This document shows, piece after piece, positions 1 through 64,000 of a stretch of DNA of 64,000 bases (position 1 is the first letter of the stretch; each line of letters opens with the position of its first letter). The translations under genes were made by a program, and so were the position numbers. The notes under the pieces are model-generated. The model was not told the origin of the DNA. It worked only from the letters and a program-made list of their open reading frames with translations, and did not search any database. The stretch lies in NCBI GenBank assembly GCA_053919585.1, contig CM132784.1. The stretch is one strand, 5' to 3'. Source of the DNA: Euprymna scolopes (Eukaryota).

Positions 1-1152
1 AAAAAATATTCTCTCATTTTTGTTCACAATTAGCATATTCCAAATCTGCATTAAATTTCCTAAAAAAACAAAAAAAAAAATTAAGTCCAGAGCTCAACTA
101 GAAGTTGTTTTATGATATTTTGAAGTTGCCTAGATCGCGAAAACTTTCATGCGCGCACTGTAACCAAGAGATTGCTGCTCTAAATCCAAGCGTTTGCAAA
201 AAATACCCTAAAATGGTCAAAAATTGCTATAAAAGACAGTTTATTCTTTTTCTATGGGTTTGTGGTTGTGAAGAGATCATACCAGAAGAATAATTGCTTT
301 CAAAAGATTAGAGTATATGAAAAATTCAGCATTTCACGGAGAAATTTGAGAAAAATTCACATATAAATTGCTGTTTTTCCGGGGGGGGGGGTGAAATTGA
401 CTAAACCCGGACCTTCAATCCAAAACAAGTCAAAAACGGCTATTCCTCACATATCAAAAGATAGTATTTTCTGAAAGTACAATCTTTACACTTTCAGAAT
501 CTGTCAGTTTTATGATGTGACTCTTAGCCGTTTTTTTAGTTTATTGCTGATCAATTTCAGAGCCAATGTCACAGGTTTCGGATGAAAAAATCAGAGCTCC
601 AATAACTCAACGCAGCAAAAATCCCCAAAAATTACACTAAGGGACAAAAAAAAAGATTTAACATGTTCCTGATTGTTTTAAGAGAGTGGGAGGAGCATAT
701 AAAGAGGATAATTGGTCTTAAGGCAATGTAAAAAAGGAGAAATTGGGGAATTTTTCTCTAAAATCTGACAAAAATAGCATTATTTCCTCCCTATTTTCCC
801 CTAAAAGACAAAAATTTTCCACAAAAAAAAAAAAGGAAAACTCAAAGAATAATCAATATAACCTCTAAACAATATTGTTAGCTACATCCTAGCCAATTTC
901 TACCATTAAAACATGCTTTTAAGTTGATTTATTTCCATTTGTAGCCATTTTCAGGAAATCATATTTGAAAATTCGAAGGTGTAGAATAAAGGGCATTATT
1001 GCAAACTTTTAATTCACATATCTCGACATCCGTACAATCTTTTTCAATTCTCTAAAAAGCAGTATATTTGTGGATTGAAACTCTTAATGCAATGAATAAT
1101 TGAGCCAAGACCCTCCAGCTCTTGACTTGAAATTGATGTCATGAGAGTAGGT

Positions 1153-1298
1153 GTTTCATCATACCTTTCATTGGATAATACTCCCTGCTATTGCATCATA
1201 CATTTATATGCACACTATTGCAACATCAATGTTCCCATGGTATTGCATCATACTTTGTATTGCATCAGATTCATTATTGCATCATATTTGTTGCATCA
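1153..1298 (+). promoter_or_regulatory. Cluster of six C/EBP-ATF (AARE/CARE)-like 9-mers upstream of the transposase
   Basis: GTTTCATCA at 1153; ATTGCATCA at 1190, 1242, 1259, 1276; GTTGCATCA at 1290. Could also be a decayed minisatellite. Confidence 0.35.
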
Positions 1299-1349
1299 TG
1301 TGACTTCTATTTAATCCTCAGATTCTCTTTTTTCTTATAGTTAGTCAAA

Positions 1350-3515
1350 ATGGAAGATAACGCAACTGTATCCACAAACGAACATGAAGTGTTCGAGTTC
1401 ATTGCTGCACACAAAGGTCTTGATTTTGGTGTCACTGAGAACCAGTTCCGTACCGAGAGCAACATCCTTGATTGTGCTGCTTACCAAACCTTCAAAAGTT
1501 GCTGGACTCAGTTCAATCGTCTGAAGGACAAACATGGGAAGAAAGGTGTTGCTTTCATTGTTCTACAAGGTCGATCAGATGCGTACCATTTTGACAAGGC
1601 ACCTACTGTTGAAGGGCCCAAAAAGCGGAGAAAGAGCTTTCCTGATCTCGGTGATAAAATGAAGAAAGAGAGAACTGCTGAAATATATTGATGATCGTGT
1701 TCAGAGGGAATTCCCAGAACTGTCAACAACTCAACTGCTTGGGTACTTAATTCACCGTATCAACCTTCAGTCCAATAAGAGCGTCGCAAGGGTTGGACAC
1801 GAATTATTCCAAGAATCTGCCACATCTTATCTTTCAGCAACGAGGAAGCAGTTGCATTGATGCATAGTTTGACCTTGAGCAGAGATCAAATGAGAAAAAT
1901 GCGCCACCTCTTAGCTACGAAAGGTATTCATTTCCCCACCAGTAACGAGTTGCTTGAAGCAAGAAAGAAGTTGAGACCTGTGATCACACCAGTGCTTGAT
2001 GGCCGTGGTGTTCAAGTCCAATATAAGGAGCTGGTGAAAATGACAGTGGAATCGGTTCTGAAAGTTGCTATGAAGGAGAAGAACATTGATTTTTGTGGTG
2101 GTGAGCTGGAAATGACGTTTAAAGATGGAGGTGATGGTGTAGGACAGCAGGTGGTTTGGAACATCAAGGAGATGTTGGAGAGTAAGGAAAATATGTTTCA
2201 GTACAGTATAATACCACTGAAGCTCGTGTTGCGGAATAAAGAGACAGTCGAAACATTGTGGATCAACCATACACCAAATTCATGCCGCACACTTCGACCA
2301 TTGTTTCTAATCAGGGAGTCTGAAACTGATGAGGATCTCCTGAATCTCGTAATACCCATAACAGACAAGGCACGCTCTGAGCTGAAAGAAGGTGTGTGTG
2401 TGAAATATCAGGAGGACAATGCTGTTAATGTGAAGATAACCATTCATGACTCAATGAAAGATCTCAAATTCAAGAGACATATATCTGGTTTAGGTGGAGC
2501 TGATTGCATCCTTTGTATCAGTCAAATGAAAGATTGGACAGATTGCGAAAAAGTTTCTGCAGGATTTCCAATTGAAAGGTCTGCAGAGGAAACGTGGAAG
2601 CTTTATGAACAGTTGGTTAATGAAGAGGGCGATGTGCCTACTGAAGCAGGAGACTTTGAAGTTTGTCAAGGGCTTACTAAAAAACCACTTACCACATCGG
2701 ACCAAACAAACATCTGCGTCACCCATTCATACATTAATGTCACCACATGGTTTTTGAAAGTTCTGTATCGATGTCATATAGATTACAAGAATTGGGTCCA
2801 GAAATCTGGACCACTTGGTGAACCAATTCGGCAATCCAGAGAAAGAGTACTTGATGCGATTCTTTATGCCACAGGACTTTACCTCGATCGATGCAACAAA
2901 GCAAATGGAAAAGGTGGAATATCAACAGATGGTAACCAGGGGAGACGATTTTTCTCTGAGGATATACTCGGTGCCATCACAGAGTTGCTCTCGGGTCGTT
3001 CCTCCATTAAACATCAAGAAAACATTCTCCTTCTGCATCGCCAACTTTCCACCATTCTGTCTGTTGTGTCGTCTACACAGAAAGTTGACTTGACCAAGCT
3101 CAAGGACTTATGTGACACAGCTACATACAACATAATCGACAATTTTCCTTGGATCAGGATCAACCAAACTTTGCATGGAACACTTCATCACTCAGTCGAG
3201 TTGATTGGTTTGAATGACGGTCACGGTCTTGGAGGTATGTCTGAGGAATGCTTAGAAGCCAACAACAAAGATATTCGGAACTATCTCCAGTTTTTGTCTC
3301 GGAAAATCTCACCTATTGCACAGCTGACAGATGTAATGAGCAGGTTATTAGAACGATCTGATCCTGTCATATGTCAGTTGAGTGCACGAATCCAGCATCC
3401 GAAATATTGCATAGAATGTGGTGCCACTGATCACACTATTCGTTCACATGCTAGACTGTTCAACCTCCCAAAAAGATGGTATTATTCTCTTGTAGAGGAT
3501 ATTCTTTTGAATTAA
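1350..3515 (+). pseudogene. RAG1-core-like (Transib superfamily) transposase, about 720 aa, two N-terminal frameshifts (~1680, ~1830), 552-aa core open
   Basis: Motifs FKDGGDG, MKDLK, CILC, HGTLHH, SEECLEANNK and RSDP parallel RAG1 KESCDG(D600), GYDEK(D708), the Zn ligands and SEGNESGNK(E962). The intervening frame KYIDDRVQREFPELSTTQLLGYLIHRIN aligns with copy B. Confidence 0.88.
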
Positions 3516-4173
3516 TGCAATGCTATTGTCTACCATGAAATGGGTATTGTTCTGCATAGATTTCACTGACCCATGTATTGGTAAGAGTCGTTTTATTCAT
3601 TGTTTCCCTAGTATGTTATAAATCATATTTGCAATGCCTTGTTCAGCTTGTTGAAATGCTTTGTCTCTTTTCTTGATCTTTTTTCTCTTTGATCTTAGCC
3701 ATTAGTTTCAGAAAAATAAAATGAATGGATCGAAAGTTACATGTGTCATGTTCGACCAATTTAGGGCATTTTGACCTATTGTGGCCCTCTCAGGGACCCC
3801 GGAACTTACTGAAAATGGGCAAACAGTGCAGTTTCGGGTGTAAAACATCCATTTTTGAGTTCAGCACCATGGAAAATCACTAAAGAGACATATATATCAA
3901 TAATTTTCAAAAATCTGAGAATGTTAACTACATGCAAAATTTCAGAAAAATACAATGGATAGTCATTGAGAATTTTGGAATGCATGCACGAGGGTGAATT
4001 ATAAGGTCCAAATCCGACTAAAGTCGGGGATATTCTTGGACCCCAAAATGGGAAAAATAGCCTGGAAACCATTTTATTTATGCTCCGATAGTACTCACAG
4101 TGTTGTAAATGATTATTCTGACATAATAAGCCTTTTTTAGGTCGCATAAATCAGTAAAATCTGTGTCACAATC

Positions 4174-4208
4174 CTATTTCCAAAGTTTCGCGATCTTGGC
4201 CCACTGTG
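4174..4208 (-). repeat. Right terminal sequence of copy A: CACAGTG-19 bp-TGGAAATAG
   Basis: Reverse complement reads CACAGTG GGCCAAGATCGCGAAACTT TGGAAATAG. Confidence 0.8.
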
Positions 4209-4930
4209 CATCACTTGGAATTTTAAGCTGAATAATATCATTAAGTTCATGGACGTTTTTGTTTTGAGCTGCAAGAATAGCTCGTTTACTCAACCAACTG
4301 GAATTCTTATAATTAATTTGAATATCTGGATAAATCTTTTTACCAATTCTTCTTTTGATGTAACTAAATTACAGAAGTTAAGAGTCACCATTAACACGGA
4401 TCAGCCGAAACATTTTTGTTGTCAATTTCCCACAATTGATGCAAAAATTTCTCTGCAGATCAAGCGTTCTGCAACTGGACATGCATATTTTGAGTTAAGT
4501 TTAATGTCTTCACATGGGGCCAAAAAGAGTATTTGAGGCAAACATTTATTTCATCTGCTGGTGTTGATTGAGAAATTACAGGTAACGTTTGTCTGAAATC
4601 TCTTACAAGCAATATTACTGCATTCCCAAATGGTCTGACATTACCACTACCACACAAATCTTGCAAGGATCGATCAAGAGTCTCAAGTGATTTTTTTGTG
4701 CATTTCTGTAATATTTTTCCCATGCTGGATGTTTTGGAAATATTGAACATGGGAGTTTTAAAAAATTGAATGTATAATAGTAATTTCAAAGCAGAATGAG
4801 TAGTTCTTCTACCTGGTAGTAAGGTTGCAGCCAATCCGTATGCAGCAAGAGCCAAGACTGTCATTTTGTCATTGAATGGCTGCCAAAATTAATTTAATTA
4901 GAAAGGTTTTACCAGTTCCTCCTGGTGCTG
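4209..4930 (-). mobile_element. Helitron Pif1-like helicase fragment, degenerate
   Basis: APGGTGKTFL Walker A, AATLLPGRRTTHSA, RDFRQTLPV, LTQNMHV and RAILAAQN motifs, with stops and frameshifts. Confidence 0.85.
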
Positions 4931-5299
4931 TTCTAATTATCAGTAATTTTTAAATAACTTTCTATTCTCACTGTAAGTAATTTAGGTGACTAAAACAGGA
5001 TTTATTCATGTTTTGACAATACCTTATTCACTGTAATTAATTTAGGAGACTAAAATAGGGTGAGGGATTAGAGACGGACAGATAGAGAGGAAGATATAGA
5101 TAAAAAAAGAGGAAGATAGAGATAAACAGAGAGAGATAGGGTGATAGAGAAAGAGAGGGAGAGAAACGGAGGGTGAACTACACTTCACTGATTTTGTCCT
5201 CAATCAGTGGAGGAGAAATCCTTCTAGAATGAGGCAGTTTTTATTTTTTGTTCCTATCCAGAGTACCTCCTTTTCAGGATTTGGTATGTACCTTGCCGA

Positions 5300-5560
5300 G
5301 TCCTAGAAATTTCCAGGGGGCGCATTAATTCACTGGGAGAGATGCACCCCTAGTCTTCATTTAGACCTGCATCTAGGAGAAGGTAACTCTGATGTAAAAA
5401 TCTGCAGTCTACTGTATACTCTGTCCTGTGGCAGTCATCTGCATCGACAAAGATTAGCAGTAATACCAAAAAGTGTGGTTGGTTCTACAAAGCCTTCACT
5501 ACTATAAACAAATCGTGTGGATTTCCGAGCAACTTAGTTATTGTGGCAGAAGCTCATACG
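5300..5560 (+). mobile_element. Possible RTE-clade 5' UTR relic
   Basis: CTAGGAGAAGGTAACTCTGAT resembles RTE 5' UTR motifs from memory; no coding support. Confidence 0.3.
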
Positions 5561-5581
5561 TCAAAATTGACGAGAGAGGCC

Positions 5582-5585
<4 letters not shown>

Positions 5586-5624
<39 letters not shown>

Positions 5625-5642
5625 TATATAGAGAGAGAGAGT
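5586..5642. repeat. (TA)n-(GA)n microsatellite
   Basis: Direct reading. Confidence 0.95.
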
Positions 5643-6354
5643 ATATTTATATACATAGAAAACAATAAAAGAAAATTATTTTTTAATCTCTTAAGTCACG
5701 GGACATCTAAATATTTTACTATTGAGTTGAAATGTATAATGACTGAAAATAAGTTTAAATACACAAATTGAAAGGAAAAGTTCTTTATTTTATTTAGAAT
5801 GCAAAATATTGACTCTCCTATAAATATAGGACATTTGTTATATTTTATATAATAGATGGTAACATGTAAAAAGATAAAACATTAAATTGCAATATAAGTC
5901 AGTGGCTTACTATTGCTAAACTCATTGGTTTATATAGCAATACCAGACATTACGTTCAGCGCTGGACAAGGCGCACATTACTACTTAATTTGACACTCGT
6001 AGTCTTTAAATCAGTAATAAGTACATTTCTTCTATCTCTATCAGAGTAAAACTTATATAACTGGATTCACAATAAAATTTATTTAAAAATGATATTTTAA
6101 TATTTTTGTTGTGATTGTATATTCAAAGAAATCACTATTTAAATCTGACTATTAACGGCAAGACCTGTCAGTATAGCATTTCCACTGGTGGTAGATGACA
6201 AATAAACGATCGGGTTGTGTTTACATAAATACTCGAAGTGAAAGTTGTACACAGCGACAACGTTTCTAATTGTTTTAGCTAATTAGAGAAAAGATTGTCT
6301 TTGCTACAGAATTTGAACACAACACGTACGTCTTTCCAGTCAAAAGTTAGAATA

Positions 6355-6925
6355 TCTCAAAGTTAACGCTTTGTAATGCAAAGATAATTAAAGATAGAAA
6401 CTGTTCAAATGCTTTTTAATAGCGAATATATTCATTTCTTTTGTCCTAAAATTTGAAAAGAATTGGATAAAAACTTATGCTAGAGTCGTTTGAAATAGTG
6501 ACAAGCGCATTATTTGTGCGTAGCGCACATAAAAAAAAACTGTAAACGTGTTTGTCAACTTACAAACATATAGTATTCATTTTAGTTTTGTTATTTAGAA
6601 AACAAGTTTTTAATTATGGAAAGGAATTTATTTTTAAAAAAATAAATTATTTGAAAAAGAATAACCACAATGAACATTGTTTTTTTTTTTTTTTTTTTTT
6701 TTCTTAGTTTTCAAGTTTCAAATAAAACTTCTCAAAGTTAACGCTTTGTAATACAAAGATAAGTAAAGATAGAAACTGTTCAAATGCTATTTAATAGCGA
6801 ATATATTAATTTCTTTTGTCCTAAAATTTGAAAAGAATTGGATAAAAACTTAAGCTACAGTCATAAGAAATACTGACAAGCACATATAAACAGTTTTTGT
6901 GTGTCGTGGCGCACACAAAAAAATC
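6355..6925. repeat. Two diverged copies of a ~200-bp unit (starting ~6355 and ~6730)
   Basis: TCTCAAAGTTAACGCTTTGTAAT...GGATAAAAACTTA occurs twice. Confidence 0.8.
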
Positions 6926-8428
6926 TGTGGGTTTGTTTTACAATCCACAAAGGTATGAAAAAGTGGCCAGAAACACAAATATATAACAAATAAATGTTAC
7001 CAAAGGCAACTTTTCTACCTACCTCGATAAATTTTTGGTATTGTAAATGTTTATTCTGTTAAAAAAAAAAACGTGTCGAGCGTTACATAAGAACAAGAAA
7101 AAAAATGGCTGCAATGTCTCCTGAAGTCTCGACAATGACTTAAAAATTAAAATAGTGGTAGAAACTCGCCCAATAATTGTCATGGAAAAATGAAATTTAT
7201 ATATCCTAATTAGTTTAATGAACTTGAAAACATAATTGTATTCTATAAAATTTCCTTTCATTTGATATGCTACAAAGCATATTTTGTTAATTTATTTGAA
7301 TCGTGTTGTGGTGGCCATCTTGAATTTTTCACAGTGTAATGATGATAAATGATAAAGCCAATCAGAATAACATTTCGCATGATGATAGTTTTTACTTCCC
7401 ATTTTTTAAACTGTTTTTTTATGATGCTTCTACTTGAAGCCGTTAAAATGAACCTTAATTATGCTAATTAGTTTAATGTACTTAAAAACATAATTCTGAT
7501 CTGTACAAAATTTCCTTTAATTTGATATGCTACAAGCCATATTTTGTTAATTTCTTTGAATCATGTCATGGTGATATTTTGGATTTCCTGGTCGCCATCT
7601 TGGATTTTTCATGTTATAATGGCAAATGATAATGTCCATCAGAATAATACATCCCATGATGATAAAGCCTTACCATTTTTCTTAGCTGTTTTTATGTTTC
7701 TACTTAAAGCTGTTAAAATTAAACTGAAATATGCTAATTAGTATAAAGTTATTAAGTGAGATGGTCGTAAATAACGCCAACTGAATCTTCGTTGTATTAT
7801 ATGTTAAAAATTTCATAATATCTTAAAAAGATCTGAAGATACAGCTTTTTAAAGATGGTTTAGTCTGTAAATTGTGTAAATTTCCTACGATTTTCAGTCA
7901 CAAGTTTATATGCATTTGAATAGGACCGACTATAAAGCAAAATGTCCAGTGAACCATGCATTTTTTTATACTTTAAATGGTCATAACTCCAGTTCTAACA
8001 GTTCTAATGGTCCGATTTAAAAAAAACTAAAGATATTTTATTTTTTATGCTCTTTTCAATAATACTTGATTTGACTTTATTTGATCTAAAGAAAAAATGG
8101 TGTGGTATTGATAATCTAAATTCCTATATCATAGAATAAATTTTAGTTAATTTCATGAGAATTTTAAAGAACTTCAACAGCTCTCAAAGAAAAGTTGATG
8201 TATATAGATGAATTTTATTCTTTCTTCAGAATAATTTTACATTAAGCAGTATTACTATATATTTTAGATTGTAAAAAATTATTTGGTGTCGTATTTATAG
8301 GACAGTGGGACCTAATCTATTAACACAGCCTGAAAAAGGCATTGATCAAATTGTATACAAAATTTGAAAAAAAATTTCTGATTTCACAATATTTGTAAAA
8401 AGTGATGCAATGTATTTTTGTTTTGTAG

Positions 8429-8673
8429 GATGATCCAGTAAAAACTGTCAACCAGTGGTTTTCTCATATAACAGGTCTTCTCAGTTGCATGTTGGCCGTT
8501 TTTCTTCTGTTTGTACATCTCGGCCAAACACCATCAGCTTTTGTATACAAGATTCAACTTCCAGCCTGGGCTTTACTTATGCTTGGATGGTTAACCACAA
8601 AGAACTGTGGAATTGCCTTCAGTGGACTCTTTCTGTGTTTAACTTCTAAATTCCTCTGGGTAGGACACAAAAG
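8429..8673 (+). CDS. TMEM201: TMEM201/Samp1-like protein, internal exon (TM helices), phase 0 to 2
   Basis: ttttgtag|GAT...AAAAG|gtaaac; encodes DDPVKTVNQW...GLFLCLTSKFLWVGHK. Confidence 0.75.
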
Positions 8674-9619
8674 GTAAACAAAAAAACTGGTTCTATATGG
8701 TTTCAATATACATACACTTACAAGTTAGGTTCCAGAAAGGTGTTCATATTCTGAATTGTTCGTACGTTGTTATTTTGCTACTCTTGCTCGATACAGTTTG
8801 TCTACTGTGCATGAATTGTCTCCTTATTTTTTGGCAATAATAAACTTTAAGAAAATGATTTAAAAAAAAATTACTGTGGATTATATATAAACTATTACAG
8901 CAATTATAAAGTCTTATGTTTGGAGATGATGGTGGCTAATGATATGGATTAACAACCTGAGTGTGCCCGGTTTGAATCTAGTTTGTTGCACAGAAACATT
9001 TTCAAAACCTACACCTAACCTTGTGTCTAACATTCTGGAGAGGATGTAGATAATAAAACTTTGCATTTAAATTTGATGACGAGTAAACAAGAATAGGTAG
9101 CTGAAATAAGTTTTTCAATACATAATAAAAATGGAACCTTTGAAGTCAGTACAACAATTGAGGTGATTCGAGGAGAAAAAAGTGGGTGAAATAATGTAAT
9201 TAAATGTGTAAAACTTAAATTTAAAATTGGCCCAATAAACTTCAACTAATTACATATTTTTCTAGAATAAATTTAATTTATCTGCATGTATTCAGACAAG
9301 CCACATTTCTATTTAAAAGATATTGAGTTATATTTTGATTTTTCCAAAAATTCATATAAAAAGTGATTTTGGATTTTGTGTGTATATAATAGATAGAGTA
9401 GGAAGTGGACCATGGGTTTACTTTTAACACCCTCATAACTCTCGTTGTCCTTATTTTGTCCTTTAATCCTCATGTTTCTGACAAAAGGGGAAGAATGGCT
9501 GTTTTCTATGTTGGAATCTATCCATCTCACACTTGGCTAGTTTTTTACCTTGAAGTAATATTTATTATTTTTAACTTCTTACATTAAATTGCTTCTCGCC
9601 TTGTGTGCAGTGATTTTTC

Positions 9620-9624
<5 letters not shown>

Positions 9625-9670
<46 letters not shown>
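9625..9670. repeat. (TA)n microsatellite
   Basis: Direct reading. Confidence 0.95.
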
Positions 9671-9673
<3 letters not shown>

Positions 9674-9807
9674 GAGGTGTTATATCCCAAGTTTGCTTAT
9701 TTAGAGATATATTTTTATTTATGTCAATGTAAATATAAAGAAACACATTTTTGTTTCATGGCATTTGTATAAAGCTTGTAATCTTTTTCTGTATTTTCTC
9801 ATTTTAG

Positions 9808-10008
9808 TTTGTATCCACGTGACGTCATTTGCTGTTTCATTTGGTTCCTTCAATCTCTGCTGAGTGTCTTTATTACGTTTGGCATGGTTTCCAGTGTCGT
9901 CCTCACAACATTACAATCTACTATTCCATTAATCAGCCTGATATCCGTCTTCCTAAATATCTTCTCTTCTGGTTGCTCAAGAAGTACCTTATCTAAAAAG
10001 CCATTCAG
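9808..10008 (+). CDS. TMEM201: TMEM201-like exon, phase 2 to 2
   Basis: attttag|T...TTCAG|gtatga. The joined GLFLCL..GHKSLYPRDVICCFIW resembles TMEM201 GLLTCL..GRIRLRRIDAFCTCLW (recalled). Confidence 0.75.
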
Positions 10009-10265
10009 GTATGAAATGGATTTATGCTATTTTTCCCTTAAAAATGTTGACAATAAAATATTCTGGTATAGAATGTATTGACTGCACAATGTTACAACAT
10101 AAGGTATACTGATATTTCAGTTAGTGTGCATATATATATAAATAATATTTTATGTCTCAATTTTAAGTATTTACTTTAACAGTGCTCAATATACGAGTAT
10201 AGCTAGGTGGTAAGTTATGAAAATTAAGCTAAATTTCCATAGTTTCATAATTTACTACTTATTAC

Positions 10266-10270
<5 letters not shown>

Positions 10271-10308
<38 letters not shown>

Positions 10309-10335
10309 AATACACACACACACACACACACACAC
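10271..10335. repeat. (GT)n followed by (CA)n microsatellite
   Basis: Direct reading. Confidence 0.95.
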
Positions 10336-11567
10336 TAAATAATATGTCTAAACAAGCTTTGAATATTTATTTTAAAAAATAAGATTAAAAAATGCAGTTT
10401 AAATTTCTAGGGATACTAAGTTCAACATATCACCAACTTAGCACTAGAAAATTCACAATTGCTGAAGGGAATTTAATTATATAACAGTAACAAAAACCAA
10501 GAAACCTTAACTTAAATTGTTAAGTAGAAAGTGGGAATCAACAGCTGTTTACCATGTAGCTGTTTTGGAGATTTAAAAACAAAACAATTGTTAAATTCAT
10601 GACTCTCCAGTGAATATAAATTATATAGGAATAAATATGCATGAAAAGAAAAGCTCAGACCGGCAAATAGATAAGTAGTAAACTTCATTGTACAAAGAAG
10701 CTTTCAGTATTTATAAAAAAAATATAAAATGGAAAATATGATACTAAGTTAGACATATTACAGACTTAGCTCTTGCATAAGCCGACTTAACACTAGAAAA
10801 TTCACAATTGCAAAAACTATATAACATTTAAAAGAAAAAAAAAACCCACTTGTTACATAGAAAAATGATCATCAGATATATATATATACATAACGTATCG
10901 CACAATTACTTACACTGACAAGCATTTATAAAAATTGGTCTTTTTCTCATATTTCTATAGCCTTCTTCAGCTTGACTAAAAATTATCACAGTTTAGTACT
11001 ACAAAACAAGCAATAACATAGAGATTATATTCTAATCTTTTGACTTCTGCTGTTAACTTTGTAATACTTTCCTATTTTTTTTAATTTTATATTCTGTATC
11101 TATACCAGCCCTCTCCATTAATGTTATTGGACAAATTATAGCAAAAATAGCATTTGAAAACACTGAAAAGAAAATACTAGATTATTTGTAAAATTTGTTG
11201 CTATTAAAGTGATTTTTATATTGAACTTATAGCTTCATTTGAATTTAAAAAAATATCCATCCATAAAGAAAATGTGTTAATAAATACTTGTCAAAAATTG
11301 GTCCTATAAATAATTAAAATGTTGATTCAATTTATTTTTCTCAATCTTAATATTTTGCATCAAAACCCTTATGCCCGAGTAGCTTGATAAATAACGACTT
11401 ATAAGTAACAGTTAAGTGTTTGGAGCTGTTTGTCACATTAATTTAATAAATCAGTTTTTCCTCTGGTCATTTCATTATAACACTGTTTTTAGTGTCATGT
11501 TATTTAAAAGTTAAATATCATTTTTAGTTAAATGTATATAAGATATTTTCAAAAATTCTTTTTCTAG

Positions 11568-12172
11568 ATCTCCATATTGTCGGTCGTCAACCACTTCATC
11601 ACTGAAATCTTCCTCCAGTTCACGACAAGCAGAGTCTGTACAAGATTTTAATTGTAGTGATTCTCTCTCTAGTTGGCATTCCAGTAAAACCCAGCCACCA
11701 TCTCTAAGCAAAGTGGATTCCTCCTCCTCTTACTTCTCAGATTTTCATCGACCCTTTCTACGCCACCGACCTCCTTCTGCTTCCTTTCCCTTTAGCAAAA
11801 ATTCTTGGTCCACACTATCCAGTAAAGCAAACTCTTTCTCATTTCCATTATATCATGAAACAAATCTTCCATCTTTTAAATCTCTGAGTCAAGCCTCGCT
11901 CAATGGAAACTTAACCTCTGGAAATTTTTCATCACAATCGTTATTTTCAAAACCATTAACTCGTTCATCAAGTTTTTTGTCATTGGATAACAAAAGTCAC
12001 TTGTCTCCATATTTCCAACGTGGTCCATCTTCATTGAATGGAAGTTTCACTTCCCGGAGAGATAAGAGTAAAAAAAATACACCTTCTTCTTTAGCTGATA
12101 ACATTCTTGGCATTAAGATGAATCAAATCTCACTTGGACCGTCTCTTTCACCTTCTCGCAGATCAATATCAG
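11568..12172 (+). CDS. TMEM201: TMEM201-like Ser-rich exon, phase 2 to 1
   Basis: tttctag|A...TCAG|gtaagt; open 605-bp Ser/Pro-rich frame. Confidence 0.75.
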
Positions 12173-13805
12173 GTAAGTTGTTGGCATATACATATTTTTT
12201 TAATGTCTTGCTGTGTAATAAACGTAGAATTTCTTCTTTTTTATATTATTCTATGTTTTTACATATTGATCCTTTTCTCTTCCAAAAAACAATATTAGAG
12301 TCTGGTTCATTTGCTATTTTATTTATTTATTTTTTTACTTCAAACTTATCCTTATATAGCAATAGATACTTATAAACTATTTAAAAAAAATCAGTAGAAA
12401 ATCTCAAACCAAATTTATATGCCTCGTAAAATTCTACTTAAAGGTGACTGTTTTGCTAAGTAACACGTTTAATATGGATATCCTCTTGACAACCTTATAT
12501 AAGTTTTTTTTAATAATTGATCATATAAATCTTTTTCTTACTATAATGGAGTTTTTGAGTCTCTAATGATCTGTCTTATTAACACTTATTTATATAATAT
12601 TTTGAGTTTTGTTATGGATATGATCAACTGTTACTCCCACTTTCATTTGAATCCAGAGTAGTAGTACCTCTCAAGATCCTATCTATGTTAAATAGAATTT
12701 AATACTTAAACTATTTACAAAATATATTACTTGCAAACCAATCAATCTATGAACCATTTGTATGCAAAATACAATTTATTAAATATTTAAAGTATAAAAC
12801 CTTTCAAAATAACTGGATTGTGCATTAAATTATTAAAAAAAAAATAGTTGATATGTAGGTAGATTAGTGAAATATCTCCTTGATGACGTTTCTTTTTTAA
12901 ATTTGTGAAAGAAAGGTATGAATTTCTACCTCCGCTTCCACTGATTGGCCACATGCTACATAAGACAAAGTCTACAATGTTTCTTCACAATCACAACGCC
13001 TTGAAAAACAAAAAGGGGACTTGATTGAGATAATTGCCATCTTGCCTGCTTCTGTCTTAAATAATGATAGCAGCACAAAAATCTTTACCATTTCAACATT
13101 ATTTTGTGAATCTTACTTCCAATGCATTGTTCACTCAACTGGAACATTACCGCAAAATTATACATTAGATGAAATTCCCACAATGTTTGATATTTCATGT
13201 AAATTTCATGACCTTAAGGTTCAGAATGGTAATACTTTTTAGGCCATCTGGCTATCTGAAGATACTCACTTTACCAATAAATGCATTAAACACTGTTTTT
13301 CTTTTTGCAAAACTCAATCATGTTCTGCAAAATCAAAAACAAAACTAATTTTATTCTACAAAACAAACCAAACACCATGAATAAATTATTGAAAATATAA
13401 AGAACTTAACGCATAAACTTTTCTAATATTTCTAGACTCTGCATTAAATAACCCAAAAAGAGTTGATATGCTGTAAAACAACCAAACCAATTGAATGAAT
13501 CACGTCATCGCATGTGTATGAATGATGGGATTTTAATTTAAAAAAAAAAAAAAAAAATTCTGATTTAAATGTTCAACATTTGCTCAATAGTTCTGTTTGT
13601 GGAAAGTGCTACTGTCATCATTTCCAAAATTTTCAAGTTTATTCTGTGAAATTTTTCTGAAGATTTTGTAAAGAGTTGATTGGATTTATAATTTTACTAT
13701 CATAAATGTTAATAAACCTTTGATGAATGTTACTGGAAAATTCTTTGAAGAGAATTTATTAAAATTTCAGTTTTATTAGTCATTTTTTAAATATGTTTTT
13801 TTAAG

Positions 13806-13925
13806 ATGCAAATCTGTCCTGCAAGTCTATGCCTCGTTCTTCATCTCCAATTTTGACTCGAGGAGAGATTGCACCTGCAAGATTGTCGACTGTGAAACAA
13901 GGAAGTGATTTTCACTTACCAAGCA
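13806..13925 (+). CDS. TMEM201: TMEM201-like exon, 120 bp, phase 1 to 1 (absent from the ORF track)
   Basis: ttttaag|AT...AAGCA|gtaagt; encodes ..SSSPILTRGEIAPARL.., similar to the TMEM201 ISPARL motif (recalled). Confidence 0.72.
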
Positions 13926-14171
13926 GTAAGTTGATTTTGATTTTTCAGTTGAAGAAAATTTCTTGGTCTTTGTTTGAATTTCACCTATAGAAAAAATAAA
14001 AATCAAAATCTGTATGATGTACATGCCTGTGACAAAACAAACAAATTCTAAAAATCAAAAATTTATCCAGTAGTTTGTCTGCATTACAACACATTTTTGC
14101 AAGTTCAAATTAGTTATCTCCCTTGTTTTTTTAAATTTTTTCAAAATGGCAGGCAAGTCATTCTGATACTC

Positions 14172-14311
14172 NNNNNNNNNNNNNNNNNNNNNNNNNNNNN
14201 NNNNNNNNNNNNNNNNNNNNNNNNNNNNNNNNNNNNNNNNNNNNNNNNNNNNNNNNNNNNNNNNNNNNNNNNNNNNNNNNNNNNNNNNNNNNNNNNNNNN
14301 NNNNNNNNNNN
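14172..14311. other. Assembly gap (140 N)
   Basis: Run of n. Confidence 1.
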
Positions 14312-14636
14312 CAGTACCACTTTGAAGTAGGGGGCTACTATCAGGGACATTAGTTGCAGGGATATTATGGAGAAAAATGAACCACAAGATGTCTGTTCAC
14401 ATCACACTTGAACTTTTGTATGTCAGTACAGTCGGGAAAGCAGAATCCCGTAAAGGAGTTCCAAAGTTTAGCAGTTCTGGGGAAGAAACTATTGGAGTGG
14501 CTTTTTTTACACCTAGGGATCTCTGTACTGTGTAGGGGTGGGATTTAGCTGCTTGTCTGGTTTATGTTGAGGGGATACAAGTGCTTGTAGTTCATCAAAG
14601 AATTCACCATTAAAATACTTGTAGAACAGGCTGAGG

Positions 14637-17461
14637 CATGGCCTTACTATACATACGGCCCCGTATGTTATATGAGAGGCCATTGTTTTTATTATGGAAA
14701 ACTGTAAGCTCGAGCCGCATACAAGGTTGAAAATTTCAAAGGGAAGTAACTCAAAAGTAGTTTATATTAACTCTTGAAATAATGAATAATTAACTTTTAT
14801 TTAGATATTTTTATATTATTTCATTCTAGAAATACAGGTTTTTATCGATATAGAATGTTTTTCACTGCTTTTATTCATGTTAATTTAGAGAACAAAAGTA
14901 CAATAGAGTAACTTCTCTTGATTTTTATCAAAGACGTAAGCGATTTTTATGCTTACAACCATTTTTACGATCTCTACTTGTTGAATTTTTTCTACCCCTT
15001 TTAAATATTGTAAAAAATATATATTATCTTTTTTAAAATATTAAGTTTTGTTATAATTTGCTTAACAAAATGGTGAACAAATGCGTTGCATTTGGCTGCA
15101 AAACTGGTTATAAAACCACGAAAATCTATCAACTTTTCATTTTCCACATGGCAAACTCGACCTGTTTGAAAAATGGACAAAATTTGTAAATCGTACTGAT
15201 TGGATTGCAACAAAAAAATTCAGTTTTATGTATAAAACATTTTGAGGAAAAATTTATTTTAAAAGGGAAAAGAAATAAGTTAAATTGGTCCCTACATCCA
15301 ATACCAACAATTCATTCACCGTTAGTGAATATTAAGCCATCTCTTCTACCTACATCAAACACAATGAGAAAAGCCCCAAAGGATCGAAATTACCAAGATG
15401 ATGAACTTCCAAATTTTCTTTCAGCAGATATTATTATGAGTTTCGAAGATTTGGAAGAAACAAAGTGTTGCCCCACTGGTTTCAGTTTAAAAAAAAAAAT
15501 GAAAAATATGCATGGATTTTCCGGATAGATTTTGAGATAAATTTTCCATTACTGAAAGAGTGCATTAACAATAATTTACACGTTCAACTTCAGTATTATG
15601 GAAATCCAATACCATTACCACATTGATAAATTTTCCATTACTGAAAGAGTGCATTAACAACAATTTACACGTTCAACTTCAGTATTATGGAAACCCAATA
15701 CCATTACCACATTGGTTTGTGAAGGGTCACAATGCAAAGCTTACAAGGTATAGCATGTTGGAAAATTTCCCCCCTTATATTCAAAACATTGTAGCAGAAC
15801 CTCCAAATTCCATTCTAAAAGAACTTTACAAATTTCAACATTTTAAACCTAAGGGTCGCTCTTCATTTTCTGTTGAACTAATCAGATTCTCTTTATTATT
15901 GCGCTATACTTCTCAAGCATATAAACTAGTGGTTGAGCAATTACCATTTCCTTCACTTTCTTTATTAGAAAAAATACAAAAAGGTGATGTAGAATCTATA
16001 ACTGTTGCAAAATCTCTCTTAGGAAAAGGTAAACTTTCTCTTGCTATTGGATGAAATGTACCTTCAAAAGGAACTCAGTTTCATGGTGGGAAGTATGTTG
16101 GTGCTGATGAAACTGGCAACTTATATAAAGGTATCATGATATTTATGCTTTCAGGGTTGAAGGAGACAGTGCCAACTGTAGTTAAAGGCTGTCCTGAAGT
16201 GACTGTTACTGGTGACTGGCTCTCTCAGGAGATAATTGCATGCATTGTACAGCTTTTGGATGCAGGATTTAATATAAGGGATGTAGTTGCAGACATCCAT
16301 TCTGTAAATGTAAATGCCTTTTAAATTTTATTAAACAAATTTTAAGGAGATAAAAAAACATTTTATTACTTATCCAGATTCTCCAAACATTCTTTTTTTC
16401 TTTTTTGACGCTGTTCATTTGTTGAATATTCGAAACAGTTTACTAAACAAAAGCAAGTTTGTGTTTCCTTCTTTCGATTTCAATATTTTGGACCTTCATT
16501 TGTGTTCCCAGTCAGGAAGTTTTATCTTGGTCTGATATACATAAAATATATGACAAGGACAGGGTTTGGAATGCTATATTATGAAAGCACCAAAACTAAC
16601 TTTCAAGGCATTACATCCCGGTGACAATAAGCAAAGTGTCAATTTGGCTATTGCTGTATTCCACGAGACAACAATTGCTGCTTATAAAAGCTACTTTCCA
16701 GAACGGACCGACATTGCAAATTTTCTTAAATTGGTATGGCGCTGGTGGACTACAGCCAATTCTAATCAAAGATTTACTCCTAATTTTTTTAATAATGCTG
16801 TTACTGCAAGTGATGATAAAATCAACTTTTACCAAACATTTTCTAACTGGGTCGAGTCTTGGTAAAAAATTTCTGACTTTTTCCTCACTGCACAGACTAG
16901 CAAAGCATTTGTCACAACTTTGAGAGCACAAGCAATGCTTATGAAAGAACTGCTGAATGATGGGTATGGTAATTTTGTAACAGAATGAAAAACAATTTAC
17001 TTCCTTTACAATCTTTATATTCATGTTCTTTGTAAATATTTTGATATTTAAAAAAAAAAAAAGATATTCTAATAAAATCTTTAAAAAACAAATAACCTGC
17101 AAAATTTTTTTTTCATATTTATAAACAACAAAATTATTCGAAAGGTCAGGGGAGACAACTCAAAATGAATTTGTTTTTGTTTTGTTGTGTATTATAAAGA
17201 AATAAAAGGAAAAATACATCTAATTAATGGAAACATTTTACTTTGGACAGAATAACAGTAAAATATGTAAGTAGAATTCATTAAGTATTATTTCAAATAT
17301 TAAAACCTAAAATAATTTAATTATCTAAGCATTAACATCTGAAATAATGTTTGAATAGAAAACAATTTCTGAGTTACCTCCCTTTGTCTTAGTTTCAATG
17401 GCCTCTTAGAAAATTGCCTCTCAATGTGACATGTACGGCCGTATTATTATAGTAGGCCATA
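14637..17461 (+). mobile_element. P-superfamily (THAP9-like) DNA transposon
   Basis: Imperfect TIRs CATGGCCTTACTATACATACGGCC / TATGGCCTACTATAATAATACGGCC; 7-bp TSD GCTGAGG at 14630-14636 and 17462-17468. Confidence 0.85.
15070..16990 (+). pseudogene. THAP-domain P-element transposase, decayed; 89-bp tandem duplication at 15536-15713
   Basis: MVNKCVAFGC...W...LCIKHF...PIPTI (THAP), LDEM, DAVHLL.IRN and KQSVNLA motifs; many stops. Confidence 0.85.
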
Positions 17462-19609
17462 GCTGAGGGATGCAACATTTCGTCGATGGGATAGAGGCTG
17501 AAGCTTAGATGACAGTTCAGGATTTATCAGATTGGCGACTCTCTTTTGAACCCTCTTCAGGAGTGAGACTAGTAGTAGATACATCAGCCCAAATGTGACC
17601 GCAGTACTCCATACATGGGAGAATGGGGACCTTATGGAGGTATAGGATACTTTCAGGCGTAAGTAGCTTTCTAGCACCGTAGAAAGAGCCCACCTTCTTT
17701 GCAGCAGTCTTGGCAATGCTCTCAATAAAAATAAAACTACTTGATCAGTTTATATAATTTTTGGAGTATGATATTTTCGTTTCATCATAAGCATGTATTT
17801 TTTTCTTTATTTTTGTTTTTTGATATAGTGGAATTTTGGCCAAGAACCAATTTCTTTAAATGCATCATTGTATAGAAAAGAAATCTGCTGTACATTTTCA
17901 TAAATTGGCACACAAAAAAAATAAAGATGAATCACTTCCACCCACCCTCTGTTCTAAAATGTTTGAAAAATGGATTATTTTGGCTAAAGATCTGTTTAAA
18001 ATTTGATCATTTCACATTTACAGAATAACCTGCTCCATTTGTTTGTTTATCAATTGATAATCTTTTTTTGTTATTTCAGTTCCATCTGTGATTTTCTCTA
18101 CAAATTTTTTTCAGATTAACAATCTTTTAAAGAGAAGCTTTTATTTTTTTTTTAATCTGAGTATTTAAATGTTTGGCTCGTTTGAAGGTCATGTAGAGAA
18201 TTGAAAATGTTAAAGGTGTTTTTCTTTTGGGGGAGGGTATCTTTGTTTAATATGGGTTGCACATTTACCATGTTATGAAGTGACTTTTCCCATGAAACTC
18301 CTTTTATGTTGGTTTGTACCATTGCTTGAGTCATTCTCTATCCGCCTTCAATTGAGATTTGTATACCTCTGTTTATCCAAGTAGAGCACCATTCAGCATG
18401 GCCATACCATCCTAAATGGTCGCAACACAGTTGACTTTTAGTTTTGTTACTTATGGCTTCAATAGTAGGGAATATGAACTAAATTTTTTAAGGCGTACAA
18501 CCACAAATCTTGCCTATGTTCTGTTATCCATTAATAAATCAGAAATTAATTTTGTATAGTTTTTGCTAAGAAAAAGACATTCAACACAGTTTTTTATTGT
18601 TTGTTAGATAACTTCAGAATGAATGGATTTTTTTGTTTGTTTGTTTGAAACTAGACTCAATATGGTAGTTTCAGTTGGTTAGGTTTTTGTAGGTATGTGT
18701 TTGGCATATGACTATCTCTTGTGACAGTTCTGTTTGCCATATTCGTTTGCTACATTTACTTATTGGCATCCAACTTGTGTAATGGATGTAGTTATGATGA
18801 CGGATCTCATCACAAATGAGTTTTCTTATATTTGCTAGTGACCTTATCTAACCCTACATATTTAGTAAACCTTTATTCTCAGATTGACCTTGGTGTCAAG
18901 GCCATTCAGTATATTACACTAACAAACATTCCTATTTGTCATCTCATCCTGATTTGGTTTGAATCATTTGTTTTGTGTATGTGTTCATATAAAACTCAAT
19001 TTTGTTGTTTTCTGCTTTATCAAAGTTGAAGTCTTTTTAGTTGTACATTTTCTGAAACTGTTGGGAAAATTCTCAGTCTTTTTTAAAAGATGGATGTAAA
19101 TACATTTCATAATTTTGTGAATAGCACTTTTAAAAAGTTTTAATTATTAAAAAAATTTCCAAATGCTTCCCTCAAAAAAGATTGTTATCAAGACTGAAGG
19201 TATTCCAGGTTAGTTGGAGTTTTCTAGACTGAAACTCCTCTACATTAAGATTTTATGAGTAATGTCCTATTGATTCACCAATTGTCGTCTTTCGCGTGTA
19301 GTTCAGAAATTGTTTTACACTTCTATTTCGCTTTCTCTGATAGTAAAGTTAGGCCCAATCATTTTTTAATGTTGACAAAATCCCTTCAAAAGAAGCAGTC
19401 TAGATGAGAACCAAATTACATGGCCGCTCAGTCTGTTAAAATTTCATAGAGCAAATTATTTTGTGCTGTCATGGCCAATATACAATCCACATCTGATTTG
19501 GGAGTGGGGTGTCCTGAATGAAGAAGATATGACATTCTGCCCTTTGAAAATATGTAGCCTAGAAAGATTTACTTAGATTTTTAAGATATGTATTTTTGTT
19601 TTCTTTCAG

Positions 19610-19888
19610 GAACATATTCTGATAATGACAGTCTGTTCAATCATTCCAATTATCAGAACTGCCTGAATGATACAGCATCAGTTCATTCTGACAACTTCTC
19701 TGTACGATCATACACTTCTAGAGATGGCAGACAACCTGATGACGTTGTTGAAAATTCCTTCACTTCTTTAAACACCATGCATTCAACAAGTGACTCCAAT
19801 CAATCAGAGGTCAATGACACGAACAGCTCTAAAAGATTGCCTCCAGACACAGCAAAAAATACTTCAGATACTCCGTCCAAAAATACAG
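19610..19888 (+). CDS. TMEM201: TMEM201-like exon, phase 1 to 1
   Basis: ctttcag|GA...ACAG|gtaaat; open 279-bp frame. Confidence 0.72.
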
Positions 19889-21035
19889 GTAAATGCTTAT
19901 TCGTTACACTTAAATGTTTTCTTTCTTTCCAAAAGAACAATCCTAAAACTAGTAAAACTTATACCCCTCCTCCTCCCAAATAAAAAGAAAGAACTCTCAG
20001 ATTATTTATGTTTAGAGCACAATTTTAGTTTCATGCTCTTTGGCTATTTCTTCATTTTACGATGAACACTTTATAGCAGGTGTAATTAAATTCCCTAATT
20101 TCTACAGATCTTAATAATAATAATAATAATAGTTGTTTCAACACAGCAAAGCAGGGATTTTGATTAGACCGGTTATAGTGTACTTTTTAAAATGAAATCA
20201 TAAATACATGCCCCCCCCCACCCACCCACTCCCCAACTTGTAAAAAATCAACACGGAACAATGAGCAATCTGTAGTTTTGGTGTTTATTTACATTGAAAT
20301 ATGTATATATGTGTGGAAGGTGACAAAGTGCTTAATGACACAGAATGAAAATTTGGGTGTGTCCGGTTTAAATATGTTTTTTTCTACAGAAACACATTAA
20401 TCTGTCTCCTCACACGCACACACACATTTGACCTTGTGTTTTATATCAATTAAAAATAAAATAACAGGAAAAAACATTGATTGAAAACATAAAAATAAAG
20501 AAAATGAAGGAGTGTAATGTTATTAAAAATTACTATTTAAACTTCATAAGCTCTGAACAACATTCACTTCAAGCCAGTGTGGTGTAGCTTATCTCCTATC
20601 TAATATAAATATGGCACATGATTTTGTCATTCAAAGTTTGTGGAGTCCAAATAGTAAATTGCAATTTTTATTAAAATTCTACTAGCTTATTTTTATAGTT
20701 TTTTGTACGTACAATATTTTCAGCTGATAAGTTTACCTGTAAGTTTTTCTGTTATTTTATTCTGAGCTGCCATATTTCACAATTATCTCAATATAAATGA
20801 GTACCGTAGTTTTTTGTTTTTTTTACCCCTGCTTCCAGTTGTGAATCACATATTACCAGGAGGGAGGGGTAATTGCTATTATGTTCTCTTTTCTTTCTCT
20901 CAAAAATAAAAATACTAAATTCATTTAGGCAGAACATATAATCTAATAATTTATTTACATTTGATATTAAAAAAATTTATGTGTCAGCACTAATTTTATC
21001 CCCCACCTTTCCTCCTTTTTCTTGAATCTTTTCAG

Positions 21036-21250
21036 GTTACAGACGCAGTATAGCAGCATTGCTTATAATCAGCGTGTGTGTAAATATCCTGTTAGTTACT
21101 CTCAATATGGAAATAATTTCTCTACCAGACAGCATAAGTACATATTTATCTATTATTGTAATCTCATTCAAACAATTCATTAGAACTTTATCAATAAGTT
21201 CTTGGTTTCAAACATGTATCACAGATGTTTTATCTATTTTTACTATTTAA
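21036..21250 (+). CDS. TMEM201: TMEM201-like terminal exon with C-terminal TM helix and stop
   Basis: ttttcag|GT; YRRSIAALLIISVCVNILLVT...; TAA at 21248-21250; AATAAA at about 21264. Confidence 0.72.
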
Positions 21251-22274
21251 CCAGCATTCTGTAAATAAAATGTCTCTCCTTAAAATAAGAAACTTTTTTT
21301 TCTTCTCACAATCATTCATTAGTCTTAAGAATTATTTTATCATATTAAATCATCATTTAATAAGAACAGATATTAAAACCGGTATCTTCCATTTTCATAT
21401 TGATCGACTTACTAAAATGCTATTTCAAACTTATGTATGACAGATTCACTAAAATACTATTTCAGCCTAAAGTAAATAAGACAGCTAAAGCCTCTTTATA
21501 GAACTGCATGGACATCTCTTGTGAAAAAAAGTAAGCATGGATAAATGATAGAATTACACAAGAAAAACATTGTTTTAAGATCCATTTAGTGATGAAAATT
21601 TTATTTCAAATTTAACTGTGGCAAACCAACGAATGACCAACTCTCTTATATACAAGCGTGAACATATTTAAAAATGCTATTTCCGATTTAATTGTAAGAG
21701 ACCAACAAATGACAGAACCTTTTTATAAATATGTGTAGGTTTGAAATGTCACATTAACTAAAATACTTTTTTAGCCTAAAGCAAATGACTGGCAGCCTTT
21801 TATAGAGCTGGTTGCATGCATTTTGAATGCATTCATTCTGTACATTTAGTAATGGAAATGCTATTTCAAACTTAAGCGTGATGTACGACAAAGCCTCTTA
21901 CAGACATGCATAGACATGTACAAAACTACTGTAGAAATGAACAAAAATGAGATACTTATTATTAACAAGTGTGCTCTACACATGTAACAATAACAAAAAC
22001 AAAGATGGTCGCCTGTCCTATGCCAACAGTGTGTAGTCTCGTAAGTTCTCGTTCAAATCACGTTCCCAAACCCCCAATAATCTGACAATTAACAGAATGG
22101 CAATTTATTGACTAACTTATTAAAGTACAATAATTCTACAAAGGATATTATAAAATTATTCGAGTTTTAATGAATTTATTCAGAAGAAACATCAAATATT
22201 GCAAATATTTTACAATGATGCTACACATGCACGAGTGAAACAATATTTTTTTAAGTATCAGTCAATAATGAACT

Positions 22275-25200
22275 TCAGTGTGAAGGATGTGCATGTTTGT
22301 TACAAGCAAGTTCCTCAATTTAAGGAGCAGTATTAGATATGCATAATCGTAGGTCATGCTCGACGTTAAGTTGTGATTGATGTTTAGTTTTCATATTCAA
22401 CAGCGTTGAAAATCCTTGCTCGCACATGTAAGTGCTAGGGAACATCAGTAAAGAGTTCAAAACTTTCAGATACAACAAGGTAAATTTCATTCATTTTAGA
22501 TTAGAACTTTGTGAGAGAAAGAGTTTCAAATGCATCTTTTGCATCAACTCTAAGAAATCTTTTTCACCAACTCCAAGAATTTTTCTTGCATGTTATCTGG
22601 GAGAATGTGCACATTCACAAAGAATTGGTTTCTAATCAATTTTGATTCCATTTCAGTCAGTTAGGGGAAAATAAGACTGCAACTCCATCTGCAGAGAAGC
22701 TAGATGTGATTGCACAAGCTGCACCACATCTAGTTTTTCTCCAATGTTTTTACTTCAAAGTTCCAGCTTCATGGTGAATGACCTTTTCATGGTGAATGAC
22801 CTTTTCATGGTGAATGACCTTAGTTTGTCCATGAAATCAATCACAGTGGCAAAACGGCCTTGTAGGGATAAGTTAAATAAGTTGAGGCGTAAGAATGTCA
22901 TTCAGGTAGACCAACTTCTGAAGCCATTGACTGTCTGACAGTTTTATGGTGAGCTCATGTGACTTAGTCTTATCACATACGAAGAATTCAGCAAGCTCCT
23001 CCTTTAGTGGTTCTACTCTTGTTACCACATTCCCCCGCGACAACCAACTAACCTCAGTGTGAAGGGGTAATACTTCTTCATCACTTCCAAACTCTTGGCA
23101 CAGTAGGGAAAACAGTCTTGTATTTATGGCACTTGATTTGATGGCATTTACCATGTGCACATCTTCAAGTACTGATTTCGACTCGGGTGGGGGAGTTTTA
23201 TAAACTGTGTCCATCGCTTTATTGCAGATTACAAAATAATCAATATTTCAGTAAATATAAGTTATAAAAAGCTGAAAATTACACCATCCAAGGACTGTAT
23301 TAAGGTGAGATAAATCCTAAAATTTCATCAAAATTCATGTTATATTTAAAAAGTTATGTTATTTTTTTAATATTCAAGGAATTTTCACCGTTCATCGCTT
23401 TATTGCAAGTCTTCTAAGATAATGTTTTAGCTCAATAAAACAATACCAAAGCATCATAAATTTATATTGAACACATTTTCTGGGGAAAATTAACAAAAAC
23501 AAAGGCACATCCCGAGGGCTAAGTGTCAAACAAACAAATTATTTGTTCACATATCCCCCGTTTTGAAATTACATTAAACAACCTTTTGTCCACCGAGGAG
23601 GTCAATTGTTTGATCTGAGATGGAGTAATGGTTCTTGCAACGTCGAGTATTTTGTTCCAAAGGGCATCCTTCGAAGAAAACTGCTCTCCTCCCTCATAAA
23701 CTCCTCGTTTCAATATTGACCATAGGTGTTCGATGGGGTTAAGGTCCGGAGAACACGGTGGCCAGGGCATGAGGGTTTCTCCAACAAAGCCCTGAGATCC
23801 AAGGAAGGATGTAGTTGCCCTAGCAGCATGAGATGGGGCATTGTCATGCATAAAAATAATCTTAAAACGACGTGACAAGGGAAGATCATCTAGCCATCGT
23901 AACAAATTCTCATTTAGAAAGGCAGTGTAGGCATTGCTGGTGAGCTTGACACCTTCTGGCACTCGGAATGGTCCACATAGCTTATCCCCAATAATTCCCG
24001 CCCAAAACATTATGCCTCCACCTCCCTGTTGGCGACGAAATCTATAAGGCGTTGGAGTTCCATTTGGATTCCAAACTTTGGCCCATCCGTCCAGTTCATC
24101 AAGGGTAGCACGAGCCTCATCTGTAAACAGAACATTTTGGCAATCCATTTTCATATTTTTGTGCCCAAGCCAATCGTTTTTCTTTGTGGGTTTGGCTCAA
24201 TGGAGGCCTTGGAATAGGATTGATGTTCCTTGCCATTTCATTCAGTACATTGCATCGGGCTTGTCTGGACCTTGGTATGACTCCAGCCCTCGCAAAAATT
24301 GTTGCACTGGTGCTGTTTGGGTTGCGCACAATCTCTCTACGAATTTTTCGAAGATCCCGATCAGAAAGGTTCCTCCTTGTGCCCTTATCTTTCCTGGAAT
24401 TGATGTTGGGGTTCTTGACGAATGTAGCTAAAATTCGGGGATCCCTTTTTAGTTCTGTGGCTAAATTTATGATCGAGAGTCCTTCTGCTAGTCCTGCAAT
24501 AATCCTCTGCTTCTCGGTAGCTGTTAAACGACTTTTTTTGGCATTTTATGAGACCTGCAATAAAGCGATGGACGGTGAAAATTCCTTGAATATTAAAAAA
24601 AATGACATAACTTTTTAAATATAACATGAATTTTGATGAAATTTTAGGATTTATCTCACCTTAATACAGTCCTTGGATGGTGTAATTTTCAGCTTTTCAT
24701 AACTTATATTTACTGAAATATTGATTATTTTGTAATCTGCAATAAAGCGATGGACACAGTTTATGCCAGAGCATATCTATTAAGCATACAATGAAGATGC
24801 CTTGTTTCAGAATTCACCTGATTCACTTTTCCTCAAAACCCTGATTGATGACCAAGTATTGCTGGTGCTCCGTCAGTTGTGCATGCACATACATTATTCC
24901 AAGACTGTCCTTCTCTTAAAAAACAATGAGACTTCATTAAAAATGTCTTCACCTCTTGTAGTCGAGTTCAAGGTATGACAGAACAAGCACTCCTCCTTGA
25001 AGTCTTGACCACTGACGTATCGGGCAAACACCAGGAGTTGGGTACAAGCAGCTACATCAGTCGACTCATCAAGCTGAATTGCAAATTTTCCCAAAGATGC
25101 TTCCCTTATTTCAACAATTACTTGTTGTTTGACATAACTATTTGTCGGTGAACAGTATCATTTGGGAGAGGTACTGATGTGACCCTCTGCTCAGCATCAC

Positions 25201-26010
25201 TTCCAATAACACAATATATTATGTCTTTGAAGCAAGGGACTATTAACTTTTCTGCAACGTTGTGTGGTTTCTTTTCTTTTGCAATTCTCAGTGATACCAT
25301 GTAGGATGCACACAAACCAGCTTCATTTTGTTGCATGAAATGTCCCGAACGATGAAAGCGTGCTCGCTTCAGCCCCTCTTCTTTTTGTTTGAAGAAAGTA
25401 TTTTTATTTTTTAAATTTGGATGACAACTGTTTTGATGACGTTTGAGAAAGGTAGGCTTCATGCACTCCACTGATAAACTTTGTGGCATCAGTCCCATTT
25501 TTGTTGATAGCAGTGAATCCATACTGAATGTAGCTTTCATCATACTGCCATTTCTTTGCTGATGAGGCCATGATGGTATCTGGAATATTAAAAGAGAAAC
25601 TTTTCTATAACCGTGTGTATATATATATATATATCTCACACATTTAAAATGAAATGCAGTTATAACAATAGAATAATCGATACGCAATTGAAAACACGAA
25701 TATACTCAGTTAGGCAAACAAAACGATGTGTATCAGTGTGTGTTGGCTAGATGACTGTCTGCTCACCCTCACTCACAGTTGTTTTAAAAGTAAGCCGACA
25801 CGATATGGCGATTAAACAATCGGTAATCAGCGCTATAAATTTAGAAACCAGCATAGAACAGTGAGATTGAAGGAACACACCCTGCTAGCACTGAATTTAA
25901 TAATCCATAACTACCACTATTTAAAATGTTTCTCGTCAGCCATCTAAGTACCCTTAGAAATCTTTTTGTGAACCCCTGGGGGTTCGCGAACCCCAGTTTG
26001 AGAACCCCTG
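22275..26010 (-). mobile_element. hAT element of Buster/Charlie (ZBED5/SCAN3-like) type, decayed, interrupted by a Tc1
   Basis: 5' TIR CAGGGGTTCTCAAACTGGGG at 26010; YDESYIQYGFT, FAIQLDESTDV, HTEVSWLSRG and FPSTYMCEQGFS motifs. 3' TIR not found. Confidence 0.88.
23203..24761 (-). mobile_element. Tc1-family DD37E (TRT-like) transposon with ~210-bp IR/DR TIRs
   Basis: TA TSD at 23201-23202 and 24762-24763; near-identical long TIRs; TDE...HDNAPSH with 37 residues to E in SPDLNPIE; two frameshifts (~24530, ~24155). Confidence 0.92.
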
Positions 26011-26099
26011 CCTTAAAGGCGAAAAATAAAGATGCATTTTAAAAATAAGATATATTAATAGAAAATAAGAACCTAAAATTTATTGCGCAACTGCTCTTT

Positions 26100-26980
26100 T
26101 CTTTTCAATAAAACTTAGCAGCCTACATCTTCTGTTAGCTTCGCAATTTTATCTGCTGCTAAGTTTGCAGCAGTTTTAACTGCCTCCCATAGTTTACACT
26201 TGCTGTTGAATTGCCTTCCATTAGAATAAATCTCTCTTGAGGAGCTTCACAGGTTCTCAGTGTGGTTAAGTCGCACCTATTTGAAGGCCAGTCCATAAAG
26301 AGATTTGTTGAAGATTCTTTTTCTTTCAACCAGGATTGAGTAACTTTGATGCCTTGCTTAAGCATTATAGATCTACATGTAGCTGAAGCTTGGTTATCAA
26401 GCTATTCAAAGATATATTGATCTAGAAATTCAGTAACTTTTGGAATTCGTTTTAACTTTGTCTTTCACTTTAAATGGATTCACAAACTCATTACTAATAA
26501 TCTCAGTCCATATCATGATCCTACCGCTGCCTTGTTAAGTGTTTTAAAAAAAAATTGTGTTTGAGCCATGTTGCTTGCATCCCATTTTTACTGAAATTAG
26601 TTTTCATGTATTTTTTTCCTAGTACAATCCTTACGTTTTTCCATTAAGATTGGTTTCTTTATTTGATTTTTGACATCAGCAAACTACTTAATGCTTTTTA
26701 CCTCATTTTCTTGATAGCAAAGGAGCTCCAGCAGTCGCAAATATGAATGCACTTGATACATCTCAGTTTCATAATAATTCTCTTCAGATATGTGATAGAT
26801 CTCACTTTGTTAAATTCTTGAATTAAGCCTGACATTTTTTCCCCTTGGTTGAATTGCCGTTTAATAGTTTGTTTGATAATCCCTTTTTGAATCTTAGAAA
26901 TTTAAAGCAAAGACTTTTAATTTCTTTGATTATATAGTTCTTTTTATTCATTGCTTGTTCTTTTTTTACAAACCATGAAA
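26100..26980 (-). mobile_element. Highly decayed Tc1-like transposase
   Basis: FMDWPSNRCDL and G.IMIW-like remnants. Confidence 0.55.
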
Positions 26981-28050
26981 CTAAATTCTAGTTCTTACAA
27001 ATAATCTCTTTACACTGCAAATTGCTATATATATTGGCAAAATACTAAATATCAATCTGAAATTGAAAATTGGGATTTAATTACTTTCATGCTTACTTGC
27101 TATACAATAATACAAATTATTTCTTTGGATGGCATATCTGAATTTTACATAAAATATTTGACAATACATCTTTTGCATACAATCTAGATGTAGTTTATAA
27201 AACAAATCTTAGATAAAGGAACGTTCCTTAAAAGCTTTTAGAATTTTTACTGTTTTTATATGCCAATGCCAATGTTAAACATAGTTGTATTTTTTTTTTT
27301 TTTTTTTGTATTAGTTTATTGAACAATTATGTTAAAATCGTGGGATGTTTCACAGGAAAAATGAATTTAAAAATATAAATAGTTTTACTCTTTTTTTTTT
27401 TTTTTTTTTTTTAATTTTTTTTTTTTACTATAAGTATAATTACAATATTAATTAATTTTATAAATAATGAACATTGAAGCAGTCATTATTTTATAATTAA
27501 GAAAGCATTCTTGCAGCAATGTGTGTATTGATCTAGAGATGAATGGGGTTATAAATACTGTCTATAGATAAACACTGGAAGAAAAGTGATATTTTATAGG
27601 AATGAAAGTATTTGTTAATAGTTTTTATAGGTATTTTTAAGATCAATATTTAATTAGAAAAAAATCAATGAATATTTTGTGCAAAAATGGGCTGTGAATT
27701 GAAGAATTTTAGTACAAATTACATTTAAAATAAACCGAAAATAAAATGTAAATGTGTAAATCAAAATTAACAGTAAAATATTTGTATTTTATGCCTACAT
27801 CCTTAAATCATCATAGCAAAATGTTTCTATCGTGACTGACCTTTCTTGAGCAACAACCATATTTATGCTAATTTCTTGATCAGAAATGGTACTGACAAGC
27901 TTGAAGCAGCCTGAGGAATACTTTTGGGCAGCTGCTACTCCGATTAATATGCATCCTTCTTTAGTCTGTAGACCAAGAACAGAAACGACTGTATGAAACA
28001 AATGAAAGTGAAAAAATATGCAACAGTTATTTGGTATGAGTTTAAAACAG

Positions 28051-28102
28051 GCTACAAAGCTGAACGATGAAAACAAACAATCAAAAATGCCGGCAACTAA
28101 GG

Positions 28103-28140
<38 letters not shown>

Positions 28141-28199
28141 CCGGAAATTATTCTCTAGAGTAGATAAACTTAGGACTTTATAAAAAAAAAAAAAGCTAG

Positions 28200-28241
<42 letters not shown>

Positions 28242-28714
28242 AAAAAATGTAAATTAGATATTGTTTACACATAGAAGCGTTACGACTTTTATTCTATAGA
28301 TAGGCACTCGACCAAGTCATCCGGAAGTAGAAATCTCCTGTCACTCTAGTAAGCCATATGCTAGCTAACAGTTGATAAAAAAAACCGCTGGCGGAATCTC
28401 TAGTGCAAAAACGTTAAGTATTTTTATTTTTTATTTTTACTTTTTTATTTTTTTTTTTTCTAAACTAATCCTAAATGTTTTGTTACATTGTTTTAAATGT
28501 ACTTTTCGTGTTTTATGTATTTTGTCTGTATTTCTCCTATCTTTTTGTCTTTATTCCGTCTTATCCGTCCCCCCCCCTCCTGCTACAAAGCTGAACGATG
28601 AAAACAAACAATCAAAAATGCCGGCAACTAAGGAAAAAAAAAAAAAAAATGCCGGAAATTATTCTCTAGAGTAGATAAACTTAGGACTTTATAAAAAAAA
28701 AAAAAAAGCTAGAA

Positions 28715-28746
<32 letters not shown>

Positions 28747-29197
28747 AAAAAATGTAAATTAGATATTGTTTACACATAGAAGCGTTACGACTTTTATTCT
28801 ATAGATAGGCACTCGACCAAGTCATCCGGAAGTAGAAATCTCCTGTCACTCTAGTAAGCCATATGCTAGCTAACAGTTGATAAAAAAAACCGCTGGCGGA
28901 ATCTCTAGTGCAAAAACGTTAAGTATTTTTATTTTTTATTTTTACTTTTTTATTTTTTTTTTTCTAAACTAATCCTAAATGTTTTGTTACATTGTTTTAA
29001 ATGTACTTTTCGTGTTTTATGTATTTTGTCTGTATTTCTCCTGTCTTTTTGTCTTTATTCCGTCTTATCCGTCCCCCCCTCCTGCTACAAAGCTGAACGA
29101 TGAAAACAAACAATCAAAAATGCCGGCAACTAACGAAAAAAAAAAAAAAAAATGCCGGAAATTATTCTCTAGAGTAGATAAACTTAGGACTTTATTT
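28051..29197. repeat. Near-identical tandem duplication, unit ~500-530 bp, about 2.2 copies
   Basis: GCTACAAAGCTGAACGATG starts at 28051, ~28582 and ~29083; copies differ mainly in homopolymer length. Confidence 0.95.
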
Positions 29198-29649
29198 AAG
29201 TAGTATACTTAATATATACTATTACTGCAAGCTTGCCTGTATTGAAAATATTTTCTTTTCGTTTTCGAATCCTACCTTATATAGTTAGCCTTATGTTCAA
29301 GTACATTCGAAATATAATACAGCACAAAGAAAGTCACTCATGAAAACGGGCCTCCTAAACTAAAACCTTGAATAATTATTTAAACTCTAATGTAAATTAA
29401 TATTAAGCAGTCTTTGCAAATTGATAATAGTTAATTATTGGATTTTAATTAATTATAAGATGAAACTTTAATGATTCAAACTAGATAGATAACCGACAAA
29501 CTTCCACCCATTAATATGGGAGGGGAGATTATCACCAAAAGTGTCATGAATTATTAAGTTCGCACCGGACTTACTACTTAGATATAAGTCACTTGTACCC
29601 ATTCCCCTTTCTCCTCCCCCCCTTTTTTATTTTTATTTTTTTTTTTTTA

Positions 29650-32600
29650 AATGGAGAGTAGATAATACAGTGGATGTGTTATCGGCAGCTCCAGTAACTC
29701 TCGCTTCTCCTATTTTGTCATTCAGTCCTCATTCAATGAGTGATGTTTCTGACAAAGGGTGAAGAAAAAGCTGCTTAAAGGTCGGTACTACTTGGTGACC
29801 AGTAGTCTGAGATGTCGGATATTTTTCTGTCTTTGTCTGTCCTTGTTGCCATGTCACTAGTAAGGGTGCTGGAGGTAAACGTTTTGTCTGGGCTGACGTT
29901 ATCCGCCTGATAGTCAGGGACCCGAACCTTGGATTAACCACTAAGGAGGCTGTCCTATCAGCAGGCGCAAAGTACTGGGACTGCTGTATTGCCATTTGGT
30001 GAGTGGATCTGGACCATGCAGTAGTCTCTGGTGGGGCCTCTCGATGCCATACTAGTGGGTAATTGTTACGGCTTTACCTTTTCGTGTGCTACAAATAAAA
30101 AAAAAAATTTTCCTGTCTTTTTCTCTCTTACTTTCCCTCTCTGTACTGCTCTAACCAAGTATGCCGACCTATTCCACAAATCCCAAAACCTCAACATGAA
30201 ATATCTCCAGAATAAAAACTCGATTAAACCTAGAACCCCATCTTCCAGCGTAGACCCCTACTACCAGGTCTCCTTCTCCAATATCAGGGGTCTACGTTCC
30301 AACCTTCCAGAGGTTGAAACCCAATTACAGGAGACGAAACCGGACATATTATTTCTATGTGAAACTGGAATAGGGCCGACCACTTCCCTAGATGAGTTCA
30401 TAATTAATGGATACTCCAATTTAACAGCTAAATCTGACTCCCAAGATCGCCATGGGCATGGAATATGTGCCTACATTAAGGATGGCTTCCCATGTGGCAG
30501 GGATATCTCTAGAGAAGATCCTAATTTACCCTATATGTGCTTCAGGGTTGCACTTGCTAACACCACTGTATTTATATTTGCCCTCTATAGGCCCCACAAC
30601 AGCGGAGTTACTATCTTTAAGAGCATATCTGAGAAAATAGACCACATACTGTCTTCACATCCCTCGGCTAACATCCACATCTGTGGTGACTTCAACGTCC
30701 ATAACGTGGAATGGCTAACCCATTCAAATAAGACAGATGATGAGGGGAGGTTTTGTCATGATTTTGCCATTGCTTATGACCTCACTCAGATTGTTCGCGA
30801 ACCCACCCGTGTGCCCGATACACCCAATCAATATGCAAGCCTCTTAGACCTTTTTCTTTCAACTTCCCCTGAGCTATGTTCATGTACCGTTCATTCTCCT
30901 TTAGGATCCTCCGACCACTCCGTCGTATCAGTTAAGATAAAAACAAAATGTAAGAAGCCATCAGACGTACCCCTCCACCGTACTGTATACCGATACTCTA
31001 TGGCTGACTGGGATAGCTTCCGTACATTCATATCTGATTTACCTCTGCACTCCATGTTTAAAAAGGAAGTGTCCTCTATAGTATCAGATCTGACCGAATG
31101 GTTAATTGTAGGCATAGACCAATTCATACCATCTAAAAAATTCCAACAAAAACCTAACAGCCAGCCATGGTTCTCCCCAGAATGTGCTGCTGCTATCGCG
31201 CACAGAAATCACTTTTTCCATAACTACCAACGTAATAGATGCACTGAGACTAAAGCTGCTTTCAGGACTGCCAGCAACCACTGTAAAAGAGTAATAAAAA
31301 ATGCAAGAGAGCTATATGCCCAGTCTGTTAAATCCAAGGTAGCTGATCAGCGGCTTGGTTCCCACCAGTTTTGGCAAATAACAAATAGGATCTTGAACAG
31401 AAGTGTGCGTTCTATCCCAACCATTATCAATGGACCAGAGGTTATCTCGTCAGCATCAGACAAGGCCAAACTATTTGCAAAGAACTTTGCAGCTAATTCT
31501 ACCCTATGCGACGAAGGCCATCAACTCCCCATATTTCCTCCTATAACACAGAACAAGCTAGGTAACATACAAATATCCGTGCATGAGGTCGCCAAGCTAA
31601 TAAAAAACCTAGATTCCAGTAAAGCAACTGGCCCTGATGGCATCCCAATTATAGTGTTAAAAAAGCTTCAACCAGAACTTGCTCCCATACTTACGAAACT
31701 ATTTAAGCGCTGCCTTAAGGAGAAGTGCTTTCCGACCCCCTGGAAGACCTCCTCAGTTTGCCCTGTATTTAAGAATTCAGGTGATAAGTCATCTCCCTCT
31801 CAATACAGACCAATAAGTCTTCTCTGTGTTATGAGTAAGTTACTTGAATCAATATTAAATAGAGAAATAGTAAACCACCTCAGCAGGAATAACCTTCTTA
31901 GTGACACACAATATGGTTTCCGCTCTTCAAGATCTACCGCAGATGTGCTGACGGTTATATCCCACAGGATTAGTGAATCTCTTGACGGAGGCTTCCTTTC
32001 TAGGGCAATTGCTCTCGACATATCAAAGGCCTTTGACAAAGTATGGCATAAGGGTCTACTTCACAAGATTTCCAGCTACGGTATAACTGGAAATGTTTTC
32101 TCAATCATTAAATCATTTCTCTCTGATAGGCTCATAAGAGTAGTGGTAGATGGACAAAAATCGGAGGCCTGCAATATAAATGCTGGAGTCCCTCAGGGGT
32201 CAATCCTGGGCCCAACTCTCTTCCTGATCTACATCAATGACCTCCCTAAACACATACTTAAATCATTCGTTGACATCTATGCTGATGACACGACCATCTA
32301 CGGCAACACATCAAAGGCTGTAAATGACGAAGTTCTCTCGGATTCTCTCTCCTCTGATCTCGAGCGCGTGGTTCAGTGGGGGAATATGTGGCTAGTTACC
32401 TTTAATGCATCCAAAACCAAACTCCTATCCTTACATCATCAACGCTCTGATCCCCAGCTGGCATCAATTGTGATGGATGGCTCTCGTCTGGGTGAGGCCC
32501 CGTGTTTTGACAAGCTTCTGGGTTTGACCTTTACTCCTGATCTGAAATGGAACACGTACATCAAGTCTGTGGCCAAGGTCGCAGGAAAGATGGTGGGATC

Positions 32601-33204
32601 CTTCTACCGCTCCAGAAGATATCTCACTACTGATGCAATTCTCTATCTATATAAAAGCCAAGTACGGCCAAGGATGGAATACTGTTGCCATATCTGGGCA
32701 GGAGCTGCCAAAAACAGCCTATCATGCCTTGACAGAGTACAAAATAGACTTCGTGGTTTAGTGGGGGATGCCCTTTTCTCTACCCTGCAACCCCTCTCCC
32801 ACAGAAGAGACGTTGCGAGCCTATCCTTGTTTTATCGTTATTTTCATGGCAGGTGCTCGTCTGAACTCCAATCCCTGGTCCCCCCTCGCCAATCTTTCAC
32901 GAAAAACACCCGTCTAGCTGAATCCACTGTGAAAAATTTCCCCCACTCTTTATCTGTGCCTAAATCAAAACGCGGATTTCATGAGCAAAGCTTCTTTCTT
33001 AGAACTGCACGCCTGTGGAACTCTGTTCCGTCTGCCTGCTTCCCTCCGGACTACAACTTGGATGTCTTCAAGTCTAATGTTAACAAATTCCTAATGAACC
33101 GCCCCCCTAATTAAACACTTCATAAAATCTCCTCACTAACGTGATGTACTTACAATAACCCTTATCCCTGAGTGGCTTCCGGGCCTTGATAAGTGGTGAT
33201 CACA

Positions 33205-33241
<37 letters not shown>
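29650..33241 (+). mobile_element. Apparently full-length CR1-clade (Zenon-like, ORF1-less) LINE
   Basis: About 550-bp 5' region, single APE-RT ORF, short 3' UTR, poly(A) at 33209-33241. Confidence 0.9.
30196..33114 (+). CDS. LINE ORF2: APE endonuclease plus reverse transcriptase, intact (972 aa from the first ATG)
   Basis: NIRG, LCET, GDFN, SDH (APE); YRPISL, DISKAFD, GVPQGS, YADD (RT). Confidence 0.95.
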   Translation: MKYLQNKNSIKPRTPSSSVDPYYQVSFSNIRGLRSNLPEVETQLQETKPDILFLCETGIGPTTSLDEFIINGYSNLTAKSDSQDRHGHGICAYIKDGFPCGRDISREDPNLPYMCFRVALANTTVFIFALYRPHNSGVTIFKSISEKIDHILSSHPSANIHICGDFNVHNVEWLTHSNKTDDEGRFCHDFAIAYDLTQIVREPTRVPDTPNQYASLLDLFLSTSPELCSCTVHSPLGSSDHSVVSVKIKTKCKKPSDVPLHRTVYRYSMADWDSFRTFISDLPLHSMFKKEVSSIVSDLTEWLIVGIDQFIPSKKFQQKPNSQPWFSPECAAAIAHRNHFFHNYQRNRCTETKAAFRTASNHCKRVIKNARELYAQSVKSKVADQRLGSHQFWQITNRILNRSVRSIPTIINGPEVISSASDKAKLFAKNFAANSTLCDEGHQLPIFPPITQNKLGNIQISVHEVAKLIKNLDSSKATGPDGIPIIVLKKLQPELAPILTKLFKRCLKEKCFPTPWKTSSVCPVFKNSGDKSSPSQYRPISLLCVMSKLLESILNREIVNHLSRNNLLSDTQYGFRSSRSTADVLTVISHRISESLDGGFLSRAIALDISKAFDKVWHKGLLHKISSYGITGNVFSIIKSFLSDRLIRVVVDGQKSEACNINAGVPQGSILGPTLFLIYINDLPKHILKSFVDIYADDTTIYGNTSKAVNDEVLSDSLSSDLERVVQWGNMWLVTFNASKTKLLSLHHQRSDPQLASIVMDGSRLGEAPCFDKLLGLTFTPDLKWNTYIKSVAKVAGKMVGSFYRSRRYLTTDAILYLYKSQVRPRMEYCCHIWAGAAKNSLSCLDRVQNRLRGLVGDALFSTLQPLSHRRDVASLSLFYRYFHGRCSSELQSLVPPRQSFTKNTRLAESTVKNFPHSLSVPKSKRGFHEQSFFLRTARLWNSVPSACFPPDYNLDVFKSNVNKFLMNRPPN

Positions 33242-33242
<1 letters not shown>

Positions 33243-34349
33243 AGTGTGGGGTGGGCTATGTATGCTTTAAGACATTTTTAGGAAAGATTATAGATGTTTG
33301 TGTATTGTTTGTAATCTGAAAACCTAACTTATGAAGTAAGCATCCAGGTAGTTCTTTTCATTATATGTAGAACTTTCGTTTTCTTTAATCAGAATTTTCA
33401 GAGATGTCCGAGTAATTCCTTTTTAAAAAATGTTTTTTTGGGGGGATGGGGTGAGCCATAATATTTATTTTGTACTTTTGCTTTTATTGTGTATCTTTGC
33501 TCTCCACCTACCTCGGAACCCTATTTGGGAGTGCCAGAGGGGATAAATCCTATCACCAAGGCACACCAGGAATACATAGATGATGTACTTTTTAAAGTAT
33601 TTTTTTCTATTAACCATGTAATTGCTCATAGCCATAATATGTGGCATTAAATAAATTTCTATCATATTTCTTTTATGGTGTCATGGGTCCAAGGATGAGG
33701 ATTTGCTACTAAGTGAAGATATCACTCCTACTCTGATGCTGAAATTAAGCAAAGAGAAAACAGCTGAGCAGATAAAATATCAAAATCTGTGTGTGTGAAG
33801 GGTGTCAATTATCAGCGCAAATAAACAAAATTTTATATGCCGTTTTTGTTGAGCTATATCGTACAAGTAAATAGAGGAAAACTCTTATTTTATATATAAA
33901 AAACATATGCACTTGATAATGGGTGTACTAAATTATGATAAAAATATATGCATGTTCTCATTTTCATCAAGTGGTCATACCATAGACTGGAATCATTATT
34001 GCATCAAGTCTTGGCTGGAATACCATATGCCAGACAAATTTCCTTCATCTTACCTCTAAAGCTGGTTAAAAGCTTTAAAAATACTCCACAAACTGAACTT
34101 ATGTTTGTGAGCGTTCATTGCACAGGCCATTATTGTCTGCTTGTTGTCTTCCAAATTAGGTGCTTGATTTCAAAACTGGTCTTAATGTCAAGCGTGTAGT
34201 CTCAATCAGTGCTGTAACAAAACGTTTTCTATTTTAAACAAGATTACAACTCGATGTTTTACTTTAAAGTTACAATGTGTTTGGTTTTTATCACTGAATG
34301 ACAGACCTGCAAAATGGACAACTATCTGTTCTACACAAGCACAAACAGT

Positions 34350-35253
34350 TCATCAGCTTAAAGGCCCGCATATCTGAGTAGTTAAAGCAGTATGTAACCT
34401 AACGTTGTTATGGTGAAAAACGCTCGTATCATTGACTAGCTCTAACCATTTCTGTTGAAGATCTATGTTTAATTTTATCCAGGTGTTCACAGTAATCAAT
34501 AGGATTGATGTTTCTGTTTGCAAAAGGAAATTAAAAAATAAATAACACCTTTCCAGTTCCACCATACTATTAACATCATTTAGTATGGAGGCTTTAGATG
34601 TTCTTTGTATTTGATCACCTACTTTTTATACATGGCCTTTTGTGTGTCACATTACTGTAAACAGTTCACTTTGCATCTCCAACAGCAATTTGTTTAAAAA
34701 ATGTGTCAAGGCTTTACCAAGCAAATGGAAACTCTTTGCATAAGATTCCCTTCTGCCAATTTATGGGAAACCCAAACATCAAGTTTAGAAACATAAGAGT
34801 TTATGCAAATCATTTTCCATGCTCGATTTAAAAAAAAATCTTCAGAATGTGATTTGTCTGGTTGTTAAACAGCAATCTTATTCAACTACAGCTTTCACTT
34901 GGTCATCGTTGGCCGGTCAGAACGAGAAGCATCTCTCACTGAAAAATTTCCTTTTCTGAATCAAACAAACTATTTATGACATGGTCGTTCTTTAACAACA
35001 TTTTCTCTATGCACATAACATCATCTGTAGTAAAAAACAAATCAGATGTCAGTACTGCTCTGCTTAATCTTCTATTTCATTTAAAATATAAGCAAAAATA
35101 TAAAAACTCTTCTGCTTATAGACTTATTACACATTGATGTTGTCATATTCGTTACACCAAATACAGGATTTGAAAATATGAATATAAAATGATTTTAAAT
35201 AAGCCAAAAAGATGACCTTTAAAAGCCGAGCATACTTTTTGATTAACCTAATA
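34350..35253 (-). mobile_element. Decayed mariner element
   Basis: HHNNVRLH (for HHDNARPH) and a terminal TA-TTAGGTTAATCAAAAAGT mariner-like TIR. Confidence 0.55.
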
Positions 35254-36389
35254 TATAGTGCTGTGCAAAGGTTTACAACATACAAGTAAATTATTCATTT
35301 TGTACAAATCTAAAAGCTTGATCTAAAAATATCTACACATTCATTGTTAGTCATTTCCTACTTGTCTTTTATCCGTCCTCCTCTCAGCACTTCTTCGCCC
35401 GGGATCACACACTTCCTATGCCTAATTTGTCATTTATTACAAAAACAAAATCATATCAACATAAATTATATATAATTCACACATATTACATAGATTATGA
35501 ACTAGCAAAGATATAACATTCAGTTTAAAAACAAAAACAACAAAGCCAAAAATTGGGCTTATCATTTCCAAACCAGAATCATAAGTGTGCACTTAACTCT
35601 CTCGACATCCAAGGGGTATTTGAGTACCCTTAAAAACACTCTGCAAAGCAATTTTGTTTGTGACAGGCTCCTACTCATTGGTACATGCTTCTCATACGAG
35701 ATAGAGAAAATCAACCTCATCCCTCCATCAAAGTAGAAGAAAAGTACTGGAGGAATTTTAACTATCTCCACAATAACAGGCATTCCGCCATTTTGCACCC
35801 CCCCCACCACCACCACCACCAAAACCAAAAAAAAATTATGAGGAATTTTAATCACTTCCACTATAACAGGCATACTGCCACTCTCCTTTCTCTTCAAAAA
35901 ATAAAAAATCAGAAGGATTTTTTCACCTCCCACTGGGAGAATCTTGTGCACACTTCCAAACATATCCAGTATCTTGCCATCTTTTTTTCAATAAGAAGAA
36001 CGATCTTATTCCCGGTGAACCAAGTGCAAAAGAGATCCAGACAATTGCACTTAAGGGAACAGCAAGGATATTAGAAGAGCTCTCGGTTGGTTTCAATAAA
36101 AAGCAGGGCAATATTGGCAGCTGGTTTGGCTGCCCCATACCCAGCATTACAATCTTCAAAGGAAGAAAATTAAAAAAAAAACAAAAAAAAAAAGCAAAAC
36201 AAATGACATTTTCACAAAACAAAATTGCTTCTAATGTTCCTATTTTTTAAACACACAAAAATAATCTGAAACTGTTTCCTATAAATTATCCTTAACACAA
36301 CTATCATTAAAACATTTAATCAAAATCTAAATTAGCATACCTATTGGGTTCCTGCCTAAAGGATTGTAAAATACTATGATACTCCTTCC

Positions 36390-39330
36390 CATTGTAACCT
36401 TGTTACCTATCAGCTATCCGTTCTTCCGCTTCTTCACGTCCTATTTTGGTGTCAAAACCTGAATCGCAGAACCTACACTTGTAAGGGCCGCTACCGCCCG
36501 CTACGCCGGGCTGTCCGTCACCAATATTGATTTCTGCAGCCCCAGAATCGAGGCATAGTTTTAGACTTTGAAACCAATAGATAACACCCCAGCAGAGGGT
36601 GGCTACGCACTTGGCCGTACACTGATGCTAAAGTAACACCAGCGCACGTTACCGACTCTTGCCACGAGGAGGCAGCACAGCCTTAAGAGAGTCAGAGACC
36701 AATCTCAATAGCAACAGCCGATATGGTCGGAGATCGATCAGGAACATAATCATCCATTTTGATCTGGTAATTACTACTTCTGATGATTTCTTGAAGACTT
36801 TATTGTGACTATGCTTCAAGGCACTGCAAGACACCACCGAGAGGAACAGGAGTAAGGTCCTCATGCTTGCCATCCTGAAATGCAATAAGGAACCTGATTA
36901 TTGTCGGTCATGCATACATGCAATGAATCCCTCTCCCTAACAAAAGTAAAGCCTCCCCCTGTTTTTGAAAATTATTTATCAGACACTATCTTCAAGTGTA
37001 TGTCTCTACTCTGCAGCTCTGGCCTTGAGAGCTCTAAGGGGAATGTCTTTCTCATCATTGCTCTCTGGAGGATGCAGGGGCTCCTGTATCAATGGATCAA
37101 CCAAGGGAAGTTCGTCCTCACTCCCACTCCTTGCTGGGAAGCAGGTGCATTCTTTCCTCTGTATGTAAGCAGGCAACTTCAAATCAGAATCCACTGGAGC
37201 TGAATCAGACAGATCTGAATCCATTCCAGAAGTAGGTTGAGCAAGGGTTGCTCTTGTAGCTCGCATATCCTCCATGGTATCTGGGGTGTCCACTTGAGTT
37301 TAGCCTGCTTCAAGTCATCTGCATTTATCCATCTCGCTTTCCCAGCTAATTGATCCCATATTACAAAAGTAACGGGACTTGTTTTTTTTTATTATTATTC
37401 TGAAATAGGGTTTCTAGCTATGGTCGAATTTACCATGTCATGCATGGGTGTGGTAATATTCAGGGTCTCCTATATATAATTTTATGTCCTGCCAGTTCCT
37501 ATTGATCGCCTTATTTCTCTTTCTGGACTCGCCTCATCTGCTTGCGAGCCTGTGAAAATGTCTTGTGTTGTTGTTTTATGACAAGACAATGGTGGTCCTC
37601 ACCTATATACTTCCTGCAAGGCCATAACAGGTTATCTTAGGGCAAAACATCACATCCAAATAACATGTAGTAGGGTGAGAATTCTGTCATCGCGTTTAAT
37701 GAGGACCTCACGCCGGCCAGTGCCTGAGTTAGGTACAGATCCCAATTGACCCTATCCTCATCTGTTAATTTAGACAATATATCCCCCAAAAGCGATGAAA
37801 GTATTCCACCTTGGCATTGCTCTGAGGGTGATAAGGGGACATGACAATATATTTTATGTTCAAACTGTTCAGTCTCCCTCATAATCTCATTTACATTTTC
37901 AGCCTCATGGTCAGTCACAATCTAAAAAGCGGCCTCATATCATGGAAATAATTCTGTTAGGATCAGGTTAGCCATCACTTTAACCGTTTTGTCAGTCACA
38001 GTGTAGTCTTCAGGCCAGTCAGTCGACAAAGTTGCCGGTATACATATTCCCTTGAGACTGCCCATACGGACCAGAGATATCTACGCTACCCTTCTCAAAT
38101 GAGTAAGCTGGGAAATCTGTTTCCTGGGGTGGAGCTGGTTTGTATTTGGCATTCTGACTTTGCCAGGTGACACAGCTATTTACATACAATAACCTCTTTA
38201 TACAGATTGAACCAATAATACTTTCTGCTAATTAAGCTCATATGTCTTATCGATTCCCATATGTCCAAACTCATCATGGCACTGACTCACTACCTTGCTT
38301 CATAGAACTTTGGGGACATAGAGCCTGCGTCACCTCTTCATTTCTATTTGAGAGGTAGTATAACGATCCATCCTATATGAGGAACTTACTTGGACATCTT
38401 TCCCGATACCAGAGCTGCTTTTAGTGCCCCAATCTCGGTATCACCTGCACCCTCTACCTTGCACTTTTTACTCACTTCAGACGCTCTGCTCTGCACAAGG
38501 ACATCCTGGACATCATCATCATCATCATCGATATCCTCACCATCTGGCTGAGTATTCATTTGATGGGAGTTAATGACGTTAATTTCACAAGGCCTATCAT
38601 CTACATCGTGTATCTCACATATGGATTCCTGTTCCAACATCTTAGGGATTCGTGACAGTAAATCGGCACAGGTATTCTTTCTGCCTGACAGGTATTTGAT
38701 CTTGCTCAGTTTAAGTGCATACTACTGGATCTTCTTGTTTGTCCACTCTGCCTCGAACAAATGCTGGAGAGGTCAGTGATCGGTTTTAATAATAAAGGTA
38801 GCCCCGCTTAGATAAGTCTCACTTCTGTAAGGCATACACTATAGCATAAGCCTCCCTCTCAATCACAGGCCATCTCCACTGTGTAAGGGAAAGTTGATGA
38901 GACAAAAAATAGATTGGCACCTCCTCTGGAATACCCAGTATCGGACCGTCTCTTTCAGGACAGGGCTGCATAAGGCAAACACCAATACAATGCTCGCTGG
39001 CGACGGTGTACAGGACCATAGGTTTACTCGGGTCTGAATAAGTCAATAATGGTACCACTGTCAACTGCTTTTTTTTTTTTAAAGCATCAAATGAGCATGG
39101 TAGTTTTTGGTTCACTTAAAGCGGACATATTTCGGTGTCAGATCAATGAGTGGAGCAACCAACCTAGAAAATTCTGGTATGAGCCACCTGTAATAACCTG
39201 TAATAACCAATCGCCCCTATGAATCCTCTGACCTCCTTGATCGTGTAGGGTGCAGGCATCACCCGGATCACCTCGATTTTGTGGGAATCAGGTTTCACAC
39301 CATTTTCATCGATGACAAACCTCAGATATC
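36390..39330 (-). mobile_element. Old Gypsy-type LTR retrotransposon fragment (RT end, RNase H, integrase)
   Basis: IYFLSHQL...EREAYAIVYALQK; H-x4-HMG...C-x2-C; WDLYLTQAL...SPYYMLFG; many stops. Confidence 0.8.
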
Positions 39331-40649
39331 TCTGATTCATGTATTCTTTGCCAGATTCCTCTTCATTTTAGCTTGCATTTTCTTTCATTCCTCTGGTTTT
39401 CTCTCTTTTCCTGCTATGTGATGGTTCTGGTTGTTCAGTGTCGCGTTCTGTTTCACTCGTTTTGCAGTGAAGGGTGAAAAACCTAATAAAAAATCACAAT
39501 GCACAGAAAAATCTTAAACTGCGTGCATGCTAGCTTCAAAGGGGAAGACTTTGAACAAGTCAACAACAGGACGCACTGTGATTGGCTGAAAATCTTTGCC
39601 TCTGTGCACTCTCATTGGTGCTACAAGCACAAATGGAACATTAACAAAGGACATTATTGACCTTATAGTCGGAGCAAGAACTCCCTCGCTCTCTGGGTGC
39701 TTTCATTATTCAAACATTGAGGTTGCAGATAATGCTAAGCTCTACAAGATGATACACGGTAAAATGGATTTTAAATGTCATTACTACGAGTGGAAAATCT
39801 TTAAAGCATACTCCAAGCAGATGGAGCGTGTGATGAGTAGACTGTACATTAGTCGATTTTCACCCATGTTTCAGTCTCAATTCAACCATGTCTTCTTTTC
39901 CACATGGTAGAGGAGGCTTTTAGGAATACAGCGGTATACATAACTCATTTTTGGCCGCAGTGGCGCTTGTTGGGTTGTTAGTCTTAAAGCTTCAAATATT
40001 AGTGTTAAAACCAAACAGTTTCAATATTTTAGGAAGTCTTACTTTAAGGGAATATACAGAAATTATAACGAAACTTCAAATTGAACCCTCCACCTTACTT
40101 TAGTTGACTTTGAAATGCTATTATTGAAGCAGAAATAGTTGAATATATTGACATATTTTTTTTTTCTGTTATGAATAAAAAATACAACAAAGCTGAAAAA
40201 AAAAATGATTCATTGTATGATCATGTTTAATATATGGAGTCAAGTAGTTCCATATATGAGCCCTTTGATGAGAGGACAGCCTTCATTGTCAGCACAAAAC
40301 GTTTCCTACTATATGCTGGTGTCTTGTTTCAAAGCTATGCACTGATTGAGAAGCCTCTGTTACTAATTTAACAGCTCGTTTCACACCTTGAAAATGTGAA
40401 GGGAAATATGGAGCACATAAGATAAGTGCTCAATTTCTGTTAAACGAACACTGTGCGTTTCATTGTCCTTATTCACCCCAGTTGTCACTGAAGACAAATT
40501 TGTTTAACTTGTTGACCTCGTACTCATCCATTATAAGGTGCAATGTCAGCTGACCCCCTTGACCCATTATTTCATGTCGAAAGTACAATCTGGATTCGTT
40601 TGCTTTCATGTCATGAATGCAAAGGCTCTACATTCACAGTTGATAGTTT

Positions 40650-41850
40650 TGGTATTGGCAGAGTTTGCTGTAGATCAATGCACAGTCATGCATATTCCTG
40701 CCGTATTCCTTCATTATCCTCTGTCCTTCAGCAGGGTTTTCTTTATGATTAAGTTCTTCCACTTGTTATTTCCTCATCACTTGTCTCTTCTGCTGCTTTT
40801 ATTATGATCTTCACCCCATCACGTTCTTTTTAAACATGGAATACGGAGATAAATCTGATATTAATGTACGAAAGCTATCCCAGTCAGCCATAGAGTATCA
40901 ATATACTGTACGATGGAGAGATATGTTGGAGGACTTGTTGCATTTTGTTTTTATCTTAACTGAGACAACTGAGTGGTTGGAAGATCCCAGTGAGGACAGA
41001 ATGGAAGATGAACATAGCTCAAGGCAAGTTGTGAGGAAAAGGCCTAGGAGACTTGCATACTGACGATTAGTGTTGGGCACATGGGTGGGTTCATGAACAA
41101 TCTGAATTAGGTCGAAAGCAATGGAGAAATCGTGATAGAACCTCCTCTCATCATCTGTCTTGATTGAGTGATGTTAGCCAAAGCATGAGCAGACAGGATG
41201 TGGTTAATTTTCTCAGATATGCTCTTAACGATAGTAACTCTGCTGTTATGAGGGCGATAGGGGGCAAATATAAACAGAGTGGTGTGAGCAAGTGCAATCT
41301 GATAACACATATAGGGCAATTTAGGGTCTTCTCTGGAGGTCTCTACCACAGGGAAAGCCATTTCTAATGTAAACACTGTCGGTTCAATGCCAGTTTCGCT
41401 TAGGAAGAATGTCTGGTTTAGTCTCTTGTCATTGGATTTCAACCTCTGGAACGTAGAACCCGTGATGTTGGAGAAGGAGACATCATAGTGGGGTTCTACA
41501 TTGGAAGTTAATTCTTGGTTCAGTCATGTATTCTTTCTGGAGACTTTTCATGATGAAGTTTTGGGATTTGTGGAATAGGTCGGCAGACTTGATTAGTGCA
41601 GGGCAGAGAGGGAAAGTAAGGGAGAAAAAAGTGACTAAATATATATCTTTTTTTTTTTTTTTTTTTTTTTGTAGCCCATGATAATGTAAAGCCGTAACAA
41701 TTATACATTACTATGGTATTGAGAAGCCCAACCAGAAGCTACTGCATGGCCCAGAACACATTCACCAAATGGCAATACAGCAGCCCCAGTACTTTGCACC
41801 TGCTGATAAGCAGGCTCCTTAGTGGTTAGTCAAAGTTATAAGTCCCTATG
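40650..41850 (-). mobile_element. Non-autonomous chimera: CR1 5' UTR plus endonuclease joined to a non-CR1 tail
   Basis: Matches ~29930-31065 in reverse, then diverges after CATGTTTAAAAAG. Confidence 0.75.
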
Positions 41851-41859
41851 ATTTAATAT

Positions 41860-42056
41860 TGGCAAAGTTTACTGCAGATCAATGCACAGTCATACATATT
41901 CCTACCGTATTCCTTTGTTATCCTCTGTCGTTCAGCAGCGTTTTCTTTATTATTAAGTTCTTCCTCTTATTTCCTCTTGTCATCACTTGCCTCTTCTGCT
42001 ACTTTTATCGCATTCTTTTAGACATGGAATGCAGAGGTCGATCTGATATAAATGTA
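41860..42056 (-). mobile_element. Partial copy of the same chimera
   Basis: Same tail and same junction. Confidence 0.65.
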
Positions 42057-42269
42057 ATAACCAAAATGTTGTGAAGCTTTTTTTCTTTTCAAACTATGAA
42101 AGGTTTGTCATGTCTCAGTGATTGTCATCATCAAAATCCACCCCAAAGAGTGCTCTTTTTTGTGCTTCTTAGGAATAGGTATCCAGAAATTTGCATGAGT
42201 AATGTAATTGTATTAAAATCACTTAACTGTAAATGAAGAAAGCAAAAGCAATCTCTGCTTATTCTGCAC

Positions 42270-42530
42270 AATATAAACTGAAGTAAACCAACATTGTTGC
42301 AAAATAAAACTAAATTTAGGGTTAGTGTAAAAAGCAAAGAAAAAGTTCAGTTTATATTGTGTTCCATAGAATTAGTCACCATATGTCAGCATTGAGTTTG
42401 TTTAGTGAAAATTGAAATTTATGAAATAATTACTAGACTTTTCTCGGATACCCATTACTAAAAAGAGCATTTCTGCTTTTCAAAAAGCACTCCCCGGATC
42501 CCCTGCACCACCTTAACAGAAAAACTCTAA
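42270..42530. repeat. Diverged duplicate of ~49480-49735
   Basis: CAATATAAACTGAAGTAAACCAAC...CCCCTGCAC occurs on both sides of the LTR element. Confidence 0.7.
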
Positions 42531-43469
42531 AACCAAAAAAGAAATTTTATTCTTCCAAAATTCCATACATAGTTTTAACTTATGAAGAAATCCACTACTC
42601 ATGTTAAAACACTGCTCAGATAGGGAAGTTTTCTGTTTGAGTATAAAGTCTTGGTAGAATGTTATTTTCTGTAAAAAAATAAATAAAAAATAAAATTAGA
42701 TAAAAGTGAATTAGGTATAAAATCAAAACTATATAAAAAAAAAAAAAAAAAAAGTAAATAAATCAATATAATTTCAAAATCCTCAATTTTTTATATAAAT
42801 AAAAGAGAATGGTAGTTTTATGAAATAAGAAACTTACCCTAAAATTTTCCTGTAGTTATGTAAAAATGTAGCTCATAAAGAAATTTCGGTGGACTGTACA
42901 ATGGTCTGGTTTGCTTCCTATTAATCTAGTCAAAATTGTAACTGAGAAAACGCTAGTAAATAAATAAATCAATATAATTCCAAAAACATTTCATACAAGA
43001 AAAGAAACATTATGTAATAAGAGATAAGAAACTTACCATAAAATTTTCCTCTTTGTAAAATTAGAAAAGTTCATGCCGAACAATGTTAAATTAAAAAGAA
43101 ATATAATTCTAAAGAATTTTTTTGTTTGAGTAGAAAAAAGAGAGTTCTGTAATGGAATGAAATTGAAGATGAAATTAGAGAATAGATAAGTACAATTTAC
43201 TTTTTAGAGTGTCGCAATGACCAAGGGTTTATTGGATATCTGAAGGAAATACAAAAGAGTGTTATTTACATGGCACAGACGTGCATATCAAGCAAAATGA
43301 ATAGTAGTCCTCTACACCCCCCAAGTCTTTGGTACTGTAAGTGGCGAAGACTGAGTGGAGATAAAATGCACTTAAATGTGCCTAAAAAGTAACTGAGGTT
43401 ATAGTCTTTGGAAAATTAATCGCTTTTCAATATGGGAGCATGGTATAACAGACACTTTGCTTCGAAAAG

Positions 43470-46400
43470 TCACATGGTCCGGTCGCGTCGTTGACGACGC
43501 AGAGGTTGAAGTTCATGGGGACCAGCCTTGTTATGGGGGAGCAAGCTGGCCAAGGACCGAGGGAGTTTCTTGGGGGTTTCCTTCGATGGTGTAGTGCCCT
43601 GTTCTGTGGAGATATCCGGTGATGTCGCTGGAGAGCTCGGGGGTAGATGACCCTCATTATGTGGCTGAGTGGGTCCAGGAGTTGTCGCCTGCTGTGGAGA
43701 TGAGCCAGCTGAAATTAGCTTGCCTTGCGGGGCTAGCGTAGGTTTATGTTGGGAATCAGGACCAGCTGGGTTCGGGTAGTGCAATAAGAGAGGGCCAGGA
43801 GACGAGATGATTGGGCCGCTCTCCGCTACCGGTGTGTATCGACGGAGGAACTGCCTGTTTCTGAGTGTGACACGTCCGGAACCATCAACTCGTACCACGT
43901 ATTGATGGAACTGACGAACTTCTATCACAATCCCAGTCTTATCCCATTTGTTTGGGTAGGGCCCGACTTGGTTCTTGATTCGGACAGTGTCCCTAACCTT
44001 GAGGGGGGGGTAAGTTGACTGTGTGTTCTGACAGCCTTTCAGCAGCACGCATGTGTCTGTTGCGCAGGGCCTCTTCTCTGCTTTGTAGGGTCTCCTGCCA
44101 CGTGGGATGGGGTCTGTATTTTCCCGGGTGTATCGGGATGAAGTCTCTGATAAGGCGTCCAAAGAGGCACATAGCAGGGGAGAAGGCAGTGTCATGATCT
44201 GGTGTATTGCGATATTGGAGCATGGCCCTTTGGAAGGAGTCAGTGTTTAATGATCCAGATGCACTTGTGTTGTTGACTAACAGTCGTTTTACAGTTTTTA
44301 CACCGATCTCAGCTCTGGAATTACTGTGAGGGAATGCTACTGATGAGTGTCTGTGACTCACTCTCCAAGCATTTAGGAAGCGCTCGGTTTTGGAGGTGGT
44401 GAATTCAGGGCCATTGTCAGAAGAAAGTTCCTCTGCTATCCCATAGGTGACAAATGTCCTGCGCAATGCCCTAATGAGTCCTTCTGCCCCATTAGACGTT
44501 TCCTCCACGATTGGCCAGTTGCTGTAGCGGTCCACAATGACGAGGTAGTGATGACCGCGGAATGTGAAGTAGTCAGCAACTATGGCTTGGAAGGGGTAGA
44601 CTGGCTGTATTGGTGGAGTCGGTGGCATGCATGGTTGGGAAGGGGCCATACGATTGCATTCAGAGCACATCTCTCGCATGTTGCAAATGGCAGGGTTCAT
44701 GCCTGGCCAGAAGAAGGATGGCTCGGCCCTGGAACACATTTGCGTAACACCTTGGTGGGCCGAATGGAGAGACTCTAACGCTTTGTGCTGCAGGGGTTTG
44801 GGGATGACTATGCGGTCGTGGTATAGTATCACACCGTCGAAGCTGCTCAAATGATCGCGGTACTGGTAGAATGGTCGGATGTCAGATGGAAGTTCTTGTT
44901 TAGCTGGGAAGCCATTATCCACCATGTCTAGAAGCAGGACCATGGATGGGTCACTGGCGGTGGCAGTGCGGATGTCATCCCACGATATTGATTCGAGGAT
45001 GGTACCATCGTTGATGTCCTGAGAGCAGACCTCATGGGTTGCTGGTTGCTCTGCATGGCGAATGAATTCAAGGATAGACAGAGGTAACTGAGTGGTGTAC
45101 AGAGCTGATGCTGAGTCATCAGGTAGTGGCAAGTGTTGAGCCATGCTGACTGGGTGGCGTGATAGAGCATTGCTGGCAGAATGTTGGGCGCCTGGGATGT
45201 GAGTGACCCGGAAGCGATACCGCAGGGTTTTTTCCTTCAAGTTGCGAAGACGTGGGTTGGGTATGTTATCCAGGTGCCTGTCACCAAAGACTTTGAGCAG
45301 TGGTTTGTGGTCTACCGCTATAATGAGATCTGGGCACCCGATAATAAAATGTCTAGCTTTGTCCAAAGCCTCTACTACTGCCAAAGCCTCCCCTTCGATG
45401 GGGGCGTAGCGGGACTCTGCTGATGATGTGAACCTGCTTCCTACCAGGGCAATCTTCCATCTGTTTTTGCAGCAGAAGGGTTTGTGAGGTGCTGGGCAGA
45501 GACAGTGTTTTTGGAATAGCCAGAATCCCATGCCGTCTTTGCTCCAATCAGTTGCTAGACAAGTTGGCCTGCGTTTGTCAAAGATCTTCACGCCATGTTT
45601 GATCTCGTGGATAATCCGTCTTTTTGCTTCTTCAAAGGTGTGTTGCATTTTGTCAGTCCAGTCAAATTTGACACTGGGTTTCAGGAAGTCTCTGAATGCT
45701 TTCATTTTCTCTGTCGCTGCAAATGCATACGAGACTTGGTTCACAAGTCCAAAGAAGCTGCGTATATCCGTGATATTTTTGGGAGTGGGAAATTTTTTTA
45801 TTGCTTCCACGAAGGATTCACATGGCCCCACAGTTGTTTCCCTGATTTGAAAACTGGCGAACTCCGTTTCCTTCTTGGCAAATCCAAATTTGTCAGGATT
45901 GCCTGTGATGCCATTGTGACCGCATAGATCCAGCCACTCGACTGCTTGGAAGAAGCTTCTCTCAATTCCATTGTCACTCTGGTATGTTGAGGTCCACAAG
46001 AGGGTGTCGTCGATGATTTTCGCTTTGTTCGGAACATCCATAACTATCTCATCAAACCGCCGTGTATAGGCGTCGCCTGAAGCTACGTACCCTTGTGGGG
46101 CCACACAATATCTGTATCCCCCCCATGGGGTGATGAATGTGGCGATCCTCATTGTGAAGTGGAATGCTGTGGTAACCATTCCAAGCATCGAAAACGGTCT
46201 TCCGTGTGTGTGGAGGGATGGATCGGACTTGGTGGAATGGGGACTGGGTGTGATGCGTTTCCCGAGTGGCATACCGGTTGAGTGGTTGGAAGTCCACCGT
46301 GCGTCGGGGTTTACCAGATTTTTGGGGGCAGACAACCATCCGATGACACCATGTGACTGGTGTTTAGGGCGATTTCAACCATTATCACTGCATGATCAGC

Positions 46401-49125
46401 GTTCCCAAGTGGGCTGTGGGCCTTCGTTATGCAGTCATCGGGAACTGTGGTCAAAAACAGATCTAGAAGTGATGCGTGTTGTTCTTCCTGGTCAGGGAAA
46501 CGGGTTGGAAACGTAACAATTTGTGATAGGGAATGAGATATAGCGAGGCTATGGGTTGTGCTGCCCGCTGCATCTGTGTGAGTAGAGAATCCAAGCCAGT
46601 TTTTGTGGTGGACATTAAAGTCACCAAATACATGTATTTGTGCGCTGGTGTCGAGGGACAGTGCCGTGTCTATGCTGTCAGATACTTTGTTTATTATGGA
46701 GCAGTCCTGAGTCGAGGGAGAGCGGTAGAGAAAATAATAGTAGCTAATATTGTGTTGCATGTTTAGTCTAAAGCACATAAAGGCTTGATCATCTGTTTCT
46801 AGGTTTGTTTCTCTAGTCAAGGGAAGGGTATTACGAATGTAAACTCCAAGTCCGTGCATATGTCTGTCAGAGTCCTTACGGCAGAGTGGGAGATATCCAG
46901 GCATGTTAAAGTGGTTAGAGGGAATGTAGGAGTGTAGGTTAGTCTCACTTAGTGCTAAGATATCCGGGGTATTTGTTAAGAGAAATGCTTCAACATCAGC
47001 TAAGTTAGTTCTAAGCCCACGGATATTTGTGAATGAGAGCCTCAAGGGAGGAGGCAAGTTGAATTTGTTTGTCCCTAATCCTGGTTTAAGCTTATTTTTA
47101 AATTGTACTGTCGTCATATTTTTTTTTAAGAGTGGTGTGCCAACAGGAACTGGCTCTATGACACCCAGGAACTGGCTCTATGACACCCAGTCGAACGTCT
47201 TGATCAAGGCCTGCTTTCACTCCCTCTTGCCAATGTATCGGCACAGGAATAGGGGTGTGGTAGGCAACTGGTTCTGCATTCGGGTCGATCATGAGTCGCA
47301 TGGGTGGGCCTGACATCATGGGTAATGGTTGGTGCTGGCAGGTGTTGAATGTGCTGGAGGCGTAGTGATCCAGTAGCCAGTTTTCTATTTTCTCCCTATT
47401 CTCCTCTGTTGGTGGGTATGGGATTGTGGTCGGGGGAGGAGGGGGTGTCTCACGATCCGGACACTTACATGGTCTTTTGCTTCCTTCCGTGGGAGGATAT
47501 GTGGCATCACAGGAAGAAAGTTGTGAGGCTGTACCAACAGATGGGAAGTTTGCAGGGATCATGCCGAGAGCCACACACGCATGCTTAGATAGGTAAAGGC
47601 GCTCTGTGGATGGTGTGAAATATACGAGCTGCCGTGTGCTGCAAACAGTTCCATTGTCAGATACGCCCGATATGTGCAGTGGAAGGGCGCCTGCGATTTC
47701 AATCGATTTGTCATTGGCAGCTGACATCTTCATTGTGCACGGAATGAGGTCACAGACTGTCAAGCCCATCTTATGTAATACTGTGATGCCACCTAGGCAC
47801 GACTGGCATCCTGTATCTGCCATAGCTGTATGCGTCACAATGGCAGTGGGGCTGTGGAAGTGAGGAGGTATGCCAATGTCAGCAATGTCAGAAGGGATGA
47901 CCTGTATATCAACCTTTATGAATGGTTGTGGATCGGACGCACGACGTTCCCACACTCTACACAGGTCATTGTATATATGGTGTTCAAGGACAAGAGTGTG
48001 TGTCTCCGAAATAGCTTCTGGATCTGCGTTGGAGGGAGGGGGTGTTTCGACGGAGCAAAGGGCATCAAATAGAACCGCAGGGTCGTCATCGAACACAGTG
48101 ATGGCATTATTGCTTGCGGTGGGAGTGCGGCTCTGTTGATTGCGTCGGCAAACCTTTCCAAAGTGATGGGGTATGCCACAATGGGAGCATGTGTTATTAT
48201 ACGCTGGGCAAATTTTCATTCTGACTGCTCTTGATGTAGGTATCTGGTGAGATTGTCCGCAGTAACCGCAGGGTGGGTTGCTTGGAGAAGGGTGTCGGTT
48301 ATGCCGACGAGTAGAGTTCTGGTTGGAGGTAGTATTTGATCCACGATTCTGTAGACGACTCCGCTCTTGTCTCCTGTATGAGCTGGTAGCTGCAGCAGTA
48401 GTGGGCTCATTGCTGTTTATGAGAAGGCGACCAGCGGAGCGCTTCCCACTTTCTTTGGCCTCGATGAGGGAGACAGTTTCCTCAAGTGATTGCTCTGCTA
48501 GTTGGGGTTGTCCCAGTATGTCCAGTCGGATATCATCGTCGTAGATACCCCGGATGACACAATCTTGGATCACGCTGTCACTGTAGCTAATTTGGCTCCC
48601 ACAGTTTGTACAGCCCATCAGGTACCGACACACACCAGCCTGCCTTTTGAGCCTAGCGGCGAACGCACGAACCGGTTCGTCCCTGTCCTGCTTCATGCTT
48701 TGTAGTTGAACTCTTGCTACCACAACATTCTCTTGTCGTATAGCGAGAGTTTTTATTTTTTGTAGAACGGTTGTCTCGTCAGAATGTGCAAGAGATCCAA
48801 ACGCCCTTGTGAGGTCTTTTCTCAAGGGGTCGTCACAGCACTCGAGGAGTTGAAACACTAGATCCGTTCCCTGTAAGTGGCAGGCGGTTTTGTAGTCGTC
48901 CCATCTCTGCTCAAAGTAGGCGAAGTCAGCACTTGAACCTGTAGCCGATACCGTGGGTCACTTGACTTTCTCTGCCTTGGCTGGTGCTGCTGTAGCTGCG
49001 GCAGGTGTGGGCGAGGGATGGGCCGTGTTGGCATGGATATCAATCAAACGGATGAGGATTTCCGGTGCCAGGTTAGCGTCAAAGGTGACTTCACAATCCG
49101 GGGCTGTGCAGCTGATTTGTGGCAT
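43470..49125 (-). pseudogene. gag-pol of the LTR element (one stop, several frameshifts, endonuclease insertion)
   Basis: ATG at 49125 (MPQISC) is in frame with ORF 47098-48858; Zn-knuckle-like motifs, ADTG protease, IIDD RT, TDWS RNase H, HHCC plus D..D..E integrase. Confidence 0.9.
46311..47117 (-). CDS. LINE-type APE endonuclease ORF inserted in pol (insert 46364-47132)
   Basis: TNIRGL, LSET, YRSP, GDFN, LDL and ADH motifs, all open; flanked by duplicated ACACCA. Confidence 0.85.
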   Translation of the reverse strand: MTTVQFKNKLKPGLGTNKFNLPPPLRLSFTNIRGLRTNLADVEAFLLTNTPDILALSETNLHSYIPSNHFNMPGYLPLCRKDSDRHMHGLGVYIRNTLPLTRETNLETDDQAFMCFRLNMQHNISYYYFLYRSPSTQDCSIINKVSDSIDTALSLDTSAQIHVFGDFNVHHKNWLGFSTHTDAAGSTTHSLAISHSLSQIVTFPTRFPDQEEQHASLLDLFLTTVPDDCITKAHSPLGNADHAVIMVEIALNTSHMVSSDGCLPPKIW

Positions 49126-52100
49126 CTTCTGGTTGCTGGTTTCCAGAAACTCTTGGTCATAGATAAGTACAATTTACTTTTTAGAGTGTCGCAATGACCA
49201 AGGGTTTATTGGATATCTGAAGGAAATACAAAAGAGTGTTATTTACACGGCACAGACGTGCATATCAAGCAAAATGAATAGTAGTCCTCGAGAGAATATA
49301 TTGTTTCAAACCAAAATGCTGTGGCAAAAATGCATACTTACCAACGAAGTTTTGTCTGCTTAAAATATGAAAGAAATCAAACGTTTACAGCAATATCATT
49401 AGTGTCTTGTAATCAAAATCTGAACCAGTGATGTAATAGTTGAAATCACTCATAACTTTGAATTTCTGTTTATTGTACACAATATAAACTGAAGTAAACC
49501 AACTTTGCAAAACAAAACTTAATCGAGGGTTAGTGTTAGTGTAAAAAGCAACAAAAAGGTTCAGTCTGAATCGTGTAGATTGTTCAGTGAACTTACCATA
49601 TGCCAGAATTGAGATTGAAAATTAAATTTATAATATTAGTACCAGTTCTCGGATAGTACAAAAGTACAATTTCTGGTTTTGAAGTAAACACTTTCCAGTT
49701 CCCCTGCACTACCATAACAGGAAACCCCCTAAAACATACCTTACTCTGGACAAATCGAATAAACTTGGTTATTATAGAAACTGAGCCATTTGCTTGGAAT
49801 GATCAGTGATTTGTTATTTTAAGAAAACATATTACAAAGTAAAAAAAATAATCATGAATATAATAAAAACTAATTAAACATGAAATAAAACACAAGAAAA
49901 TTTTATAAAAATAGATAACACCATATAAGTGAGGCAAGGAGTCTATCAATTATGACAGAAATAACTAAAGTGTTGACCCATGCAAAAAATATCGAAGATT
50001 GCAGTTTTTAATTCATTGTAATTCTGGTTAAATAGGACTTTCTATTAATCAAATAGAAGATGAAAATTTAAAAAAGATTGTTAAAATATCCTATATTAAA
50101 AAAAGAATCAAACAGTTATGATAAAAGCACATATCTTATAAACAATGAAAAGTCAAAGACACCATTAATATAAAAAAGAAACATTAAAAATATAATTGTT
50201 TTTGTGAAAAAGATAATACTCTGTAGTCCATGTGAGAATGCTGCAAAAATCTGTTCTTGTATAATGAATTAAAGATCTGAAGGATGTCTTACTTCCTGTA
50301 ATATAATTTTATATTGGATGAAGAAAAAAAAATTGAAATAATTGAGTAAAATATATAACGAAATATTGAGAAATATAAAGAAATCCGATACTCATGTTAT
50401 AACACATCCCAGATAAGGTATTTTTCTATTCGGCTCAAAACTTCTAATATGGCACTTATGTCTGCAAATCAAACTGTAATTAAAAAAAACAAAAAAACTA
50501 TGAATTTTCTGTAAAACCAAACTATAAAACAAAGTTAAAGCTCCAATAAAGAAAAGTTAAAATAATTGCTGGCAGAAAATAACTAAGAAATCAAATATTT
50601 CCTGGCACAAAAAAAATTAAGAAATCAATGTAATTTCCAAGCATAAATTTTGTAAATAGAAAAAAAAAGGATACTAATATAATAGAAATTAAAATTACCA
50701 CGAAAATTTCCTATCGTAGCCTTAAAACGTTGAACTGATAGGAATAAAGGTGGAGACTGCTGGTTGACGGTAAGCTGCTAAGAATTAAGGTGGAGACTGT
50801 TGGTTTTTGATGCTGTTGCTTGCTTTCTTTTAAAACTGAAAAAGCAAACATTAAAATAATTCCTGGAACAAAATAACTAAGGAATCAATGTAATTTCAAA
50901 GCATAAATTTTGTAAATAGAAAAAAAATCATACTAATATAATAGAAATTAAAATTACCACATAAATAATTTTATTAGAAAAATAGTTATGACAAAATTAA
51001 TCATTTAAAATTAGTTAAAATTTGAAAATATCAAATTTGGAAGGTATTAATTTTGTAATACAAAAAAATGATTTGTAAATACCATAGGATGAGCTTTTGG
51101 ACTTAATTGAATTGTCCTTGAGCTTTATTTATAGTCATAGCAAAGCTGAGTTTTACAGAAAATTGTAGACGTTCAAAATCAAATGGTAAGTCTGTTGGTC
51201 TCATTGGTACTCTTGGGATGAAGCAGTTAACTCCTGCGTATTTTCTGGACATGATTGTTGCTTTCAAGACATGGGGCATCATACTTTTTATGATGAGCCT
51301 TGTGCCATTGCAGAGTTTGGGTGGATCAAGATTACGAAGTAGCATGATTGGTGCACCAAGCTTCAGCAACAGGGCATGTGGAGGAGTCCCTGCTGGCTGT
51401 AAACTATTCCGAAACTCTGTCGGATAGTTTACAATCTCTTCCTGTGAACAGATGGTATCAACTGAAGTATATAATTTGATTTCTCCAGGTAATCTGTATA
51501 AAAGTTTGATATTCATTTCATACACAGATTCATTTTTTAATGCTAAAAGAGCTCGTTCACAGAGCCATTGGATATCCGTATGCCGATTATCAAGGTCTGC
51601 AAATACTCTTGCTATCAATTCTTCTTTGGTTTTAAGTGTTTCAAAAGGCAACTGAATTTGGTCAGAAGAATCCTTTTCTAGGAGGGCATCACCTACTTGT
51701 AATAGTTTAGTGGCAAATTCACCAACAGCAGAATCAGCATATAAATGTACTCGCATATTAAGGGTTAAGTTCATTGTTTCAACGTGATGCCATAAATAGG
51801 ACTTTTTAAGACCTGCATTAATCTGATCGGCTCGAGTACCTCTGGGAACAATTGGAAGGGTTTGTCTGAAATCACCAGCCAAACCAAAGTTACTCCTCCC
51901 ATGATTTTTGTATTACCTTTTAAGTCCTGTAGTGTAGAGTCTAATGCTTCTATTGCTTTTTTGTGGCTCATTGTTGCTTCATCCCAGATTATCAACTTAC
52001 AACTTTGTAGTAATCTGGCCTTTGAAGATTCTTTTTTTATGTTACAAAACGTTTTTTTCTGTCGTGTAAGATCTAGTGGTAGAGAAAACGTATAGTGTGC

Positions 52101-53186
52101 TGTTCTACCACCATCTAAAAGTGTTGCTGCAATCCCACTTGATGCGACTACAAGTGCAATATTGTTTGTGAGGCGAACTTTTGCTAGAAGCAAGTTCAAT
52201 AAGAATGTCTTGCCAGTTCCACCAGGAGCATCAATAAAGAATGTTATACCTTGGTCATTATTAATACTTTCGAAAATGTTCTCGTAAATATTTCTTTGTT
52301 CGTCCACAAGTCTCGGTTCATTTCGGTTGATGAAGTGATTACATGCTTCATGATTGAAAGAGGTCTCCTGTTGTATTCAGTAATTTATGTTCATTATTTC
52401 ATCAGGCTCTGGCATTCCACAAGTAGTTAATGTACGGTTAAGTGCTTGGACTCGACAGGATAGGTCACTGAGAGATAGATTAAAAATTTCAGGTGAAAAT
52501 GCAATTGCCATATTTTCATTTTGCAGTCGGGTTTGATGAAGATAATCTTTAGACATATCAGTTTTGAATTCCTCCCACAGCAAATATGGTTGCTCAATCT
52601 CACAGGCATAATTGCGAATAACTGTCTAATTTGACTGGCTACTTGTGAAACTGATGCTTCTTGTAAGGTTTTTTGCCAATGTTCATCATCTTTCAAAAGT
52701 CGACGTAATGCACATTCTTCTTGGTGTGTTGTACACAGTACACCTTGAAATGTTCGGAGATACTCAAAGGATGTTGGTCCACGAACAGTGTGGAGGAGAA
52801 GCAGTCGTAAATAAAAACACTCTCTATTATTGGGGTGTACAGTATAAGTACGACCAATAGCATCGCTTTGATGTCATGTCCAGGAATAATACGTCCTTGC
52901 TTATGATGGACCTATTTTTTTTTGCTTACTCCACATATAAGTAGGGATTTCTATATATAAAAGTGATCGGGCAAAATCATCTTGGCAAAGGCAAAAAAAC
53001 GCAGTAAATGTAGTTTGTGGTGATGTCTGAGCTAAAGCATGTATTGTATCCTCATTGAAATAAACTCTCTGTCCATTTTCAAGATATACTGCTAAATTAA
53101 CCACGGTCGTTAATGATTGGTGTATTTCAAATCCAAAGATCCTCTATATACGAGCTTCGTTACTGGAGATGTATCGGCCTGTCTGA

Positions 53187-54848
53187 CAGGGTTGGATCAA
53201 ATACTGACTTTTAACAATTGAAATACAAATACAAATACTTTCGTTAAGGTTACCAGAAATACAAATACAAATACTTTTATTCCTAACTCTAAAAATACAA
53301 ATACAAATACTAACGCTAAAAATACAAATACTTTTATTCCTCAATCTCAAAATACAAATAAAAATACAATAACTGATTTAAACAATCTGAAAATATGCGA
53401 AGAAAAGAAGAAAAAAGAAGAAATATTTCCTTCCAAATTTGACATCTACATTACACTCTATATCATGTCCTCATTGCATTTTATCATCATTAGAGCTCTG
53501 AAAGTTTCCGGGCCAAGTTTGGCTCGCTCTGGGGTATAAAAATTACCAGCCTTGCTGAAAACTCTTTCAGATGGTGCCGATGTTGCACAGCACCCTAGAA
53601 TATTTCTGGCGAAAGGCTTCAAAATCTTGAAGCTCTTGTTTTCTCGCCAGTACCTCAGTGGGTTGACGTCAAAAGCCAGAACACATTCTTCTAAGTAGGA
53701 ATCGAGTTCTGCCTTTACCGCTGTAGTGTCGCTTATTGATGGACTTACATTTAGCTTCCCAGCTGGTGGCATGTAGGCAAAAAGACGAGGGCGTTTTGCA
53801 TTCATGTCAGCCTCGTCTTGATTTGTGTTCACGGTCATGAAAAACTTCCTCTCTTGAACTGTGTTCTTCAAAGACAACTGAGTTGACTGCGAAATAATTA
53901 GGTCCACAATCTTCGAAATATTTTTATTTTTCATTTTTTCACATGACAGCCATGACAGCTTAAACCTGGGGTCCATGACAGCTGCAGTAATGACATCAGT
54001 CCTATCAAGAAACGGATGCAATCTCATTTTGATAGAAGACTGTAGTGCATTAGCCAAGTTTAAGCAGTAGGTTGGTTTACTTTCCATGAATAGTTTGAGG
54101 CTGTGTTCAAGGCCAAATACAACTGGTGCAACGCAAGAAAGTGTCACCATGTTTTCTCCTTCCACTTGCGACATTGCCTCTTGGAATGGGTCCAAAATTT
54201 GCACCACTTCTTTTAGCATTGCTATTTCCACTACGTTCAATTCTCGTATGTTCTTACACGATCCTAGGAGACAAATAGCTGAGTTGACGCCATTGACATC
54301 TTTGAGAACTGACTTAAGCATAGTCAGTTGAGAGTTCCATCTAGTAGCATTAGCAGCCTGCAGTGAAGTCCCAATATTTTCCAAGAACGGTGCTGCCACA
54401 GTAGATCGCCGTATTGCAGCTACAATACTACAGCACTTGTGTATCACAGTTGCAATTGCGCTGCATCTGACACTGGGATCATTGAAGGCATCTCGTATGC
54501 AGATTTGTTGTGTGTGTGCAAAGCAACTGGACCGATCCGGTGGAAGAAGGGCAAGGACTTCATTCAGATCAAGTTCTTCTTCCAAAATATCAAGTTCTTC
54601 TTCCAAAATATCAATGTTATCTATATCACATGTATGTGAACAGGGTTGGATCAAATACTGACTTTTAACAATTGAAATGCAAATACTTTCGTTTAGGTTA
54701 CCAGAAATACAAATACAAATACTTTTACTCCTAAGTCTACAAATACATTTATTCCTAAATCTAAAAATACAAATACAAATACAATTACATTAAAATTGTA
54801 TTTAAATACAATTGAAATACAAATACAATTGTATTTGATCCAACCCTA
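53187..54848 (-). mobile_element. Composite hAT (Ac/ZBED-like) element with 3' transposase remnant 53458-54640 and terminal 208-bp MITE
   Basis: TIR (C/T)AGGGTTGGATCAAATAC at 53187, 54641 and inverted at 54848; AAATAC subterminal arrays; CFAH, TRWNS, MDPRFK and SAPSERVFS motifs; TSD CTGTCTGA / CTGT--GA. Confidence 0.85.
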
Positions 54849-54952
54849 CTGTGATAAATTTTGATTTCATCTCTTTCAGCTTCATCACCAATTCTAAAAG
54901 TAGCCATATCACTACCCTTATTGATATATTTTGTTATGTATTTAATTGCTTT

Positions 54953-57020
54953 GTAAGTAAGGCAAACTCCTTCTGACAACAGTTGAGCTCGAGCAGTATC
55001 AGTAGATGGAATCACAAAGTTCAAAGGGTCCTCGTCTGTTTCTTCCTCTCTTATCAAGAAGAGAGGACGTAGAAACCTGCAGTTGTTAGGAGCGAGGTTC
55101 TGCCAAAGAATTTTGGTAGTGTTATCATTGAATCGTCGTTGGAGTTTCAGGGGTGTAATGCCATACTGGAACATGTTTTCTTCAGCATCAAGCATATTTG
55201 TAAAGTTCCACACAACCTGCTGACCTGCACCATCGCAACCATCTTTAAAGATCATTTCCAGGATACCATCCTTCTTCTCTATCTCTTCAGGTGGAACCAA
55301 ACCAAGAATCGATGAAATTGTAATCTTAACCACATCTATGTACTGGACCTGGACTCCTCTGTCGTTGAGAACAGGAGAAATAACTGGACGGAGTTTCTTT
55401 CTTCCCTCTAACAACTCATTACTAGTAGGAAAGTAAATTCCTTTGGCAGCCAATAAGTTTCTCATCTTCCTCATCTGGTCCCTGCTAAGTGTCAGCGAGT
55501 GCATAATAGCGATAGCCTCGTCCACTTCAAAGGAGCGTGCGTTCGTGATGCTGGAGGTAAAGATCTCATGACCGACTTTGGCAATCTTCTTCTCGGACTG
55601 AATGTTAATTCTATGAATCAGATATCCAAGTAGCTGGGTGACACTCAATTCAGGGCATTCTTGTTGGACATAGTCACTGATGTGTTGAAGAAGAGATTCA
55701 GTTCTTTCCTTCTGCATCCGGGAGCCCAAATCAACAAATTTTCCTGCGTTTCTTTTGTGGTTCTACTGAAAGTGGACACTTTCTTTCGAAGTCGGTTGTT
55801 AATTTTGAAGCCTGCTCGAGGATTTTAGCGGTTCCCACTTTAGCATTTTTTAAACGCCCGAAACGCTTCCAACCTGTCATAAAGAATGTTGTCACTTCTT
55901 CACACTCCTTAATACCATGCGTGTCCATGAAATGTTGCAGACATTTTTTTATACTCAGGAGATTTGTTTCTGCTGATCTGAGAAGCCACATCAATGATTG
56001 ACTGGAAAATGTGGTACTCAGAAACAGCTGTGCGATCATCATCTACAATGGATGCCATCTTTGATCTGTTGATAGAGATATACAGATAATCAATTACAAG
56101 ATGATATTGATAAAGCATGAAACAACATTATACTAACACTAGATAATGCCACGTTACCTCCCCTTGCTAATGATCTATGATCCTAATTCTAAATGCAGGC
56201 AAGTTGATTAAACTAAATTATCACAATCAACACAAAGAACACATCAACACAAAGATTGAATGTTAGCTATTTCCTATGGAATTCACTGGAAAGAGCTCAA
56301 TGGAGGAAAGATACCATTTTTTACAGAACTCAAAAACCTTGTTTTGTTCTTAAACAATGTGAATTTCAAAATTGTCGAAAAACCTTGTTTCGCCAATTTG
56401 GCTCCAAATATAGATAAATTGAATTTCAAGGTAATTTTTCAACAATAAATCGTATTCAAACCGCTAATAGTGACAAGTCAAACTGAACATTTTTTAAACC
56501 TCATCCTAAATTTTTCAAAACATATATGGTTTAGTATGTCACTATTAGCGGTTTTCTTGCTAATTGCAGGGTTATTCATAAATTATCGTGCATTTTTTGC
56601 AAAAAATATGGCTATTTTCGGTCATTTTTTGCTAATTTTGGATAATTTTTTGGCCAAAATTTGGATTTTTATCATATTAAATATAGTTTGAATGGCCTAA
56701 ATCACATATCTAAAGGTATATTAGTCAATTGATGATACAATCATAAGTATTTTGCCTCTTCTACCATAGGAAATTCGTAATCTGAACCGATCAGCAATTT
56801 TTACCAATTTTTAGCTTTGCCGTAATCATATCGTTCCGCGATGCGACGCGTGACCGAATTTGGCATGATTTCAAATTGCGATAGAATCTCTCCACGATGT
56901 GCTAGAGACCTAATTTTTTTTTTTGTTGATTCAGAAATTGGATGGAGATGACGTTTATAGCTTGTAAAAATCTTTGTTGAGACTTTTATTTTGGCTATTT
57001 CCACCTCTGGGCCCACTGTG
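54953..57020 (-). mobile_element. RAG1-like/Transib copy B, 5' half only
   Basis: Left terminus CACAGTGGGCCCAGAGG at 57020; transposase from about 56058 (MASIV) is clearly homologous to copy A (MHSLTLSRDQMRKMR, FKDGCDG, LRPLFL); truncated after GVCLTY. Confidence 0.88.
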
Positions 57021-57993
57021 CCACATGGGCCATGGATTAGTTGTGTTTTGATGATATCAAAAATAATTGGATCAGCAGTTTCATCTGGCAGCTCAGCTGA
57101 AATAATTTTGTCTATGTCATCTAATGTTCTCTTTACACCAAATCAGGGTGTGAGAGTGAGGAAGTCCTCTCTTTTACCACTCACTTGTTGTCATGCAAGC
57201 ATTTAATTCACCAAAAATGTTTCCTTCCTTGATTAGCCAGAGAAATTTTTTAGCTTTTCATGAAATACCCGAGCAATTAAGTCATGGCGATCCTTGGTTG
57301 TTTGGTATTGAAAAAGTTCATCTTTGATTTCAGTCGACTTGGGATTACAAGTAAATGTAATAAAAAGATCAGCACGACCAAATTTTCTGATATAAGCTAT
57401 TGCATCCTGAATTCTTTGATGCATATATCGCGGTCCTCCTGTGTAGGTTGAAGGCAAGATAATTGGCTGTCCAATATTTGTATGATCACCATCAGAATTT
57501 ATAGCATCTCTTAGGTGTATATAATCATCCACTCTTAATTTTTTTTGATTTCTGTATGAAACCTAATCTTTCGGTTTCTATTTTCGCACACATGTCCACC
57601 ATGAATTGACTGGTCACTTATTTTAAAGATAAAATATGATTACAGTCATCTCTAGCCATGAAAAGAAATGAATAAAAACATTTTGCTGTAACTAATCGAT
57701 TATTATCAAGACCTGTTACTGGGTTTTTTTTGACAGAGCTGAAAATGATACCCATCTTGACCATTCCAGAAAATAAGTGGGTATTGAAGTGCATCATAGG
57801 CTCTGTGAGTCTCAGCAATACGTCGCAATTGTCCACTTCTTAATTGCAAAATAATGTCTACATGTTCATGTTCCTCATCCATCATTAAGATTGCAATTTC
57901 ATCTGTCACAGGTGCATTGTATCTCCGTTCATGTTCTCCAGATGGACGCTTGTCTGCTCTTATGATGATTTTTTGATTTTCCATATGCTGCAT

Positions 57994-59860
57994 TAGACCT
58001 CTTCAAAATTGACCTTTTTCTTCAAACATATGGAAACTGCTTTTATTCCCATTCTCCAAGGTCTAAATTAGCTAAATATACCAGTTATTGTGATCTTGGA
58101 CCTTGGCTATGCCTGCCTCAAGAGCCATGTAATTTTATTGTTGACGTTTTTCAAAAATGCTGCAAAATATGGGATATTATGTCCTTATTTTCATTGTAGC
58201 TTTCCAGAGGTTGATGCTATAGCATTGAAAGTGGTACCAAATGAAAGCTAATAAAATTTTCTTGCATATGGTAGTAAGCACTATAAAACACATGAACACC
58301 TGTGTAAATTTTAACTAATTTTAATGCACAAACAGCTGGGACACTACAAAAAATCAGTTTGGTAGTATGATAGCACTGCACTGACACATATATTGCATAA
58401 GAAACTGTCAGATAGGATGTTACTAATACATGTATTATCACTTGTTCAATGTGGCTTTTTTGAAACTGTCAAATTTTTTCCTGTGGTACTCCACAACTTG
58501 TAGTAAGCAGCTTCTTTGCTCTGGATCACTCGTGATCTGAGTTGCAAAGTCACTCATTAGTTTCACACCTCTCTCAGCCACATCATTGGTCACTTTCACT
58601 GACCTCACAAACTTCTGTGCATTCCTGTAGCTGTCATTGTCTTCCCAGGTGTCAGCAGGAGTAGTACGCCAGTCACATTTCACTCGAAGAGCATCAAACA
58701 GAAAGTGAGACTCTGGCCCTACCAGGTCTGTGAGAACTGTAGCCGCATTGATGACAGGAAACACTGGCTTGCCTTTCCTGTAACTCTCAGGTTTCTCTGT
58801 TTCTGACAGCTTGACTGCGAGCTTCTCTTTTGCAGACTTGGTCATGCTGGCATGTGAACTGAACAAGGTGAATGGCACTAGTTCCTGGGTCAGATACCAG
58901 CGGTGGTTGTTCATTTTCTTGAGAACAGAGGTTGCCAGTTCATAGTCATACTGCTTGTATTGCAGCATGTTCTTCATAAGCTGGAGGTCATGGATAGGTG
59001 CATCAGCTGCAGATGTGGTGGTCACCCAGTGGCTGGTGTAGAATAAGGCCAGGAACTTGTTCATCCTCTCCAGCTCGAAGATAGTGTCTGTGTTGTATTT
59101 TAGTTCCTTGGAAAACATGAGCATCTTCATACAGTAAATGTTCCTGGCCATCCAGCGGGCTTGGTGAATGGCACCTGGCTTGGCCCAGTGGATACCTCGA
59201 GGAGGTTCCTCACCAAGCAGGATCAGGCACAGCTCTGCCACCTCTCTGTAATCTGCCCTCGGACTTGCTTCCTCAAGGAAATTGCTTAAGACTGCAATTG
59301 TGCTTGTCTTCTTCTGTTTCAAGACTTGTTCAACTAGATCCAGAACTCTTGGGCAGTCCTTAACCAACTTGTCCCACTTCTCTTTCACATTGCTGAACAT
59401 TGGGTTGTCAGGACTCTTGACCTTGCTGAACACAGCCTCCCATACACTTCCAATTATTACCTCTGATATGTGATGGCGACAAGCGAAGTAGAATACCTTT
59501 TTGCCTAGTTTTTCTTCAATAAGCTTCGCTGCACCCTTGTTGATGCCACTGTTGCTTGCTGTGGTATCAAATACCAAGCCTACAATGTTGTCTGTGAGAT
59601 CCCATGCTTCTATCAGTTCCAATGTAGCATTACACTGTTGGATTCCTGTGGAACTTTCTATGAAGGGCACACCAAGCAGCTTCCCTTCTTCATACTGTGG
59701 AGTACCAGAGACGAGCACTGCAAGACTTTCCACTGGGTATCTTTCATCAAGAACATCCTGTAGAAGTTTTCCATCCCAGTGTAGTGTGCAGTAATCTAGC
59801 GGACTTTCCTTGAAGTTATTCATGTAACTTTGGCACAAGTTATGACGAGTGTTTATCCTA
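57994..59860 (-). mobile_element. hATm-like element, 3' part, with open 466-aa transposase core (58438-59838)
   Basis: HWDGK, FDTTASN, ACRHH, HQARW and TNDVAERG motifs; Helitron sequence is interrupted at TAGACCT (57994). Confidence 0.75.
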
Positions 59861-61009
59861 TTTCATCTTGTAGTAGAGAATTTCTGATTACCGAGTGTGA
59901 GGTTTGATCAACCATTGTCACATGTTGCTCTCTTTCTGGCGTTAGTGTAACAATATCAGTATGGATATTAATGGAACAATCCTACTGTTCATCTAAACTT
60001 TCATTTAATTGTAGATATCCGGATCCTGTTAGCCATTAATCGATTTTGTCTTTCATGTTCATCTTCATTTTCTCTTGATGTAGCCATCGTACTGCTGCAA
60101 GCAATCAAACGTGATGTTGTATCAGTTGAAGGTTCAGTCTCTCTTCGTCTAGCAATGCGAATTCTATTAGCAAGCAAATGTTCTTCTCGTGCTTCATCAC
60201 TTTCTTCTGATCTTTGTTTTTTTTTGTTTTTTGTGTGCTGCTGCTGCATTCCTATATGATGATGACGATGATTTCTTTGGCATTTTTAGTATACAGTGTT
60301 ATAAAAAAACAGTAAAACTCAATGTTTCAAAATTGTACAACAGAAGAAACTGTAGGAAAATGTAAAATCAAAGGAATACAAAATACAAAGTATTAGTTGA
60401 TAAAAGATGCTAAAGAACAGCAAATCTTTGAACAAAAAAAAAACGAACCGAGTAAATAAACTGTAAAAACCGTAACACAAAATTAGCAAACAAATGAAAG
60501 CTTATATTAACATTAAAAATTCCAAATGTAATCCGAATACGTATGTTTGTGTATGCTTTGTTTTGATTTAACTCGGCAAATATTGTTAATGCTGCAATGA
60601 TAAAAAAATAATGTAACAGCATAAATTTGTTGAGAGTAATTACTTAAAGGTAATGGCAACTATATACTTTTTTCATAATCTGAGATTATCGATGGTGTCC
60701 AAAGGATTGTTTTCTAACAAGGGCAAGTCTATATAAAAATTAGGTGTTTGAAATGGATAGAACTAATAAAAAATAGTTGTAAACTTGTACATTTAATCGA
60801 TTACAAACTATCTAAAACTAATTGAAATTCACTTATTTCTAATATTTGAAACTATGGTCTCAAGTGCGCATTTTTTTAATAAGCAAGTGAGATTTTCTTT
60901 GAATATTTTTCAGGTGAATATTATCGATTACAGACTTGACTTTCAGAGTAATGTTTCAAGTTTTTGTTAATAGAAAAAAGTGAAGAAGTTATTTTTTAGT
61001 TTTGTTGTA

Positions 61010-61215
61010 GAAAATAAGTAGTTATTGAAGTGCATCATAGGCTCTGTGAGTTTCAGCAATACATTGCAATTGTCCATTTCCTAATTGCAAAATAATGTCT
61101 CTCTGTTCTTGTTCCTCATTCACAATAAGGATTGAAATTCCATCTGGCACAGGTGCATTGTATCTCTGTTCATGTTCTTGTCTGCTATTGTGATGATGTT
61201 CCAATATGCTGCATA
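61010..61215 (-). mobile_element. Second Helitron Rep fragment, paralogous to 57780-57993
   Basis: RYNAP...AETHRAYDALQ. Confidence 0.75.
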
Positions 61216-62095
61216 CATTCTAGGGCATATTTAAACATCTATCACAGTTGTGATTTGATGTGAATCTTGAAAATGCATTCATCAGGAAATTAATACATCT
61301 AGAAATTTTTATTACTGAGTGAGAGTTTTGAACAACTATTGTCACATTTTGCCCTGTTTCTGCAATGTCGTGTAATCTTAAAGTACCAGTATGGACATTA
61401 ATCGATTGATACTGATGTTACATAGACTTTCATTAAATCTTATTTTATGCTTCAGAGACAGCAGAGTGCTTTATAATGACTGGAAATGCTATTGAGACTG
61501 GTTAAAAGAAAATGTAATTAATAACATTTGTTGTATTTACACATCCCTAAAAGGATTTTTCCTGGATTTAAAGAAGCACACATAACATATACAGTATAAT
61601 CACATATGTAAATAAAATGTAATGAGAACATATTTTCTTAAAAGTGGAAATTAGCATGTAGAATATAATATGTAAAGTATAAGATATTTTATGAAAAACA
61701 TGGCATAAATTGTTTAAAGGAAACAGGTTAATATGCAATCTGTTTTAAATAGAAACATTATATTGAAAAATGTTAGTAATATGTTCAAATACATCAAATT
61801 GATTATGCTTTCACAGATTAGGTTTTAAATTAGAAAAGTCAAAAATATCCATGAAATTTATAAAATATGTGGTTACTCACTGCACGCAAAGGGGTGGGGT
61901 GGGGGTGGGGTAAAAAATTACATTGAAATGTATATAATCACTAAGAACATAGTATTACAGTATAATCACATTAAACATTCATCCGATATTATTCAGGGAG
62001 AAAGATTTAAATATGTAAATAAAATGTAATGAGAACATATTTTCTTAAATTTCATGAGTATTTTAATCAAACATTTTGCATAAATTGATATGCTT

Positions 62096-62600
62096 TTAAA
62101 GATTGGTTGTTTTTTGTTTTACATCATATCGATCATTTTCAGGTCGTTTAATGCCGAGTCTTTTAAATTTGTGTAAAACGTCAGCGAATTGATCTGCAAG
62201 AAAAGTACCAGTTGTACCAATATCAGAAAGAACCCTGTGTATCAAATATTCACTCTCCTTTGATGTCTCCTTTGTAATTATCAAATGGCATTCATGTCCT
62301 TTGACTTTTTTTTCAGAATTTTATTTCCATTTTCCTTCACTGATTCCTTGGAAAGTAGTGTGTCTTTGTCTGTTCTCCTATCAACTCTTTTACAAAGAAG
62401 ATTCTTCGCATTTTCATTTTGTTTTTCATAGACATTTCTTTTTATTTTGGCCTTGACTCTATCAATTTTGCATTTATCTATATAGATATATTTTATATCT
62501 ATATTAAGTATAGGAAGGTCCATAGCACTCAAATCCAAGAGCAAGGCTTGGCTGACTCCAAGATTAGATGATATACCATCCCTGAGTAACTCCAGAGAAT
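62096..62600 (-). mobile_element. Decayed hAT/hATm-like transposase fragment
   Basis: IDKCKIDR, VDRRTD (for .DGR.D) and EYLIH...GT.LA remnants. Confidence 0.45.
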
Positions 62601-63479
62601 ACCTTGGAATATTTGTTAAGTTATAAGGCCTTTAAGAAAACTGATTGTTTATAATTATTCTCCCTCCACCTTTCACCCCACTTGAGTTGGCTCTACATCC
62701 ACAGTTAATAATTTTGGTATTGGCAGTTTGCTGCAGATCAATGCACAGTGTGATTCCTTTAGCCTCCTAACATGCGTGAGAGAACTGACAACTGCTTTGA
62801 TTATGTTTAGAATAACTTTATTCTTGCACATATGCAGCTGTGAAAACTGCAATACAAATAAATAAAAACAATTAACATAAATGCTATACAAAATGTACAA
62901 AATGATGTATTTTACAAAAATAAAATGAAAACAAATAAAATACAAAGAAAAGGATATGAGATGGACATGAAAGCGACATCAGACACATGCGATACAAAGG
63001 GTTTCAAGACTTTCACGTGGAATGAGAAATGTAACTGCCGAACATATAATATATAAAAATACTGATTATATTCTTATCAACAACAAGGCTACATACTACC
63101 TAATATGTGAATCATGACCAATAAAATAAAGATTTTGGATTCTTACCTCGTTGGCACTTTTAGGGGCTAAAGAAAAAAGAAATAACTGCTACTACATTTA
63201 AACTGACCGAACAATGGATGGACGACGAAGCGAAGCAACCTGTTCTCTCAACAGTCCAATTTCAGAAAGGGCTTGGCATCCTTTCTGTGATATCACTGGG
63301 GCCGAATCACTACCCGGAAGTACGATCACCTATCTTATTTTGCCTTTTAAGCTATATATAACACAAATGAGTATAAATATATTTTATTTAAATATATTTA
63401 TACCACTTTTACGATATTCTAACTAGAACGATATTTTTCCTATCTTTTTTGACCTCATCTTAAGGGCCTATTTTACGGT

Positions 63480-64000
63480 GATGGATTTAGCCAAGGTCTA
63501 TTAGGCTTTGATATTTGGCATTAAATGGCCAGAATACCAAACCCATCTATCCTAAGAAAAGCTGAATCTGGCGGCAGCCACACTCAGTCATGCATATTTC
63601 TGCCGTATTCCTTTATTATCCTCTGTCCTTCTGCAGGTTTTTCTCTGATTAAGGTCTTCCACTTGTTATTTCCTCTTGTCATCACTTACCTCTTCTGCTG
63701 CTTTTGTGATCTTCAACCCATCACATTCTTTTTAAACATGGAACACAGATCAATGTACCAAAGCTATCCCAGTCAACCATAGTGTCAATATACTGTACAA
63801 TAGAGAGATATGTTGGAGGACTTGTTGCATTTTGTTTTTATCTTAACTGAGACAATCGAGTGGTTAGAAAATCCCAGAGGGGACAGAACGGAAGATGAAC
63901 ATAGCTCAGCACAAATTGTGAGAAAAAGGTCTAGGAAACTTGCATACTGACCATCTGTATCGGGCACATGAGTGGGTTCATAGGTCGAAAGCAATAGAGA
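63480..64000 (-). mobile_element. Third copy of the CR1-endonuclease chimera (runs off the window end)
   Basis: YASFLDLFL...SNHSIVSVKIKTK followed by the same junction and tail. Confidence 0.75.

What the first reader, a model, noticed from the sequence alone, without database searches (positions are those of the whole stretch)
1350..3515. RAG1-like transposase family with an NBD-like helix, an extra N-terminal domain and a CTT-like C-terminal Zn knuckle, but no RAG2L
Seen: intact D-D-E core with CxxC/HxxxxH Zn ligands; a basic KKRRKSFPDLGDKMKKERT segment at the NBD position; a ~90-aa N-terminal domain shared with copy B; C-terminal CIEC-x4-H-x4-H (3408-3459). Known: invertebrate RAG1L proteins carry a C-x2-C-x3-GH-x4-C tail, which compact Transibs generally lack. 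Only ~700 bp separate the stop from the right end, so there is no room for a convergent RAG2L. Inference: an intermediate between Transib and RAG1L, present as at least two subfamilies.
Basis: partly seen in the sequence, partly recalled or inferred. Interest (0 to 1): 0.75.

Follow-up and report, generated by a model that had tools for sequence, protein, structure and literature searches.

The report
Decayed Subgroup-I Transib transposon copy
This is a broken copy of a single-gene Transib jumping gene (a relative of the antibody-gene recombinase RAG1) whose RAG1-like extras are real, but Transibs with these extras were described in 2022, so it is a new member of a known kind.

Summary
Window 1350-3515 (+) encodes a RAG1/Transib-type DDE transposase in three pieces. 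Two frame-breaking gaps separate them, and contigs of two independent studies confirm both gaps. The D-D-E triad, the CxxC and HxxxxH zinc ligands, a basic arm leading into an NBD-like three-helix domain, a folded ~87-aa N-terminal domain and a C-terminal Cx2Cx4Hx4H knuckle are all present. All are conserved in about 90 relatives. These include intact 720-750-aa proteins, one of them from the octopod Argonauta hians. The right end, CACAGTG + 19 bp + TGGAAATAG, lies 693 bp after the stop, and there is no second gene.

The protein keeps the alpha11-alpha12 zinc-domain segment that HzTransib lacks, has a RAG1L-type knuckle tail, and its family has 10/19 asymmetric ends. Tao et al. 2022 defined "Subgroup I Transibs" by these features and already called them Transib-to-RAG1L intermediates. 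The family scores closer to HzTransib than to RAG1L. The N-terminal domain and knuckle tail are shared with a canonical-CCGHC lineage that includes a Hydra vulgaris protein. The only local twist is a clade-wide Cys-to-His change in the last ligand.

This scan has already reported the same kind of element on other DNA of this genome.

The parts
1..1349 (+). 5' non-coding part of copy A. The left terminus itself lies about 27 nt before window position 1, outside the window.
   Evidence: L001 5-3647 aligns to window 72-3703 at 91.7%. In copy B the left heptamer lies 71 nt upstream of the stretch that matches copy A 44-87.
1350..1610 (+). N-terminal domain, about 87 aa, with two strands and four helices. 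It has no conserved Cys or His and no confident known fold.
   Evidence: AF2 pLDDT is 84-93 in the whole-protein model and 85.7 for the domain alone. Foldseek on PDB finds nothing with E below 1, ESM Atlas TM-scores stay below 0.5, and the best VIA-align 2 Z is 5.6. An HMM of the domain hits the N-termini of the CCGHC-tailed P0129 family, including a Hydra vulgaris protein.
1620..1676 (+). Basic arm at the start of the NBD-like domain (KKRRKSFPDLGDKMKKERT).
   Evidence: The family consensus is (K)(K)(R)RKSFxDLGDRxKKxRT, with K99 and F101 nearly invariant and no GRP motif. Model residue 94 onward aligns to mouse RAG1 390 onward.
1668..1672 (+). First frame break: a net 8 nt are missing relative to the intact relative L001. 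In-frame stops follow at 1689-1694.
   Evidence: DNA alignment to the L001 coding sequence. Contigs of runs X1 and X2 reproduce the window here with no differences and no gaps.
1681..1854 (+). Second coding piece, in a shifted frame: the helices of the NBD-like domain.
   Evidence: Translation. Copy B matches it at 65%. The model shows helices 106-127, 133-145 and 150-160.
1825..1825 (+). Second frame break: 4 nt are missing relative to L001, which returns the reading to frame 0.
1794..3512 (+). Third coding piece: DDBD, pre-RNase H, RNase H (DDE), zinc-binding domain, CTD and tail.
   Evidence: Pfam RAG1 E=1.7e-9. PDB phmmer gives HzTransib 1.1e-26, BbeRAG1L 6.8e-11 and RAG1 3e-5. VIA-align 2 Z is 31.8 for HzTransib, 31.3 for RAG1 and 28.9 for BbeRAG1L.
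2133..2135 (+). Catalytic Asp 1, in KDGGDG; equivalent to RAG1 D600.
   Evidence: Invariant D270 in alignment A1. Alignments. Coordinates.
2460..2462 (+). Catalytic Asp 2, in MKDLK; equivalent to RAG1 D708.
   Evidence: Invariant D380..
2505..2516 (+). ZnC2 ligands CxxC, in GGADCILC.
   Evidence: Invariant C395 and C398. Coordinates.
2574..2690 (+). Equivalent of RAG1 alpha11-alpha12, the segment of the zinc-binding domain that HzTransib lacks.
   Evidence: Profile positions 427-483 have no counterpart in HzTransib (residues 239-256), but the alignment runs straight through them in BbeRAG1L and RAG1. The segment is colinear with 'LVNSSGEVPTKPGDWYTRFGV' of MleTransib_3931.
3174..3191 (+). ZnH2 ligands HxxxxH, in LHGTLHH.
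   Evidence: Invariant H618 and H623. Coordinates.
3246..3248 (+). Catalytic Glu, in SEECLE; equivalent to RAG1 E962.
   Evidence: Invariant E642..
3408..3449 (+). C-terminal zinc knuckle Cx2Cx4Hx4H. It has the spacing of the RAG1L Cx2Cx3GHx4C motif, with His as the last ligand.
   Evidence: Conserved in nearly all full-length relatives. A profile of the tail hits CCHC knuckles in the PDB, with HIV NC at 3e-5 and TUT4/7 and Lin28 below it. Distant relatives carry the canonical CCGHC motif at the same place.
3480..3512 (+). Acidic-hydrophobic terminal helix (YYSLVEDILLN). The stop codon follows at 3513-3515.
   Evidence: Conserved D(S)LVEDILL ending. Model helix 719-727. The HzTransib structural alignment runs to model residue 730.
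3704..4172 (+). 3' non-coding segment not shared with L001. It contains a high-copy repeat at about 3904-4111.
   Evidence: Contig depth is 924-1294 at 3904-4111.
4174..4208 (-). Right terminal inverted repeat: heptamer CACAGTG (4208-4202), 19-bp spacer, 9-mer TGGAAATAG (4182-4174).
   Evidence: L001 has the same layout at its right end. Contigs from other loci diverge exactly at 4209-4212.
4209..4213 (+). Candidate 5-bp target-site duplication, CATCA. Only the right copy can be seen.
   Evidence: Contigs of the uninterrupted flanking repeat read ...GTATGTGACTA|CATCACTTGG.
54950..57020 (-). Copy B, a second subfamily. It has a left TIR of CACAGTG (57020-57014) + 10 bp + TGGAAATAG (57003-56995), an N-terminal-domain ORF at 55731-56042 and a main ORF at 54785-55729. 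It carries one frameshift, and homology to the family ends at about 54950.
   Evidence: It is 65% identical to copy A and 84% to P0053. A hAT fragment follows at 53461-54654.

Best explanation
Copy A is a dead copy of a single-gene Transib DNA transposon of the Subgroup I type defined by Tao et al. 2022.

The intact protein of its family is 720-750 aa long. In order, it contains:
- a small N-terminal domain of unknown fold;
- a disordered linker;
- a basic arm plus a three-helix NBD-like domain;
- the RAG1-type core (DDBD, pre-RNase H, RNase H with D-D-E, and a zinc-binding domain that keeps the alpha11-alpha12 segment);
- the CTD;
- a CCHH zinc knuckle;
- a short terminal helix.

By inference from HzTransib, BbeRAGL and RAG, a dimer would bind the two bipartite ends (heptamer CACAGTG, then a 10- or 19-bp spacer, then the 9-mer TGGAAATAG). 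It would cut by nicking and hairpin formation and insert with a 5-bp duplication. The knuckle would clamp the heptamer-proximal DNA and the NBD-like domain would read the 9-mer.

This copy can no longer do any of that. It has two frame-breaking gaps and four substitutions at highly conserved residues. It sits inside a high-copy repeat next to a Helitron-type PIF1 helicase fragment.

Shown: homology, fold, conserved residues, element ends, single-gene content and decay. Inferred: zinc binding by the knuckle, the DNA contacts and the cutting chemistry.
For: Family assignment:
- Pfam RAG1 matches.
- A profile of 33 relatives scores 206 bits on HzTransib, 146 on BbeRAG1L and 85 on RAG1.
- The AF2 model of P0001 has pLDDT 88.5. 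VIA-align 2 gives Z 31.8 to HzTransib (model 167-730) and Z 31.3 to mouse RAG1 (model 94-692 against RAG1 390-1007, which includes the NBD).
- D270, D380, E642, C395, C398, H618 and H623 are invariant.

Subgroup I features:
- The alpha11-alpha12 segment is present.
- The knuckle tail is conserved.
- The TIRs are asymmetric at 10/19 bp in this window, in L001 and L007, and in mirrored order in L003 and L004.
- The protein is colinear with the published Subgroup I protein MleTransib_3931.
- Tao 2022 and Martin 2023 describe exactly these features in Transibs.

Single gene: no other long ORF lies in the element or in the complete element L003 729-5765.

Decay:
- The frame breaks are confirmed by contigs of two studies.
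- The invariant R448 is changed to C, with three other changes at conserved columns.
- No RNA read at 99% identity or more was found in a polyA run of the same organism label.

Mobility of the family:
- Intact 730-aa relatives exist, including Argonauta hians GAB1599992.1.
- dN/dS against L001 is 0.22.
Against: I made no tree with the published Subgroup I, Subgroup II and RAG1L reference proteins, so placement in Subgroup I rests on diagnostic features and not on phylogeny.

The knuckle is CCHH, not the CCGHC that defines CTT1. The basic arm has RRK where RAG1 has GRPR/K.

Copy A's left end and left target duplication lie outside the window.

No biochemical data exist for any member of this clade.
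Confidence: 0.85

Rival explanations
1. The CCHH-tailed clade is a third, undescribed Transib lineage. It would be neither Subgroup I nor Subgroup II, would branch closer to RAG1L, and would have its own N-terminal domain and knuckle variant. That would make it a genuinely new intermediate.
For: With tails removed, the CCHH proteins form one clade (SH-aLRT 99) separate from the CCGHC-tailed relatives I could retrieve. Motif searches found no near-identical sequence in the supplementary sequences of Tao 2022. No paper among the top-ranked results of my search links Transib to cephalopods.
Against: The N-terminal domain, the NBD-like arm, alpha11-alpha12, the knuckle position and the terminal helix are all shared with CCGHC-tailed lineages. 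These include a Hydra vulgaris protein and the published MleTransib_3931. The only difference is one ligand, Cys to His. The profile scores higher on HzTransib than on BbeRAG1L.
Confidence: 0.1
2. It is a solitary RAG1L gene: the remnant of a two-gene RAGL transposon that lost RAG2L.
For: It has a knuckle tail, an NBD-like domain and the alpha11-alpha12 segment that binds RAG2 in RAG1. Its structural Z to RAG1 is as high as to HzTransib.
Against: - Complete elements of the family carry one gene between intact ends.
- The family profile scores 206 bits on HzTransib against 146 on BbeRAG1L.
- It has no RAG1-type N-terminal non-core elements: no conserved Cys or His in the N-terminal domain and no Pfam match.
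- Martin 2020 uses the absence of RAG1 N-terminal non-core elements, together with low identity to RAG1/RAG1L, to tell Transib from RAG1L.
Confidence: 0.03
3. It is a host gene domesticated from a Transib and not a mobile element.
For: dN/dS against the relative L001 is 0.22. The protein is conserved across distant hosts.
Against: This copy is frameshifted and has lost an invariant residue. The family is multi-copy, with intact bipartite TIRs and different flanks in different contigs. The window holds two decayed copies nested among Helitron and hAT fragments. Selection on active master copies explains the low dN/dS.
Confidence: 0.02

Closest known systems
Subgroup I Transib transposons (Tao et al. 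2022, Natl Sci Rev 9:nwac073), e.g. MleTransib_3931 and HvuTransib-9
   Same: Both are single-gene elements. They share a RAG1-like core that keeps the alpha11-alpha12 zinc-domain segment, an NBD equivalent, a zinc-knuckle C-terminal tail followed by an acidic-hydrophobic end, and asymmetric bipartite TIRs that start with CAC. About 100 aa precede the NBD.
   Different: The last knuckle ligand is His (Cx2Cx4Hx4H) across the whole clade, where CTT1 has Cx2Cx3GHx4C. The hosts appear to be molluscs and crustaceans. Spacers are 10 and 19 bp.
HzTransib (Helicoverpa zea Transib, PDB 6pqn/6pqx), a Subgroup II Transib
   Same: It is the best sequence and structure match for the core: profile 206 bits, Z 31.8, rmsd 2.8 over 469 residues. 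The D-D-E triad and zinc ligands are the same, and it is also a single-gene element.
   Different: HzTransib starts at the DDBD (its residue 21 corresponds to model residue 167), so it has neither the N-terminal domain nor the NBD-like domain. It lacks the roughly 40 extra residues of alpha11-alpha12. Its tail is classed by Tao et al. as the different CTT2 type.
BbeRAG1L of the amphioxus ProtoRAG transposon (PDB 6b40) and other invertebrate RAG1L
   Same: The core fold matches (Z 28.9). Both have the alpha11-alpha12 segment, an NBD-like domain without GRPR/K and a zinc-knuckle CTT. In BbeRAG1L that tail is a DNA clamp needed for cleavage.
   Different: RAG1L works with a convergent RAG2L gene, which is absent here. 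RAG1L has a long N-terminal region with Cys pairs and a RING finger, also absent here. Sequence similarity is lower than to HzTransib.
Vertebrate RAG1 core (e.g. PDB 5zdz, 3jbw)
   Same: The domain order from NBD to CTD superposes: model 94-692 on RAG1 390-1007, Z 31.3. The catalytic and zinc residues are the same. The ends are heptamer-like, with two spacer lengths.
   Different: Identity is 18-20%. RAG1 has an acidic tail in place of a knuckle, depends on RAG2 and is a domesticated host gene.

Membership tests
Transib superfamily (RAG1-like DDE transposons) | RNase H-fold core with the D-D-E triad homologous to RAG1 and Transib transposases | tested here: met
   Pfam RAG1 E=1.7e-9. HzTransib scores 1.1e-26 with the single sequence and 9e-60 with the profile. 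VIA-align 2 Z is 31.8. D270, D380 and E642 are invariant.
Transib superfamily (RAG1-like DDE transposons) | Zinc-binding domain with CxxC and HxxxxH ligands | tested here: met
   C395, C398, H618 and H623 are invariant. They lie at window 2505-2516 and 3174-3191.
Transib superfamily (RAG1-like DDE transposons) | Terminal inverted repeats that begin with a CAC heptamer resembling the RSS | tested here: met
   The right end of copy A is CACAGTG at 4208-4202. The left end of copy B is CACAGTG at 57020-57014. L001, L003, L004 and L007 show the same heptamer. The left end of copy A lies outside the window.
Transib superfamily (RAG1-like DDE transposons) | 5-bp target-site duplication | tested here: inconclusive
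   Only the right flank, CATCA at 4209-4213, is visible. Contigs of the uninterrupted flanking repeat join exactly there. The left flank is outside the window and copy B has lost its right end.
Transib superfamily (RAG1-like DDE transposons) | One gene only, with no RAG2-like partner | tested here: met
   No other ORF over about 120 aa lies inside the element, and the single antisense ORF of 119 aa lies within the transposase gene. L001 and the complete element L003 729-5765 carry one gene each.
Subgroup I Transib (Tao et al. 2022) | Retains the alpha11-alpha12 region of the zinc-binding domain | tested here: met
   Profile positions 427-483 have no counterpart in HzTransib but align through BbeRAG1L and RAG1. 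The single-sequence alignment shows the same. Window 2574-2690.
Subgroup I Transib (Tao et al. 2022) | CTT1-type C-terminal tail (zinc knuckle Cx2Cx3GHx4C) | tested here: inconclusive
   The position and spacing are the same and the tail profile hits CCHC knuckles. However, the ligand set is CCHH and Asp usually replaces Gly before the His. Relatives outside the clade carry the canonical CCGHC motif at this place.
Subgroup I Transib (Tao et al. 2022) | Asymmetric TIRs | tested here: met
   Heptamer + 10 bp + 9-mer at one end and heptamer + 19 bp + 9-mer at the other, seen in copy B (left), copy A (right), L001, L007, L003 and L004.
Subgroup I Transib (Tao et al. 2022) | Clusters with Subgroup I reference proteins in a core phylogeny | not testable with these tools
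   The reference proteins exist only as text in the paper's supplement and could not be passed to the tree tools. Indirect support: the protein is colinear with MleTransib_3931, and its N-terminal domain and tail are shared with the family of a Hydra vulgaris protein.
RAG1L of RAGL (ProtoRAG-type) transposons | Convergently oriented RAG2-like (kelch + PHD) gene in the same element | tested here: not met
   Only 693 bp lie between the stop and the right end, with no ORF in them. Intact relatives are single-gene.
RAG1L of RAGL (ProtoRAG-type) transposons | N-terminal non-core region with Cys pairs and a RING/ZDD zinc finger | tested here: not met
   The N-terminal domain is 87 aa with no invariant Cys or His and no Pfam match. 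Its fold searches find only noise-level rows, many of them winged-helix proteins.
RAG1L of RAGL (ProtoRAG-type) transposons | Core more similar to RAG1L and RAG1 than to Transib transposases | tested here: not met
   Profile scores are 206 bits for HzTransib, 146 for BbeRAG1L and 85 for RAG1.

The most novel reading that the evidence does not exclude
The CCHH-tailed proteins, at least 37 cluster representatives, come from an octopod, a krill and marine metagenome assemblies. They could form a distinct, undescribed Transib lineage. It would combine a conserved N-terminal domain of new fold, an NBD-like reader and a His-substituted knuckle with 10/19 bipartite ends. That would be a living stand-in for the predicted ancestor that used both DNA-binding modes, and natural intact copies are available for testing a spacer-pairing rule.
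Probability: 0.12. Interest if true: 0.5.

Novelty: new member of a known kind. Interest (0 to 1): 0.3.

Why it matters
Single-gene Transibs with RAG1L-like extras are the closest surviving models for the step before a RAG2-like gene was captured on the way to V(D)J recombination. This copy is dead and adds nothing by itself.

Its family is more useful. It has natural intact members, such as P0001 and Argonauta hians GAB1599992.1, and clean 10/19 asymmetric ends. It also carries an NBD-like domain and a knuckle tail together. That makes it a convenient system for asking which module reads which part of the end, and whether a 12/23-like pairing rule predates RAG2.

The clade-wide Cys-to-His change in the knuckle and the uncharacterised N-terminal domain are small, testable additions to the 2022 description.

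Tried and rejected
- **Reference phylogeny.** I wanted a tree with the published Subgroup I, Subgroup II and RAG1L proteins. They are held only as text in the supplement of Tao 2022 and could not be typed into a tool. Motif searches of that supplement found no near-identical family member.
- **Protein searches for named references.** Searches with P0085 and with the mixed alignment A4 reached only related Transib lineages, plus one named Hydra vulgaris protein. They reached no RAG1L and no HzTransib-like proteins.
- **Exhaustive representative search.** Not run. The operators reserve it for open cases, and this protein is not open.
- **N-terminal domain fold.** Foldseek on PDB, the ESM Atlas by shape and by features, and VIA-align 2 wide all gave only noise-level rows (best Z 5.6, TM below 0.5, feature score 0.77). 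Many were winged-helix proteins at Z about 4. I name no fold.
- **Knuckle tail as a single sequence against PDB.** Nothing significant. Only the profile did.
- **Frameshifts.** I used the natural intact relative P0001 instead.
- **HzTransib structure paper (PMC6872938).** Not held.
- **Assembly error as the cause of the frameshifts.** Rejected: contigs of two studies match exactly.
- **A second small gene in the 1.35-kb 5' region.** Rejected: only short unconserved ORFs, here and in L001.
Full report
**What is there.** On the + strand the coding region is in three pieces: 1350-1688 (frame 0, ended by two stops at 1689-1694), 1681-1854 (shifted frame) and 1794-3512 (frame 0, stop at 3513-3515). 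The long piece matches Pfam RAG1 (PF12940) at E=1.7e-9, 36.8 bits against a cut-off of 25. Among solved structures it matches HzTransib at 1.1e-26, amphioxus RAG1L at 6.8e-11 and RAG1 at 3e-5. A second, diverged copy (copy B) lies on the minus strand at 54950-57020. It is about 65% identical in protein, has one frameshift, and its homology to the family ends at about 54950, next to a hAT fragment.

**Relatives and the state of this copy.** The word-based protein search found 88 relatives, many of them intact at 720-750 aa. The closest, P0001 (730 aa), is about 94% identical. It is a single uninterrupted ORF on contig L001. Its 90% cluster includes GAB1599992.1 of the octopod Argonauta hians. 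A 48%-identical relative comes from the krill Meganyctiphanes norvegica, and others come from marine metagenome assemblies.

Against the L001 coding sequence the window copy is 95.3% identical. It lacks a net 8 nt near 1668-1672 and 4 nt near 1825, and all other gaps are multiples of three. Contigs from two different studies of the same coded organism cover 1200-2288 and 1535-2180 with no differences and no gaps. The frame breaks are therefore real.

The copy also carries four substitutions at columns that are at least 90% conserved in the family, including the invariant R448 changed to C. The overall dN/dS against L001 is 0.22, which fits divergence between selected master copies followed by decay. 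In a polyA RNA run of the same organism label only 8 reads were laid, none at 99% identity or more. I see no expression of this copy.

**Element boundaries.**
- L001 5-3647 aligns to window 72-3703 at 91.7% and again at the last 37 bp.
- The right end reads, in element orientation, CACAGTG (4208-4202) + 19 bp + TGGAAATAG (4182-4174). L001 has the same layout.
- Copy B's left end reads CACAGTG + 10 bp + TGGAAATAG (57020-56995).
- L007 shows the 10-bp form on the left. The more distant P0025 family has complete elements with 19 bp on the left and 10 bp on the right around a related 9-mer.
- Contigs from other loci diverge from the window exactly at 4209-4212, and depth jumps to thousands beyond that point. 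The element therefore ends at 4208 and sits in a high-copy repeat next to a PIF1-helicase fragment. CATCA at 4209-4213 is a candidate target duplication.
- By comparison with copy B, copy A's left end should lie about 27 nt before the window starts. I cannot see it.
Neither this copy nor intact relatives hold a second gene.

**Architecture.** I did not repair the frameshifts. I used the natural intact relative P0001 with an alignment of 33 full-length proteins. The AlphaFold model is confident (pLDDT 88.5, pTM 0.75). VIA-align 2 gives three near-equal top matches:

| Structure | Z | rmsd | Model residues | Chain residues |
|---|---|---|---|---|
| HzTransib 6pqx_A | 31.8 | 2.8 | 167-730 | 21-498 |
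| Mouse RAG1 5zdz_C | 31.3 | 5.1 | 94-692 | 390-1007 |
| BbeRAG1L 6b40_A | 28.9 | 3.0 | 168-701 | 545-1117 |

The three helices at 106-160, preceded by the basic arm, therefore occupy the place of the RAG1 nonamer-binding domain. HzTransib has nothing there.

The basic arm is conserved as (K)(K)(R)RKSFxDLGDRxKKxRT, with K99 and F101 nearly invariant, but it has no GRP motif. D270, D380, E642, C395, C398, H618 and H623 are invariant. They map to window 2133-2135, 2460-2462, 3246-3248, 2505-2516 and 3174-3191.

In the profile comparison, positions 427-483 have no counterpart in HzTransib but align straight through BbeRAG1L and RAG1. This is the alpha11-alpha12 segment of the zinc-binding domain (window 2574-2690).

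**The tail.** CIECGATDHTIRSH (3408-3449) is a Cx2Cx4Hx4H motif. It is present in nearly all full-length relatives. A sub-branch has one residue less between the second Cys and the first His, and three members have lost the motif. A profile of the tail hits retroviral, TUT4/7 and Lin28 CCHC knuckles (best E=3e-5).

More distant relatives carry the canonical Cx2Cx3GHx4C motif at the same position. These are the P0085 group and the P0129 group, which includes a Hydra vulgaris protein. The same acidic-hydrophobic last helix follows the motif. In a tree built without the tails, the CCHH proteins form one clade (SH-aLRT 99) apart from the CCGHC-tailed ones. The Cys-to-His change in the last ligand is thus a clade character, not decay in this copy.

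**The N-terminal domain.** Residues 1-87 fold confidently into two strands and four helices (pLDDT 84-93; 85.7 when predicted alone). The domain has no conserved Cys or His and no convincing structural match: Foldseek E above 1, Atlas TM below 0.5, best VIA-align 2 Z 5.6, with many winged-helix proteins at Z about 4, which is noise level.

Copy B shares the domain. An HMM built from the CCHH clade finds it at the N-termini of the CCGHC-tailed P0129 family at E=1e-11 to 1e-5, including the Hydra vulgaris protein. It is therefore older than this clade. By eye, the published MleTransib_3931 protein also has about 100 residues of similar pattern before its NBD start. A 2026 preprint surveyed Transib N-terminal extensions and found them structurally diverse and unlike the RAG1 zinc-finger domain.

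**Comparison with what is known.** Tao et al. 2022 split Transibs into two subgroups:
- Subgroup II includes HzTransib. It lost alpha11-alpha12 and has a different tail, CTT2.
- Subgroup I keeps alpha11-alpha12, has the RAG1L-type CTT1 knuckle tail and always has asymmetric TIRs.

[quoted passage not shown] Martin et al. 2023 state that asymmetric TIRs, the CCGHC tail and the NBD have all been identified in Transibs. Martin et al. [quoted passage not shown]

The present family meets the Subgroup I features and fails the RAG1L ones: it has no RAG2L, no RING or Cys-pair N-terminus, and its core is closer to HzTransib. The knuckle counts as met only in the variant CCHH form.

The gap in my case is a phylogeny with the reference proteins, which I could not run. 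I leave about 10% for the clade being a separate lineage.

**Mechanism.** The chemistry is inferred from HzTransib, BbeRAGL and RAG. A dimer synapses the two ends, nicks at the heptamer, forms hairpins on the flanks and integrates with a 5-bp duplication. By analogy with BbeRAG1L, where the knuckle tail is a DNA clamp needed for cleavage, the CCHH knuckle should bind heptamer-proximal DNA. The NBD-like domain on its flexible linker should reach the 9-mer at 10 or 19 bp. None of this was tested, and this copy cannot make the protein.

**Earlier notes of this scan.** Other agents reported the same kind of element elsewhere in this genome and the end motifs in this window. I re-derived the ends and read the 2022 paper myself. 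My results agree with theirs.

**Verdict.** This is a real, well-described observation of an ordinary object: a decayed copy of a Subgroup-I-type Transib. It is a new member of a known kind. Two small additions are worth a line in a survey: the clade-wide CCHH knuckle and the conserved N-terminal domain of unknown fold.

Noticed in passing
window 4209-4864: Copy A is inserted in a very high-copy repeat: contig depth is about 6900 at 4216-4300. A PIF1-like helicase ORF lies at 4463-4864 (-) (Pfam E=3.4e-20), so the host element is probably a Helitron. Contigs of uninterrupted copies give the empty-site sequence.
   Followed up: partly
window 57236-57532 and 53461-54654: Copy B is flanked on its left by a Helitron_like_N ORF (E=3.4e-26). 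Homology to the family ends next to a hAT transposase fragment with the C-terminal dimerisation domain (E=5.6e-16). Both Transib copies thus lie next to Helitron pieces.
   Followed up: partly
window 3704-4172: The 3' non-coding part of copy A differs from L001 3648-4361 and holds a high-copy repeat at about 3904-4111 (depth 924-1294). An RNA-library contig of a 'mollusc metagenome' run spans 3281-4212 with this version, so it is a subfamily variant and not unique to this locus.
   Followed up: no
L003 729-5765 and L004 95-5005: In the P0025 family the long (19-bp) spacer is at the left end and the short (10-bp) one at the right end. This is the reverse of the cephalopod-type family. The 9-mer is TGGTAAAAC.
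   Followed up: no
P0001 161-202, P0025 197-274, P0036 154-208: The NBD-like region gives weak, sub-threshold Pfam matches to DUF1280 (E=0.007-0.05). This may hint at a remote link between that family of unknown function and Transib NBD-like domains, or it may be chance.
   Followed up: no
protein cluster of P0063: The 90% cluster of the Transib fragment P0063 lists three short proteins named 'RNA chaperone Hfq, partial [Escherichia coli]'. This looks like a clustering or low-complexity artefact of the collection, not biology.
   Followed up: no
window 14172-14311: A run of 140 N (assembly gap or masked stretch). I left it untouched.
   Followed up: no

What the first reader, a model, noticed from the sequence alone, without database searches (positions are those of the whole stretch)
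4174..4208. RSS-like bipartite, asymmetric ends: heptamer plus a shared 9-mer with 19-bp vs 10-bp spacers
Seen: the copy A right end is CACAGTG-GGCCAAGATCGCGAAACTT(19)-TGGAAATAG. The copy B left end (56995-57020) is CACAGTG-GGCCCAGAGG(10)-TGGAAATAG. Both have a perfect RSS heptamer, GGCC.AGA next to it and an identical 9-mer, with spacers differing by 9 bp (close to one helical turn). Known: V(D)J uses 12/23 spacers. Inference: a 10/19 end-pairing rule with a non-canonical nonamer. Caveat: the two ends come from different, diverged copies.
Basis: partly seen in the sequence, partly recalled or inferred. Interest (0 to 1): 0.8.

Follow-up and report, generated by a model that had tools for sequence, protein, structure and literature searches.

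The report
Transib transposon ends, one short, one long
The two motifs are the ends of two decayed copies of a RAG1-like (Transib) jumping gene, and complete relatives show each element really carries one short and one long end, but this RSS-like asymmetry is already described for Transib and RAG-like transposons, so it is a new member of a known kind.

Summary
Window 4174-4208 and 56995-57020, both read on the minus strand, are CACAGTG + 19 bp + TGGAAATAG and CACAGTG + 10 bp + TGGAAATAG. The combined pattern occurs twice in the window and in none of 100 shuffles.

They are the 3' end of copy A and the 5' end of copy B. These are two diverged (about 60% DNA identity), dead copies of a single-gene Transib/RAG1-like DNA transposon.

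- All seven contigs holding both ends are asymmetric by 9-10 bp, and none is symmetric.
- Three elements in A and B's own clade are 10 bp at the 5' end and 19 bp at the 3' end.
- One element in another clade is 10/20.
- One nested clade has the sides swapped (19/10 and 21/12).
- Two elements have perfect 5-bp target-site duplications.
- The distal 9-mer changes between clades but stays the same at both ends of each element.

The transposase has a RAG1 NBD-like domain and a C-terminal zinc knuckle, both absent from HzTransib.

A strict pairing rule remains untested. Asymmetric Transib and RAGL ends are published (Kapitonov & Jurka 2005; Tao 2022; Martin 2023). This scan had also already noted the same 10/19 ends on an intact copy elsewhere in this genome.

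The parts
4174..4208 (-). 3' terminal inverted repeat of Transib copy A. Heptamer 4202-4208, TR2-like GGCCAAGA 4194-4201, 19-bp interval 4183-4201, distal 9-mer TGGAAATAG 4174-4182.
   Evidence: Homologous 3' ends with the same layout are in L001, L002, L003 and L013.
56995..57020 (-). 5' terminal inverted repeat of Transib copy B. Heptamer 57014-57020, 10-bp interval 57004-57013, distal 9-mer 56995-57003.
   Evidence: 5' ends with the same heptamer-10 bp-TGGAAATAG layout are in L002, L013 and L026 (L002's heptamer reads CACTGTG), and close variants in L003 and L005.
1..4208 (+). Body of Transib copy A. Its 5' tip lies about 28 bp before the window start.
   Evidence: 92% identical over 3.6 kb to L001. 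Alignment of 5' regions places window base 1 just inside the 5' TIR.
1350..3515 (+). Copy A transposase gene, broken by two frame changes near 1690 and 1850. The longest ORF is 1857-3515 (552 aa), and its DDE-bearing motifs are present.
   Evidence: Pfam RAG1 E 1.7e-9. HzTransib 6pqn E 2.4e-24. Frames read. 93% identical to the intact 730-aa P0001.
54950..57020 (-). Transib copy B, 5' fragment only. The N-terminal part of the transposase (56042 to about 54950) is kept. No B-type coding sequence is found elsewhere in the window.
   Evidence: The ORF tail after about 54960 no longer matches copy A.
76..91 (+). Conserved subterminal block (A-run + TTAAGTC...) about 100 bp inside the 5' tip. Copy B has it at 56903-56918 on the minus strand. 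Function unknown.
   Evidence: Also present in L001, L002, L005 and L013.

Best explanation
The two sites are terminal inverted repeats of a single-gene, RAG2-less Transib DNA transposon family. Each end has two modules. The proximal block is about 15 bp: the RSS-type heptamer CACAGTG, where the transposase cuts, plus a TR2-like GGCCCAGA. The distal block is a 9-11-bp motif (TGGAAATAG in this clade). One end of every element places the distal motif 9-10 bp, roughly one helical turn, further from the heptamer than the other end does.

Shown: the layout, its presence within single elements, the 5-bp target duplications, its conservation over more than 50% protein divergence, and a RAG1 NBD-like domain plus a C-terminal zinc knuckle in the transposase.

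Inferred: the catalytic core and zinc knuckle read the proximal block. A hinged NBD-like dimer reads both distal motifs in the synaptic complex. The synapse would then favour one short and one long end, as the RAG1 NBD dimer does for 12/23 RSSs. Whether this is a strict rule is not known.

Copies A and B in the window are dead relics: A is frameshifted and B is truncated.
For: Identity:
- The copy A ORF hits Pfam RAG1 and HzTransib.
- The P0001 model (pLDDT 87) aligns to HzTransib at Z 31.5 and to RAG1 at Z 31.

Boundaries:
- Perfect 5-bp TSDs occur in L013 (CTGGG) and L023 (CGGGT).
- There is only one long ORF between the ends.

Asymmetry within elements:
- L002, L003 and L013 are 10/19.
- L004 is 10/20.
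- L009 and L010 are 19/10.
- L023 is 21/12.
- Each pair aligns as an identical proximal block of 11-15 bp, one net 9-10-bp indel, then an identical distal block.
- Single ends all fit their clade: winA, L001 and L024 are long 3' ends. winB, L005 and L026 are short 5' ends. L015 and L022 are short 3' ends.

Selection:
- The distal motif differs between clades (TGGAAATAG, TGGAAATTG, TGGTAAAAC, TNTATTTCG) but matches at both ends of each element.
- The middle of the long interval varies in sequence while its length is kept.
- The side swap maps to one nested clade with 100/100 support.

Reader domain:
- Model residues of about 95-166 align to RAG1 residues 391 onward, which is the NBD. HzTransib alignments start only at residue 167.
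- A nearly invariant CxxCGxxxHxxxxH sits at the C-terminus.

Literature:
- The NBD dimer on a flexible linker enforces the 12/23 rule (bioRxiv 10.1101/2023.08.20.553239, Introduction).
- Subgroup I Transibs have asymmetric TIRs, CTT1 and an NBD equivalent (PMC9435367).
Against: - No biochemical data exist for this family, so binding of the 9-mer by the NBD-like domain is inferred from homology only.
- The NBD-like segment has a basic RRK stretch where RAG1 has GRPR, and its sequence match to the RAG1 NBD is not significant on its own (domain E 98).
- Only 2 of 7 complete contigs show a TSD. The others are short-read metagenome contigs whose flanks may be chimeric.
- Most relatives come from metagenomes of unknown hosts.
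- Carmona 2016 (PMC4840297) found that RAG1 without RAG2 shows no 12/23 preference, so a RAG2-less enzyme may not enforce any rule.
Confidence: 0.8

Rival explanations
1. The 9-10-bp length difference is a neutral historical indel in one end of an ancestral element. It was simply inherited, has no role in synapsis, and only the proximal block of about 15 bp matters for transposition.
For: - All elements descend from a common ancestor, so shared asymmetry could be inherited (tree).
- For invertebrate RAGL-B elements, recognition is thought to rest mainly on the terminal 15-17 bp and CTT*, and to be insensitive to asymmetry (PMC7204232).
- This family also has a CTT-type knuckle and a TR2-like block.
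Against: - The difference stays at 9-10 bp across clades with under 50% protein identity, while the interval sequences change.
- The distal motif co-varies at both ends.
- The asymmetry survived a swap of sides in a nested clade.
- Sequence beyond the distal block is unalignable between the two ends, so the block is under constraint.
Confidence: 0.13
2. The distal 9-mer is conserved for a reason other than transposase binding, for example a host-factor site or part of terminal promoter or terminator signals. The spacing difference would then reflect different needs of the two ends.
For: - A further conserved subterminal block lies about 100 bp inside the 5' end, so the ends do carry other conserved signals.
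- The long interval often contains a short A/T palindrome (AAACTTT or AAAGTTT) next to the 9-mer.
Against: - The motif is in inverted orientation at the two ends and identical within each element. That is the signature of a transposase site rather than of direction-specific expression signals.
- An NBD-like domain is present in the protein.
Confidence: 0.05
3. Each element has symmetric ends and spacer length is subfamily-specific (A-type 19/19, B-type 10/10).
For: In the window itself the two ends come from different, diverged copies.
Against: All seven contigs holding both ends are asymmetric. These include three in the same clade as A and B with 10 bp at the 5' end and 19 bp at the 3' end.
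Confidence: 0.01

Closest known systems
Subgroup I Transib transposons (Tao et al. 2022, PMC9435367)
   Same: Single-gene and RAG2-less. Asymmetric 'spaced' TIRs. CTT1-type C-terminal zinc knuckle. An alpha11-alpha12-like insert after the CxxC that HzTransib lacks. An NBD equivalent.
   Different: The published members are from ctenophores, Hydra and bacteria, whereas this family is from an unidentified animal genome and marine metagenomes. The last knuckle ligand is His, not Cys. Phylogenetic placement against published members was not tested, and their TIR sequences (a figure) could not be read.
Transib5, Transib2_AG and TransibN1-3_AG of flies and mosquitoes (Kapitonov & Jurka 2005, PMC1131882, Fig. 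4C)
   Same: The 5' end is short and the 3' end long (RSS12-like / RSS23-like). CAC heptamer. 5-bp TSD.
   Different: Spacers are 12/23 (difference 11) there against 10/19 (difference 9-10) here. Their nonamer is A-rich, against TGGAAATAG here. Here the first 8 bp after the heptamer are conserved at both ends.
AanRAGL of Aureococcus (PMC9435367) and PflRAGL-A of Ptychodera (bioRxiv 10.1101/2023.08.20.553239)
   Same: Two conserved TIR elements with asymmetric spacing. AanRAGL is 4/13, a 9-bp difference. PflRAGL-A has heptamer-TR2-asymmetric spacer-nonamer with a 10-bp difference. In PflRAGL-A an NBD and a CTT zinc knuckle occur together in one protein.
   Different: Those elements carry a RAG2-like gene and this family does not. 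This family has no GRPR/K motif.
V(D)J recombination signal sequences (12/23 RSS)
   Same: Identical heptamer CACAGTG, a bipartite signal, and one short and one long spacer differing by about one helical turn.
   Different: Spacers are 12/23 with variable sequence, the nonamer is ACAAAAACC, and they are read by RAG1-RAG2. They are host recombination signals, not transposon ends.
HzTransib (PDB 6pqn, 6pqx)
   Same: Best structural and sequence match for the catalytic core (Z 31.5, 24% identity).
   Different: The HzTransib alignment starts at model residue 167, so it has no counterpart of the N-terminal 166 residues, including the NBD-like domain. Its TIRs show little similarity to the nonamer, and it lacks most of the NBD region (PMC4840297).

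Membership tests
Transib superfamily of DNA transposons | RAG1-core-like DDE transposase | tested here: met
   Pfam RAG1 E 1.7e-9. HzTransib E 2.4e-24, and 7.9e-51 with the profile. VIA Z 31.5. Family-invariant D270, D380 and E641/E642 align with the RAG1 D600, D708 and E962 motifs.
Transib superfamily of DNA transposons | TIRs beginning with a CAC / RSS-like heptamer | tested here: met
   CACAGTG, CACTGTG or CACACTG at every end found.
Transib superfamily of DNA transposons | 5-bp target-site duplication | tested here: met
   Perfect CTGGG in L013 and CGGGT in L023. Five other metagenome contigs show none, and neither window copy has both ends.
Transib superfamily of DNA transposons | Single transposase gene, no RAG2-like partner | tested here: met
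   There is one long ORF (733 aa) between the TSD-flanked ends of L013. No ORF of 80 aa or more lies in the 2-kb 3' part of L009. Gene calls list only the transposase inside the other complete elements, plus one unannotated 86-aa call in L004.
Subgroup I Transib (Tao 2022) | Pair of asymmetric spaced TIRs | tested here: met
   All 7 contigs with both ends differ by 9-10 bp.
Subgroup I Transib (Tao 2022) | CTT1 (CTT*) zinc-knuckle C-terminal tail | tested here: inconclusive
   A conserved CxxCGxxxHxxxxH motif (C696, C699, H704, H709) is present. It has the knuckle spacing, but the last ligand is His instead of Cys, and it was not aligned to a published CTT1.
Subgroup I Transib (Tao 2022) | [quoted passage not shown] | tested here: met
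   Profile positions 418-476 align to RAG1 and BbRAG1L. In HzTransib only 19 residues span this stretch.
Subgroup I Transib (Tao 2022) | Phylogenetic placement with published Subgroup I members | not tested
12/23-type pairing rule (RAG-like) | Efficient cleavage only with one short and one long signal | not testable with these tools
   This needs biochemistry or a genome-wide census of same-type-end derivatives.
12/23-type pairing rule (RAG-like) | NBD dimer on a flexible hinge that binds the distal motif | tested here: inconclusive
   A domain structurally aligned to the RAG1 NBD is present at about residues 95-166. Its sequence similarity is weak, and DNA binding and dimerisation were not tested.

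The most novel reading that the evidence does not exclude
This RAG2-less Transib clade enforces a true short/long (10/19-type) end-pairing rule through its NBD-like dimer. That would mean a 12/23-like rule predates both RAG2 and the RAGL transposons. Because intact family members exist, the rule and its side swap in one clade could be tested directly.
Probability: 0.35. Interest if true: 0.7.

Novelty: new member of a known kind. Interest (0 to 1): 0.4.

Why it matters
The origin of the 12/23 rule is a live question. Published work ties its enforcement to the RAG1 NBD dimer and suggests RAG2 helped to establish it (PMC4840297). This family is a single-gene transposase with an NBD-like domain, a CTT-type knuckle and ends that keep a one-turn asymmetry across deep divergence and even across a swap of sides. 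Intact members (for example P0001, or the 733-aa ORF of TSD-flanked L013) would allow a direct test of whether asymmetry-dependent synapsis exists without RAG2. For the window itself the result is ordinary: two dead Transib relics nested among Helitron debris.

Tried and rejected
- I searched the window for the partner ends. No other CACAGTGGGCC site exists, even with one mismatch. tblastn finds no further copy of the transposase. Copy A's 5' tip is just off the window, and copy B's 3' half is missing.
- The JGI metagenome scan gave only one locus long enough to hold both ends (L013). The other eight were too short.
- The krill contig for P0036 had no retrievable DNA.
- L005-L008, L022, L024 and L025 hold at most one end. 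L005 ends in tandem repeats before its 3' tip.
- L026 is a contig from a long assembly. It has a clean 10-bp 5' end, but its 3' tip is decayed, so I counted it as a single end.
- An apparent 1.3-kb short element in L020 (10-bp end plus 19-bp end) has no TSD and only 5 of 9 matches between its distal motifs, so I did not use it.
- The Liu 2019 HzTransib structure paper is not held in the library.
- Pfam gave no hit for full-length P0001 at E 0.01, although the copy A ORF does hit RAG1. This is unexplained and I did not pursue it.
- The extra CACAGTG at 4096-4102 inside copy A lacks the adjacent GGCC and 9-mer, so I treated it as chance.

Full report
**1. Observation**

On the minus strand, window 4174-4208 reads CACAGTG-GGCCAAGATCGCGAAACTT-TGGAAATAG, a 19-bp interval. 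Window 56995-57020 reads CACAGTG-GGCCCAGAGG-TGGAAATAG, a 10-bp interval.
- CACAGTGGGCC occurs only at these two places.
- The 9-mer occurs three times in the window.
- The combined pattern CACAGTG-N8-24-TGGAAATAG occurs twice, against 0 in 100 shuffles.

**2. What carries the motifs**

Copy A:
- A 552-aa ORF at 1857-3515 (+) lies upstream of the first site. It matches Pfam RAG1 (E 1.7e-9) and, among solved structures, best matches the Helicoverpa Transib transposase (6pqn, E 2.4e-24). BbRAG1L and RAG1 follow.
- Its N-terminal part continues upstream to 1350 through two frame changes, so copy A is a pseudogene.

Copy B:
- It lies on the minus strand. Its ORF (56042 to about 54950) is 66% identical to A over 187 aa and then breaks off.
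- No B-type coding sequence is found elsewhere in the window.

End assignments and flanks:
- A and B share only about 60% DNA identity.
- Aligning 5' regions shows that window base 1 falls just inside A's 5' TIR, so about 28 bp are missing.
- Both copies abut Helitron pieces: a PIF1 helicase ORF at 4460-4864 and Helitron_like_N at 57233-57532.

**3.

A protein search found 89 relatives. Intact ones are 720-750 aa and come mostly from marine metagenome assemblies. I fetched their contigs and ran one JGI metagenome scan.

Ends read from the tip inward:

| Locus | 5' interval | 3' interval | Distal motif | Note |
|---|---|---|---|---|
| L002 | 10 | 19 | TGGAAATAG | |
| L003 | 10 | 19 | TGGAAATAG / TGGAAATAT | |
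| L013 | 10 | 19 | TGGAAATAG | perfect TSD CTGGG, 3,992 bp |
| L004 | 10 | 20 | TGGAAATTG / TGGAAATTT | heptamer CACACTG |
| L009, L010 | 19 | 10 | TGGTAAAAC | |
| L023 | 21 | 12 | T[T/C]TATTTCG | perfect TSD CGGGT |

Single ends fit the same scheme:
- winA, L001 and L024 are long 3' ends.
- winB, L005/L006 and L026 are short 5' ends.
- L011, L012, L015 and L022 are short 3' ends.

Pairwise alignment of the two ends of each element gives an identical proximal block of 11-15 bp, a net 9- or 10-bp indel, an identical distal block of 8-14 bp, and then no similarity. No complete element is symmetric.

**4. Is the asymmetry constrained?**

A maximum-likelihood tree of 34 family proteins places every 3'-short element (L009, L015, L022, L023) in one nested clade with 100/100 support. 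Every other element of known state is 5'-short, including both window copies. The side therefore changed once while the one-turn difference was kept.

Three further points argue for constraint:
- The distal motif differs between clades but is the same at both ends of each element.
- The centre of the long interval varies (TCGCG, CACCC, ATGCC, ATGCA, TGGCC) while its length is constant.
- Family members share as little as about 40-48% protein identity.

This pattern is what selection on a bipartite, spacing-sensitive recognition site would give. A frozen neutral indel fits it poorly, though that rival is not excluded.

**5. The likely reader**

An AlphaFold model of the intact relative P0001 (93% identical to copy A), built on a 25-sequence alignment, has mean pLDDT 87.

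Structural alignment:
- HzTransib scores Z 31.5, but only from model residue 167 onward.
- RAG1 chains that include the nonamer-binding domain align from model residues 91-110, equal to RAG1 391-408.
- Residues of about 95-166 therefore occupy the place of the RAG1 NBD.

At the sequence level this stretch lines up with the RAG1 GGRPR helix only weakly (not significant alone).

The family also has:
- A stretch of about 40 residues after the CxxC that aligns to RAG1 and BbRAG1L and is nearly absent in HzTransib.
- A conserved C-terminal CxxCGxxxHxxxxH knuckle.

By analogy with RAG (NBD dimer on a hinge) and BbRAGL (CTT* on TR2), both summarised in bioRxiv 10.1101/2023.08.20.553239, I infer two readings. 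The core and knuckle read heptamer + GGCCCAGA. The NBD-like dimer reads the two distal motifs, which would favour a short/long synapse. This step is inference, and no binding or cleavage data exist.

**6. Comparison with what is known**

- Kapitonov & Jurka 2005 (PMC1131882, Fig. 4C and text) reported Transib families whose 5' and 3' termini resemble RSS12 and RSS23.
- Yakovenko 2021 (PMC8355894) built a hypothesis on that observation.
- Tao 2022 (PMC9435367) defined Subgroup I Transibs. All have asymmetric spaced TIRs, CTT1, an alpha11-12 region and an NBD equivalent.
- Tao 2022 also described AanRAGL ends with 13-bp and 10-bp elements at 4/13 spacing. That is the same 9-bp difference as here.
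- Martin 2023 described the heptamer-TR2-asymmetric spacer-nonamer layout in PflRAGL-A.
- Carmona 2016 (PMC4840297) noted that HzTransib ends have little nonamer similarity, that HzTransib lacks most of the NBD, and that RAG1 without RAG2 shows no 12/23 preference.

The present family meets the Transib criteria and most Subgroup I criteria that I could test. Phylogenetic placement against published members was not tested.

**7. Earlier notes of this scan**

One follow-up (s1-272033) had already reported the same CACAGTG + 19 or 10 bp + TGGAAATAG ends on an intact copy elsewhere in this genome, with the same conclusion. Another (s1-241391) placed a related copy in the 2022 branch. My results were obtained independently of these notes and agree with them.

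**8. Verdict**

The asymmetry within elements is real and conserved.
- The pairing rule is untested, and the left/right assignment is clade-specific.
- It is a new member of a known kind.
- The window copies themselves are dead relics.

Noticed in passing
window 76-91 (+) and 56903-56918 (-); L013 1028 and 4638; L001 9; L002 216; L005 148: A conserved subterminal block (run of 9-10 A, then TTAAGTCTCTAGC-like) lies about 100 bp inside the 5' tip in diverged family members whose surrounding sequence is unalignable. L013 has a second direct copy about 280 bp from its 3' tip. It could be a promoter or a second binding site.
   Followed up: partly
window 4183-4193 and the long intervals of L001, L002, L003, L013: The extra bases of the long end contain a short A/T palindrome next to the 9-mer: AAACTTT or AAAGTTT, extending to CCAAA(C/G)TTTGG in L002 and L013. 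L023's long end has CAGAA...TTCTG arms. It might be a bend or a host-factor site. Significance was not tested.
   Followed up: no
window 4460-4864 (-), 51771-52307 (-), 57233-57532 (-): Helitron remnants: PIF1-like helicase ORFs (E 3e-20 and 7e-45) and Helitron_like_N (E 3e-26). Both Transib copies end directly against such pieces, so they appear nested in or beside Helitron debris. Window 4240-4363 also resembles 51511-51635 in reverse orientation.
   Followed up: partly
window 53458-54654 (-): A 398-aa ORF with a hAT C-terminal dimerisation domain (E 5.6e-16). This is a hAT transposon remnant lying beyond the break in Transib copy B.
   Followed up: partly
window 54785-54960 (-): After the point where copy B stops matching copy A, the same ORF continues with a KYI.KY..KG.D-like stretch that looks, by eye, like a Helitron Rep N-terminus. 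The break in B may therefore be a junction with another element.
   Followed up: no
window 23200-23412 vs 24551-24764: A 214-bp inverted repeat at 97.7% identity flanks about 1.1 kb. It may mark the ends of a young small TIR element.
   Followed up: no
window 28051-29195; also 29928-31071 vs 40820-41835 and 40683-41094 vs 63585-63981: A tandem repeat of about 530 bp (94% identity) and several dispersed repeats of 77-85% identity in both orientations. These are other repeat families that were not characterised.
   Followed up: no
P0001 residues 1-90 (equivalent to window about 1350-1620): The family has a confidently folded N-terminal domain (helices 11-74 plus short strands) ahead of the NBD-like domain. 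It has no counterpart in the aligned HzTransib or RAG1 core chains, and its function is unknown.
   Followed up: no
L009-L012: Four contigs from different samples carry the identical 817-aa transposase and identical ends, with at least three different 3' flanks. This suggests a recently active family with swapped (19/10) ends.
   Followed up: partly
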